A stretch of DNA of 64,000 bases from an uncultured Odoribacter sp. (GTDB lineage: Bacteria; Bacteroidota; Bacteroidia; Bacteroidales; Marinifilaceae): assembly GCA_934725835.1 (NCBI GenBank), contig CAKVCR010000001.1:4276-68275 (forward strand), read 5' to 3'. The notes beneath the pieces are model-generated. The model was given only the letters and a program-made list of their open reading frames with translations, was not told the origin of the DNA and ran no database searches. Shown one piece after another: positions 1 through 64,000 of the stretch (position 1 is its first letter; each line of letters starts with the position of its first letter). Both the position numbers and the translations under genes were made by a program.

Positions 1-669
1 GCTGTAGTTGTAGTACGGATTGCCGTTGTTGTAGACATACACGAAGTTCGTAGAGCTGCCAGCATACGGAGAACTGGTAGGTGTATCAAGCCAGTAAATC
101 ACTGTTTCTCCGTCAAGGTTCTTGCAACGTTCAGCTTCCGTCTGTAATCCATCGAAGAGAATATCATCCGCACCATTCAAATCATACTTGAATTCACTGT
201 CTTTTACATTCTTTCTTGATAACAGTGTCAGTTTACTTCTGCGAACCAGATTTCCGTCAGCGCAATGCTCCATTTCGCACATGATATTTACAAGGCTTTC
301 CGGCATCTTTGCTAAGTAAGCATCCAGATAATCATTCATGTTGGTCATACTAGACTCTCCAACCGCATCAATCGCCACAAAGTAAACCTTTTCATCTGAG
401 ATATGTTCTACACGGAACGCCACATCTTTTCCGTCAACCGGCACATACAGAATATCCTTTAAGTGCCAATCCTTATCGCAACCAGCAGAAAAAGTCTCTT
501 CAACAATATGTAATCTGCGAAAATTCTGTGCTGATGCCGTTGTCGAAACTTCCTCAACATCATCCGAAGATCCTGTATACGGAATTCCATCAAATCCAAC
601 CAGACAATCTTTTTCCTCTGAAAGTGTTACATACATTTTCCCTGTTTTCTTGTTTTTGAATAATTTCAT
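1..669 (-). CDS. hypothetical protein (partial; continues beyond left window edge)
   Basis: Minus-strand frame is open from ATG 667-669 to position 1 by hand translation (MKLFKNKKTGKMYVTLSEE...ETVIYWLDTPTSSPYAGSS...). GGAGAA lies 8 nt upstream. It is missing from the ORF track only because no stop lies in the window. Confidence 0.6.
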   Translation of the reverse strand, partial: MKLFKNKKTGKMYVTLSEEKDCLVGFDGIPYTGSSDDVEEVSTTASAQNFRRLHIVEETFSAGCDKDWHLKDILYVPVDGKDVAFRVEHISDEKVYFVAIDAVGESSMTNMNDYLDAYLAKMPESLVNIMCEMEHCADGNLVRRSKLTLLSRKNVKDSEFKYDLNGADDILFDGLQTEAERCKNLDGETVIYWLDTPTSSPYAGSSTNFVYVYNNGNPYYNYS

Positions 670-713
670 TGTGTATTCTCCTTTATTTTTGTTTGATTAT
701 AATTTATTTTTAC

Positions 714-742
714 GGTGTGGTAGGATTTACCTACCATACACC
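714..742 (-). terminator. GC-rich hairpin between two minus-strand genes (possible terminator or RNA end)
   Basis: Inverted repeat GGTGTGGTAGG-ATTTA-CCTACCATACACC just downstream of the stop of 755-1918. There is no clean U-run on the minus strand, so the call is weak. Confidence 0.35.
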
Positions 743-754
743 GCTCAAATCTTT

Positions 755-1918
755 TTAGCAAAATGGAAGTTCATTGTCTAAATCATCCATGAAATCGTCA
801 GTCAGTGGAGTTTTTGACTCTGTAGCCTGTTCGCCGGATTCATCAGATTCTTCCGTTTCTGTTTCTTCTGCCTCATCATTGTTGTCATTAAGTTTGAAGT
901 AATCTCTGAAATCTTTACTCATAACAGAAATTCTTCCCTCCACTTTTTCTTTCTTGATAGATCCAGTAGAACAATACTGTGCATAGGCACAATCCGGGTT
1001 ATATTTGTCTGCAAAGATCTCAAACCATTTGTAGAAATCTTCTGCTTTAATATCGTTGTTAATTGCTTCATCTGCCATATACATGAAAATCGGGATGTTT
1101 ACAACTTTCATGAATTTTTCTTTCTGGTCGAATCCATCTTCCAGATACTTGACAATTTTAAGAAGACGCTCACGCTTTTCATCTGTATAAGAATCATGCA
1201 AATCTTCCGCATATTTTGTTACCTGACCTTCTGAAATAGAAGTAAGTTCGTAATCTCCATCTTTTACATCTAACAGCATCATAGCCTGTAAAAGTGTCTT
1301 TTCGTCCGCTGCTCTACGATACTGAGCCGGGGTGAAATGACAAACATCTTCAAAGAACTTTCCGGCAAGAATCTCTTTAACAAATTTTGCCAGGTTCATA
1401 CCCAGTTTTACATTGGCAATCTGAGTTTTACTTAATCCAGATCCGTTATTCAGTCTAAAGAACATTTCCTCGATTTCTTCATCTGTACATTCTTCCAGGT
1501 TATAAATCGGGAAAACATAACCGTTAATCATCTGCTGAATTTCTTCCGGCAGCTCTGAGAATTTTAATCCAGCGATTTCATAAATTTCTCCATCAATTTC
1601 AACTTCCGGCGTTTCTGGATGCAGTGCGTACTCATCATTGATGAAATCAAATAAGCTGCGAAGTCTGTGCTGACCATCAATGCACGAATAGTTAGATACT
1701 GGTCTGTTCTTCTTATCTCTTGTGCCTTTATTCTCTTTCGTAAAATACAGTGGTGGAATAACAAACCCGATGAGCATTGAATGTGGCAGAAGACTCTTTT
1801 TGTAATCGTCCCACATTCCATATCTTCTCTGGATAGGACAATCGAAATCCAGGATTCCAGATTTCTCATACATTTTCTTTAACTGCATAACTGTGTAAGG
1901 GATTGTTGATTTTTTCAT
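755..1918 (-). CDS. DUF262 / ParB-like nuclease-superfamily protein (GmrSD N-terminal-like) with acidic C-terminal tail
   Basis: 387-aa ORF with GGAGG RBS. CPIQRRYGMW...IDGQHRLRSL matches the DGQQR-type signature of DUF262. The C-terminus is D/E-rich. Confidence 0.7.
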   Translation of the reverse strand: MKKSTIPYTVMQLKKMYEKSGILDFDCPIQRRYGMWDDYKKSLLPHSMLIGFVIPPLYFTKENKGTRDKKNRPVSNYSCIDGQHRLRSLFDFINDEYALHPETPEVEIDGEIYEIAGLKFSELPEEIQQMINGYVFPIYNLEECTDEEIEEMFFRLNNGSGLSKTQIANVKLGMNLAKFVKEILAGKFFEDVCHFTPAQYRRAADEKTLLQAMMLLDVKDGDYELTSISEGQVTKYAEDLHDSYTDEKRERLLKIVKYLEDGFDQKEKFMKVVNIPIFMYMADEAINNDIKAEDFYKWFEIFADKYNPDCAYAQYCSTGSIKKEKVEGRISVMSKDFRDYFKLNDNNDEAEETETEESDESGEQATESKTPLTDDFMDDLDNELPFC

Positions 1919-1966
1919 TTTTAATACCTCCGTGAATTTTTATTAGTTGTGTTTTTCTTTATATAT

Positions 1967-1995
1967 AAGATACCATATTTTTATTATCATGTCAA
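1967..1995 (-). promoter_or_regulatory. sigma-A-type promoter for 755-1918
   Basis: Minus-strand TTGACA (1990-1995), 17-nt spacer, TATCTT (1967-1972). TATAAACAAACCAAAATAAA box immediately upstream. Leader contains AACACAACTAATAAAA. Confidence 0.6.
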
Positions 1996-2012
1996 CGTTT
2001 ATTTTGGTTTGT

Positions 2013-2429
2013 TTATAAGTTTTTTGCAAGGCATCTTCCCCAATATGGATCAAGTATTTCTTCAAACCCTAATCTAGTAGTGAGAAAATGTCTATATACT
2101 TTTTGTCTTCTTGCATCTGAACCATATACAATGATTCTATCATTTTCATACATATGTGTTCCTATAAATTCACGAACCATTTTAAAAGCCCACAATAATC
2201 CCTCAACACCACATTTCCCAGTTGTTGTCATATCTAAATCGCCGTAACCTTCACTATTGAGCCACTGCCTTAACACTTTCTTTTTGTTGGCAATGGCAAA
2301 AGCAACCGCATAATCATATCCACTTCCTATTTCATGTCTATAGTTCTTGTCAAAGCAGATTACCGCCGATTGCCCATTAGATAGTTTTGTGTATTCTATC
2401 CATCGCATATTTTCTCTATCATATGTCAA
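2013..2429 (-). CDS. hypothetical protein
   Basis: 138-aa ORF whose TTG start overlaps the TGA stop of the HNH gene (TTGA). An alternative ATG lies 7 codons downstream. Confidence 0.6.
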   Translation of the reverse strand: MTYDRENMRWIEYTKLSNGQSAVICFDKNYRHEIGSGYDYAVAFAIANKKKVLRQWLNSEGYGDLDMTTTGKCGVEGLLWAFKMVREFIGTHMYENDRIIVYGSDARRQKVYRHFLTTRLGFEEILDPYWGRCLAKNL

Positions 2430-2836
2430 ACCAATTTATTCCCCTTTTGCACGTTGCATTTTCTGCACATTGTCTGGTAATTTTCAAGCGTATTCTTGCC
2501 ACCTTTGGAAACGGGGATGATATGATCTTTTGTCATCATCACTTCTTCTCCATTTTGATCTACTGCATACAGATTCAAATGATATCTTCTTGCGTTCGGG
2601 TTTTTCTCTTTTGCAAAATATCTACCTTCGATTCCACACCGGCAACACTTAATTCCCTTTGTGAAAAACGTCTGATATCTCTGACTATTTGCTTTAATCA
2701 TATCTCCATCCATATCAACGAATGTCTTTTTCTCTTCAAAGAGTCCGTCTTTTACGGCGTTATACACTTCATCAATGGAATATATTTCTTTCCTTATATA
2801 TGGTTGTTTCTTTACGATACTTTTTGATCTCCCCAT
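2426..2836 (-). CDS. HNH endonuclease
   Basis: DHIIPVSKGGKNTLENYQTMCRKCNVQKGNK is a classic HNH core, with an upstream CCRCG zinc knuckle. Confidence 0.85.
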   Translation of the reverse strand: MGRSKSIVKKQPYIRKEIYSIDEVYNAVKDGLFEEKKTFVDMDGDMIKANSQRYQTFFTKGIKCCRCGIEGRYFAKEKNPNARRYHLNLYAVDQNGEEVMMTKDHIIPVSKGGKNTLENYQTMCRKCNVQKGNKLV

Positions 2837-5775
2837 CTTATCACATAACCTTCTTCCGTTTTTTCTTTGTACATGAGGTTCTGCAGCATATTACTATCCA
2901 CTCCAAAACGTTCATATAATTCATCGTCTGTTAAATCCTGATCCTTCATAAACAGATTCAATTTGTCTTTTACAAGAATCATTTTTAACAGATTGCTTTC
3001 AATGCTATTCTCATAAGTTACAAAATACACTTGCTTAAATTCCGTTGAAGTGTAGCGAATGAAGCGGAAATAATACTGACTCATGCTAGAGTTATTCCAG
3101 TGTAATTCTGGAATAATGCACTTATTCACAAAATCAATATTCATACTGGCAGATAAGCTCTGCTGTGTACTTATCAAAATTCCATTTGTTGTTGCTTTCA
3201 GTTCTTTGACAATTTTCTTTCTCTGCTTCAAAGTGGTTTCATTTCCAGTAATCACAAATACAGGTCTGCCCGGAAATGCTTTTCTGATTTCCTTTGCATA
3301 TGTATTTACTACTGAAATATGACGCACACCAATAGCAACTCTTTCATCAGAAAATTCATCTAAAAGTGATAATACAGTTTTGAATTTCTCCGGCATTACT
3401 GACTGATCGTATTCTCTCAATGTCTGAGGCGCAGCGCAAATCTTCAAAAGTGCAAGCAACTGATTCAGAATTTTCAACATTGCATCTTTCCGACTGTTTC
3501 CAGTTTTCGCAAACAGATATTCCATTTTATAGAACTCATCCAGGGCAACCTTATACAGTCGTTTCTCTTCTTCTCCCATTTCACAAGCAATCTGTTTGAT
3601 TTCATAAAGCTGCTTTCCAGTGATTTCTTCAAATGTACGTGTGATGATTGTCTTATCAATCATTTGTTTTAAAACGTCCGCATTAAGGACATCTTGTGTA
3701 AACTGAGACACGCCGAATACCGTTATTTTTTCTGGAATGTGGCTCGCTGCAAATAACTTGCTTCCATTGCGATATGCCGGATATGGTCGTAAATAGTATT
3801 CATTTATCTGGTCTTCCAATTCTCCATCCTTGTTACGTTCCATAATATACTCACATTCAGACAGCATATTGATAGAGTTGTTATACAGCAATTCAAACTG
3901 AGGATAGATTTCAGTGATATTATTTCTTGTGCTTGTACCCGTCATCAGTGCTTTGTACTTCAACCGGCGAAAAGCATTTAATACGGCTTTTGTCCGTTTG
4001 CTGTCCTGATTGCTCATATTATCCGACTCATCAAAAATTAAAACGGCTTTCTGACAGATTGATTTCACATATCGCTTGATGAATTTATGATATTTACACA
4101 TCATATTTAAAGTGATAATTACAAACTGACCTTCTTTGATATTTTGAATATCTGCAAGGCTTTCAATCATAACAAAATCAATACCGTACTGATCCAATAC
4201 ATCCTGCCAGTTGTTCTTTATTGAGATTGCCGTACTCACAATAAATACATTTTTCACATGATCGTGCTGCAAACGATATTTACCTATTGCAATTCCAGCG
4301 AATGTCTTACCACTTCCCTGTTCCCACTGTATGAAGATATACGGTTTCTGAATAAATAGATTCAGATCCGCTTTCTGAGCATCATTCAGCTTTATAGTTC
4401 TTTCATCATCCGTCAATGTGAACTCATCAAGCCACTTTGCTATTTTTTTGTTTGGCTGCATTTCAGAAAATGGCATATTTTGGATATCATACATCTTTCG
4501 CTTTTTATTCACGATCTTATCAATCCATTTTGCCTGGAAATGTCCCATTGAAAAACCTTGTAGTACAGCATCATTGATTGATATATAATCGCCATTGTAT
4601 TCAAATGTATAATTGTTCTTAATGATTCTGCCAGCCTTATCAAGTGCCGGGTTCTGTGAACGTAACGCAGTTTTCAAATGTTTAATAACATCTTTCGGCT
4701 TGATTTTAAGCTGTTCCCATTCATCCCATTTGATATAATCTGGCTTTTTCTGTGTCTTATATCTATTGACATACTCACAACATTCCGCATACTGGCTGCA
4801 TGTTTTCGGATTCCGCTTGATATCACACAAAAGTTTCTCAACCTTAAAGCTCCACGCTTCATCGTCTTTACTATTTCTTACAGTTTCCAGAAAAATCTTG
4901 TTTTTAATCTGTTCTCTTTCTTCTGTAATAGGCTTTAAATATCGTTCCCACACCTCATCGGAAGTAATGCCGGAAAGTATCTCTGTACTATACGGAACTT
5001 CTTTCGTATATTCAGATTTTTTCTGAAAGAATACAATTTTGGTTTTGTAATTCTCAACGCCTAGATGTTTGAAAGTATTCTTGTCAAGTTCCACCTGGCA
5101 GATAAAATTAAAATGTTCATTCATTCCGTCAATCATACCACCATCAGAGAAATCATCGGCACAAAACGACATAGGTACGATAATAGCCATAATTCCGGCT
5201 GGTTTTAACAGTTCCGCAGCTTTCAGACAATAATAATATTCTGATAAATAGCTGATATCATCTTTTCTCCATCTCAGATTATACGGTGGATTTCCCAAAA
5301 CATAATCAAATGTAACTTTCGGCTCATAAAAACGAATATCTGTATTTTCCAGTTTTGCATCTGGATAAAGATATTTTGCTACTCTGTACGGCTTCCCATC
5401 CAATTCACAACCGTAGAAATTCGATTCAACCGGCGCACAACTGATAAATGAACCATGTCCGCAAGTAAGATCTGCTACTAAATCAGTATTTGAAATATGC
5501 AAACAATTATAAATCCATTCAACCAGCTTATAAGGTGTAAAGAACTGCCCTTGCTCAATGTCGGCTTTCGCTCTCTGGTAATCATAGTAACTATCATAGT
5601 TAGCAAACTCTAAACCATGAAGCCCACCTAATCCAGTATACGCATTGAAAATATCATCTTTTGAAATACCTGTTTCCGCTTCTGGCAGATCATTATTCAC
5701 AATATATTCAATTTTTGTGTTGATATCTTCCCTCATTTCCTGTGGGATTACTTCATTTGTACATTTATACTTCAT
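2812..5775 (-). CDS. N6-adenine DNA methyltransferase fused to SNF2-family helicase
   Basis: N-terminal part has GQFFTP, motif I DLTCGHGSF and motif IV GNPPYN. C-terminal part has Walker A QGSGKTF, motif II FDESD, MTGTSTRNN and a helicase-C-like region. ATG at 5775 follows GGAG; the track start at 5796 is a TTG. Confidence 0.85.
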   Translation of the reverse strand: MKYKCTNEVIPQEMREDINTKIEYIVNNDLPEAETGISKDDIFNAYTGLGGLHGLEFANYDSYYDYQRAKADIEQGQFFTPYKLVEWIYNCLHISNTDLVADLTCGHGSFISCAPVESNFYGCELDGKPYRVAKYLYPDAKLENTDIRFYEPKVTFDYVLGNPPYNLRWRKDDISYLSEYYYCLKAAELLKPAGIMAIIVPMSFCADDFSDGGMIDGMNEHFNFICQVELDKNTFKHLGVENYKTKIVFFQKKSEYTKEVPYSTEILSGITSDEVWERYLKPITEEREQIKNKIFLETVRNSKDDEAWSFKVEKLLCDIKRNPKTCSQYAECCEYVNRYKTQKKPDYIKWDEWEQLKIKPKDVIKHLKTALRSQNPALDKAGRIIKNNYTFEYNGDYISINDAVLQGFSMGHFQAKWIDKIVNKKRKMYDIQNMPFSEMQPNKKIAKWLDEFTLTDDERTIKLNDAQKADLNLFIQKPYIFIQWEQGSGKTFAGIAIGKYRLQHDHVKNVFIVSTAISIKNNWQDVLDQYGIDFVMIESLADIQNIKEGQFVIITLNMMCKYHKFIKRYVKSICQKAVLIFDESDNMSNQDSKRTKAVLNAFRRLKYKALMTGTSTRNNITEIYPQFELLYNNSINMLSECEYIMERNKDGELEDQINEYYLRPYPAYRNGSKLFAASHIPEKITVFGVSQFTQDVLNADVLKQMIDKTIITRTFEEITGKQLYEIKQIACEMGEEEKRLYKVALDEFYKMEYLFAKTGNSRKDAMLKILNQLLALLKICAAPQTLREYDQSVMPEKFKTVLSLLDEFSDERVAIGVRHISVVNTYAKEIRKAFPGRPVFVITGNETTLKQRKKIVKELKATTNGILISTQQSLSASMNIDFVNKCIIPELHWNNSSMSQYYFRFIRYTSTEFKQVYFVTYENSIESNLLKMILVKDKLNLFMKDQDLTDDELYERFGVDSNMLQNLMYKEKTEEGYVIRWGDQKVS

Positions 5776-5971
5776 GACTTGTATATCTCCATTCAATTAC
5801 ACTTGTTATCGTGCTACCATACCGGCAAAATGTAAAACCTTCATCTGCTGTATATGTATATAATGCTTTTACTTCTACGATTTCATCATAGCAATTCTTG
5901 ATTTTAACATCATAAATTCCACATTTATCCGGCAGCATTTCACTGACCTTATGCCATTTATAATCGTGCAT
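5765..5971 (-). CDS. small protein, DUF551-like
   Basis: Internal ATG at 5971 is preceded by AGGAGGG. MHDYKWHKVSEMLPDKCG resembles the W-x-V-x-LP start of DUF551. The 123-aa track ORF overlaps the upstream gene and is probably too long. Confidence 0.55.
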   Translation of the reverse strand: MHDYKWHKVSEMLPDKCGIYDVKIKNCYDEIVEVKALYTYTADEGFTFCRYGSTITSVIEWRYTSHEV

Positions 5972-5981
5972 ATTATCCCTC

Positions 5982-6848
5982 CTAAATAAGTGTATAACCA
6001 CACCATTCTCTTGCGAATTTACGGCAAAATTCTGCATCCGTAAAAGTAACATCAATCCTTCCATTCTTGAAGAGTTTGATATGCTTGACTCCAACCTCTG
6101 GTGCTGAAAATCCATTCTGAAAATCATCCTCTTCAAGCCTTATAGAATAAGAACTATATAGATGATTCAGTGAATAAACTTGTGTTTTTTCTCCATATGT
6201 ATTAAATGCCAATGCATCAATAAAAGCACGTAACCATTCTGTGCTACCAAAATTGTAATAATCAAAATATTTTTCTTTGCTACAATAACCGCCTGTATAT
6301 GTGAATTTATTACCTTTTACCTTAATCTCCCATGTATCACGATAGCTGTTGTAACATTTTCCTTTCAGTTTGTCTTTTACTTCTTTGATAGCCTTTTCTT
6401 TGAAGCTCATACCGCCTAACTGGTCAAAAATTTTATCAAGCACTGTATGATAGTCGATGAAGTCAACAACAAGCTCTTTGATAGAATCTGAGTCATTGTA
6501 TCTGTAATATTCTCTATCCAGATCATATCTATCAAAATTGTTTTCAAGCTGCACATTATACTTATTTGAAAAGTAACTGAAAATACCACTTATATAACTA
6601 TTTTGAACATCAGAAAGCGATTTTGGGACACCAAAATTCCCGACTAAAAAAGAAGAATACTTGTAATCTTTACGGTCTTCTTCTGAATATGATTCATTTT
6701 CTGCCTTATAGATATCATAAACAGACTTATAAACTGCAATCGCCCGTTTATATAATTCCTCTCTGTGAGTCAACCAGGCTTGATCTTCCTGGCTGATTCT
6801 ATCAGATTTCTTAATTTGAAAGTTTCCGAATTTATCTGCAATTCCCAT
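5982..6848 (-). CDS. hypothetical protein
   Basis: ORF 5982-6863. GGAGGG sits inside the first codons, so ATG 6848 (MGIADKF) is the likely start. Confidence 0.7.
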   Translation of the reverse strand: MGIADKFGNFQIKKSDRISQEDQAWLTHREELYKRAIAVYKSVYDIYKAENESYSEEDRKDYKYSSFLVGNFGVPKSLSDVQNSYISGIFSYFSNKYNVQLENNFDRYDLDREYYRYNDSDSIKELVVDFIDYHTVLDKIFDQLGGMSFKEKAIKEVKDKLKGKCYNSYRDTWEIKVKGNKFTYTGGYCSKEKYFDYYNFGSTEWLRAFIDALAFNTYGEKTQVYSLNHLYSSYSIRLEEDDFQNGFSAPEVGVKHIKLFKNGRIDVTFTDAEFCRKFAREWCGYTLI

Positions 6849-6867
6849 TTTGTAACCCTCCATTTAT

Positions 6868-7950
6868 TTACGCTTGTTTTAAGTATGGACTAATACCATA
6901 ACAGCTTGTAATCTCATCAATTCTACTGTTTATGGTATCAATATCCATTTTCTTAAAAAGTTCTTTCATTTCCTTAATTGCTTCTGTCTTGTTCTTGCCG
7001 GTTGCTATTCGTAAACCACATTTTACAGATGAAATAGCAATTTTACCGTCTGGTGCTTCATGAATAAACATTTCAACACCATGATTTTCTATTTTGCTGC
7101 CCATTGCCGGTACATATTCCTTTTTCCCTTTTTCTGTACCCATAAGCACATAAAACTTCTCTTTCTCCGTTTCCGGCTGTTTTTCTGGCTTCTTACGTGT
7201 TTTATATTCAACTGCACCTTGATAATCATTTTTCTGCACACTATCCAAAAATGTCATTGTATCTCTATTTGTGCTTGGCAGCTTCAAGCCTGTTACACAC
7301 TGAAATACTTTTCGACTTGCTCTATTATCTGTATGTAAACGTGCTTTTAACTCTTCCCGGCATAATGCTTTTTCAATATTATCAATACAAGCCAATAATT
7401 CAAAAGCTCTTAAAGGAAAACGAAATTCGCCGTATACATCAAGATAAATGCGTTCAACTAAATTTCCTCTAGTTGTACCGCTATACATTTTTGAAGCATT
7501 TACAAGCCAGATTTTAAACTCTTCTTTTTCAGCTTCGGCTCTCTCTGCTTCTTTTCTGGCGGTTTCTTCCGCTTTTCTCTGTTCTTCTGCAGCTCTTTCT
7601 TTTTTCTGGTTTTCTGCTTCAATAAAAGCATTTACAGATTCCTCAGAAACAAGATCATGCTCAATCAGATAGAGACAAAAATCATATTCTGTTTTTGTGA
7701 TATCATTATAGAGATTATCCCACGCCATACGATACGATTTTTTAATAGTTCCGTTTCCTCTTACTTCATCGGCAACTTCCGGCTTTTTGCCATTTCTCAG
7801 ACCATAAAGCATAGCATCTTTTCTTGTCATAATACCATTACTGTATCTAAATACTTTATCCAAGCAGCTCTCAATCTTTGCTTTCTGTAAAGCTGTCTTA
7901 TTATCTGTAAACCCTAAATATGATCCATTGTTTTCTAACTGATTTTTCAT
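6868..7950 (-). CDS. hypothetical protein with central charged coiled-coil
   Basis: 360-aa ORF with GGGAGG RBS. Contains the EAENQKKERAAEEQRKAEETARKEAERAEAEKEE segment. Confidence 0.75.
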   Translation of the reverse strand: MKNQLENNGSYLGFTDNKTALQKAKIESCLDKVFRYSNGIMTRKDAMLYGLRNGKKPEVADEVRGNGTIKKSYRMAWDNLYNDITKTEYDFCLYLIEHDLVSEESVNAFIEAENQKKERAAEEQRKAEETARKEAERAEAEKEEFKIWLVNASKMYSGTTRGNLVERIYLDVYGEFRFPLRAFELLACIDNIEKALCREELKARLHTDNRASRKVFQCVTGLKLPSTNRDTMTFLDSVQKNDYQGAVEYKTRKKPEKQPETEKEKFYVLMGTEKGKKEYVPAMGSKIENHGVEMFIHEAPDGKIAISSVKCGLRIATGKNKTEAIKEMKELFKKMDIDTINSRIDEITSCYGISPYLKQA

Positions 7951-7980
7951 GTGTTTGTTCCTCCCTTAACTTATAATCAT

Positions 7981-8009
7981 ATTATACATTATAAGTTGTG
8001 TAATGTCAA
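7981..8009 (-). promoter_or_regulatory. sigma-A-type early promoter
   Basis: TTGACA (8004-8009), 17-nt spacer, TATAAT (7981-7986) on the minus strand. Confidence 0.7.
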
Positions 8010-8016
8010 TCTTTAT

Positions 8017-8181
8017 TTACGTTTGTTTATAGCTTTCTGCATACTTCTCTGGGCGTGTTGTTCTGTCAAATCCAAAATATACACCAATTCCAGGAACTCT
8101 ATTCAAAGTCTTTTTCTGTTCTTCGGTTAATTCGATATAACCAACGACTTTGTGATCTTTCCAAATTGCACATTTTTCCAT
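8017..8181 (-). CDS. small hypothetical protein (54 aa)
   Basis: Hand-translated MEKCAIWKDHKVVGYIELTEEQKKTLNRVPGIGVYFGFDRTTRPEKYAESYKQT with AGGAGGACGAAC RBS. It falls below the ORF-track size cutoff. Confidence 0.6.
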   Translation of the reverse strand: MEKCAIWKDHKVVGYIELTEEQKKTLNRVPGIGVYFGFDRTTRPEKYAESYKQT

Positions 8182-8207
8182 AGTCTGTTCGTCCTCCTAC
8201 TTAATTA

Positions 8208-8792
8208 TCACACAAAGGCTTTATTTTTACATCTTGATTGATAACTGATCCCCCAGTTAATACAATCTAAATTGAAAAGAATCCAGCTTTCACAATCGTA
8301 TGAATAGAAATTACATAATTCGCTACCATCCTCACACTTCAATATGTTAGATAGTGGTAATCGCATTTCCCAAAATGCCCGTTCTGTCAAATGAAAAGCA
8401 TCATAATCTTTCGCCAACTTTTTCCAATCAATTACTTTTTCTTTAAACAAACTGCTATACTCACTATTTTCATATTTAAGTTTTGCATATTTTCGCATCA
8501 ACCTATGATAATCTTCTACTGTGTCAATCGTGCAAATTTTGGCTTTTCTGCTCAGTTTAAAGCTGACCGCCATGCTACTATACTTACCAAGCATAAATTC
8601 TTCTCTTGCTACCCATCTTAACCAATCAGACGGATATTCTTCATTGTGAAGTAAAGTAGAACCCCACAAACAACCGGCTGGCTTATTGATACATGATAAT
8701 CTATCAGCTATATGTGAACCATATGCTTCTGGATCATCAAATAATTCTCTGCATATCTCAGATCTACCGGCAACTAAAATTCTTGCCGACAT
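8208..8792 (-). CDS. hypothetical protein
   Basis: 194-aa ORF with GGAGG RBS. Confidence 0.75.
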   Translation of the reverse strand: MSARILVAGRSEICRELFDDPEAYGSHIADRLSCINKPAGCLWGSTLLHNEEYPSDWLRWVAREEFMLGKYSSMAVSFKLSRKAKICTIDTVEDYHRLMRKYAKLKYENSEYSSLFKEKVIDWKKLAKDYDAFHLTERAFWEMRLPLSNILKCEDGSELCNFYSYDCESWILFNLDCINWGISYQSRCKNKAFV

Positions 8793-8803
8793 TGAAAATC
8801 CTC

Positions 8804-8992
8804 CTACTGAATACGTTTTAACATCATACCGTTATCAGAAGATCTCAATGCCTGACCAACTTCTAACGCTGCCATATATGATCGTGTAAAAATACCTTTA
8901 CACTTTTCATAGTCCATCGGATTTCCTTCTAAATCTATTAACTGAAATAACTTCCCTGTACTTGTTTTATGAATGCTCTTGTCTTTTTCCAT
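8804..8992 (-). CDS. hypothetical protein
   Basis: 62-aa ORF with AAGGAG RBS. Confidence 0.65.
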   Translation of the reverse strand: MEKDKSIHKTSTGKLFQLIDLEGNPMDYEKCKGIFTRSYMAALEVGQALRSSDNGMMLKRIQ

Positions 8993-9005
8993 TTTTCAAT
9001 CTCCT

Positions 9006-9539
9006 TTAGTAATTTATTTCTTTCAGATATTCTTTTTCAGAATATATAGTTGTTGCATATCTTTCTGAATCTGTAACAATAAATATTTTTCCTAATATGG
9101 TTTGATAAATCCCACGGACACGATCATAGCCATTTTCTACCGCATCATCGTTTATTTTCGAGTCCAAACGGTCTACCATACCCCAATCTAAATTATAGTA
9201 CCTGTCAAGTGCTTGTTTTATCTGTCTATCAAATATCTGGTTACGCTCTAAGCAATAACCAATATATTCACTATATTTAACCGGCACTCTTTCCAAGTCA
9301 TACATTGCATCAAATAAAGCATGATCCATTATAAAAATCCCTAAAACGGCAATAGCCATAATAAAAAACGCTATATGTATTATCTTTAAATCATAATCTC
9401 CCGGAACGGCTTGCCCCACTAATGTATAATTGTCTGAAATACCAGCAGCGATAAAAGTTAATATACCGCCTATAATGCCACTTACTACAGTGATTGTTTT
9501 TGTTGTGTCATATAAAACCCTTGCTGTTCTTGCTGTCAT
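9006..9539 (-). CDS. membrane protein (two predicted TM segments)
   Basis: 177-aa ORF. Hydrophobic stretches ITVVSGIIGGILTFIAAGI and IAFFIMAIAVLGIFIM. RBS is weak. Confidence 0.65.
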   Translation of the reverse strand: MTARTARVLYDTTKTITVVSGIIGGILTFIAAGISDNYTLVGQAVPGDYDLKIIHIAFFIMAIAVLGIFIMDHALFDAMYDLERVPVKYSEYIGYCLERNQIFDRQIKQALDRYYNLDWGMVDRLDSKINDDAVENGYDRVRGIYQTILGKIFIVTDSERYATTIYSEKEYLKEINY

Positions 9540-9605
9540 CTCTCTATATAAAGAGTGGGTGTTGTCCCCACTCTTTTATCTTCCTTTCATTTATTATAGT
9601 TTGTT

Positions 9606-10670
9606 TTATCCAATTTTCTTTTTAACACATTTCTGCACTTTATACGGCGTTTTAACTTCTTGAATCTCGCACCATGCAAGTGCGCCAGTTTCAATCCATT
9701 TCAAAAATCTTTCTTTGTAAGATCCTGAAATATATCCGAAACAGTTCGCCGGATTAGCATTTCCCGTCAACTGCTTTTTCAGTTTCTTGTCAAGTCGGTA
9801 TGCAATATAATACTTTTCGCCGTTCACGCCTTCATGCTCATTTAATTGATATACATATCCTTTGCTAATACCATGATTAAAACATGATTTCACGATAAAA
9901 CACTGATTAGCTCTTAATGATCCAGGGCATTCAACGGCTTTATTTTCCGTTTTATATTCCACTGTCTCAACATTAGTATATACATATGCTTTACCATTTC
10001 CACCGATCATGCAACCGGCAGCAGAATCAATTTTATTCATGAACTTTTCAAACTGTTTTGCCAGTTTCAGAAGTTTTTCGGCTCTTTCATATCTATAACT
10101 ATTTTTATCGCATTCCTTCAAGTCTTTTTCATAGTTTTCTTTATCAAAGTATTTCATATCAGAAAACTTTGCGACTCCGTTACCTTTTGCGATGATAACG
10201 CCATCTTTTTCAACATGCCATGACATTCTAGGTGGGTTCGGCTGATATTCCGGGTAACGGTCTGTTACTTTTATCTTTTCTGTCTGGCTACTGGCTTTTG
10301 CTCTCAGCTTTTCAATTTTCGCTTTTGCTGTCTGTTCTTCCGCTGCGGAAGCCCCACGATCCTGTCTGACTTCTGAAAGTCTTTCAATCAGGCTTCTTGT
10401 TTTCGCTGAAAGAATAACTTCTTCACTATTATAGATATGCTGAATGATTTCTTTACCGCTTTTATCATTCCAACGGCAATCAACAACTACTACAAAACCA
10501 TCTTTTGTGGCAATCCCTTCCCACCATGCCGGACTCCAATAATCTGTCATCCAGTCACTTTCATCTTCATGAAAACCATACAGTTTCCAACCTCTTTTTA
10601 CAAGCTCCATTGCAATTGCAACTTTCGCATCCTTAAATTCATAATAGTTGTTATTACTTGACATAATCAA
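9606..10670 (-). CDS. hypothetical protein
   Basis: 354-aa ORF with GGAGG RBS. Confidence 0.8.
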   Translation of the reverse strand: MIMSSNNNYYEFKDAKVAIAMELVKRGWKLYGFHEDESDWMTDYWSPAWWEGIATKDGFVVVVDCRWNDKSGKEIIQHIYNSEEVILSAKTRSLIERLSEVRQDRGASAAEEQTAKAKIEKLRAKASSQTEKIKVTDRYPEYQPNPPRMSWHVEKDGVIIAKGNGVAKFSDMKYFDKENYEKDLKECDKNSYRYERAEKLLKLAKQFEKFMNKIDSAAGCMIGGNGKAYVYTNVETVEYKTENKAVECPGSLRANQCFIVKSCFNHGISKGYVYQLNEHEGVNGEKYYIAYRLDKKLKKQLTGNANPANCFGYISGSYKERFLKWIETGALAWCEIQEVKTPYKVQKCVKKKIG

Positions 10671-10714
10671 TACCTCCGTAATGTACTTTATAAGTTGTGT
10701 TTGTTTATATTTAT

Positions 10715-10743
10715 ACTATACATTATTATTGTTTGATTGTCAA
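10715..10743 (-). promoter_or_regulatory. sigma-A-type early promoter with conserved CA-rich leader
   Basis: TTGACA (10738-10743), 17 nt, TATAGT (10715-10720). Leader AAACAAACACAACTTATAAA. Confidence 0.7.
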
Positions 10744-10752
10744 GTGTTTTTA

Positions 10753-11007
10753 TTAAATACATGAAGAAATATAATGTTGTAATTCTTCAAACTTGTTTTC
10801 TATGCTATCAATGTTCTTATTCTCTAAAATATCAACTATTTCCCAGATTGTAGAATTCGCTGTATATAATTCGTCATAATATTCTGGATCAAGCTCTTCC
10901 ACTCTTTTAGCAATATCATCTCCGCATTTATCCCGGATAATATCAACTAAATCTCTATGGTTTCCAATTATTTCAATACTTCCATCTTTTAATGCTACTA
11001 CGTCCAT
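10753..11007 (-). CDS. hypothetical protein
   Basis: ORF 10753-11034. AAGGAAGG precedes the ATG at 11007, which also avoids overlap with the upstream gene. Confidence 0.65.
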   Translation of the reverse strand: MDVVALKDGSIEIIGNHRDLVDIIRDKCGDDIAKRVEELDPEYYDELYTANSTIWEIVDILENKNIDSIENKFEELQHYISSCI

Positions 11008-11017
11008 TTTTCCTTCC

Positions 11018-11320
11018 TTATAATTCTTTTTCAATCTCTTCTATGCATTCTTTTCTTGTGTTGTAATTGCCGTATGCACTCTTTACTCTCAATGTATTAT
11101 ATCCAGTCAATAAATGATCCTGTACCTCATAATGGCTAAATTCGCCATTTAAAGTCACTTTACCAGGCAATACAACATGAATATAACCACGGCTGTTTAC
11201 TTTCCAATAAAAGCCTCTGGAATGCTTGTAGAGGGTATTTAAAGCGATATCTTTTCGCCCTTCTTCAATCATTTCTTTTGTTTTGGCTGCTTCGCCAGTA
11301 TAAGAAAATATAGACCCCAT
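11018..11320 (-). CDS. hypothetical protein
   Basis: 100-aa ORF with AGGAG RBS. Confidence 0.7.
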   Translation of the reverse strand: MGSIFSYTGEAAKTKEMIEEGRKDIALNTLYKHSRGFYWKVNSRGYIHVVLPGKVTLNGEFSHYEVQDHLLTGYNTLRVKSAYGNYNTRKECIEEIEKEL

Positions 11321-11329
11321 ATCTATCTC

Positions 11330-11557
11330 CTAAACATTTAATTTAATGCCATTGTACCGTTTATAACGTTGTGTAAAATGACCGTTTGGTAATTGTTTAC
11401 TTACACGTTTCATAACTCCATTTTCAAAATCTGGTGTTTTCACTTGTGTCCAGCCATCTTTTCTTCGTCTGTCAAGATCTTCTAAATATTCTTGCTCGTT
11501 TTCGTACTCAACACAATCTTCCTCAAATGACATAACTTTACTATTTAATAACTTCAT
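11330..11557 (-). CDS. hypothetical protein
   Basis: 75-aa ORF with AGGAGG RBS. Confidence 0.7.
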   Translation of the reverse strand: MKLLNSKVMSFEEDCVEYENEQEYLEDLDRRRKDGWTQVKTPDFENGVMKRVSKQLPNGHFTQRYKRYNGIKLNV

Positions 11558-11608
11558 AATTTTTTACCTCCTGAATATAGAATAAGTGGTATATCCATCC
11601 TTAAAACG

Positions 11609-11636
11609 ATTATACCACTATTTCTATTATTGTCAA
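11609..11636 (-). promoter_or_regulatory. sigma-A-type promoter with extended -10
   Basis: TTGACA (11631-11636), 16 nt, TGgTATAAT (-10 at 11609-11614). Confidence 0.65.
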
Positions 11637-11638
11637 TA

Positions 11639-12067
11639 TTATTTATTTACGTTTGTTAATAACGCAAGCCTATTTTTACATACAGTTACAACATTTTCTT
11701 TTGAAACACATAAAGTGCTTCCAATTGCTGACAATGCAATAAATACAACCGGCATCCCGGAAGATATAAAAATTACACCTACACCAATAACACCAATGCC
11801 ACACAATTTTTGTTTAATGCCAGCAATAAGCAACTGTTTCTCTTTTTCTGACATTCGTTTACATTCTTCATATCCAATATTTTTCAATGTTCTTGTAATT
11901 TCTCTTGACGCTCCTAAATGCTGATTAGCAAGCTGCAATTCAATAGCGAATTCCATATTTCCAACGCTAAAAAGATCCTTTGCTTCCTGGTATTCAATTT
12001 TTGCCATTCTTTCAAGTCTATCACGATCACGCAACATTTTCTCGATTTTCTTTGATGAAACTAACAT
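11639..12067 (-). CDS. membrane protein
   Basis: 142-aa ORF with GGAGG RBS. Contains the LCGIGVIGVGVIFISSGMPVVFIALSAIGSTLCV hydrophobic hairpin. Confidence 0.7.
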   Translation of the reverse strand: MLVSSKKIEKMLRDRDRLERMAKIEYQEAKDLFSVGNMEFAIELQLANQHLGASREITRTLKNIGYEECKRMSEKEKQLLIAGIKQKLCGIGVIGVGVIFISSGMPVVFIALSAIGSTLCVSKENVVTVCKNRLALLTNVNK

Positions 12068-12082
12068 TTTATTTACCTCCGT

Positions 12083-12310
12083 TTATATATAATTGATTCC
12101 TGTCTCTGTCCTTTTCGTTGCTTTCTTGTAAAGTGGCTTTACACTTACAATATCAATTAAAGAATCCGGCTTCAATGCCCCAAATTCCTTGTTATCCCAA
12201 ACATATCGTTGAAATGTATATTCTTGTCCATTGGACTTAAAACGGGATTTAAACTCTACCACATACCCAACATATTTATCAATATCTCTTAAAAATTCTA
12301 TATATGTCAT
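12083..12310 (-). CDS. hypothetical protein
   Basis: 75-aa ORF. Confidence 0.6.
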   Translation of the reverse strand: MTYIEFLRDIDKYVGYVVEFKSRFKSNGQEYTFQRYVWDNKEFGALKPDSLIDIVSVKPLYKKATKRTETGINYI

Positions 12311-12323
12311 AATATCGCCCTTT

Positions 12324-12671
12324 CTACAGTATCAATCCGAATTTTTTATAACAACTTACCAATAAAGCCAACTGCATGAACTGTTTTAAAGTTCTGTCTG
12401 CTTTTAGTTTTCGTCCGTTTTTAATAGCTCTATGAATTTCTACCATATTGCCATACATCAAAATATCAACCGAAAATTCATCTTTATATGAAATACGGTA
12501 CTCATCAACATTGCCAGTAAATAACACGTTCCAGACGTTCCCGAAACAATCTGAAATTTTCCATAATCTCTGATTTTCGTGTGGTCTTTCCATTTCTTCA
12601 ATTTTGTTTTTGCTCTGGCTAACTGATTTTTCAAAATTTTCTTTTGTGGTCTTATTTTCAAATTTTAACAT
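12324..12671 (-). CDS. hypothetical protein
   Basis: ATG 12671 (MLKFENK) is preceded by a GGGGGG-rich RBS. The longer 12324-12851 track ORF overlaps the upstream gene. Confidence 0.6.
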   Translation of the reverse strand: MLKFENKTTKENFEKSVSQSKNKIEEMERPHENQRLWKISDCFGNVWNVLFTGNVDEYRISYKDEFSVDILMYGNMVEIHRAIKNGRKLKADRTLKQFMQLALLVSCYKKFGLIL

Positions 12672-12684
12672 GGTTTTTGCCCCC

Positions 12685-13137
12685 CTATTTAAACAGTTTT
12701 CTTGCATCAAAAAAGATTGTTTTACCGTCCTTTGTCTCTCTTGCTGCACTCCAATGAAAAGCTGCACGCCCGATACCAGATAACCAAGTTTCACGATCCA
12801 TATTATCAAGAACGTACTTTCTTGATACCTTTTTGTCGTTTTCGTCTTCATACTGCATTACTTCAATAGCTTTTTCAATTTGTGGGATATCCTGGTCAAG
12901 ATATCCGCACTTTTTGAAATATTTCTTGTCTGATTCTGATAACTTCATGCTTTCGCCCTCTCTTTCTGTTTTGGTTGCCATTTTATCAATCAACCATTCT
13001 ACTGACATACCATTTTTAAGGCTTGCCAGTTCGTCAAACTTCTGCACTGCGATTTCTAACGATTCTTTTTCGCTATATCCTTTTGCCTGGATCAATTTAC
13101 CAGCTTTTAATACATTATTGTACGTTTTCCGCTTCAT
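12685..13137 (-). CDS. hypothetical protein
   Basis: 150-aa ORF with AAGGAG RBS. Confidence 0.7.
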   Translation of the reverse strand: MKRKTYNNVLKAGKLIQAKGYSEKESLEIAVQKFDELASLKNGMSVEWLIDKMATKTEREGESMKLSESDKKYFKKCGYLDQDIPQIEKAIEVMQYEDENDKKVSRKYVLDNMDRETWLSGIGRAAFHWSAARETKDGKTIFFDARKLFK

Positions 13138-13570
13138 GCTCTTGAATCTCCTTTATTTCGTTTTTGAGTGCTTCAAAATCCACATCTGTCAACCATTCCG
13201 GCTTCTCTTCTTCTGTAAATGAATCCATGATATTTTCCATTTCTTTTATAATGGTATCAATATCAGACCAGAGACTTGATGATCTGCATTTTCCGGCACA
13301 ATTGATATAATATTTACAATCAAGCTGCAATCTGTTTAATAGCATGTATTCTCTTTCTTTTGGACTTCTCACAAAAGGATTTTCGCACTCTACCGGCTCT
13401 GTTACTCTGCTGCAAGGTTCTCCGCAAATTTCGCCACAATCCATATAAGCACCAGTATAAAGGTCTAAACCGTTACGCCCGTTATTTTCATCAAAATAGA
13501 TTTTACCGTTTTCGTCCTGATAACAAGGAACTTCCATATAGCCACCGAAACCAATATATTTAACTTTCAT
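13115..13570 (-). CDS. hypothetical Cys-rich protein
   Basis: 151-aa ORF with GGAGG RBS and many Cys residues. Confidence 0.7.
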   Translation of the reverse strand: MKVKYIGFGGYMEVPCYQDENGKIYFDENNGRNGLDLYTGAYMDCGEICGEPCSRVTEPVECENPFVRSPKEREYMLLNRLQLDCKYYINCAGKCRSSSLWSDIDTIIKEMENIMDSFTEEEKPEWLTDVDFEALKNEIKEIQEHEAENVQ

Positions 13571-13599
13571 TTTTATATACCTCCGATATTTATTATAGT

Positions 13600-13992
13600 T
13601 TATTTAAAAACACAATCCATAAACATTGTATCTAAATGATGTGCCAGAATATTAAAATCTTCCGACTTTTTCAACTTATCAAATACACCTATTAAATACT
13701 CCGCTTCTTCTGCGATAGTTTCCGAATCGTCCGAAAAGTCTCGGTTGAATTCCATCAGTTTATCTGCCATTTCTTTTGATGTATGCTCAAAATCGCTGTC
13801 AATGTCTTCTGTGTTTTCTTCCTGGTCGATAACTTTTAAATCGCCTCTAATAGAATCATTATCATCGCCGTATTTTTCAAGAATCTTGAAAATTGTCTCA
13901 ATATCTTCTTTTGATAACTCCGGCTCATAATATTCTTTATCGCCATCTGAATGCTGCAACATAATTCCGATCACTTTTGATTTTTCTACCAT
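13600..13992 (-). CDS. hypothetical acidic protein
   Basis: 130-aa ORF with GGGAGG RBS. Confidence 0.7.
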   Translation of the reverse strand: MVEKSKVIGIMLQHSDGDKEYYEPELSKEDIETIFKILEKYGDDNDSIRGDLKVIDQEENTEDIDSDFEHTSKEMADKLMEFNRDFSDDSETIAEEAEYLIGVFDKLKKSEDFNILAHHLDTMFMDCVFK

Positions 13993-14006
13993 TTTCGCTT
14001 CCTCCC

Positions 14007-14255
14007 TTAAAATTCAACCTCTGTGATATAATATCTTCCGGCGTTATCTTTTAAATAAAACATTGTATGAATATCTTGTAATTCAAGATAACAAAAGTCA
14101 ATCATATCATCACTATCTTCTGGTCTTTCTGTTTGACTCTCAGCAATCATATCAACTTTCATGTTGCTTATCTTTTCAATAGCCATCTTTAACTGATCCA
14201 GTGTATTAAATCTTTTACCAACTAAATCATATAAAGAAATATCATTTGCTTTCAT
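14007..14255 (-). CDS. hypothetical protein
   Basis: 82-aa ORF with AGGAGG RBS. Confidence 0.7.
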   Translation of the reverse strand: MKANDISLYDLVGKRFNTLDQLKMAIEKISNMKVDMIAESQTERPEDSDDMIDFCYLELQDIHTMFYLKDNAGRYYITEVEF

Positions 14256-14299
14256 GTTGTACCTCCTAATTTAAAGTTGTGTTGTTTGTTGTTAGTATT

Positions 14300-14328
14300 A
14301 TAATACATTATTTTGGTTTGTTTGTCAA
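14300..14328 (-). promoter_or_regulatory. sigma-A-type early promoter with conserved CA-rich leader
   Basis: TTGACA (14323-14328), 17 nt, TATTAT (14300-14305). Leader AACAACAAACAACACAACTTTAAA. An AAACAAACNAAAATAA box occurs both upstream and in the spacer. Confidence 0.7.
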
Positions 14329-14358
14329 TAGCATCTTGCATTTATTTTTGTTTGTTTA

Positions 14359-14391
14359 TAAAAAAGAAAATCCGACTTTTACGCCGGATTT
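14359..14391 (-). terminator. rho-independent terminator
   Basis: Minus strand reads AAATCCG-gcgtaaaagt-CGGATTT followed by TCTTTTTT. Confidence 0.7.
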
Positions 14392-14406
14392 CCCTTTTCT
14401 CTACAT

Positions 14407-14904
14407 TTACTTAACAATAACGTCATAACGTTCAATAATATCATCTATATAGCTTGTTGCTGGATTATATACTAAATATGTTATAATTTCGTCCCCAGGC
14501 TGCGCCCCTTCTACGCTTCTATAACTGACATAGTGGTCTTCCGCTGATCCGTTCAATTCGTCATCTAATACAATACCCTTTGTACGCTCAACGATAACTT
14601 TATCGCCGTTCATACGATTTTCTAACATTTCGCCGGTCAACTCAGAGGTTGAAAACACTTCAAAATCTCCGTATTCTTCAATGATTTCTTTCTCTATTTC
14701 TTCGCATTTTAATACTGTTTCGTCTTTTACGGCTTCCGGCTGCTCTGCTTCCAGTTCTTCCGCTTCTAGCACCTCAGAAAACGCCGTATTTTCGTTTTTA
14801 ACGGCTTTTTTATTATTGCTTGATATTTTACCGAACCCCATCAATAAAACGCCTAAAATAGCCACACACAACGCCACAATAACAATATTATTCATTTTCT
14901 TCAT
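14407..14904 (-). CDS. secreted or membrane-anchored protein
   Basis: 165-aa ORF with GGGAGG RBS and N-terminal signal/anchor MKKMNNIVIVALCVAILGVLLMGF. Confidence 0.75.
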   Translation of the reverse strand: MKKMNNIVIVALCVAILGVLLMGFGKISSNNKKAVKNENTAFSEVLEAEELEAEQPEAVKDETVLKCEEIEKEIIEEYGDFEVFSTSELTGEMLENRMNGDKVIVERTKGIVLDDELNGSAEDHYVSYRSVEGAQPGDEIITYLVYNPATSYIDDIIERYDVIVK

Positions 14905-14917
14905 GATATGATCCTCC

Positions 14918-15079
14918 CTATCTTCTATAATCTTTCTTTTTTAGTTCTTCCCACTGATTCATCCGGCGTTTAAAGTCGGCACATCGTTTTGCTGACTCTA
15001 TACGCTCATTTTTTATATCTTTTCTGATTTTAATTTCATCACTGATCCCGAAAATTAAAGTAAACAGTAAACCAAACAT
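14918..15079 (-). CDS. small membrane protein (53 aa)
   Basis: Hand-translated MFGLLFTLIFGISDEIKIRKDIKNERIESAKRCADFKRRMNQWEELKKKDYRR with GGAGA RBS. It falls below the ORF-track cutoff. Confidence 0.55.
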   Translation of the reverse strand: MFGLLFTLIFGISDEIKIRKDIKNERIESAKRCADFKRRMNQWEELKKKDYRR

Positions 15080-15081
15080 TT

Positions 15082-15492
15082 TTATTTCTCCTTTACAATA
15101 ATTTCGCCATCTAATACAAATATTTTTGCGTGATCCTTGAAAACACTGTAATTTCCAGGAAAAACAACCGCTTCATCGTCATTTATTGACTTTGTGCCGT
15201 TTGTGCTGATTTTTGCCCACACAAAAACCTCGTCATCTATATCCTTCCAATAGTCTGCATCCTTGTATAAATCCAAAATTTCGATATTATCCCAAATATC
15301 ACAATTTCCGGCAGCGTCTACGGTTGTTAGTTCCTTCGTTTCTGGATTATAATACCCGTTCATATAATATGTGCTAACTTCCCAGTTTTTCGCTGTTTCC
15401 GGCTCTTTTACGGCTTCTGTTGCACTATTGCAAGCGGTTAAACTTGCAACAATGCTAAATACTGATAATATTGTCAAAATCTTCTTTTTCAT
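15082..15492 (-). CDS. lipoprotein
   Basis: ATG 15492 follows GGAGG. MKKKILTILSVFSIVASLTAC carries a lipobox (L-T-A-C). Confidence 0.75.
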   Translation of the reverse strand: MKKKILTILSVFSIVASLTACNSATEAVKEPETAKNWEVSTYYMNGYYNPETKELTTVDAAGNCDIWDNIEILDLYKDADYWKDIDDEVFVWAKISTNGTKSINDDEAVVFPGNYSVFKDHAKIFVLDGEIIVKEK

Positions 15493-15510
15493 GGTCAAAA
15501 CCTCCATTTT

Positions 15511-15897
15511 TTATGCTGCAATCAGCATTTTAATCATATCAACAAGTTTTTCGTCTGTATATCCTTCTGTAAGCTCCTGAAGGATTTTAACGGTCTTTCT
15601 TGTTACCATTTCCCCGACTTCCTCCCGGTGGATCTCATGCACACTATAAACGCCCTCTGTACCAGTCGGTACACACTTGTTAATAATAAGTGTCGGCACG
15701 CTTCCGGCTTTCTTGAAATTTTCATATTTATCATAAAATTCAACGATTACATCATAAATAATTGAATCATCGCCAATTTTCACGATTTTCTTACATCTCT
15801 TTTCGCCCCAGGTGCAAAAGAAGAATAAATCTAAAGAAAAGCCGTTTTTGCATTTTCCATTGAATTTTTCTAACTGATCTCTTGTTATTTTTGCCAT
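15511..15897 (-). CDS. hypothetical protein
   Basis: ORF 15511-15912. GGAGG precedes ATG 15897. Confidence 0.7.
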   Translation of the reverse strand: MAKITRDQLEKFNGKCKNGFSLDLFFFCTWGEKRCKKIVKIGDDSIIYDVIVEFYDKYENFKKAGSVPTLIINKCVPTGTEGVYSVHEIHREEVGEMVTRKTVKILQELTEGYTDEKLVDMIKMLIAA

Positions 15898-15941
15898 TTC
15901 TAAAACCTCCATGATTTAAAGTTGTGTTTGTTGTTATAAAT

Positions 15942-15970
15942 ACAATACATTATTTTTGATTGTTTGTCAA
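15942..15970 (-). promoter_or_regulatory. sigma-A-type early promoter with conserved CA-rich leader
   Basis: TTGACA (15965-15970), 17 nt, TATTGT (15942-15947). Leader AACAACAAACACAACTTTAAA. Confidence 0.65.
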
Positions 15971-15997
15971 TAGTGTTTTTCATTTATTTTTGATTGA

Positions 15998-16303
15998 TTA
16001 TGAATCAAAATAACTAGACTCACGCAATAAATCAATATTTACTCTCATTTTATCGCTAATATATAACGCTTGTAACTTTCCGGCGTTCACTTGCTCCAAT
16101 GCTTGTATAAAATCATTATTTGCAAAAATGTTATTCGATAAAATTTCGTTTTTATCATTTATAACTATCGTATTACCGTTTTCGTCTGATTCTTCATAAT
16201 TTGCATAATATGCGAAACCTGGCACGATCATAGCCAATTCAAAAACGTTTTCCCATTCGTCAACGATTTCCGTATTATATCCCATAATTTTATTTTTACT
16301 CAT
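15998..16303 (-). CDS. hypothetical protein
   Basis: ORF 15998-16318. GGGAGG precedes ATG 16303. Confidence 0.7.
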   Translation of the reverse strand: MSKNKIMGYNTEIVDEWENVFELAMIVPGFAYYANYEESDENGNTIVINDKNEILSNNIFANNDFIQALEQVNAGKLQALYISDKMRVNIDLLRESSYFDS

Positions 16304-16347
16304 TGTAATACCTCCCATTTAATACGATTTTGAGAAATTCCCAGGTT

Positions 16348-16797
16348 TTACCCTGGAAACCTCAAAACATTTAATTTATCACACAAAAGATCAATTTTAT
16401 TTTCGATTTCGTCAAGTTCTTCATCGCTTGCACCAGATTCTATAGAAATATCAAATTTCTTGTTTAACCGCTCTATTTCTTGTCGAATTTCGTTTTCTTC
16501 TTTTGTATTATCTGTCTGAATCGTAATATAATATACAGTTCTATACAATACCTTCGTATGTCCTTTTGTACTTCCGTTATACACACTGGATTCTTGCAGC
16601 CGAATCTTTTTTCCTGATATGATACCACTATAATAAAAAGCGTTTGCATGTCTCCAATTTTCAGGATCTTCTTTTAAATACTTCTCAAAAATCAACCCTT
16701 GCTTTTCTGAAATTTGTTTATTTTTGCAGTGTCCGAAACTTTCAAGAAATATATTTCTAAACCATTCATTGTATTTTGTTTCTCTGATCTTTTCCAT
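16348..16797 (-). CDS. hypothetical protein
   Basis: 149-aa ORF with GGAGG RBS. Confidence 0.75.
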   Translation of the reverse strand: MEKIRETKYNEWFRNIFLESFGHCKNKQISEKQGLIFEKYLKEDPENWRHANAFYYSGIISGKKIRLQESSVYNGSTKGHTKVLYRTVYYITIQTDNTKEENEIRQEIERLNKKFDISIESGASDEELDEIENKIDLLCDKLNVLRFPG

Positions 16798-16843
16798 TGT
16801 ATTTCCTCCATGTTTATAAGTTGTGTTGTTTGTTGTTAATTGT

Positions 16844-16872
16844 ATTATACTTTATTATTGTTTGATTGTCAA
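16844..16872 (-). promoter_or_regulatory. sigma-A-type early promoter with conserved CA-rich leader
   Basis: TTGACA (16867-16872), 17 nt, TATAAT (16844-16849). Leader AACAACAAACAACACAACTTATAAA. Confidence 0.75.
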
Positions 16873-16945
16873 GTATTATTTTAAAATTCTTTATTTTAGT
16901 GTAATAAAAAAGAGAACCGCCGGAACGATCCTCTAATTTTGACTT

Positions 16946-17224
16946 TTACGCAATTTTTGAAATTCCATTGATAATATTATCAAAATGGAACTTTTCGCCC
17001 GTTTCCACCTTCTCAAATTCCACACAAGACGCAAAACATCGAAAAGGTGTAAATATATCGCCGTGGTTCGTGTATGGGCTTCTAGATGTATTCCAGTCAA
17101 TGCCTAAAACGCCATTTTTGCGATATACCCGGAAAACCTTGTTATAGTTCCCCGTTTTGATTTCTTTGCTGCTGCATCCGTATAAATGCACTTTTACAAG
17201 ATCATTTTCTTTTAACATTGCCAC
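16946..17224 (-). CDS. hypothetical protein
   Basis: 92-aa ORF with GGGAGG RBS. Confidence 0.7.
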   Translation of the reverse strand: MAMLKENDLVKVHLYGCSSKEIKTGNYNKVFRVYRKNGVLGIDWNTSRSPYTNHGDIFTPFRCFASCVEFEKVETGEKFHFDNIINGISKIA

Positions 17225-17232
17225 GCCTCCCG

Positions 17233-17403
17233 TTATTGCTCTAATCTCATTATTTCGTTGTCGTTCGCATCATATAAAAAATAGTCAAGACCTAAATAGT
17301 CATTTTCAAAATATTCTTGCATTCTCTTTCTTGCTTCCGACTCTGTACAATTTAACCGCTTTTCTTGCGTTCTTGCTCCGTCTGTTGCCTGAATTGTATA
17401 CAT
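17233..17403 (-). CDS. small hypothetical protein (56 aa)
   Basis: Hand-translated MYTIQATDGARTQEKRLNCTESEARKRMQEYFENDYLGLDYFLYDANDNEIMRLEQ with GGGAGA RBS. It falls below the track cutoff. Confidence 0.5.
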   Translation of the reverse strand: MYTIQATDGARTQEKRLNCTESEARKRMQEYFENDYLGLDYFLYDANDNEIMRLEQ

Positions 17404-17404
17404 G

Positions 17405-17506
17405 TTATTTTCTCCCTTGAATGGTTTTATATGCCATTTTAAAAGCTAATTTCTGAGGTAAAAACTTTTTATATTTCAAATAGATTTCGTTAAATTCCTG
17501 ATACAT
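17405..17506 (-). CDS. possible micro-ORF (33 aa)
   Basis: GGAGGG RBS then ATG. Translation MYQEFNEIYLKYKKFLPQKLAFKMAYKTIQGRK. It is very short, so the call is tentative. Confidence 0.3.
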   Translation of the reverse strand: MYQEFNEIYLKYKKFLPQKLAFKMAYKTIQGRK

Positions 17507-17573
17507 TGCACGCCCTCCAATTTATAGGGGCTTGCCATTTACAGCTTGCCCCATTTATTATAGTTTGTTTTTA

Positions 17574-17927
17574 CTAGATGAAAAACATTTCGCCGTTGAT
17601 TTCTAATGCTATAGCGTCTTGCGTCATTTCTTTTTTAAGATCCTCGCATAAATCAATAACTTGATCCAGCTTGTTTCTTAAATCTTTTTCACTTGCATAA
17701 GCGAAAACCATTGTTGTTTTCTCTTTTACAAGTCCGACTGTTGGGCTTGTCCAGTAACCCAGGGCATCTGTTGAGGTTGCACCTCCGAAGCAATCAGATA
17801 AAAGCGTTGCTGCCTTGTCTACATATTTACTATTATCAATTTCTTCATTGATATTGATTGTTGCCGGTACATAAACCGTAACTTTACTACTCAGTGAAAA
17901 CACGTTTTTCAGTCTTGCATTTGTCAT
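17574..17927 (-). CDS. hypothetical protein
   Basis: 117-aa ORF with GGAGG RBS. Confidence 0.75.
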   Translation of the reverse strand: MTNARLKNVFSLSSKVTVYVPATININEEIDNSKYVDKAATLLSDCFGGATSTDALGYWTSPTVGLVKEKTTMVFAYASEKDLRNKLDQVIDLCEDLKKEMTQDAIALEINGEMFFI

Positions 17928-17978
17928 AACTTTTTACCTCCGATAATTTAAAGTTGTGTGTTGTTTGTTTATGTTTGC

Positions 17979-18007
17979 ATTATACATTTATTATTGCTTG
18001 TTGTCAA
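17979..18007 (-). promoter_or_regulatory. sigma-A-type early promoter with conserved CA-rich leader
   Basis: TTGACA (18002-18007), 17 nt, TATAAT (17979-17984). Leader AAACAAACAACACACAACTTTAAA. Confidence 0.75.
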
Positions 18008-18149
18008 TACCTTTTTTGAAAATTCTTTTAAAAAATTTTCTTTCCCATTTTTCATGATCTTTTATGATCTTTTCCGCTGCCTTTTGGCGTTCCGTTGCTA
18101 TTTCCGTAATCTGGTTTAATTTCTGGATCAATTCGTCATTCGATACCAT
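17991..18149 (-). CDS. possible small ORF (52 aa)
   Basis: Hand-translated MVSNDELIQKLNQITEIATERQKAAEKIIKDHEKWERKFFKRIFKKGIDNKQ. The RBS is weak and the 3' end runs through the next promoter. Confidence 0.3.
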   Translation of the reverse strand: MVSNDELIQKLNQITEIATERQKAAEKIIKDHEKWERKFFKRIFKKGIDNKQ

Positions 18150-18169
18150 AATAACGCCCCACTTTCAAA

Positions 18170-18201
18170 TTATTTTATAGTGTGCCGGGAGCAATCCCGG
18201 C
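18170..18201 (-). terminator. hairpin, probable terminator
   Basis: GCCGGGA-ttgc-TCCCGGC on the minus strand directly after the stop of 18211-18420. The U-tract is poor. Confidence 0.45.
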
Positions 18202-18210
18202 TTTATGCTT

Positions 18211-18420
18211 TTATGCTTCCATCTGGTAGCCACTGGCAAAGAATACTTCTCTTGTTTCCCAATCAAAAACTTTTGTTCTTTTTGGTTCGCATCTTCTTTC
18301 GTTAAATCTTCCGGCGTGCTGGATTTCAACGTATGTAACAAATTTCGCTGTTCTTTTGATTATTTCAAATTCAATTGAATCAGTCTCTTTATATCTTTTC
18401 CCTACCTCAAATTTTCTCAT
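18211..18420 (-). CDS. hypothetical protein
   Basis: 69-aa ORF with GGAGG RBS. Confidence 0.7.
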   Translation of the reverse strand: MRKFEVGKRYKETDSIEFEIIKRTAKFVTYVEIQHAGRFNERRCEPKRTKVFDWETREVFFASGYQMEA

Positions 18421-18468
18421 CTTTTCTACCTCCGAATTTTTTAAGTTGTGTTTGCTTTGTTTAATTGT

Positions 18469-18497
18469 ATATTACATTATTATTGTTTGTTTGTCAA
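18469..18497 (-). promoter_or_regulatory. sigma-A-type early promoter with conserved CA-rich leader
   Basis: TTGACA (18492-18497), 17 nt, TAATAT (18469-18474). Leader AAACAAAGCAAACACAACTTAAAAAA. Confidence 0.7.
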
Positions 18498-34543: not shown

Positions 34544-36202
34544 ATGCCAGAACAGAATGAAGTGGCAGCTTCTACTACCAAAAAGCGTGGTAGATCATCT
34601 GCACCTAAACGTAAGGCAAACACGAATAATCGTGCTAACCATAATGTAGAAACAAATGCTTATGCCTATAATACTACATTACCTTATATCTATTCTGTCT
34701 TAGGGGATTTTCTTGATGCCTCCCCATATACGATAAAGGATATTAGAACATTTTCTAAAAATCCCCAGTATTACAACAAACAGTTAAGAGATTTGGCTTG
34801 GTGGGCGTATAACACTAACGGTAGTGTAAGAAGTGCCGTTAATTATATTGGCTCTATGCACACTCTTGATAAGGTAATTGTTTGTAAGAATAGAAAAAAG
34901 CGTCCGAGAAATTTTGAAAGAAATAGACTCAAAATGTTGTCTGTTCTTGACAAAATCAATTATAAGCAACAAATCAGAGACAATCTGATGAAAAACGCAA
35001 ATGATGGAACTGCTTTCTACTATTTTGAAACTGCAAACAGACCTATTAGCAATGAGAAATTCATATCTGATTATCAAATGGCTAATATTGTTGAGATAAA
35101 TGAAATTGGTATGGATGTTTCTATTATTCCTTTGCCTGTTGATTGGTGTAGAATTTGTGGCAGAGTAGGTAATCATTATCGTATGGCTTTTAATTTGAGA
35201 TACTTCGATCAATTCAATGATAGAGAATTAAAGGCACGATTACAAGCTATGCCGAAAGAAATTCGTGATGGATATAATCAAAATAAAGGCAACATCAATA
35301 ATTGGATTATACTTGACGATACAAAAACTATCGTTACAAAAGTAAACGCTGCAATTAACCAGCCCTGGGGTGTCCCGATGGCTGTAACTGCCTTTGATGA
35401 TATTATGTATGCTGAGTATTTTGTCAATACTAAACGTACAGTTTTGGATTCAATCAATAATCAGATTATTTATATGACATTCCCGGAAGGAAAAGAAAAA
35501 GGAACGTCATCTCTTACAAAAGACCAACAGAGAGAACAGCATGAAAAAGTAAAAGAAGCTGTTATCACTCGAAGAAGTCAGTCTGGTATATCTTTCTTCT
35601 CCCTTGCAAGTGGAACTAAGATAGACAAAATGGACGTTGATATAGATATTTTCGATGAGAAAAATGAAGCATCTATTAAGGACGCTGTGCCTGGTGCTTT
35701 AGGTATCAGTTCTGCCAGTCTTGACGGTAATACAAAAGGTAACTATGCAACTGCTTCTCTTAACTTAGAGCTTGTTGCAAGCAATACCTACACATGGGTT
35801 GAGAATTTTATGTTTGAGCTTAATAAATGCATTAACGCCAATATTATCATGGATTCTTCTTGTGTGGTTGATTGCTATATTTTACCTACTACCTTTGCAA
35901 ACAGAGACAAACAAGTAAAATACATGCAGGATTTATATTCTCATGGCAAGGGATCTCTGACAGCTTGGGTAAGTGCAACTGGATTTGATCCAGATGCATA
36001 TATCTCTCTGCTTGACTATGAGTTAGAGTCTGATTTTGAAAACAAATATCCTGTTCATGCTACATCATTTACAATGAGTGGTCGTGATGAAGCAGATAGT
36101 AAAGAAAGTGGTCGTGGAAGAGTAGAACTTGCGACAAACGAAAATACGATACAATCACAATCTTCTGGTTCAAACACCAATCCTAAACCAAGTACAGATT
36201 AG
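34544..36202 (+). CDS. putative portal protein
   Basis: 552-aa ORF directly after terL with AGGAGG RBS. The assignment is by size and position. Confidence 0.6.
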   Translation: MPEQNEVAASTTKKRGRSSAPKRKANTNNRANHNVETNAYAYNTTLPYIYSVLGDFLDASPYTIKDIRTFSKNPQYYNKQLRDLAWWAYNTNGSVRSAVNYIGSMHTLDKVIVCKNRKKRPRNFERNRLKMLSVLDKINYKQQIRDNLMKNANDGTAFYYFETANRPISNEKFISDYQMANIVEINEIGMDVSIIPLPVDWCRICGRVGNHYRMAFNLRYFDQFNDRELKARLQAMPKEIRDGYNQNKGNINNWIILDDTKTIVTKVNAAINQPWGVPMAVTAFDDIMYAEYFVNTKRTVLDSINNQIIYMTFPEGKEKGTSSLTKDQQREQHEKVKEAVITRRSQSGISFFSLASGTKIDKMDVDIDIFDEKNEASIKDAVPGALGISSASLDGNTKGNYATASLNLELVASNTYTWVENFMFELNKCINANIIMDSSCVVDCYILPTTFANRDKQVKYMQDLYSHGKGSLTAWVSATGFDPDAYISLLDYELESDFENKYPVHATSFTMSGRDEADSKESGRGRVELATNENTIQSQSSGSNTNPKPSTD

Positions 36203-36213
36203 GAAGGAAGATT

Positions 36214-36414
36214 ATGTGCATGACAGAAACAAATTCTGTAGTGAAATGCAAATCAGTTTTTAAGCCTGGTGTTGCAAGGCATTTAATCAAAATGGGAAAT
36301 CCTGTTTATGATATCAAGCCGAAGAAAGAAAATCCAGACGCTTCTATTTTCATATTTGTGGAAACGGAAAAATTTGTAAATGATTTCACTACTATTTTAA
36401 GTACATCTGAATAG
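36214..36414 (+). CDS. small hypothetical protein
   Basis: 66-aa ORF with GGAAGG RBS. Confidence 0.6.
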   Translation: MCMTETNSVVKCKSVFKPGVARHLIKMGNPVYDIKPKKENPDASIFIFVETEKFVNDFTTILSTSE

Positions 36415-36497
36415 ATGTTTATTATGTTATTGTTAGAAATGGCACTTTAGGGTGTCTTTTTTATTGCAATAAATTATACAAAAAGGTGGTACATATC

Positions 36498-37721
36498 ATG
36501 GAAATGGAAAAAAAATTTTTAGAAATTTCACAAGCCACCAACCCAAATGGACGCAGACGAGTCAAAATTGTTTTGCATGAAATTTACCCCGATAACACAC
36601 GTTGGAATATCAATGGTATCTCCTATCTTGAACAATACACAAGAGACAATGCAGATACCGTAAAAGGTATGCCATTATGCGCTGAGTTCCTGGATAATGA
36701 TAAAGAAATCCCATATGGTCATGGATTGACTGGTCAGATTAAAAATATGCCGGTATTTGAAGATTCTGTGCAAGTAGGTGTGTTTGAGGACTGGTCGATT
36801 GAAGACATTGAATTGGAAGACGGAATGCATAGATGTTTATGTGGTGTTGGCTACATAAATGAAGCAAGATATCCAAAATTCGTAAAATGGATTGAGGATA
36901 AGATTGCTGATGGCATTACTATTCGTGGAAGTGTTGAATTTGTTGGTACAAAGGAAAATGACGGTGAAATAATTTATGATGGCGGTTGGAAAGAACAAGG
37001 TCGTATCCCTATGATTTATGATTATAGTGGATATTGTATCTTATCCGTAAAACCTTCCGATTCGACTGCCGTATTAGTTGAACTTAACCAGTTCAATCGT
37101 AAAAACTTGGAGGTTATTGAAATGAATGAAGAAATGATGAAAGCACTTTCTGATTTAAAAACTGACATTATTTCAGAATTTCAGGACACTAGAAAAGTTG
37201 AAGTAAATTCACAGGTTGCTAGTCTTGAATCACAGGTTGCAGAACTCAATTCTAAGATTGATGAGCTGAATGCTTCTATCAAAGAAAAGGATGAGGAAAT
37301 TTCTGAACTTAACCAGAAATGTGAAAAATCTGAAAGTGATGCCAAAGCAAAAGAGGACGAGCTTGATGCGAAAAATAAAGAGCTGAATGCTCTTGTTGAG
37401 ACACAGGCTGCAGAACTCAATGAACTGAAGAAAGCAAATAAAATCGCTGAGTTAAATAGTGCCCTTGCAGACTATACAGATGAGCAGAAAGATTTTGCCA
37501 AAGAAGAAATCGAAGCATTCAATGCTGATCCGTTCTCTGTAGAGATCAATTCAATCGTAACAAAGATTGATGCAACTGCATATAAGAAAATTCGTGAGGA
37601 AAATGCAAAGAAATCTCTTGAAATGAACTCAATGAAAGACGAATTTGATGGCATTATGTCAGCAATTGATCCTATCGTCAAAGATGATAATTCTGTTGAC
37701 GATTTTGATTGCTTTGCTTAA
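36498..37721 (+). CDS. putative scaffolding protein (coiled-coil C-terminal half)
   Basis: AAGGTGG RBS before ATG 36498. The C-terminal half has heptad-like ELN/KEL repeats (SQVAELNSKIDELNASIKEKDEEISELNQ...). It lies upstream of the capsid gene. Confidence 0.55.
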   Translation: MEMEKKFLEISQATNPNGRRRVKIVLHEIYPDNTRWNINGISYLEQYTRDNADTVKGMPLCAEFLDNDKEIPYGHGLTGQIKNMPVFEDSVQVGVFEDWSIEDIELEDGMHRCLCGVGYINEARYPKFVKWIEDKIADGITIRGSVEFVGTKENDGEIIYDGGWKEQGRIPMIYDYSGYCILSVKPSDSTAVLVELNQFNRKNLEVIEMNEEMMKALSDLKTDIISEFQDTRKVEVNSQVASLESQVAELNSKIDELNASIKEKDEEISELNQKCEKSESDAKAKEDELDAKNKELNALVETQAAELNELKKANKIAELNSALADYTDEQKDFAKEEIEAFNADPFSVEINSIVTKIDATAYKKIREENAKKSLEMNSMKDEFDGIMSAIDPIVKDDNSVDDFDCFA

Positions 37722-37750
37722 TCAAACAAAAATAATGGAGGAACGTGACC

Positions 37751-38215
37751 ATGTTAAAATTTAGAGAAATTGGTACATACAAAAATGCCGTTAATGTTGG
37801 TTACTGCACAGCAGACGTTGAGCTGCATAACGGTAATATTGTAACTTTCGATAGAGCTACAAAGAAAGCTGCTGTTCCTACTGATGGAAAAGAAACAGGG
37901 CTTGCAATTGTTATGAATACTATCGACAAACCTGAGACTCTTGCACCAAACGATTATGTAATCGAAGTTGGTGAGAATCCACGTTTATTTGTTCTTACTT
38001 CACTGAAAGGAAGAATTATTGACATGGATATGGATCAGGTAGATGGCACATACGCAGATATTGCTGTTGGCGATTTTCTTGTTGCAGAAGCCAGTGGAAA
38101 ACTGAAAGCTGTAAAGAAAGCCACAGGAGTAGCTGACTACAAAGAATATTTTGTAGTAAGTGAGAAAACAAGTTTCAACGGTGAAGGACTTGCTGTTGAG
38201 GTTGTTATTGCCTAA
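37751..38215 (+). CDS. hypothetical head protein (possible decoration protein)
   Basis: GGAGGAAC RBS 9 nt before ATG 37751. It lies between the scaffold-like and capsid genes. Confidence 0.5.
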   Translation: MLKFREIGTYKNAVNVGYCTADVELHNGNIVTFDRATKKAAVPTDGKETGLAIVMNTIDKPETLAPNDYVIEVGENPRLFVLTSLKGRIIDMDMDQVDGTYADIAVGDFLVAEASGKLKAVKKATGVADYKEYFVVSEKTSFNGEGLAVEVVIA

Positions 38216-38250
38216 TTGTAACTTAATACACTAATTGGAGGAACGAAACA

Positions 38251-39363
38251 ATGAGAAATATCGTTGAATTAAATACTTCTTTTGAATTAGCAAATCCAGT
38301 AAAAGATGATGTAACTATCAAGGATCAGGCTAAATTCAAACAGATGATTGAGATCTGTTCTGCTCTGTTCACTGGTACAGATGCCGGTAAATATGGAACA
38401 CAGAAAGATACTGTAGCAAAGAAACTTTCTGCACTTGGAGAAGCTGCAGCTATGGGCGATTTCAAAGCTAGAGCTGAAATCAATACAATCGTTAAGTTCA
38501 TTATCGAGCCTAAGTTGCTTGAGTCAATGAAAGTTTACAGTTTCTTAGGAAATTATCATGAGCTTGCTTTCCATGAGCAGCCAAAAGTTAAAACTTACAA
38601 TTACGAAGGAATTGATGCGCGTCTTCAAGCTGCTAATTCTGATGTAAGTTTTGGTGGAAGAAATTGGGTTGAATACCCAGTATTAACAAGAACTATTTCT
38701 GCTGGTATGGCTATTGATTACCGTGAACTTGCTTCTGGTAACTTTGATGGAACAATCGCAGAGGAAATGGCACAGGTTCAAATTGATATGAACAACAAAG
38801 GTGTCGCATATGTTCTTGGTGTTCTGAAAAAGTCTCTTGCTAACAACACAAAACATGTAAAGAACTACGGTACATATACTGGTGATCTCCCTACAGAGGC
38901 AGACGTTGCTAAGAGAGTTGCATTTACTCGTAAAATGGGTAAAGTTGCTATCTTAGGTGACTACAGCTTAATCCAGGAAATCAGCGGATGGAACGGATAT
39001 AAAACTGTTGGTGATACTAAGATTCCATTCTATAGCCCATCACAGGTAGATGAAATCGCCAAAGCTGGTGTAAACGGATTCTATAAAGGAAGCACACTTG
39101 TAGAACTTGAAAATCCGTTCAACTATACAAAACCGCTTGCTGACAAGTCTGGATTTGAGACTTATTACGCAGACGATGAGCTGTACTTTACTGCTGCTGG
39201 TAATAAATCTCCACTGAATATCTTCAGACGTGGTGGTATCACAACAATGAGCGGTACAGATGTTGAAACTGGTACAATCAAGACACGTTTCGATGTGGAA
39301 CTTGGTGCTGACGTTGTAAAAGGTCGTGAGTTTGAGATTGGTTTACTTGCTAAACAGTCTTAA
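38251..39363 (+). CDS. putative major capsid protein
   Basis: 370-aa ORF with strong GGAGG RBS, followed by a terminator. It sits in the canonical position after the scaffold. Confidence 0.65.
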   Translation: MRNIVELNTSFELANPVKDDVTIKDQAKFKQMIEICSALFTGTDAGKYGTQKDTVAKKLSALGEAAAMGDFKARAEINTIVKFIIEPKLLESMKVYSFLGNYHELAFHEQPKVKTYNYEGIDARLQAANSDVSFGGRNWVEYPVLTRTISAGMAIDYRELASGNFDGTIAEEMAQVQIDMNNKGVAYVLGVLKKSLANNTKHVKNYGTYTGDLPTEADVAKRVAFTRKMGKVAILGDYSLIQEISGWNGYKTVGDTKIPFYSPSQVDEIAKAGVNGFYKGSTLVELENPFNYTKPLADKSGFETYYADDELYFTAAGNKSPLNIFRRGGITTMSGTDVETGTIKTRFDVELGADVVKGREFEIGLLAKQS

Positions 39364-39380
39364 TAATTATAAATAATGTA

Positions 39381-39417
39381 TTAGCATGGAGATTAAATTC
39401 TTCATGCTAATATTTTC
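39381..39417 (+). terminator. rho-independent terminator after capsid gene
   Basis: TTAGCATG-gagattaaattctt-CATGCTAA followed by TATTTT. Confidence 0.65.
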
Positions 39418-39434
39418 AAAGAGGTTAAGCATAT

Positions 39435-40010
39435 ATGGAAGAAAAAGTAATTACAAAAAGCGAAGATGTTGTAACTAAAACTGTAAAAGCAAAGACTTCT
39501 CGCACAAAAGCGAAAACTCGTACAAAAGATGATTTATCTTTCAATGATAGGGTTTCTATTGACAATCTTTGTGCGTGGGTTGTTGGATTCGTTTCAGAAG
39601 AAAATGGTCGTGCTATTCAGATTGATCCAGGTGTAGTAAATTATAAAAAATTAACACTTGCAGAAGTCGATTCACAAGTTAAAGTTGGCAATATCGCATT
39701 TTGTGGAATTGATGGATTTGGATCTCATGCTGCATTTAGAATCAATGATCCGCTTGTAAGGGAATCTGTTTTCGGAGAAGATATTTCGCCAGTACAATTA
39801 ACTGTGGATGCCGTCAATGATTTGTTAGCATCTAAAAATAAGAAAGAATTTTATAATAAACTTTCTTCTTTGGTTGTGACTGATTCTGAAAAGAAAATGA
39901 TTGCAATTATGTGTTCTGACAGTGAACGTTATCCAGATGTTAATATTGCTGATATGCCATCTTATATGATTGCAGAAATTGAGAAAATCAGTGGATTAGA
40001 TCTTGACTAA
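39435..40010 (+). CDS. hypothetical structural protein
   Basis: 191-aa ORF with AGAGG RBS. Confidence 0.65.
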   Translation: MEEKVITKSEDVVTKTVKAKTSRTKAKTRTKDDLSFNDRVSIDNLCAWVVGFVSEENGRAIQIDPGVVNYKKLTLAEVDSQVKVGNIAFCGIDGFGSHAAFRINDPLVRESVFGEDISPVQLTVDAVNDLLASKNKKEFYNKLSSLVVTDSEKKMIAIMCSDSERYPDVNIADMPSYMIAEIEKISGLDLD

Positions 40011-40030
40011 ATTTATTGGAGGTGCATTCA

Positions 40031-40453
40031 ATGACATCATATACAGACGTTGTTTCTGCATTTGAGTCAATCATTAAATGCAAGTACGTTCTTGCAGATG
40101 GATTAGTTCGTCAATGGTTCTTGAATGCATTAGGTGAATATGAATTAAACATAGACACATTGGGTTTTGACAAACAAGACCTAGTTTTTATACCGCCCTC
40201 TTCTACTTCTGACTCTTTTGATGATAGTGGTAATTTAAAAAACTATGTCATTTTGAGTCTTGCGGAAATTATGAAATCATATTATATGCAGCAAGAAGTA
40301 AGGCGTGTAAATCAGTTGAATAATATCATCGGTAAAGATGTCAGTCTTAACGGAACTGGTGATACGAAGAAATACACAAGAGCGGAAGCTGATGCAATAG
40401 ATTCAAAAATTGCAGACCTTTACACAAAGCAAAAATGTCCAGCTTATACATAG
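40031..40453 (+). CDS. hypothetical head-tail joining region protein
   Basis: GGAGGTG RBS before ATG 40031. The track start 40016 is a TTG inside the RBS. Confidence 0.6.
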   Translation: MTSYTDVVSAFESIIKCKYVLADGLVRQWFLNALGEYELNIDTLGFDKQDLVFIPPSSTSDSFDDSGNLKNYVILSLAEIMKSYYMQQEVRRVNQLNNIIGKDVSLNGTGDTKKYTRAEADAIDSKIADLYTKQKCPAYT

Positions 40454-40465
40454 GCGGTGATATTT

Positions 40466-41497
40466 ATGGCTGTGGATTGGTATTTAATGGATCAACCACC
40501 TATTTATAATGGTGGTTTTGAGGGCGAAGAATTTTTCGCTTATGCACAAGATGGTTTTAAGGAAATGCTTGATACCACTATGTTGTGCGATAATGTTGAG
40601 TTTATAAACAGTGATTTTTCTGTTATTACTCCCGGCAAGGCAATTATACAGAGTGTTACGCCAGACACACAATTGAAAGCTGAAGACAGACAAATTTTAG
40701 TGCCGATTGGAACTTTACAAACATACTCTTACATTCGTTTTGAAGATGAAATTTGGATTATTGCTTCTGAACCAAGTAATAACAAATTTTATGAAAAGGC
40801 AGTTCTTAAAGTTTGTCACAATCAGTTACGATGGCAAGATCCAGAAACCAAGAAAATATTTGAATATTGGTATTGGTGTGAAGATGTGACACGGTATAGT
40901 TCTGGTGTCTTCAAAGGAAATATTGTTATCACTTATGATAAGCAGTATAGCCTTTTACTGCCAATGGATAAAAATACAAGAAGGCTTCATGACGGTATGC
41001 GATTTATGTTGGAAATGTCCAACGATGTACCGTTGGTATATAAACTCACAAAATTTAATGGTTTAACAAACAACAATAAAAATGTAAAGTTGTTAAATCT
41101 GTCATTGACTCAAACTGTATACGATGAAAATACAGACAGTGTTGATATGATGCTTGCAGATTACAAACAAAATAATGTTGAGCCTACTGAAAAGTACGGT
41201 TATACTTGCGAACTTACATATAAGGCTGACACTATCAGTTTATCATCGTTTGAAAAATACTCTGCTACATTTTATGACAATGAACATAATGTGGTAGATG
41301 ATATCGAATATCATTGGGGAATTTCTGATAATGATTTCGATGAAAAAGATTTGGTATTAACTACTGGTGACAATTTTGTAAAAGTTACTGTAAAAAACAA
41401 TCGTGATTTGGTTGGAAAGCAATTCCACTTAAATGTTCTTTCATCGGTAGATACAATATTGGCATCTGTTGTTATTACGATTACCGCTTTATGGTAA
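40466..41497 (+). CDS. hypothetical structural protein
   Basis: ORF 40457-41497. The first ATG is at 40466. Confidence 0.6.
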   Translation: MAVDWYLMDQPPIYNGGFEGEEFFAYAQDGFKEMLDTTMLCDNVEFINSDFSVITPGKAIIQSVTPDTQLKAEDRQILVPIGTLQTYSYIRFEDEIWIIASEPSNNKFYEKAVLKVCHNQLRWQDPETKKIFEYWYWCEDVTRYSSGVFKGNIVITYDKQYSLLLPMDKNTRRLHDGMRFMLEMSNDVPLVYKLTKFNGLTNNNKNVKLLNLSLTQTVYDENTDSVDMMLADYKQNNVEPTEKYGYTCELTYKADTISLSSFEKYSATFYDNEHNVVDDIEYHWGISDNDFDEKDLVLTTGDNFVKVTVKNNRDLVGKQFHLNVLSSVDTILASVVITITALW

Positions 41498-41509
41498 ATG
41501 AGGTTTATT

Positions 41510-41995
41510 ATGGAAGATTTTGACATTAACTCTTTTAAATCTGCGGTAATAAATACAATTGTCGAAAATAACGAGATTATTTTTTATCTCGATAAGGAAT
41601 ATATAGATGCCGGTGGTGGTCTGCTTTATAAGAAAATTTTTCCTTATTTGCAGAATCCAAAGACCATTGAGAAAACCTCTCCGTTTATCTGTTTCAAGGT
41701 TAATCATGTGAGAAACCAACAATATTTTTTGGAAGAGATAAATGTGGTCATATATATTGTCTGCCATGAAAAGGCAATGGCACAAAGAGTACAGAGCTAT
41801 AAAACAAAGGAATATCTATCGGGTACAGTTATTGATATTTTGGGTGAAGAATTGAAAAAAACTTTATCTGGAATGGAAACAAATTGGATTGGTGAATTGA
41901 CATGTGTAAGCAATACTGAGGAAGTATTGTACTATGAATACCCATGCAGAATACTTACGTTTACTGCAAAGAAGGAATCATATGGACATCAGTAA
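41510..41995 (+). CDS. hypothetical structural protein
   Basis: GAGG RBS before ATG 41510. Confidence 0.6.
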   Translation: MEDFDINSFKSAVINTIVENNEIIFYLDKEYIDAGGGLLYKKIFPYLQNPKTIEKTSPFICFKVNHVRNQQYFLEEINVVIYIVCHEKAMAQRVQSYKTKEYLSGTVIDILGEELKKTLSGMETNWIGELTCVSNTEEVLYYEYPCRILTFTAKKESYGHQ

Positions 41996-42749
41996 CGAAT
42001 CTTTATATCAGTACCTTATATATAGCTCGCCAATTTATTATACCGAAGATTTAGTTTTATACCCTGTAAAAATGGGTAATGTGCTTGATTTCAATTTATA
42101 TAAGTCAAGTATTATTGTTCGTAAAAACAGTATATTTCCAGTAAAGAAAATTATCAAGATGCCATATCTTGATTTTTTATTTTACTGTCATAACAACGTA
42201 GAATTAGCAAAAGAATTTAACATGCCATTTCTCCCTTACTACTATTCTTTTGCACTCCGGCTTTTACAGCTTGTATTTAAGGATCAAGAGGTATTGGCTA
42301 GTTCTACACAAGGGGGATTTAGAATAAATGGCAATGTTATAACCGCCGATCAGTTCGATGATATTCGGAGAATTATTATCCTACAAAATGGTATTGATTT
42401 TGACATTGATGAATTCATTCATTACGACACTGAGCAGGAATTAAAAAAAGCTCAGGATGCTATATCTGGCAAAGATAAAGCCTCTTTGGAAGACTATATT
42501 GATTCTGTTTGTGTTGGAATGGACTTAACCGAAGAAAAAGTTAAGGGGCTAACTATTCGTAAGTTCTGGCGATATGTTAAACGAATAAATAAGCGTGATA
42601 TTTTCAATGTTATGAAATCTGCTGAAAGTACGGGATTTGTAAAATTCAAAGAACCCGTCCAGTATTGGATGACTGAACTTGATGAGAGCGATAAGTTCAA
42701 AGATGTGAAAACAGATGCCATGTCATTAAAGAAAATGATTAGTGGCTGA
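41982..42749 (+). CDS. hypothetical structural protein
   Basis: GAAGG RBS before ATG 41982. It overlaps the upstream gene by 14 nt. Confidence 0.6.
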   Translation: MDISNESLYQYLIYSSPIYYTEDLVLYPVKMGNVLDFNLYKSSIIVRKNSIFPVKKIIKMPYLDFLFYCHNNVELAKEFNMPFLPYYYSFALRLLQLVFKDQEVLASSTQGGFRINGNVITADQFDDIRRIIILQNGIDFDIDEFIHYDTEQELKKAQDAISGKDKASLEDYIDSVCVGMDLTEEKVKGLTIRKFWRYVKRINKRDIFNVMKSAESTGFVKFKEPVQYWMTELDESDKFKDVKTDAMSLKKMISG

Positions 42750-42776
42750 TGATTTATAAATCAGGAGGAATTTGCA

Positions 42777-43802
42777 ATGAATACAAAGGGAAAAGAATTC
42801 GTTGTTTCAGTTGCCGACTTTGCATTTTACATCAATGGTGTATTAGCTTGTACAGGAGTAACTAACCTTAGTTCTTCTATTTCTGTATCTATGCAGGAAC
42901 AGGCTGTAAATGCTGGTAAAGGTAATAAGAAAGTATTCTCATACAAATATGGTAGAGAGCTTACAGCAGAACTTGAAGCTGCTGACTGGAAACTTGAGTA
43001 CATTGCTTTACAGGCTGGTTCTCAGATTTCTAAAGGACTCAAAGATTCATACAGTCTTAATGAGTGCGTAACACTTGTAGCTGGAAAAGGTACAATTGAC
43101 CATACACCTCTGACTGGTGCAAAAGTTGGTGTAGAACTTCCAAACGGTACATTCGTAGAAGTTACTGCCGATGGTACTTCAATTGACTTGACATCATATG
43201 GTCTTACAACTGAAAAAGTAAAATGTACATATCAGTACAATGCTGTTTCAAAACGTATTACTATTGATGCAGAATCAACACCTTACATTGGAAAACTTGT
43301 TCTTCAGGCAGACAAGCATAACAGTAAGAAAGGTAAAGTTGGTGTCGTTGAAATCGTAATTCCGTCTTACTCACTTGACGGTAACTTTGATATCTCATTC
43401 ACACCTGATGGTGTAGTAAGTACAAAGTTATCTGGTAGTGCCCTTGCTGTTGAAGGTGATGCTTGCGAAGATGGTAGTGCTGTATATGCATACATCTCTG
43501 AAATTGATGATGACAATACAGATATGGCTGTTTCTGAAATCGCTATCTCTGCACCGGCTACAACAATTAAGACTGGTGCAAGCATGAATCTGTCAGTTCT
43601 TGGTATTATCGGAGTTATGTATAAACCTACAGAACTTGATCCAAAGGATTGTACATTCTCAATCGTAGATGCCGGAAACACTGCATTGACTGTAGGTGCA
43701 AAAACTGGTGTTGTGAGTGGTGCAACTGCATCTGGTACAGCAACAGTCAAAGCCGTTTACAATGGACTCGAAGATACAATTGAGATCACTGTAACAAAAT
43801 AA
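42777..43802 (+). CDS. putative major tail protein with C-terminal Ig-like (Big_2-type) domain
   Basis: 341-aa ORF with AGGAGG RBS. The C-terminal ~85 aa (ISAPATTIKTGASMNLSV...TATVKAVYNGLEDTIEITVTK) look like a bacterial Ig-like group 2 domain. A terminator follows. Confidence 0.6.
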   Translation: MNTKGKEFVVSVADFAFYINGVLACTGVTNLSSSISVSMQEQAVNAGKGNKKVFSYKYGRELTAELEAADWKLEYIALQAGSQISKGLKDSYSLNECVTLVAGKGTIDHTPLTGAKVGVELPNGTFVEVTADGTSIDLTSYGLTTEKVKCTYQYNAVSKRITIDAESTPYIGKLVLQADKHNSKKGKVGVVEIVIPSYSLDGNFDISFTPDGVVSTKLSGSALAVEGDACEDGSAVYAYISEIDDDNTDMAVSEIAISAPATTIKTGASMNLSVLGIIGVMYKPTELDPKDCTFSIVDAGNTALTVGAKTGVVSGATASGTATVKAVYNGLEDTIEITVTK

Positions 43803-43815
43803 TTTCAGTAACTAT

Positions 43816-43850
43816 ATGTAGGTGGGTTTATACCTGCCTACATTTTTATT
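43816..43850 (+). terminator. rho-independent terminator
   Basis: ATGTAGG ... CCTACAT stem followed by TTTTTATT. Confidence 0.7.
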
Positions 43851-43870
43851 AGGAAGAAGGAGCTGAGATT

Positions 43871-44140
43871 ATGACAGATGTAAAAGAAAATACAACTGAG
43901 ATTGTTCAAGATAAAGGAAAAAATAAAGTTGAAACAAAATCAAGTACACCGAAACGAAAGACATCTCTTACCAAAGAGTGTGATGTATTAGTATACAATG
44001 AGCGTACTAATACCGCTATCATTTCTTTTGATAGTTTCGGGTATGAATTAACTGGTATATCAAAAAATCCTGGTAATAAAATTTCTGTTAAATATTCAGG
44101 AGATATTCATTCTCCGAATTTTAAAGTTGAGAAGAAATAA
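43871..44140 (+). CDS. hypothetical protein
   Basis: 89-aa ORF with AAGGAG RBS. Confidence 0.65.
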   Translation: MTDVKENTTEIVQDKGKNKVETKSSTPKRKTSLTKECDVLVYNERTNTAIISFDSFGYELTGISKNPGNKISVKYSGDIHSPNFKVEKK

Positions 44141-44322
44141 TGTGTAAATATGCATACATTCAGCTTAATGAAAAAACTAAGCAGAATATGATTTATTGTT
44201 CTGGTGGTGTGAAGATAAACTCAGAAGGTTTATGTATCTGCCAAAGATATTGTAAAGACAAATCTTGTTATATCCCACATAATCAAGATAAAATGCATTG
44301 TAAATATTACGAGGATTGTTAG
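44140..44322 (+). CDS. small Cys-rich protein
   Basis: 60 aa with 8 Cys. TAATG coupling to the upstream gene. Confidence 0.5.
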   Translation: MCKYAYIQLNEKTKQNMIYCSGGVKINSEGLCICQRYCKDKSCYIPHNQDKMHCKYYEDC

Positions 44323-44487
44323 CAAGTGTGGTGTTTTTATTAAGCACTGCACTTGTGTATGATACCTATTAAAGAGGTTAAAAACTGTTTTGGCTTTTTT
44401 AATGGGTATCATTTTTTATCGCAAATTATACAAATGTTTATCCACCATAATTATTAAAAAGTTCGTTTACAAAAGGAGATATAAATT

Positions 44488-44784
44488 ATGACTATTAAAG
44501 AAGTAGCAAAAATGTTCAATGTGAATACAGAGAAAAGTAGAGCAATGAAAAATAAACGTAAGGCTAAAGAAATCATGGGAAAAATTCTGATGTGCCCGAA
44601 ATGTAAACAGCCGATGAACTGGGTAGAGGGTACAAATATTTGTGCATGTCCTACATGTACATATACTATCGGCAAGAAAGAAAACAAAGAAACTTATAGT
44701 GTTTCTAAAACTCTTTCCGATAAGAGCCGTAAATTCCTGGAAAACAACTATTCACAGTTTGCTAAAGAAAGTACAGAGGTGTAA
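44488..44784 (+). CDS. zinc-ribbon protein
   Basis: CPKCKQ...CACPTC. AAGGAG RBS. Confidence 0.65.
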   Translation: MTIKEVAKMFNVNTEKSRAMKNKRKAKEIMGKILMCPKCKQPMNWVEGTNICACPTCTYTIGKKENKETYSVSKTLSDKSRKFLENNYSQFAKESTEV

Positions 44785-44787
44785 TTT

Positions 44788-45342
44788 ATGAGAAAATATA
44801 CTGATGAATCAACATTTGAATTAAACGGAAAACACATAGTTTTTAGATATGTGTCCTCTCCTACTCTTTCACAGAAAATGGATATTGTTGACGATATCGT
44901 TCACGGTGTTATCAATGATACCGTAGGGTATGAGCCTATTCTGTTTGATTATTTTGTAGCTGTTTCTCTTGTAAATAATCTGACTGATATTGCATTGCCA
45001 GAGTCTTTTACTGAAAGTGCGGATTTCATCGAGAAAACACGCATCGGACAGGTTATCAAAGAAACAGTTAATGTAAAAGATGTTATTGATGCTGCTGAAA
45101 GAAAAATTGATTTTGAGCGGAGCAAACTTGTCAATACATCAAAACTGGACGAATTATTTGAGGTGTTAATTTCTATCGCCAATAAATATTCTTCCACATT
45201 AGAGAATTTAAACACTGATGATTTCATGAATAAACTACAGAATGTAGCAGAGCTTGCAAAAATGCCACAAGATGATGTAGTTCGTGGAATTTTAGCGTAT
45301 GAGAATTCTCAAAAAGAACAAGACAATACTAAAGTCGAATAA
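44788..45342 (+). CDS. possible tail assembly chaperone (acidic)
   Basis: 184-aa acidic ORF between the major tail and tape measure genes, with an N-terminal FELNGKHIVFRY-type start. No frameshift partner was seen. Confidence 0.35.
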   Translation: MRKYTDESTFELNGKHIVFRYVSSPTLSQKMDIVDDIVHGVINDTVGYEPILFDYFVAVSLVNNLTDIALPESFTESADFIEKTRIGQVIKETVNVKDVIDAAERKIDFERSKLVNTSKLDELFEVLISIANKYSSTLENLNTDDFMNKLQNVAELAKMPQDDVVRGILAYENSQKEQDNTKVE

Positions 45343-45372
45343 GAAGAGGGTTACTCCCCTCTTCTATTTTTT
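45342..45372 (+). terminator. rho-independent terminator
   Basis: AGAAGAGGG-ttactc-CCCTCTTCT followed by ATTTTTT. Confidence 0.75.
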
Positions 45373-45399
45373 ACGCTTTTAAGAAAGAGGGTTAGTAAC

Positions 45400-46434
45400 A
45401 TGGGTAGAACAACAATTTATAACAAAATTACAAACGAAGAATCTATCAAGAAAATCAATCCAAACAATAAACAGCTTTGTGAAGATTTTCTTGAATATCT
45501 TGCGTCTATTGATCGTGCCCCTTCCACAATTAACGGGTATAGAAATGACCTTGAAATTTTCTTCTGCTGGAACTTAGAGTACAACAACAATAAATTTTTT
45601 GTTGATATCAAGAAACGTGAGCTTGCACGATTCCAGGGATATGCAATCAATGAATGGGGTTGGAGTCCGAAAAGAATTCGTAGGGTAAAATCTGCTATCA
45701 GTAGCATGTCAAATTATATTGAAAATATTTTACAGGACGAAGACGAAGATTTTGAGAATTTCCGCTCTATCATTGGAAAGATTGAATCTCCGAAGAACGA
45801 AGCTGTTCGTGAGAAAACCATTATCCCAGATGATGATGTAGATAAATTTCTGGATAAATTGGTTAGTGAAGAACGATATCAACAGGCATGTGCTTTTGCT
45901 TTGGCTGCAATGAGCGGTGCTAGAAAATCAGAATTGTTGAGATTCAAAGTTGAATACTTCAATGAAAACAACATTGTCTATGGCGGTCTGTATAAAACTC
46001 CTAAGATTAAAACTAAGGGAGCCGGTAAGATAGGTAAACAGCTCAATAAATATGTGCTTTATGAGTTTAAGAAATACCTTGATTTATGGATGGAGCAACG
46101 CAAGAAACAAGGTATTGAGAGTGAATGGCTTTTCGTACATAGATGCGGTGATGGTTCATATGCACAAATGAAAGTCAGTACCCTTGATAGTTGGGCGAAC
46201 ATCTTCTCAAATGAATTAGGTGTGGATTTTTACTGGCACTGCATGAGGCATTATCTCAATACAAAATTATTGAAGCTGAATATCCCGGCAAATGTCGTTC
46301 AGGAATTTTTCGGATGGAGTAGTTCGGATATGGTTAATCTTTACAACGATAGTGAGGTTTCCGAAGAATTCAGTAAGTATTTCACAAAAGATGGAATTGT
46401 TGAAGGTAAGAGTTCGTCTTTAAGTGATTTATAA
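45400..46434 (+). CDS. tyrosine recombinase / integrase (XerC/D-like)
   Basis: N-terminal SAM-like core-binding region (STINGYRNDLEIFFCW). Catalytic signatures SGARKSELLRF (Arg), HCMRHY (His-x-x-Arg) and W-x-n-LYND (Tyr). Confidence 0.8.
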   Translation: MGRTTIYNKITNEESIKKINPNNKQLCEDFLEYLASIDRAPSTINGYRNDLEIFFCWNLEYNNNKFFVDIKKRELARFQGYAINEWGWSPKRIRRVKSAISSMSNYIENILQDEDEDFENFRSIIGKIESPKNEAVREKTIIPDDDVDKFLDKLVSEERYQQACAFALAAMSGARKSELLRFKVEYFNENNIVYGGLYKTPKIKTKGAGKIGKQLNKYVLYEFKKYLDLWMEQRKKQGIESEWLFVHRCGDGSYAQMKVSTLDSWANIFSNELGVDFYWHCMRHYLNTKLLKLNIPANVVQEFFGWSSSDMVNLYNDSEVSEEFSKYFTKDGIVEGKSSSLSDL

Positions 46435-46460
46435 TTAAGCAATGATAAAGGAGGACTACC

Positions 46461-46889
46461 ATGAAAAAAGCAAATAGCATGGCAGAACTTGAACAGTTGA
46501 TCTTGAATGAGATGCAAAAAGCCATGACGGTTGTACATTCAAAATCTCTCAAAGATACAGAGAACGAAGTCCAGTCTTTCTATTCGCAGGGTTCTCCTAG
46601 TATTTATAAAAGAACTGGAAAACTTGGAAAAAGTGTTAGGAACTATGGTGTTTCTAAATACGGAAAAAATGCTCATTTCTATATTTGGTTGGATAGAACT
46701 TACAGTTATGTAGTTCCAAATCCAGACTTTATAGAAAAAGGATTTTCAAGTTATTTTTCAACCCCTATGGTATTTGATGCTGCCGAAGCTGGTACAGCGA
46801 ATATCAAAGGTCGTTCTGGCTTCTGGGCAAGATCAGAACAGAAAATTCAATCTGACTTAGACAGTACATTTAGTAGTTTCTTTAGATAA
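46461..46889 (+). CDS. hypothetical tail protein (HK97 gp10-like?)
   Basis: 142-aa ORF with AAGGAGG RBS. YKRTGKLGKSV is reminiscent of the TGnLrrS motif of the gp10 family. Weak call. Confidence 0.35.
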   Translation: MKKANSMAELEQLILNEMQKAMTVVHSKSLKDTENEVQSFYSQGSPSIYKRTGKLGKSVRNYGVSKYGKNAHFYIWLDRTYSYVVPNPDFIEKGFSSYFSTPMVFDAAEAGTANIKGRSGFWARSEQKIQSDLDSTFSSFFR

Positions 46890-46903
46890 GGGGAGGTGAA
46901 GTT

Positions 46904-49042
46904 ATGTCAGATTTTATTGCTCACGTTATAGCGGAGCTTGATACCGCTAAAGCACAGCAACAAATGAATGCTTTCACAAATGCAAAGCACAAAATTGATG
47001 TTGATGTAAATTTGGTGTCCAAAAACGGAAATATAAACGGCTACTTGAATCAGATAAAATCACAATTTGGTCAGGCTGGTAATGCTGCTGGCAATAATTT
47101 CGCCAATGCGCTGAATACTACAATGGGAAAAATTACCACTGCCAATTCAGCAAATACTATTAAAAACTTGCAACGTACACTTGCCGGATTTAAGTTTGAT
47201 AAGAGTCAGATTGCTACTATCACACAGTCTTTGGACTCTATGGATTTAGCTGTCCAAAAAGTTGATACAAGAATCCGTCAAGGTGGTCAATTACAGTTAC
47301 GTGTTACGGGAGTCGATGAATTAGGTCGTACCGTTACTGTACTGAAAGAATTTGATTCACAAGCCGGTAGATTGGTAAGTGTCGGAAAAGATATTCAACA
47401 ATCATTTAAGCAGATGTTCACTACTGCTGATGTTTCAAAACTGAATGCTGATATTTCTACACTTGATGCCGGATTTGTGAAATTAAAAGGTGATACAAAT
47501 AATTATTCATCAGAGTTGTCAAAATTAAGATCCGATTTATCAAACATAAATAATGTAAGTGGATTAGATAGACAACAAGCTGAGTTTGAAAGAATAACTC
47601 AGGAAGTCCAACGATTAAAAGTTGCATACAAAGAAGCAAAAGCTGAAAATGTATCTTTGGCTGCGTCACAGCAATTATTGTCTCAAAAAACTGTATTAGG
47701 TAATCAAATCGAGACATGGATGAACCGTAATACAAAAGCTGCAAAAATATACAAAAATGAGCTGACAGAATTAACTTCACAACTTTCTAAGGTTGAGAAT
47801 GGAACACAATTAAAAGCAGTTTCTCAGGCATTTACTCAGTTAAAGACTACTGCTGCTGCATCTGGTAATCTTGGAAAAAGTGTATTCACAACATTAAAAG
47901 ACAACTTTACAAGTCTTAGTCCTTTATTCGGAATGGGAGCAATGATTAACACTACCATTCGTGGATTAAAGGACATGTATTCAAATGTTGTGGATATTGA
48001 TAGTGCCATGACAGAGCTTAAAAAAGTTACAGATGAAACGGATTCTGCATATTCAAGTTTCCTTTCAAATGCCTCAAAGCGTTCTGTTGAACTTGGTACT
48101 ACTATTACCGACTATGTAAATTCCACAGCGAGTTTCGCACGACTTGGATATACTATGTCCGAAGCCAAAGAGCTTGCAGAGGTAGCGAATATTTATAGTG
48201 TTGTTGGTGATGAAATTTCTAGCATTGATGAGGCAAGTTCCAGTGTAATTTCTACATTAAAGGCATTTGGAATTCAAGCCAACGATGCTATGTCAATCGT
48301 TGATAAATTCAATGAAGTAGGTAACAGATTCGCAATCAGTTCAGGCGGTATTGGTGAAGCCTTAACAAGATCTGCTTCTTCAATGTCTGCTGCCAATAAC
48401 ACATTGGATGAATCAATTGCTTTGATTACTGCTGCAAATACAGTCGTACAAGATCCGGCAAAAGTAGGTAACGCATTTAAGACAATCTCTATGAGAATTC
48501 GTGGTGCGACCACAGAACTTGAGGAAGCTGGACTTGAAACTGACGGTATGGCTGAATCAACAGCAAAACTTCAAGCTGAAATCAAGGCACTTTCTGGTGT
48601 TGATATCATGCTTGATAAAGACACTTTTAAATCTACATATCAAATTATGGACGAGCTTTCAGAGAAATGGCAAGACCTTACCGATATCCAACAGGCATCT
48701 ATCACAGAGTTGCTTGCCGGAAAACATCAAGGTAATGTAATGTCTTCACTTATGAACAATTTTGATATTGCCAGACAAGCACTTGAAGTTTCGATGAATT
48801 CCGAAGGTTCTGCTATGGAAGAGCATGAAAAATGGATGGAATCTATTGAAGCTAAAGTAAACCAGCTTAAAGCTGCCTGGGAAGGACTATCAAACTCCTT
48901 CCTTGACTCTGGATTTGTCAAAGGTGCTGTTAGTGGATTGACTGGGCTTGTTCAAGTAATTGATACGCTTATAAATGAAATTGGTGCAGTTCCTACTATA
49001 TTAACAGGAGTCGGAATTGCTGCATTTGTAAAGAACCTAAGT
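46904..49042 (+). CDS. tail tape measure protein, exon 1 (TP901-type core)
   Basis: 713 codons with GGGGAGG RBS. FARLGYTMSEAKELAEVANIYSVVGDEI...FAISSGGIGEALTRSASS...AKVGNAFKTISMRIRG is the TP901-family TMP core. In-frame TGA at 49043-49045. Confidence 0.85.
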
Positions 49043-50078
49043 TGAGTGATAACATCACAAACTTTCCTAAATAAAGTTGGCTTAGTGTTATATCAAGTAA
49101 TCATCATTATGGCGATGTACACAAGATATAGCTATTGGGAGGTTCTATAAAATATCCCAAAGAAGTAAATACTGGAACACCTTAAAGCCAGATAAACTAC
49201 AACGTAATCGGTAACGATAAACGTGAATGTTGCGAAAGCAGAAAAAATTATCTGGATGGTCTATGCTGAGAAAAAGCAGTTTTATACTGTGCTACGGACT
49301 TTTATAATAGGCAATCAGTAGGACGCACGCCCATATGTTTATGAGCATGAATCCTCAGAGACTACCCATTCTTGGAGTTATGACACGCCTTAGTTGTTAT
49401 AGCTTTTAATGTATAGTGAATAATATATTTGTAAATTTAGTATTATTCCTTGCCAGATCGCCGGGAGGCACATAATAAATTTACCATCATTATTGATTGT
49501 TTGGTTTCCATTTGTGACCACAATTTCCACATATGTTCACAACTTTACCACTACCAATAAAGCCGAGCATAATGGAATATCCTCTTGTTGTAGTCGTGGT
49601 AGAGGTTGAGCCACATTTCGGACATTTTAATGTATTTTTGTTTATTGGTTGTATACTGTTTATACGTCCATTTCCTACTCTTTTATATGATCCGTCAAAT
49701 TCTTTTGGCACTGCATGAGTTTCTAATATAATATTTAGAAGTTGTTCTGCAGCATAAATAGAGATAGTTTGGCATTGACCAAAAATCCACCCTTTTAATT
49801 TTTTCTGCTCATCAGGAGTCATATTAGGGTAATCATCAATTTTATTCAATGCTTCACGAAGATCACGGGGTACTCCGTCAATAAGGCAGAATCCATCTGG
49901 TACTTCTTCTACTGTTGGTAATGGGAAACCGCAATGTATACACTGTTTTGATTTATCAGAAATCATGTTATTACATTCCGGGCATTTAATCATAGACATA
50001 CAATCACCTTCCTTTATAATCATACAATAATAATGTATCACACTTATCAAGACTTTTCAATATGTTTATAAAATAAAG
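49043..50078 (+). mobile_element. putative group I self-splicing intron in the tape measure gene
   Basis: Guide AGTTGGCTTAG (49075-49085) is complementary to the ligated junction CTAAGT|CAACT (49037-49042 + 50079-50083), with G:U at U49042. G50078 precedes the 3' splice site. The join is in frame. R-like TCAGAGACTAC at 49355-49365. GNRA hairpins at 49207-49218 and 49230-49241. Confidence 0.6.
49490..49999 (-). CDS. double zinc-ribbon protein encoded antisense inside the putative intron
   Basis: AAGGAAGGTG RBS before ATG 49999 ([11 protein letters not shown]...CIHCG; C-terminal CPKCGS...CGNCGH). No LAGLIDADG, GIY-YIG or HNH motif was recognised. Confidence 0.65.
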
Positions 50079-53000
50079 CAACTACAAAATTTAGGAAATG
50101 TTGGAAAAGTCTTTTTAGACCTTAAATCATACGCTTCTGCTTGCGAAGCGACAATGACAGCAATGGACTTCTCTCAAATTGGTTCATCATTGAGTCAATT
50201 TTCTGCCGAAGCTATTGCTGCTGGTGCAAGTATGGCAAGCCTTTCTGCAGAACAAACGGCTGCTGCTTTAGCTGCTGCTGGATATAGTTCAATAGAAACG
50301 GCTGCTGCAATGGCAACGGCTGGATATGATGCTGCAACTGTTGCTGCTGCATTGTCAACACAAGGACTTACTACTGAGCAAATCGCCGGTGCTATGTCTG
50401 CCACTCAATTTACAGCAAGTCAAATCGCTGCTGCTTTAGCTGCTCAAGGGGTTGGAGAATCTGCAATTATCGCAGCTTTGGAAGCAACAGGCTTGAGTTC
50501 TGCGGAAGCTGCTGCTGCTGTTACCGCTGGAACAATGGCTGCTGCAAATGGTACGGCTGCTGTTGCAACGGCTGGTCTTGCTGCTTCTTTGAAAGCTGCT
50601 GCTGCCGGATTAGCAACATTCTTACTTACTAATCCCGTAGGTTGGGCTATTCTTGCTGCTGGTGCTATTTTTGGTGTCGTAAAAGTAGTTGATGCTTTGA
50701 CAGAATCTTTTGATGAAGCGTGCGACAAAGCAAGTGAAGCAAGAAGTACATACGAAACAGCACTAAATGATGTTAAAGATGTAGAAAGCAAACAAGATTC
50801 TTTAAGATCAAAAGTTGAAGAATTGGCAACAGAACATGGTGTTACTTTTACAGATGAAGATACCATTCAGGATATTATCAATAAACTGAAAGAACTTAAT
50901 CTTTCTGCTACCGATGCTCAGTCTTTATCTGCATTGGAAACAACAAACGCCCAGTTATCTTCGCAGTTAGCAATAAAACAGAAAATTGCAGAATATGACC
51001 AACAAGAAGCTGCTAAAGCTGCAAACAATGTTCTTAATAAAAACCGAACATGGGGTACAGGTGAATATGATGTAGATATGTATTCTGGCACATCATATGA
51101 GAAAATGCAGTCTGGTACAATTGTTGATGAAACATTATCTAAGCGTGAAAGACTTACATCTGTTGAACAACAATTAACTGACTATTATAAACAGCAACAA
51201 GATCTCATTGATAGCGGACAAGACAAAACTTCTAAATGGTATCAATCTGCTACAGAATACGAAAAAGTTACCGGCAATATTAAGGATTTAGAGAAAGAAC
51301 GTGACTCTCTTACTTCTGATATTAAAGATAACCTTAGTGTTATTTCCGATAACTATGATTCTCTGTTGAATGAAAATGGAGAAGCACTTCCTGGATTTGA
51401 GAAAGAAAAAGAAAAAATAGATAGTCTTTATGATTCTGTTCTTGATGCAAGCGATGCAAACCAACAGTTGTCAGAATCGGAAAGTGAAGCTGCTGACAGT
51501 GCAAAGAAAGTTTCAGATATTTATAGTCAAGCAAGTGCGTCTATAACTCAGACTGCTGATGCTGCTATGACTGCATCACAAACATTGATTTCTGGTATAA
51601 GTGCTGCCCAAGAAGCTATTGCTGGACAGCAAAATGGAAAATCTATATCCCTTGCTGATTTTAATTCAGATGAGTTAAAAGATTATCAAGGTGCGCTTGA
51701 ATATGTAAATGGTACAATGCAGTTGAACGCCGAAAAGGTAAGAGAAATTGCAAAAGCAAAAGCCGATGAACAGGTTGCCATTAACAATTCAAATAAAGCA
51801 TTAGAACAAGCGAAGTATCTTGAAAATGCAAAAGAGATAGAGCAGTTAAGAGCTTCTCTTGCGAGTGCTTCTGATTCAGAAAAAGCAAGTATTCAAGAGT
51901 CTATTGATGCTTTGCTTGCCGAAAATAGTGCTATTGCAGATACATGTAAACAATATGATTTATTGTCAACATCTATTCAGGAAGCCGTTGGTTCATATCA
52001 GAATTGGCTCAATGCTCAAGGTGGTTCTGATTATGGAGATATGGCAAATGATGCTGTAAGTGCTATTCAGAGGATTAGAGACACTTATGATTCAAACTCT
52101 GATGTATTTGGGGATTTTGGTTCAAAAAAATTTGAAGCTGCCATTGATTTCATTGTACCAGATTCAGTTGGTGGTGACGATTTAAGTGCAATTGAATCTT
52201 ACATGTCTGATTTCAAGCAGTATTTGAAATTTGATGATAATGGTGCTGTTGATGGTCTGAATATTGACAAATTCTTGGAGAATTCTGTTAATGCCGGACT
52301 TATGAAATACAGTGAAGATGATGGTTTCCAGGTTCTCGGTGGAAAGAAAATGGAGGACTTCGCAGAAGGTCTTAATATGTCTTCTGGAATGGTTCAGGCA
52401 TTCTTTGATGAATTACAGTTAAAAGGTGCTGATTTCGACTGGGGCGATGAGGCTGTCAAAACTATCGGTGACTTAGCCGTTGAAGCAAATGAAGCTGCAG
52501 AATCTCTGAGACAGGTTGACGGAAACAGTGATTTAAAAATTAAAATGGATGTTTCCGATTTGTCCACCACAGAAGAACAGATTTCTGCTTTGGATGCTAC
52601 TATTGCGGAAATGGATGCTGTAAAAGCACGACCAGACGTTGATGCTTCAAGTATTGAAAATGCAAATTCTGTTATTCAATACTGTCTGACTCAGAAACAA
52701 CTTCTTTCTCAGCCAGATGTTATGCGTGTTGATACTTCACAGGTCGAAGGTGAAATAAGCAATGCTATCTCACTTTTACAACAGTTCCAAACTGCTACAA
52801 ACGACCTTGAAATTAAACAAAAAGTCGGTGCTGATACTACAGAGGCAGAGTCTAAAGTCAACTCTTTAGCTTCTGAAATTGAGGGTATTTCACCAGATAT
52901 TAAGGCAAAATTGGACATTGATTCTACTTCTGTAGATTCAATTAAAAGTTCTATTGCTGGATTATCTGCTGAAACAATCAATGTAAAGGCAAATGTTGAT

Positions 53001-56000
53001 GCTTCTGCAATTGAGGGTTATAATCCAGATTCTAAAAAATGTGATGTAATCTATGATCCGAAAACAGATGCTTTGCCGGAATCATTTGATGCAATTAACC
53101 GTGATGTAAACTATGTGCCACATACGGGCAGTTTGCCGGAATCTTTTACAACTCTTACACGTTATGTAAATTATGTAAAGACTGGTGCTGTTGATGTAAA
53201 TGGTACAGCACATGTTTCTGGTACTGCAAAAGCCGGTGGTGACTGGGGTACTGCTCCGGGAGGTAAAACACTTGTCGGGGAGCTTGGACGAGAAATCGTT
53301 GTAGATCCGCACACTGGAAGATGGTATACAGTTGGTGACAATGGTGCTGAGTTTAGAGACATACCTGCCGGTGCTATCGTTTTCAATCATGTACAATCAG
53401 AATCCTTGTTAGAGAATGGTTATGTTGCTGGTCGTGCTGCTGCTCTTGTTAGTGGTACAGCACTTGTTACTGGTGGTTATAAACCGTATAAACCTTCTTC
53501 TTCATCTACAAGTAAAACATCTTCAAAGAGTTCATCAAAATCTAGCAGTGGTTCTTCTGGAAGTAAATCATCTAGTAGTAGATCAAGTGGAAGTTCATCA
53601 AAATCATCAAGCTCTAGTTCAAATAGTTCTTCTGAAAAAGATTTTGAACAGACATTTGACTGGATTGAAATTGCGATAAATAGAATCAGTGAAGCTATTG
53701 ACAGGGTAAAAGTAAAAGCAGAAAGTGCGTTCAAAACTCTTACCAAACGTAACAATGCTGCTGCCGAAGAAATCTCTTTAATTACTGATAAAATCAACAC
53801 TCAGAACAGTGCGTATACTAGATATATGCAACAGGCTAATTCTGTCGGTCTTTCATCTGATTGGCAAAACAAAGTAAAGAATGGCACGATTGATATATCT
53901 ACTATCACTGACGAAGATTTATCAGATAAGATAAAGGATTTCCAGGAATTTTATGAAAAGGCGATTGAAGCTAAAGATGCTGTGGCAGATTTGCATGAAG
54001 AAATCGCCAAGTTATATGCTGACAGATTCAGTAACATTTCCACTGATTTTGATAACCAGTTGGCTCTTGTACAACATTTGACTGATACATATAATACTGG
54101 GCTTGATACACTGGAAGCAAAAGGCTTAAAAGGAAGCAAGGTTTATTATCAAGCTCTCCAAAAAGCTGAGAAAGAAAATCAGGCAATTCTCCAAAAAGAA
54201 TTAGTTGATTTAACGGAATCTTTCAATCAGGCAATGGCTTCTGGTGAAATCGAAAAGGGTTCTGAGCAATGGTATGAGATGCAGAAAAGCATCAATGATG
54301 TCAAAGAGGCAATTGATGAATCTAATCTCTCACTGCTTGAATATCAGAAAACAATGCGTGAGCTTGATTGGGAATATTTTGATTATATGGAAGACCGTAT
54401 ATCAAATATTACCGATGAAGCAGATTTTCTCATTGACTTAATGGCAAATGGAAAGTTATTTGATGATAAAGGTCAAATGACAGATACAGGCATGGCAACT
54501 ATGGGATTACATGGACAGAATTACAATGTCGATATGGCACAAGCTGACCAATATGCCAAAGCTATCAAAGAGTTAAATGCGGAAATCGCCAAAGATCCAT
54601 ATAACACTGACCTCATCGAACGTAGACAGGAACTTCTTGAATTACAGAGAAAGTCAATTCTTGCTGCCGAAGATGAGAAGCAGGCTATGATTGATTTGGT
54701 AAAGGACGGAATCGAAGCACAGCTTGATTCTCTCAAAGATTTGATAGATGCCTATACGGATTCATTGGATTCAGCCAAAGACCTCTACGATTATCAGAAA
54801 AAGGTGAAAGAACAGTCTGACGAAATTGCTTCTTTACAGAAACAGTTGTCAGCTTATGCCGGAGATAATTCTGAGGAAACTAAAGCTACCATTCAGAAAA
54901 TCCAGGTTGATTTATCTAAAGCTATGGAAGAATTGCAGGAAACAGAATATGAGCAATATATTTCTGACCAGAAGAAATTGTTGGACGAATTATACACTGA
55001 GTATGAAACAATCCTCAATGCACGACTGGACGATGTAGATGCACTTATTTCTGATATGATTGATACAATCAATGCAAATTCTTCTTCTATCGGTGATACA
55101 ATCCAACAGGAATGTGCGAATGTTGGATATACTCTCACAGAATCCATGAATTCTATTTGGACGAATGAGGGTGGTGCTTTTGCTGTTATCTCTAAATATG
55201 GCGATCAGTTCTTAACACAGAATACTTCTACATTGAATGCGATTCTTGGTATTAAGGCTTACACTGACGCTTTAATTGCAAAGGCAGATGCAGAGGCGAA
55301 AGCTAAAGCGGAAGCTACAAAGAAACAGACGGAAGCAAGTAAACCAGCGAGTCAACCTTCAAAACCGTCAAATAATACTCCTTCTACACCGTCAAAACCG
55401 GCACGAACTGATAAAGACTACTATGGTGTTGCTCTTGCTATATGGAATGGTAACTATGGTTGGGGAACTGGAAATACCAGAGTTAGCCGTTTACAAGCTA
55501 AAGGTTTTGATGCCAATAGAGTTCAAAGTATCGTAAATCAGATGGGCAGAGAAGGTTATGTGCGTTCTGGTGCATGGGTTGGTAGATATCAAGGAATCCG
55601 TGACCTTTCACCATATCATTACAATAAATATGCTGTCGGTCTGAAAAATGCTCCGAAAGCTGAAAATGCATGGGTAAACGAGCTTGGTAATGAGTCTATT
55701 ATCAAGCCATCTGAAAATGCTATTGTAACTCATATTGCGAAAGGTGACAGTGTACTTACCGCCGATGCCACACGGAATATATGGGATATGGCAAGTGATC
55801 CATCTGACTTTATCAATAGGAACTTGCTTACCAATGGATTGATGTCTGGTATAGGAAACATTGGTGGAAATACATTCGGTGACATAAATATTGATATTCC
55901 TATTGAATATGTACAAGATTATAATGATTTTGTAACTCAATTGCAAAAGGATAATAAATTTGAACGAATGATTCAAGATATGACCATTGGACGTATCAAT

Positions 56001-56042
56001 GGTGGAAGTAAATTTGCTAAAGGTAAATATAGATGGACGTAA
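50079..56042 (+). CDS. tail tape measure protein, exon 2 (frame open from 50034; first ATG 50154)
   Basis: Ala-rich and hydrophobic segments (GWAILAAGAIFGVVKVV), TLVGELGREIVVDP motif, Ser-rich linker, long coiled coils and a CW_7-like VALAIWNGNYGWGTGNTRVSRLQAKGFDANRVQSIVNQM. There is no RBS before ATG 50154. Confidence 0.8.
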   Translation, partial: QLQNLGNVGKVFLDLKSYASACEATMTAMDFSQIGSSLSQFSAEAIAAGASMASLSAEQTAAALAAAGYSSIETAAAMATAGYDAATVAAALSTQGLTTEQIAGAMSATQFTASQIAAALAAQGVGESAIIAALEATGLSSAEAAAAVTAGTMAAANGTAAVATAGLAASLKAAAAGLATFLLTNPVGWAILAAGAIFGVVKVVDALTESFDEACDKASEARSTYETALNDVKDVESKQDSLRSKVEELATEHGVTFTDEDTIQDIINKLKELNLSATDAQSLSALETTNAQLSSQLAIKQKIAEYDQQEAAKAANNVLNKNRTWGTGEYDVDMYSGTSYEKMQSGTIVDETLSKRERLTSVEQQLTDYYKQQQDLIDSGQDKTSKWYQSATEYEKVTGNIKDLEKERDSLTSDIKDNLSVISDNYDSLLNENGEALPGFEKEKEKIDSLYDSVLDASDANQQLSESESEAADSAKKVSDIYSQASASITQTADAAMTASQTLISGISAAQEAIAGQQNGKSISLADFNSDELKDYQGALEYVNGTMQLNAEKVREIAKAKADEQVAINNSNKALEQAKYLENAKEIEQLRASLASASDSEKASIQESIDALLAENSAIADTCKQYDLLSTSIQEAVGSYQNWLNAQGGSDYGDMANDAVSAIQRIRDTYDSNSDVFGDFGSKKFEAAIDFIVPDSVGGDDLSAIESYMSDFKQYLKFDDNGAVDGLNIDKFLENSVNAGLMKYSEDDGFQVLGGKKMEDFAEGLNMSSGMVQAFFDELQLKGADFDWGDEAVKTIGDLAVEANEAAESLRQVDGNSDLKIKMDVSDLSTTEEQISALDATIAEMDAVKARPDVDASSIENANSVIQYCLTQKQLLSQPDVMRVDTSQVEGEISNAISLLQQFQTATNDLEIKQKVGADTTEAESKVNSLASEIEGISPDIKAKLDIDSTSVDSIKSSIAGLSAETINVKANVDASAIEGYNPDSKKCDVIYDPKTDALPESFDAINRDVNYVPHTGSLPESFTTLTRYVNYVKTGAVDVNGTAHVSGTAKAGGDWGTAPGGKTLVGELGREIVVDPHTGRWYTVGDNGAEFRDIPAGAIVFNHVQSESLLENGYVAGRAAALVSGTALVTGGYKPYKPSSSSTSKTSSKSSSKSSSGSSGSKSSSSRSSGSSSKSSSSSSNSSSEKDFEQTFDWIEIAINRISEAIDRVKVKAESAFKTLTKRNNAAAEEISLITDKINTQNSAYTRYMQQANSVGLSSDWQNKVKNGTIDISTITDEDLSDKIKDFQEFYEKAIEAKDAVADLHEEIAKLYADRFSNISTDFDNQLALVQHLTDTYNTGLDTLEAKGLKGSKVYYQALQKAEKENQAILQKELVDLTESFNQAMASGEIEKGSEQWYEMQKSINDVKEAIDESNLSLLEYQKTMRELDWEYFDYMEDRISNITDEADFLIDLMANGKLFDDKGQMTDTGMATMGLHGQNYNVDMAQADQYAKAIKELNAEIAKDPYNTDLIERRQELLELQRKSILAAEDEKQAMIDLVKDGIEAQLDSLKDLIDAYTDSLDSAKDLYDYQKKVKEQSDEIASLQKQLSAYAGDNSEETKATIQKIQVDLSKAMEELQETEYEQYISDQKKLLDELYTEYETILNARLDDVDALISDMIDTINANSSSIGDTIQQECANVGYTLTESMNSIWTNEGGAFAVISKYGDQFLTQNTSTLNAILGIKAYTDALIAKADAEAKAKAEATKKQTEASKPASQPSKPSNNTPSTPSKPARTDKDYYGVALAIWNGNYGWGTGNTRVSRLQAKGFDANRVQSIVNQMGREGYVRSGAWVGRYQGIRDLSPYHYNKYAVGLKNAPKAENAWVNELGNESIIKPSENAIVTHIAKGDSVLTADATRNIWDMASDPSDFINRNLLTNGLMSGIGNIGGNTFGDINIDIPIEYVQDYNDFVTQLQKDNKFERMIQDMTIGRINGGSKFAKGKYRWT

Positions 56043-56046
56043 TTAT

Positions 56047-56077
56047 GGGGAGTGCTTTTGCACTCTCCTATTTTATT
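56047..56077 (+). terminator. hairpin with U-rich tail after tape measure gene
   Basis: GGGGAGTGC-tttt-GCACTCTCC followed by TATTTTATT. Confidence 0.55.
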
Positions 56078-56093
56078 AGGGGAGAAAACTACA

Positions 56094-56390
56094 ATGGAAA
56101 ATATTCTACAAAGAAGAAAATTAAATAGACTCACTAAGTCTAACGAGACACTGACACGTATCAATAAAGAGTTGACCGATGAGAATAATTCTTTGAAGCA
56201 AAAAATCGCATCTCTTGAAAAAACAATTACTGATATTCAAGGGTTAGAAGAAACGTATCGTTCTTGTATAGAAGAGACTAAACAGTTAAAGGAAAAATAT
56301 GCTGATTCCGTCAAGGAAATCAATAAGATGAAGACGGACTATCAGAAACAAATGAAATCTCTTTTAAGAGATATGAGAAAACAAAAATAA
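56094..56390 (+). CDS. coiled-coil protein
   Basis: GGGGAG RBS before ATG 56094. The track start 56052 is a TTG inside the hairpin. Confidence 0.6.
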   Translation: MENILQRRKLNRLTKSNETLTRINKELTDENNSLKQKIASLEKTITDIQGLEETYRSCIEETKQLKEKYADSVKEINKMKTDYQKQMKSLLRDMRKQK

Positions 56391-56410
56391 AAGGAAGGTG
56401 CTGATGTGCT

Positions 56411-57229
56411 ATGTATGCTTTAGATTTTGAATATGACGGTCAGTATCTCAGTGATTATGGATTTATAATCTGTAATTTTGACGGTTCATCTGGAATGGAA
56501 ACTGTAAGTGCTGGATCTTCTGTTACTTTTAACAAAGTCGCAAGGCATTCTGGGAAAAAGTATGGATTAACAAGCACTCAGTACGATGAATGTATCGAAG
56601 CCACTTTTTGTATTGGTAAAGATCCTGCTGTTTACGGAAAAGATAATATGCAAATTACCAATGATGAATATAGGGATTTGATGCGTTGGTTAAATCGCCG
56701 GGAATTCTTGAAGTTTCAGCTTCTTGGCGGTGATGATTATGACGGAGAGACTTGTTATTATGAGGCAAGTTTCAATATTGGAAAAATAAAAATTGCAGAA
56801 GTTCTATATGGTATGGAACTTACAATGGAAACAAATAAGCCTTTTGGATATGGACAAGAACAATCTATTACTTGGAATGTCAGTGATCCCACAAAGTCAT
56901 ATATTTTATCAGACATTTCAGATGAAATAGGATCTACATATCCTTCTATGGTTATTGAGATAAATTCAAATGGTAATCTTTCACTTCATAATGAAATGGA
57001 GGATTGCACAATGGTTATTAACAATTGTCAAGTCGGTGAAATAATTACAATTGATGGAGATACACAAGTTATTAAATCATCTCTTGACAGTCATCATATA
57101 TATGATGATTTTAACTTTGAATTTTTTAGGATTGGAAATACTATTACGAGTCGAAGTAATAAATTAACTTGTACATTACCATGTAAGATAGAGTTTAAGT
57201 ATTCACCCATCATAAAAGATTCTATTTAA
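56411..57229 (+). CDS. putative distal tail protein (Dit)
   Basis: 272-aa ORF immediately after the TMP region. The assignment is by position and size. Confidence 0.5.
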   Translation: MYALDFEYDGQYLSDYGFIICNFDGSSGMETVSAGSSVTFNKVARHSGKKYGLTSTQYDECIEATFCIGKDPAVYGKDNMQITNDEYRDLMRWLNRREFLKFQLLGGDDYDGETCYYEASFNIGKIKIAEVLYGMELTMETNKPFGYGQEQSITWNVSDPTKSYILSDISDEIGSTYPSMVIEINSNGNLSLHNEMEDCTMVINNCQVGEIITIDGDTQVIKSSLDSHHIYDDFNFEFFRIGNTITSRSNKLTCTLPCKIEFKYSPIIKDSI

Positions 57230-57263
57230 TTTTTTCTTTTTGGTTGTAAAGGAGTGAATACAT

Positions 57264-60200
57264 ATGGCGGTAAGAATTAGATTTGACAACACGCACAATA
57301 TCATTCCACCGACATTTGTATTGGCAAACAGAAGTGGAGAAAAATATGGCATTGTTCCTGCATCTAATATTAGATATGGTGACAATTTTAATTCATATGG
57401 CGAATTATCTTTTGATGTTTATAAATATCAAAATGGAAAAGAATATCACTTATGGAATAAATTACAAAATTTTAAATTGCTTTGGTGTCGAGAATATAAT
57501 ACTTGGTTTGAGATAACTGTTGCAATAGATGAAAGTAATGATTTGGTTAAAAATATAGAAGCCAAATCTTTAGGAGAATGTGAAACTTCTCAAATTATGT
57601 TATACGGAATAGAAATCAATACGGAAGATGACATTAGCCGTGATGATTATAAGCCAACTATACTATATGATCCAGACAATAAGGACGCATCTTTACTTCA
57701 TAGAATTATGGAAAAAGCACCCAATTACAAAATATCACATGTAGATACAAGTATAAAGACAATCCAAAGAACATTTTCTTTCGATGGCACAAGCCTTTAC
57801 GATGCTTTTCAGGAAATTGCAAAAGAAATCAATTGTATTTTCATTTTCAATAATGGGATTACTGCTGATGGTAAAATCGCAAGGGAAATTAGCGTATATG
57901 ATTTGGAGTCCTATTGTCTTGCATGTGGACATCGTGATGAATTTTCACATAAATGTCCTAAATGTGGTAGTGAAAACATCTTATCTGGATATGGGAATGA
58001 AACCAATATTTTTGTTTCTGTAGACAATCTTGCCGAAGATGTAAATTATAAAACAGATACGGATTCTGTAAAAAACTGTTTTAGACTTGAGGCTGGCGAT
58101 GATCTTATGACAGCCACAATAAGAAACTGTAATCCTAATGGTAGTGGATATATTTGGTATATTTCAGATGAATTGAAATCTGATATGTCTGATGAACTTG
58201 CAACCAAACTGGATGAATATGATAAGTTGTATAATTATTATCAAAACGAGTATATTGCAGAAATTGATGCGTCCGTTCTTGAGAAATATAATTCACTGAT
58301 TGATAAGTATTACGAAACGAATAAGGATTTAGAGAAAATCCCAACAAGTGTTACTGGTTATCCGTCTCTCATGAATGCTTATTATAATACTATTGATTTG
58401 TATTTATATTTGAATGATTCCATGATGCCAGATTCTTCTCAACAAAATACTACGGCAGAACGTGAAGCTGCAAAACTTGGTTATTCTTCTCTTTCGCCTG
58501 TTGCTGTAACAGATTTAAAAAAAGCATCTGCTTCTACTGTAAATTCTGCTGTATTGGCTATGGCTAAAACAATTGTTGATTCACGTTATCAAGTCAAAAT
58601 AAAGGAAAGCACTTATAGCGATAACCATGTTTGGACTGGTAACTTCACGATAACAAATTATTCCGATGAAGAAGATACTGCCGTAAGTTCATTGACAAAT
58701 GTTACTGTAAATGACGAATATCAAGTTTTTGTAGAACAGAAATTAAAAAAATCATTAAGTTCTGCTTCTGATTCTGCAACAAATGTAACTGATTTATTCA
58801 AACTTAGTTTAAGTACTTTTATCACTGAGATTAAAAAGTATTGTTTATCTCGATTGACATCATTTCATGATTCATGTCAGTCTTGCATAAATATTTTGAT
58901 CGAACAAGGTATTTCCAATAAAGACGCTTGGGAAAATCAAGTGCCTGATTTGTATGCTAATTTATATCAACCATATTACGATAAATTACTTGCTCTTGAA
59001 GACGAAATCAAATTAAGAGAGTCTGAGATTGCAATTGTTACTGGAACATATGATAAAGATGGCGATGTGAAAATAATTGGTATGCAAATTATTATAGACA
59101 ACGAGAAATTAACAATTCAAGATACTTTGGATTTTGAAAAATATCTTGGTGATTTGTGGTTGGATTTTGTTTCATATCGTAGAGATGATACATATTCAAA
59201 TGACAATTATATTTCTGATGGATTAAATAACAAAGAGTTATATGATAATGCCTTTGAATTTATAAAATCTGCTCAAAAAGAGATATGTAAATCTGCTACT
59301 ATGCAGCATACAATAACTGCTTCTCTGAAAAACCTTTTGGCTATGAAAGAATTTGAGCCAATTTACGATTACTTTGAAGTAGGAAATTGGATTAGAATTC
59401 GTGTTGATAAACAAATATATAAGTTACGCTTGGTTTCTTATAGTATTGAGTATGACAGTATTGATGACATTGACATTGAATTTTCTGATGTGAAAACTGG
59501 TCTTGGGTATATGTCTGATGTTGACAGTATTTTAAATCAGTCAAAGTCTTTAACGAGTTCATATAATGGTGTTGCACATCAAGCAAATCAAGGAAAGAAA
59601 AGTAAGCAACAACTTGAAGACTGGGTAACAAAAGGTTTAGCACTTACCAAAATGAAAATTATTGATAATGCAGACAATCAGAATATTACCTGGGATTCTC
59701 ATGGTCTTCTTTGTAAAGAATATCTTCCTATTACAGATGACTATGATGATAAGCAGTTAAAAATCATAAATCGTGGATTATACCTCACCGATGACAATTG
59801 GAAAACTTCCAAAGCTGGCATTGGTGATTTTACTTTCTATAATCCTGAGTCTGGTGAAATGGAAGAAGCCTACGGGGTAATTGCTGATACCCTTGTTGGT
59901 AACTTGATTTTGTCAGAAAAAGTAGGCGTGTATAATACTCAAAATTCTATCACTATGGACGAACATGGTTTGACCATTACTACAGATGCAACATCTGAGG
60001 GTGCGAATATAATGGCATTAACCGTTCAACGAAAAACTTTGGATTCCGATAACAATGAGGTCACTACTCCTGTCATGTATTTGGATGGTAACGGAAATTT
60101 AGTTTTGACGGGTTCTCTTAGAATTCAGGCTGCTTCCGATACATCTATAAATACATTGAATGACTTATGTGATATCAATAGGTTTGGTGAACAGATTTCA

Positions 60201-60551
60201 AATGCCGTTCATACTGAATCTAAGTTTATTTATAGCGAGATAGACCAAAAGTATAAAGATATCATTGATGAAGCAACTAATCAGTTGGAAAGTTATAAGG
60301 CTGATATTGGTCAATATATGCAATTTAACGATGATGGATTGACTCTTGGAGCATTAACTTCCGCATTTAAAACAGTTATTGATAACAGAGGTATGTACTT
60401 CAAAGAAGGAGATACAACCGTTGCATATATCAATAACAATCAATTATACATTCCTAATGCCGTTGTTGAGAACGCTTTAATTCTGGGTAAATTTTTCTTT
60501 AACCCTCATTCAAATGGTGATGGAGGTGTTTCTCTGACATGGCAAGGATAA
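57264..60551 (+). CDS. putative tail-associated lysin / baseplate hub (Tal-like) with embedded zinc ribbon
   Basis: 1095-aa ORF following the Dit-like gene. Contains CLACGHRDEFSHKCPKCGSEN at about 57913-57975. Confidence 0.5.
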   Translation: MAVRIRFDNTHNIIPPTFVLANRSGEKYGIVPASNIRYGDNFNSYGELSFDVYKYQNGKEYHLWNKLQNFKLLWCREYNTWFEITVAIDESNDLVKNIEAKSLGECETSQIMLYGIEINTEDDISRDDYKPTILYDPDNKDASLLHRIMEKAPNYKISHVDTSIKTIQRTFSFDGTSLYDAFQEIAKEINCIFIFNNGITADGKIAREISVYDLESYCLACGHRDEFSHKCPKCGSENILSGYGNETNIFVSVDNLAEDVNYKTDTDSVKNCFRLEAGDDLMTATIRNCNPNGSGYIWYISDELKSDMSDELATKLDEYDKLYNYYQNEYIAEIDASVLEKYNSLIDKYYETNKDLEKIPTSVTGYPSLMNAYYNTIDLYLYLNDSMMPDSSQQNTTAEREAAKLGYSSLSPVAVTDLKKASASTVNSAVLAMAKTIVDSRYQVKIKESTYSDNHVWTGNFTITNYSDEEDTAVSSLTNVTVNDEYQVFVEQKLKKSLSSASDSATNVTDLFKLSLSTFITEIKKYCLSRLTSFHDSCQSCINILIEQGISNKDAWENQVPDLYANLYQPYYDKLLALEDEIKLRESEIAIVTGTYDKDGDVKIIGMQIIIDNEKLTIQDTLDFEKYLGDLWLDFVSYRRDDTYSNDNYISDGLNNKELYDNAFEFIKSAQKEICKSATMQHTITASLKNLLAMKEFEPIYDYFEVGNWIRIRVDKQIYKLRLVSYSIEYDSIDDIDIEFSDVKTGLGYMSDVDSILNQSKSLTSSYNGVAHQANQGKKSKQQLEDWVTKGLALTKMKIIDNADNQNITWDSHGLLCKEYLPITDDYDDKQLKIINRGLYLTDDNWKTSKAGIGDFTFYNPESGEMEEAYGVIADTLVGNLILSEKVGVYNTQNSITMDEHGLTITTDATSEGANIMALTVQRKTLDSDNNEVTTPVMYLDGNGNLVLTGSLRIQAASDTSINTLNDLCDINRFGEQISNAVHTESKFIYSEIDQKYKDIIDEATNQLESYKADIGQYMQFNDDGLTLGALTSAFKTVIDNRGMYFKEGDTTVAYINNNQLYIPNAVVENALILGKFFFNPHSNGDGGVSLTWQG

Positions 60552-60576
60552 ATATAGATAAAAGGAGGTGTACCAA

Positions 60577-62040
60577 ATGGCTTTAAGTGGCACAGTCAAT
60601 TCAAGTAATTATGAAGGTCGATATGTACAGCTAACATGGTCTGCTACTCAGTCTGTTGCCAATAACAACTCTACGATTTCGTGGGAATTAAAAGGTGCTG
60701 GACAAGGACAAGCTGGTTGGTACATGTCTGGTGGGTTCTATGTAGAAATTGCAGGAAATGTAGTGTGTAATTGGTCAACTGATACACGTATTAAGTTATA
60801 TAATGGTACTTCTATTGCAAGTGGTTCGCTTACAATTGGTCACAATGATGATGGTAGTAGATCATTTTCTGTAAACATACAAGCTGGTATTTATACATAT
60901 GCAAGAAACTGTAGTGGTTCTGGAAATTTTACGCTTAATACGATTGCCAGAGCTTCTCAGCCATCTTGTATTACTTATCCAAATAACACACAAAATGTAG
61001 GTGATATTGGTGGTTCTTTTTATATTCATATGAATAAAAAAGCAAACTTCAAACATACTGTTCGTTATGCGTGGGGAAACTTATCTGAAACAATTGCAAC
61101 AGGTGTTGGGGATAATGTTCAATGGACAATACCGCTCAACTTTGCTAATCAGATTCCAAATTCTACCTCTGGTTGGGGAACAATTTATGTAGATACATAT
61201 AATGGTTCAACGAAGATTGGAACGAAATCATGTAGGTTTGATGCAACTGTTCCAGCTTCAATGAAACCTACTATTAAGTCTGCTTCTGTTGAGGTGGATA
61301 ATAGCGCAAATTCTGTCATTAAAGAATGGGGATTATATGTTGCTGGGTATTCAAAAGTAAAAGTTAGTGCTACCGCAGATGGATCATATGGTTCTACGGT
61401 TAGTAGTTTTACCATAAGTGGTGGATATTCTACAACTCAGTCTGGGGCTTCATTGTCATATACTGGTGATAAACTTACATCTTCTGGTGACAAGAGTTTT
61501 ACTGTCGTTGCAAAGGATAGCCGTGGGCGTTCATCAGATTCTAAAAGTGCCGGAAATATTACTGTATACGCATATAGTAAGCCTTCTATTTCTGCATTTT
61601 CAGTTCAAAGAGGTTCTACATCAAAGAAAGTAGTCGTTAATGCAAATTGGAGTTTCTCGTCTGTTAATGGTAAGAATAGTGTAACTGCCACTCTTTTCTA
61701 TAAACAGTCAACTTCAAATTCATGGTCAACTTACGGAACAATAACAAAAGGTGAGAGCATTACGCTTGATGCAGAATTTGCCGAAGAACACAGCTATAAC
61801 TTTAAATTGGTTGTAAAAGATGCTGTCGGAAATTCAGTGCAAATTGAATCCTTTATTTCCACTATTGATGTTCTGCTTGATTTTAGAGCCGGTGGTAAAG
61901 GTCTTGGTATTGGAAAAATTGCAGAATCAGATGCAATGGAAGTAAATATGGACGCAATATTCATGAAAGGGATTTATGTGTATGACGATAAGGGTAATGC
62001 GATTACCCTAGAGAATTATATTAAATCGTTGATTAAATAG
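60577..62040 (+). CDS. putative receptor-binding / tail fibre protein (DUF859-like N-terminus)
   Basis: AGGAGGTG RBS before ATG 60577. The N-terminal SGTVNSSNYEGRYVQLTWSATQSVANNNSTISWELKG pattern resembles siphovirus DUF859 proteins. Confidence 0.45.
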   Translation: MALSGTVNSSNYEGRYVQLTWSATQSVANNNSTISWELKGAGQGQAGWYMSGGFYVEIAGNVVCNWSTDTRIKLYNGTSIASGSLTIGHNDDGSRSFSVNIQAGIYTYARNCSGSGNFTLNTIARASQPSCITYPNNTQNVGDIGGSFYIHMNKKANFKHTVRYAWGNLSETIATGVGDNVQWTIPLNFANQIPNSTSGWGTIYVDTYNGSTKIGTKSCRFDATVPASMKPTIKSASVEVDNSANSVIKEWGLYVAGYSKVKVSATADGSYGSTVSSFTISGGYSTTQSGASLSYTGDKLTSSGDKSFTVVAKDSRGRSSDSKSAGNITVYAYSKPSISAFSVQRGSTSKKVVVNANWSFSSVNGKNSVTATLFYKQSTSNSWSTYGTITKGESITLDAEFAEEHSYNFKLVVKDAVGNSVQIESFISTIDVLLDFRAGGKGLGIGKIAESDAMEVNMDAIFMKGIYVYDDKGNAITLENYIKSLIK

Positions 62041-62050
62041 GTGATAATAA

Positions 62051-62263
62051 ATGGAGAAACCAATTACAGTTGCGAAAAAGGAATTCGAGGATAAATTAAC
62101 AGACTTGATAAATACATCTGGTCTTCCACCGATTATCCTCTCTCCTATTTTCAAAGAATTTCATAACAATATAAAACTCATGGAAAAACGGCAGCTTGAC
62201 GCTGATACCGAAAGATACATGAAGTTTTTAGAAGAAAATGGTGGTAAAGATGAAGTATCTTAG
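62051..62263 (+). CDS. hypothetical protein
   Basis: 70-aa ORF with AGGTGA RBS. Confidence 0.6.
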   Translation: MEKPITVAKKEFEDKLTDLINTSGLPPIILSPIFKEFHNNIKLMEKRQLDADTERYMKFLEENGGKDEVS

Positions 62264-62654
62264 TCAAAGGGAATATGAGCGAAAACTCAAAGAGGTTCAA
62301 CGTGAGAATGAATCCATTGATAGATACAACAAACTCAAAAAGGAAAAACGCAAAGTATCTATTGATATAAAGAAGCCAACAACAGATAAGTTAATCGCAA
62401 TTTATCTGTTCATTATATTAAATATAATCCTTGTGTATTCTATGATAAGCATGTGGAATTTTGCAGATTTGTCTTGCCTGGGTGTTTTAGTTACTGATAT
62501 TGCTGGTCAAGTAATTACCTATTATATATATGCAAAAAAAGCCACAGCTCAGAATACCAAAGGTGGCATTACATACGACATGGCGATGTTGGAGCATGGA
62601 TTATCAGACGTAAATAATGATGTTGGTACTTCTGATAGTTCTGCACAAGGTTAG
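62250..62654 (+). CDS. putative holin (two TM segments)
   Basis: LIAIYLFIILNIILVYSMISMW and LGVLVTDIAGQVITYYIY hydrophobic helices. It lies upstream of the endolysin. Confidence 0.5.
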   Translation: MKYLSQREYERKLKEVQRENESIDRYNKLKKEKRKVSIDIKKPTTDKLIAIYLFIILNIILVYSMISMWNFADLSCLGVLVTDIAGQVITYYIYAKKATAQNTKGGITYDMAMLEHGLSDVNNDVGTSDSSAQG

Positions 62655-62665
62655 GAGGAAGCATT

Positions 62666-63055
62666 ATGCAGGGAGTACAGAACTTTTTGCAGTTGTTAAA
62701 TGACAACTGGATTACAATTCTTGTTTGTCTTGGTTGTGTTGCTGGTATTGTGAGAAAAACTGTTGATTTCTTTTCTAAGTCAGATGACGAAAAAGTAGAA
62801 ATCGCAAAATCTCAGATTCAGGAAACAATCTTGAAAATGATTTCTGATGCAGAATGTGAATGGGAAGATTGGAATGCTGCTGGTTCTATCAAACGTTCAC
62901 AGGTTATCGAAGAGATTTATAGAAAATATCCTATTCTTTCAAAGGTTAAGGATCAGGCTGCTTTGACAGAATGGATTGATAATCAAATCAAAGAATCTCT
63001 TAAAACATTGAGAGAAATTGTTGCGACAAACACAGAAGATTCTAAAACTGAATAA
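62666..63055 (+). CDS. putative holin-like / lysis accessory protein (one N-terminal TM)
   Basis: WITILVCLGCVAGIV TM helix followed by a charged tail. AGGAGG RBS. Confidence 0.45.
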   Translation: MQGVQNFLQLLNDNWITILVCLGCVAGIVRKTVDFFSKSDDEKVEIAKSQIQETILKMISDAECEWEDWNAAGSIKRSQVIEEIYRKYPILSKVKDQAALTEWIDNQIKESLKTLREIVATNTEDSKTE

Positions 63056-63067
63056 GAACTGTTGATT

Positions 63068-63096
63068 GAGGGTGGCTGATAACCACTCTCTTTTTT
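63068..63096 (+). terminator. hairpin plus T-run
   Basis: GAGGGTGG-ctgataa-CCACTCTC followed by TTTTTT. Confidence 0.6.
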
Positions 63097-63110
63097 ATAA
63101 GGAGTAAATT

Positions 63111-64000
63111 ATGAGTTTACATGGAAATTCTGTAGAGGAAAGAATATGGAATTATCTTTATGAAAAAATCGGGAACAAATTTGGTGTAGCTGGTTTAATG
63201 GGCAATCTTTACGCTGAATCTGGACTTATTTTTAATCGTGTAGAAATGCTTTGTTTGAAGCGATTAAAAGAAAACGGAAAAACCTATACGGATGCCACTT
63301 ATACTGCCGATGTTGACAGTGGAAAGATTAGCAGAGCTGAATTCTTAAATCCACTTCCAGGCAAAGTATATGGCTATTCAATCGCCCAATGGACAAGTAC
63401 CAATAGAAAAGCCGGATTATATGATTCCGCAAAAGCTAAAGGCGTTTCTATTGCAGACGAAGAGAACTGTTTGGAATTCTTATTAACAGAGTTGAATGGT
63501 TCTTATAAATCTGTAATGTCTGTTTTGAAAAATGCAAAATCTGTCCGTGAAGCATCCGACATTGTATTGAAGAAATTTGAAGTACCGGCAAACATGGGTA
63601 CTTCTGTTCAGGAGAAACGTGCTAGTTACGGACAAAATTATTACAATAAATACGCCAAAATAAATGGCGTATCATCATTAGGAGGTAACACTATGACTGA
63701 AAGCGAATTAAGACGTAAAGTTGCTACTTGGCTTGACAGCTATCTTGGTTGTGCTGAAGGCTCTGCTAAACATAGAGAAATTCTTTCTATCTTCAATAAC
63801 AGTAGACTTTGCACACGATATACCATGACAGTAAATGATGCTTGGTGTGCTACTGCTGTTTCTGCTGCATTTATCGCATGTGGTTTGACAAGCATTTTCC
63901 CATGTGTTGAATGCTCATGTAACAACATGATTACAAAAGCGAAAAACGCCGGAATCTGGATTGAGAATGATGCCTATGTTCCAAAGGTCGGAGATGTTAT
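63111..64000 (+). CDS. endolysin (partial): lysozyme-like N-terminal domain plus CHAP-like domain
   Basis: Hand translation from ATG 63111 (AAGGAG RBS) is open to the window end. GVAGLMGNLYAESGL resembles the phage lysozyme-2 type. Later NDAWCATAVSAAF resembles a CHAP catalytic Cys region. It is absent from the ORF track because no stop lies in the window. Confidence 0.65.
   Translation, partial: MSLHGNSVEERIWNYLYEKIGNKFGVAGLMGNLYAESGLIFNRVEMLCLKRLKENGKTYTDATYTADVDSGKISRAEFLNPLPGKVYGYSIAQWTSTNRKAGLYDSAKAKGVSIADEENCLEFLLTELNGSYKSVMSVLKNAKSVREASDIVLKKFEVPANMGTSVQEKRASYGQNYYNKYAKINGVSSLGGNTMTESELRRKVATWLDSYLGCAEGSAKHREILSIFNNSRLCTRYTMTVNDAWCATAVSAAFIACGLTSIFPCVECSCNNMITKAKNAGIWIENDAYVPKVGDV

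What the first reader, a model, noticed from the sequence alone, without database searches (positions are those of the whole stretch)
49043..50078. Tape measure gene appears split by a 1,036-nt group I intron that carries an antisense zinc-ribbon gene
Seen in sequence: the TP901-type tape measure ORF ends at TGA 49043-49045. TMP-like sequence resumes 1.1 kb later in a frame that is open from 50034. Its first ATG (50154) has no Shine-Dalgarno, although almost every other gene here has a GGAGG-type RBS. An 11-nt internal guide AGTTGGCTTAG (49075-49085) is the exact reverse complement of the junction CTAAGT|CAACT made by joining 49042 to 50079. The one exception is the canonical G:U wobble at the exon-terminal U, giving contiguous P1 plus P10. 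The proposed 3' splice site follows a G (50078). The join is in frame and removes exactly the stop codon, giving ...VKNLS|QLQNLGNVGK.... Further intron-like elements are TCAGAGACTAC (49355-49365), which resembles the group I R element, AATGTATAGTGAA (49408-49420), which is S-like, and two GNRA-capped hairpins. Established knowledge: group I introns use such an internal guide sequence, an exon-terminal U:G pair and an omega-G. Phage group I introns often begin with an in-frame stop. Inference: the spliced gene would encode a TMP of about 2,700 aa. The intron interior holds a well-signalled ORF on the opposite strand (49490-49999) with no recognisable homing-endonuclease motif, which is an unusual arrangement.
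Basis: partly seen in the sequence, partly recalled or inferred. Interest (0 to 1): 0.85.

Follow-up and report, generated by a model that had tools for sequence, protein, structure and literature searches.

The report
Group I intron splitting tape-measure gene
The phage's tail tape-measure gene is interrupted by a 1,036-base self-splicing-type (group I) intron that carries a small zinc-ribbon gene on the opposite strand; introns in such genes are already known, but a backwards, non-nuclease passenger gene is unusual.

Summary
The 1,036-nt insert at 49043-50078 descends from a group I intron. It shares an 81.6%-identical P5 extension with the nrdE intron of Enterococcus phages, which scores as RF00028. 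Other members of the same RNA family pass Rfam's curated threshold. Its P3, P4, P5a-c and P8 helices and the P3/P7 pseudoknot are supported by covariation against a diverged copy at the same site in a related phage. Most related phages (52-69% identity) have one continuous tape-measure ORF through this position.

The P1/P10 guide pairing is weak evidence on its own. It becomes convincing because five independent insert lineages at the homologous codon each carry a guide that matches their own exons.

Caveats: Rfam does not detect the window's copy. Its P7 3' strand is interrupted by a 30-nt hairpin, so splicing competence is inferred, not shown.

The antisense ORF belongs to a widespread family of unknown function (phrog_2546). 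An 85%-identical homologue is free-standing in integrative elements, so it looks like an accessory gene and not a homing endonuclease.

Group I introns in prophage tape-measure genes are already published. This is a new variant of a known kind and of moderate interest.

The parts
46904..49042 (+). Exon 1 of the tape-measure gene (713 codons)
   Evidence: PF10145 PhageMin_Tail, 82 bits. Homologues are 66-97% identical.
49043..50078 (+). Group I intron, 1,036 nt. It begins with the in-frame TGA and ends with the omega-G at 50078.
49037..49042 (+). P1 5' strand (exon CUAAGU, terminal U paired to G49080)
   Evidence: Six of six positions pair. The site is homologous to the 5'SS in L003, L005, L007 and L139.
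49075..49085 (+). Internal guide sequence: P10 part 49075-49079 and P1 part 49080-49085
49058..49072 (+). Stretch in the P1 loop that is 87% complementary to exon 2 at 50089-50103; a possible extension of P10
   Evidence: Inverted repeat I3. Inference only.
49087..49132 (+). P2 hairpin (GUUAUAUC / GAUAUAGC)
   Evidence: Eight of eight positions pair. The A49092G variant keeps a G:U pair.
49160..49164 (+). P3 5' strand; pairs with 49369-49373
   Evidence: Two pairs changed on both sides relative to L003.
49170..49175 (+). P4 5' strand; pairs with 49315-49320
   Evidence: One compensatory pair.
49188..49255 (+). P5a-P5b-P5c extension with GUAA and GAAA loops. It contains the family motif CUACAACGU...CGUGAAUG.
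   Evidence: 81.6% identity to the nrdE intron of Enterococcus phages. Seven pairs with changes on both sides across these helices. More than 120 viral loci carry the motif.
49329..49346 (+). P6 hairpin
   Evidence: The C49331U variant restores a pair in five of the seven copies.
49358..49364 (+). P7 5' strand (the R element, GAGACUA)
   Evidence: Identical in L003 and invariant across the family alignment.
49369..49373 (+). P3 3' strand
49376..49404 (+). P8 hairpin, 10 bp
   Evidence: 100% of cells paired. Variants at 49380 and 49382 are wobble-preserving.
49414..49449 (+). P7 3' strand UAGU (49414-17) and CC (49448-49), separated by an inserted 30-nt hairpin (49418-49447)
   Evidence: Removing the hairpin gives UAUAGUCC, the same as L003. 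As a plain linear strand, the two pairs that include the G-binding G:C are unpaired.
49451..49470 (+). P9-like hairpin (UGCC...GGCA)
   Evidence: A similar UGCC...GGCA hairpin is visible in L003 (read from the sequence).
49490..49999 (-). Antisense cargo ORF, 169 aa: zinc ribbon, helical middle domain, zinc ribbon
   Evidence: PF13240; phrog_2546; 318 homologues; free-standing homologues; no nuclease fold.
50032..50060 (-). Promoter-like site for the cargo ORF (TTGAAA-17-TACATT with TG). A GGAAGG ribosome-binding site lies at about 50005-50012.
   Evidence: This is a consensus match only.
50079..56042 (+). Exon 2 of the tape-measure gene (1,987 codons plus stop)
   Evidence: In-frame join with no internal stop. 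CW_7 repeat.

Best explanation
The tape-measure gene of this SPbeta-like phage of gut Clostridia is interrupted by a 1,036-nt group I intron. The 5' splice site follows U49042 and the 3' splice site follows G50078.

The ribozyme core occupies 49043-49470 (P1-P2-P3-P4-P5abc-P6-P7-P8-P9, with no P7.1/7.2). The rest of the intron is a passenger cassette on the opposite strand. It holds a promoter-like site, a ribosome-binding site and a 169-aa double zinc-ribbon ORF, placed downstream of P9 where phage introns often hold homing-endonuclease genes.

During late transcription the intron would fold and use the guide at 49075-85 to align both exons. It would excise itself by the usual two guanosine-dependent transesterifications. 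This removes the in-frame TGA and gives mRNA for one 2,700-aa tape-measure protein.

The passenger is most likely an accessory gene transcribed from its own promoter, for example in the lysogen, and not a mobility enzyme.

Shown: the homology, the helices, the covariation, the interruption of an otherwise continuous gene, and the guide-exon matches in several lineages. Inferred: catalysis, the exact 3' site, and expression and function of the passenger.
For: 1. Homology. Window 49166-49277 is 81.6% identical to unannotated DNA inside the split nrdE gene of eight Enterococcus herelleviruses, in the same orientation. That insert scores 41.9 bits, E = 1e-8, on RF00028.

2. Family identity. The shared motif occurs in more than 120 viral loci. 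Their R and S elements are canonical. Members pass the RF00028 gathering score at the motif position, including L033 (65.1 bits) and L054 (54.9 bits), which share the window's architecture.

3. Covariation. Against L003/L104 (about 70% identical, same gene site), the explicit group I topology has 96.5% of cells paired, versus 30-45% when the partners are slid. Eleven pairs changed on both sides, versus one in the slid controls. None of 500 shuffles reached the observed values.

4. Variation within the lineage. Among seven copies that are 96-99% identical, six of the seven substitutions that fall in the helices I annotated keep or restore pairing.

5. Interruption. Of 80 related viral loci, about 67 have one continuous ORF of 1,700-2,300+ aa through this site and 11 are interrupted there. 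The spliced junction aligns with the continuous proteins without a large indel.

6. Guides. With the 5'SS fixed at the homologous codon, contiguous P10-P1 guides are found 38-49 nt downstream. Shuffles reaching the observed score: window 21/1000, L003 2/1000, L007 0/1000, L139 7/1000, L005 0/1000. Each guide matches that lineage's own exons.

7. Exon 2 has no SD-type start near the junction.
Against: - RF00028 gives no hit on the window copy, even at E <= 10 on 1.6 kb.
- The P7 3' strand is not contiguous. Read linearly, the G-binding G:C pair and its neighbour are unpaired in all window-lineage copies. They form only if a 30-nt hairpin bulges out of the strand, and I know of no precedent for that.
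- The guide pairing alone is reached by 11% of shuffles under a liberal search, and a second candidate 3' site exists at 50051.
- No intron-less allele or spliced junction was found in the viral or JGI metagenome contigs.
- No junction-spanning protein appeared among the best 120 hits.
- No guide was found for the related inserts in L131 or L167/L170.
Confidence: 0.78

Rival explanations
1. The insert is a splicing-dead relic of a group I intron. The tape measure is made as two polypeptides: a 713-aa N-terminal part, and a C-terminal part started at ATG 50154 or 50163.
For: The P7 3' strand is interrupted at the guanosine-binding pair. RF00028 gives no hit. No spliced junction was found in public contigs. 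Every close homologue in the protein database is called as a separate protein of about 700-800 aa.
Against: Helices are kept by compensatory and wobble changes both between and within lineages. The guide still matches both exons, and does so in five lineages. There is no SD-type start for the C-terminal part. Most relatives make one continuous protein. Removing the hairpin restores the canonical UAUAGUCC exactly, so P7 can still form.
Confidence: 0.12
2. It is a functional group I intron, but the 3' splice site is after G50051 (ATCAAG|ACTTT) and not G50078. This would add nine residues (TFQYVYKIK) to the protein.
For: It is the second-best candidate in the scan. It uses the same P1, and its 5-nt P10 is separated from P1 by 2 nt (score 9.5 versus 10.5).
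Against: The 50078 site gives a contiguous P10-P1 guide. It lies at the position homologous to the well-supported L003 site (S|QLQNLGNVG versus A|SAIKTLGGMG). It is flanked by further intron-exon complementarity, 49058-72 with 50089-103. Its junction length is closer to that of the continuous homologues.
Confidence: 0.07
3. It is not an intron. It is an accessory-gene cassette, or a recombinase-driven invertible segment, inserted between two naturally separate tail genes.
For: The ORF is antisense with its own promoter-like site. A tyrosine-recombinase-like gene lies just upstream of the tape-measure gene. The cargo differs between relatives, being a zinc-ribbon protein or a lipoprotein-like protein.
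Against: About 430 nt of the insert is a covariation-supported group I core. No long inverted repeats flank the segment. The recombinase gene is also present next to some continuous tape-measure genes, as the ORF of about 366 aa upstream in L135-L137 suggests (inference from ORF size). The flanking ORFs are two halves of what is one protein in relatives.
Confidence: 0.03

Closest known systems
Group I introns in the tape-measure genes of Bacillus cereus-group prophages (TMP-IVS1/2/3; Tourasse and Kolsto 2008, PMC2504315)
   Same: They are self-splicing-type introns of the IA subclasses in the same kind of gene in temperate phages of Firmicutes. Different introns are adapted to one site through matching P1/P10. 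Many copies lack a complete homing-endonuclease gene.
   Different: The phage lineage and insertion site differ. No sequence comparison with those introns was made here. The passage read describes no opposite-strand passenger gene.
nrdE group I intron of Enterococcus Kochikohdavirus phages (phiEF17H, Sw5)
   Same: This is the closest sequence relative found: 81.6% identity over the P5a-c extension. The overall helix order is the same and P7.1/7.2 is absent.
   Different: The host gene is ribonucleotide reductase. The ORF, where present, is a sense-strand HNH endonuclease. P7 is contiguous and canonical, and RF00028 detects it.
IStron CdISt1 of Clostridioides difficile (group I intron with an IS605-family element in its 3' end)
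   Same: It is a IA2-type ribozyme at the 5' end with a non-homing-endonuclease cassette embedded in the 3' part, found in Clostridia (PMC3984707).
   Different: The IStron cargo is transposases that mobilise the element. Here the cargo has no transposase or nuclease signature, and here it lies on the opposite strand.
Nuclear rDNA group I introns with antisense homing-endonuclease genes (e.g. position L2066, PMC9548176)
   Same: A protein gene lies on the strand opposite to the ribozyme inside a group I intron.
   Different: Those are eukaryotic rDNA introns whose cargo is a His-Cys box endonuclease. Here it is a phage protein-coding gene and the cargo is not a nuclease.

Membership tests
Group I intron (Rfam RF00028 Intron_gpI) | Match to the curated covariance model at or above its gathering score | tested here: not met
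   No RF00028 hit on the window at gathering, or at E <= 10 on 48800-50400. Sequence relatives do match: L001 at 41.9 bits, L033 at 65.1 and L054 at 54.9 bits.
Group I intron (Rfam RF00028 Intron_gpI) | P1 helix formed by the 5' exon end and an internal guide, with a U:G pair at the splice site | tested here: met
   CUAAGU (49037-42) pairs with GCUUAG (49080-85), six of six, with U49042:G49080. The site is homologous in four other lineages.
Group I intron (Rfam RF00028 Intron_gpI) | P10 pairing of the guide with the 3' exon, and a terminal omega-G | tested here: met
   AGUUG (49075-79) pairs with CAACU (50079-83), and G50078 precedes the junction. A competing site exists at 50051.
Group I intron (Rfam RF00028 Intron_gpI) | Conserved core P3-P8 with the P3/P7 pseudoknot, supported by covariation | tested here: met
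   96.5% of cells paired versus 30-45% in slid controls. Eleven pairs changed on both sides. None of 500 shuffles reached the observed values.
Group I intron (Rfam RF00028 Intron_gpI) | Intact guanosine-binding G:C pair in P7 | tested here: inconclusive
   Read linearly, the partner of G49360 is G49418, which does not pair. If the 30-nt hairpin 49418-49447 bulges out, C49448 and C49449 restore the canonical UAGUCC.
Group I intron (Rfam RF00028 Intron_gpI) | Guanosine-dependent self-splicing | not testable with these tools
   This needs in vitro transcription and splicing, or RT-PCR.
Homing endonuclease gene (LAGLIDADG, GIY-YIG, HNH, His-Cys box, PD-(D/E)xK, EDxHD), considered for the antisense ORF | A recognisable nuclease domain | tested here: not met
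   Pfam finds only zinc ribbons. PHROGs places it in phrog_2546, function unknown. NCBIfam gives nothing for the window protein. The AF2 model (pLDDT 71) has no PDB match at E <= 0.001.
Homing endonuclease gene (LAGLIDADG, GIY-YIG, HNH, His-Cys box, PD-(D/E)xK, EDxHD), considered for the antisense ORF | Association with intron or intein insertion sites rather than ordinary gene neighbourhoods | tested here: not met
   An 85%-identical homologue (P0129) and more distant ones (P0168, P0218) are free-standing genes in integrative elements next to HTH regulators and resolvases.
IStron | IS200/IS605-family transposase genes embedded in the intron's 3' end | tested here: not met
   No transposase family was hit.
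Phage tape-measure protein | PhageMin_Tail domain in a very long protein located between the tail-tube/chaperone genes and the distal tail genes | tested here: met
   PF10145 at 82 bits in exon 1. The neighbourhood is YomU/V/W/X-like in relatives. A DUF6558 tail protein lies downstream.

The most novel reading that the evidence does not exclude
In this family of Clostridia phages, group I introns at one tape-measure codon act as harbours for opposite-strand passenger genes with their own promoters. The passengers are double zinc-ribbon proteins in most lineages and a lipoprotein-like protein in one.

The intron would let a lysogeny-expressed accessory gene sit inside an essential late gene at no coding cost. 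Alternatively, the zinc-ribbon protein could be a new kind of site-specific mobility or splicing factor for this site. The recurrence of the same protein architecture with several different ribozymes at one site is compatible with either reading.
Probability: 0.3. Interest if true: 0.65.

Novelty: new variant of a known kind. Interest (0 to 1): 0.45.

Why it matters
For annotation, this lineage's tape measure should be read as one protein of about 2,700 aa. The first half alone is recorded 507 times in one 90%-identity protein cluster. Reading it as one protein changes the predicted tail length and avoids calling two spurious genes.

For intron biology, it adds a recurrent insertion hot spot where at least five insert lineages show guides that covary with their exons. 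It also shows a ribozyme that appears to tolerate a hairpin inserted into the P7 strand at the guanosine-binding pair. And it shows passenger genes that are antisense and are not nucleases. If the passenger is expressed from the prophage, this would be a way of hiding an accessory gene inside an essential late gene.

Tried and rejected
- **Rfam on the window.** No group I hit at gathering threshold or at E <= 10. The same was true for L003, L005 and L007, both as whole loci and as narrow stretches. I concluded that RF00028 is insensitive to these copies, because relatives in the same family pass it.
- **Guide pairing as stand-alone evidence.** Rejected after the Monte Carlo control gave 214 of 2000 shuffles.
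- **Intron-less allele or spliced junction.** Nothing found with AACCTAAGT N{0,30} CAACTACAAAATTTAGG in viral contigs or JGI metagenome contigs.
- **MAFFT alignment of 17 distant family members.** Too scrambled in the variable hairpins for pair counting. I used the A1/A2 set instead.
- **Custom covariance model.** Not built. The core exceeds the practical size limit, and the shared motif would have made a hit circular.
- **Cargo as a defence gene.** No meaningful PADLOC hits.
- **Cargo as a nuclease.** No support from profile searches or from fold search.
- **Invertible cassette.** No flanking long inverted repeats.
- **Guides for the L131 and L167/L170 inserts.** None found.

Full report
**Observation.**
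- ORF1 (46904-49045, 713 aa) carries a PhageMin_Tail domain (PF10145, 82 bits) and stops at TGA 49043.
- A long ORF resumes downstream. Its frame is open from 50034, and its first ATG at 50154 has no GGAGG-type site in front of it.
- AGTTGGCTTAG at 49075-49085 is the reverse complement of CTAAGT|CAACT, with one G:U at the exon-terminal U. G50078 precedes the proposed 3' junction.
- Joining 49042 to 50079 gives a stop-free 2,700-codon frame reading ...VKNLS|QLQNLGNVGK.
- An ORF with a good ribosome-binding site lies on the minus strand at 49490-49999. It hits only zinc-ribbon families.

**Is the pairing more than chance?** On its own, hardly.
- I let the 5' splice site vary over 55 nt, the guide over 200 nt and the 3' site over 120 nt, requiring only an in-frame, stop-free join. 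Under those rules 214 of 2000 shuffles of the intron's 5' region reached the observed score.
- A second candidate 3' site appeared at 50051.
- With the 5' site constrained to the homologous codon, the figure is 21 of 1000.
RF00028 gives no hit on the window at its gathering score, or at E <= 10 on 1.6 kb.

**Homology to real group I introns.**
- A megablast of the region against phage genomes returned one thing. Window 49166-49277 is 81.6% identical to unannotated DNA in eight Enterococcus herelleviruses.
- In these phages the match lies, in the same orientation, in a gap that splits the class Ib ribonucleotide reductase gene. The gap also holds an HNH endonuclease gene in phage Sw5 and no ORF in phiEF17H.
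- The ORF-less gap scores 41.9 bits (E = 1e-8) on RF00028. The shared block is the large insertion in P5.
- A pattern taken from that block (CTACAACGT...CGTGAATG) occurs in more than 120 viral contigs.
- The sequences around it show the classical blocks AAUUGCUGGAA / CAAUCAGCAG / GGUUCAACGACUA / GAAGAUAUAGUC.
- Sixteen such loci searched at Rfam's curated threshold gave RF00028 hits at the motif position. Among them are L033 (65.1 bits) and L054 (54.9 bits), which share the window's sub-architecture: a long P5 extension and no P7.1/7.2.
- The window insert has every block in the same order, but it is a divergent member.

**The gene really is interrupted.**
- Proteins 66-97% identical to exon 1 are all about 700-800 aa. 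After a conserved SFKN[VI]G-like motif they end in unrelated junk of several kinds, which looks like read-through into inserts.
- Contigs of three such relatives show the same layout: N-terminal part, about 1 kb with an antisense ORF, then a C-terminal part of about 1,900-2,100 aa. The gene neighbourhood is SPbeta-like, with YomU/V/W/X.
- Among 80 related viral loci, 11 are interrupted at this site. About 67, at 52-69% identity, have one continuous ORF of 1,700-2,300+ aa running through it.
- The proposed spliced junction aligns with those continuous proteins without a large indel.

**Covariation.**
- The copy in L003/L104 sits at the same site in a phage whose exon-1 protein is 84% identical. 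Its core is about 70% identical to the window's.
- RNAalifold on four window-lineage copies plus these two recovers P3, P5a-c and P8, with 15 pairs kept through changes on both sides.
- I then scored the explicit group I topology, including the P3/P7 pseudoknot. It gave 96.5% of cells paired, against 30-45% for slid partners. Eleven pairs changed on both sides, against one in the slid controls. None of 500 shuffles reached the observed values.
- Within the window lineage (seven copies, 96-99% identical), six of the seven substitutions that fall in the helices I annotated keep or restore pairing. Examples are C49331U in P6, and A49380G and G49382A in P8.

**Splice sites supported by other lineages.** With the 5' site fixed at the homologous codon, contiguous P10-P1 guides lie 38-49 nt downstream in five insert lineages, and each matches its own exons:

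| Lineage | 5' exon end | Guide | 3' exon start | Shuffles reaching score |
|---|---|---|---|---|
| window | CTAAGT | AGTTG-GCTTAG | CAACT | 21/1000 |
| L003 | ATTGCT | AATAGCAGA-GGCGGT | TCTGCTATT | 2/1000 |
| L007 | TGTCGGT | AAATAT-GCCGACA | GTATTT | 0/1000 |
| L139 | GTCGGT | (not recorded) | TTTTT | 7/1000 |
| L005 | CGTGGGT | TTGAATAT-GCTCACG | ATATTCAA | 0/1000 |

- The L003 junction (ISSIA|SAIKTLGGMG) is positionally homologous to the window's (KNLS|QLQNLGNVG). This favours 50078 over 50051.
- The L007 junction FKNVG|VFKTIENDA mirrors the continuous FKGIGFVKLNADADG of L134.
- Next to P10, window 49058-72 is also 87% complementary to exon 2 at 50089-103.
- No guide was found for L131 or for L167/L170.

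**The P7 problem.**
- Every other member of the sub-family has UAUAGUC as the P7 3' strand. All window-lineage copies read UAUAGUG.
- In the pair count, the two P7 pairs that include the guanosine-binding G:C are unpaired in those copies.
- The sequence suggests why. UAUAGU is followed by a perfect 8-bp, 30-nt hairpin (49418-49447) and then CC. Without the hairpin the strand reads UAUAGUCC, exactly as in L003.
- A canonical P7 can therefore still form, provided the hairpin bulges out between the U and the C. I do not know a precedent for this, so splicing competence is inferred, not shown.

**The passenger ORF.**
- In seven of eight interrupted loci examined, the antisense ORF has the same plan: an N-terminal zinc ribbon, a variable middle, and a conserved C-terminal CPxCGS...G[FL]xG...CxxCGxxW ribbon. 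In L005 it is instead lipoprotein-like.
- The window protein falls in phrog_2546, of unknown function. In L003 the middle part resembles the L7/L12 C-terminal domain.
- It has 318 database relatives. One that is 85% identical (P0129) is a free-standing gene in a Tn916-like element, between an HTH regulator and a resolvase and near a Lit-like peptidase. P0168 and P0218 are free-standing too.
- No defence model matches. An AlphaFold model (pLDDT 71) matches only generic zinc ribbons, none at E <= 0.001.
- A promoter-like site with an extended -10 lies on the minus strand at 50060-50032, inside the intron's 3' end.
- The passenger is therefore best read as an accessory gene and not a homing endonuclease. 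Its function is unknown.

**Rivals.**
- A dead intron with a two-piece tape measure is possible, given P7 and the lack of any observed spliced junction. It is disfavoured by the maintained helices and guides and by the missing start signals for exon 2.
- An invertible cassette is unlikely. A tyrosine-recombinase-like gene lies upstream, but no long inverted repeats flank the insert.

**Comparison with what is known.**
- Group I introns in prophage tape-measure genes were described in the Bacillus cereus group. There are three positions, and different introns are adapted to one site through identical P1/P10 (PMC2504315).
- A composite intron with non-endonuclease cargo in its 3' end is known as the clostridial IStron (PMC3984707).
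- Antisense endonuclease genes are known in nuclear rDNA introns (PMC9548176).
- My searches found no report of a phage group I intron carrying an antisense, non-nuclease gene. The searched library is limited to open-access papers.

**Verdict.** This is a real group I intron of a known kind in a known kind of host gene, with two unusual features: the antisense accessory passenger and the hairpin in P7. It also sits at a recurrent insertion site. Interest is moderate. Relatives occur as prophages in gut Clostridia.

Noticed in passing
window 27379-31685: An array of 20 tRNA genes on the + strand, unusually many for a temperate-type siphophage genome segment.
   Followed up: no
window 45400-46434: A tyrosine-recombinase-like gene (PF00589 plus the SAM-like N domain) lies inside the tail module, just upstream of the tape-measure gene. 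It is conserved in that position in the relatives L003-L007. Its role there is unexplained.
   Followed up: partly
window 49418-49447: A 30-nt AT-rich perfect hairpin is inserted exactly between the U and the C of the P7 3' strand. It is present in all seven window-lineage copies and absent from L003. It might be a tiny palindromic insertion.
   Followed up: partly
window 49058-49072 and 50089-50103: There is a 15-nt, 87% complementarity between the P1 loop and exon 2, adjacent to P10 on both strands. It may help to bring the distant 3' splice site to the core.
   Followed up: no
window 50200-50450: Exon 2 starts with 42-nt (14-aa, Ala-rich) tandem-like repeats (D1-D3). A CW_7 cell-wall-binding repeat lies at residues 1795-1822 of the exon-2 product.
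   Followed up: no
L005 8245-9224; L007 7918-8997; L139 2476-3666: The inserts at the same tape-measure codon in other phages have highly significant P10-P1 guides, but Rfam does not recognise them even in narrow searches. L007 shows a P4/P5-like AUGCUGGGAACUUGG...CCAAGGGUCAGCAGG. They are probably group I introns of other subtypes.
   Followed up: partly
L005 8654-9118 (minus strand): In this relative the antisense passenger is not a zinc-ribbon protein. It is a 154-aa protein with a signal peptide and a lipobox-like LVGC. It could be a surface lipoprotein, for example for superinfection exclusion. That is speculation.
   Followed up: no
L213-L215 4001-4504: A protein 85% identical to the window's passenger sits in a Tn916-like integrative element, beside an HTH regulator, a resolvase and a Peptidase_U49 (Lit-like) gene.
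   Followed up: partly
L096 1800-4121; L033 4371-5549; L054 587-1527: Several loci from the motif scan carry three or four separate RF00028 hits within 1-4 kb, so these genes are densely packed with introns.
   Followed up: no
L131 4144-5232 (approx.): A phage whose exon-1 protein is 87% identical carries a different ribozyme with the same P5 motif. Its P7 is canonical but covaried (CAGACUG / CAGUCG), and its zinc-ribbon passenger is homologous to the window's. No P1/P10 guide could be identified.
   Followed up: partly
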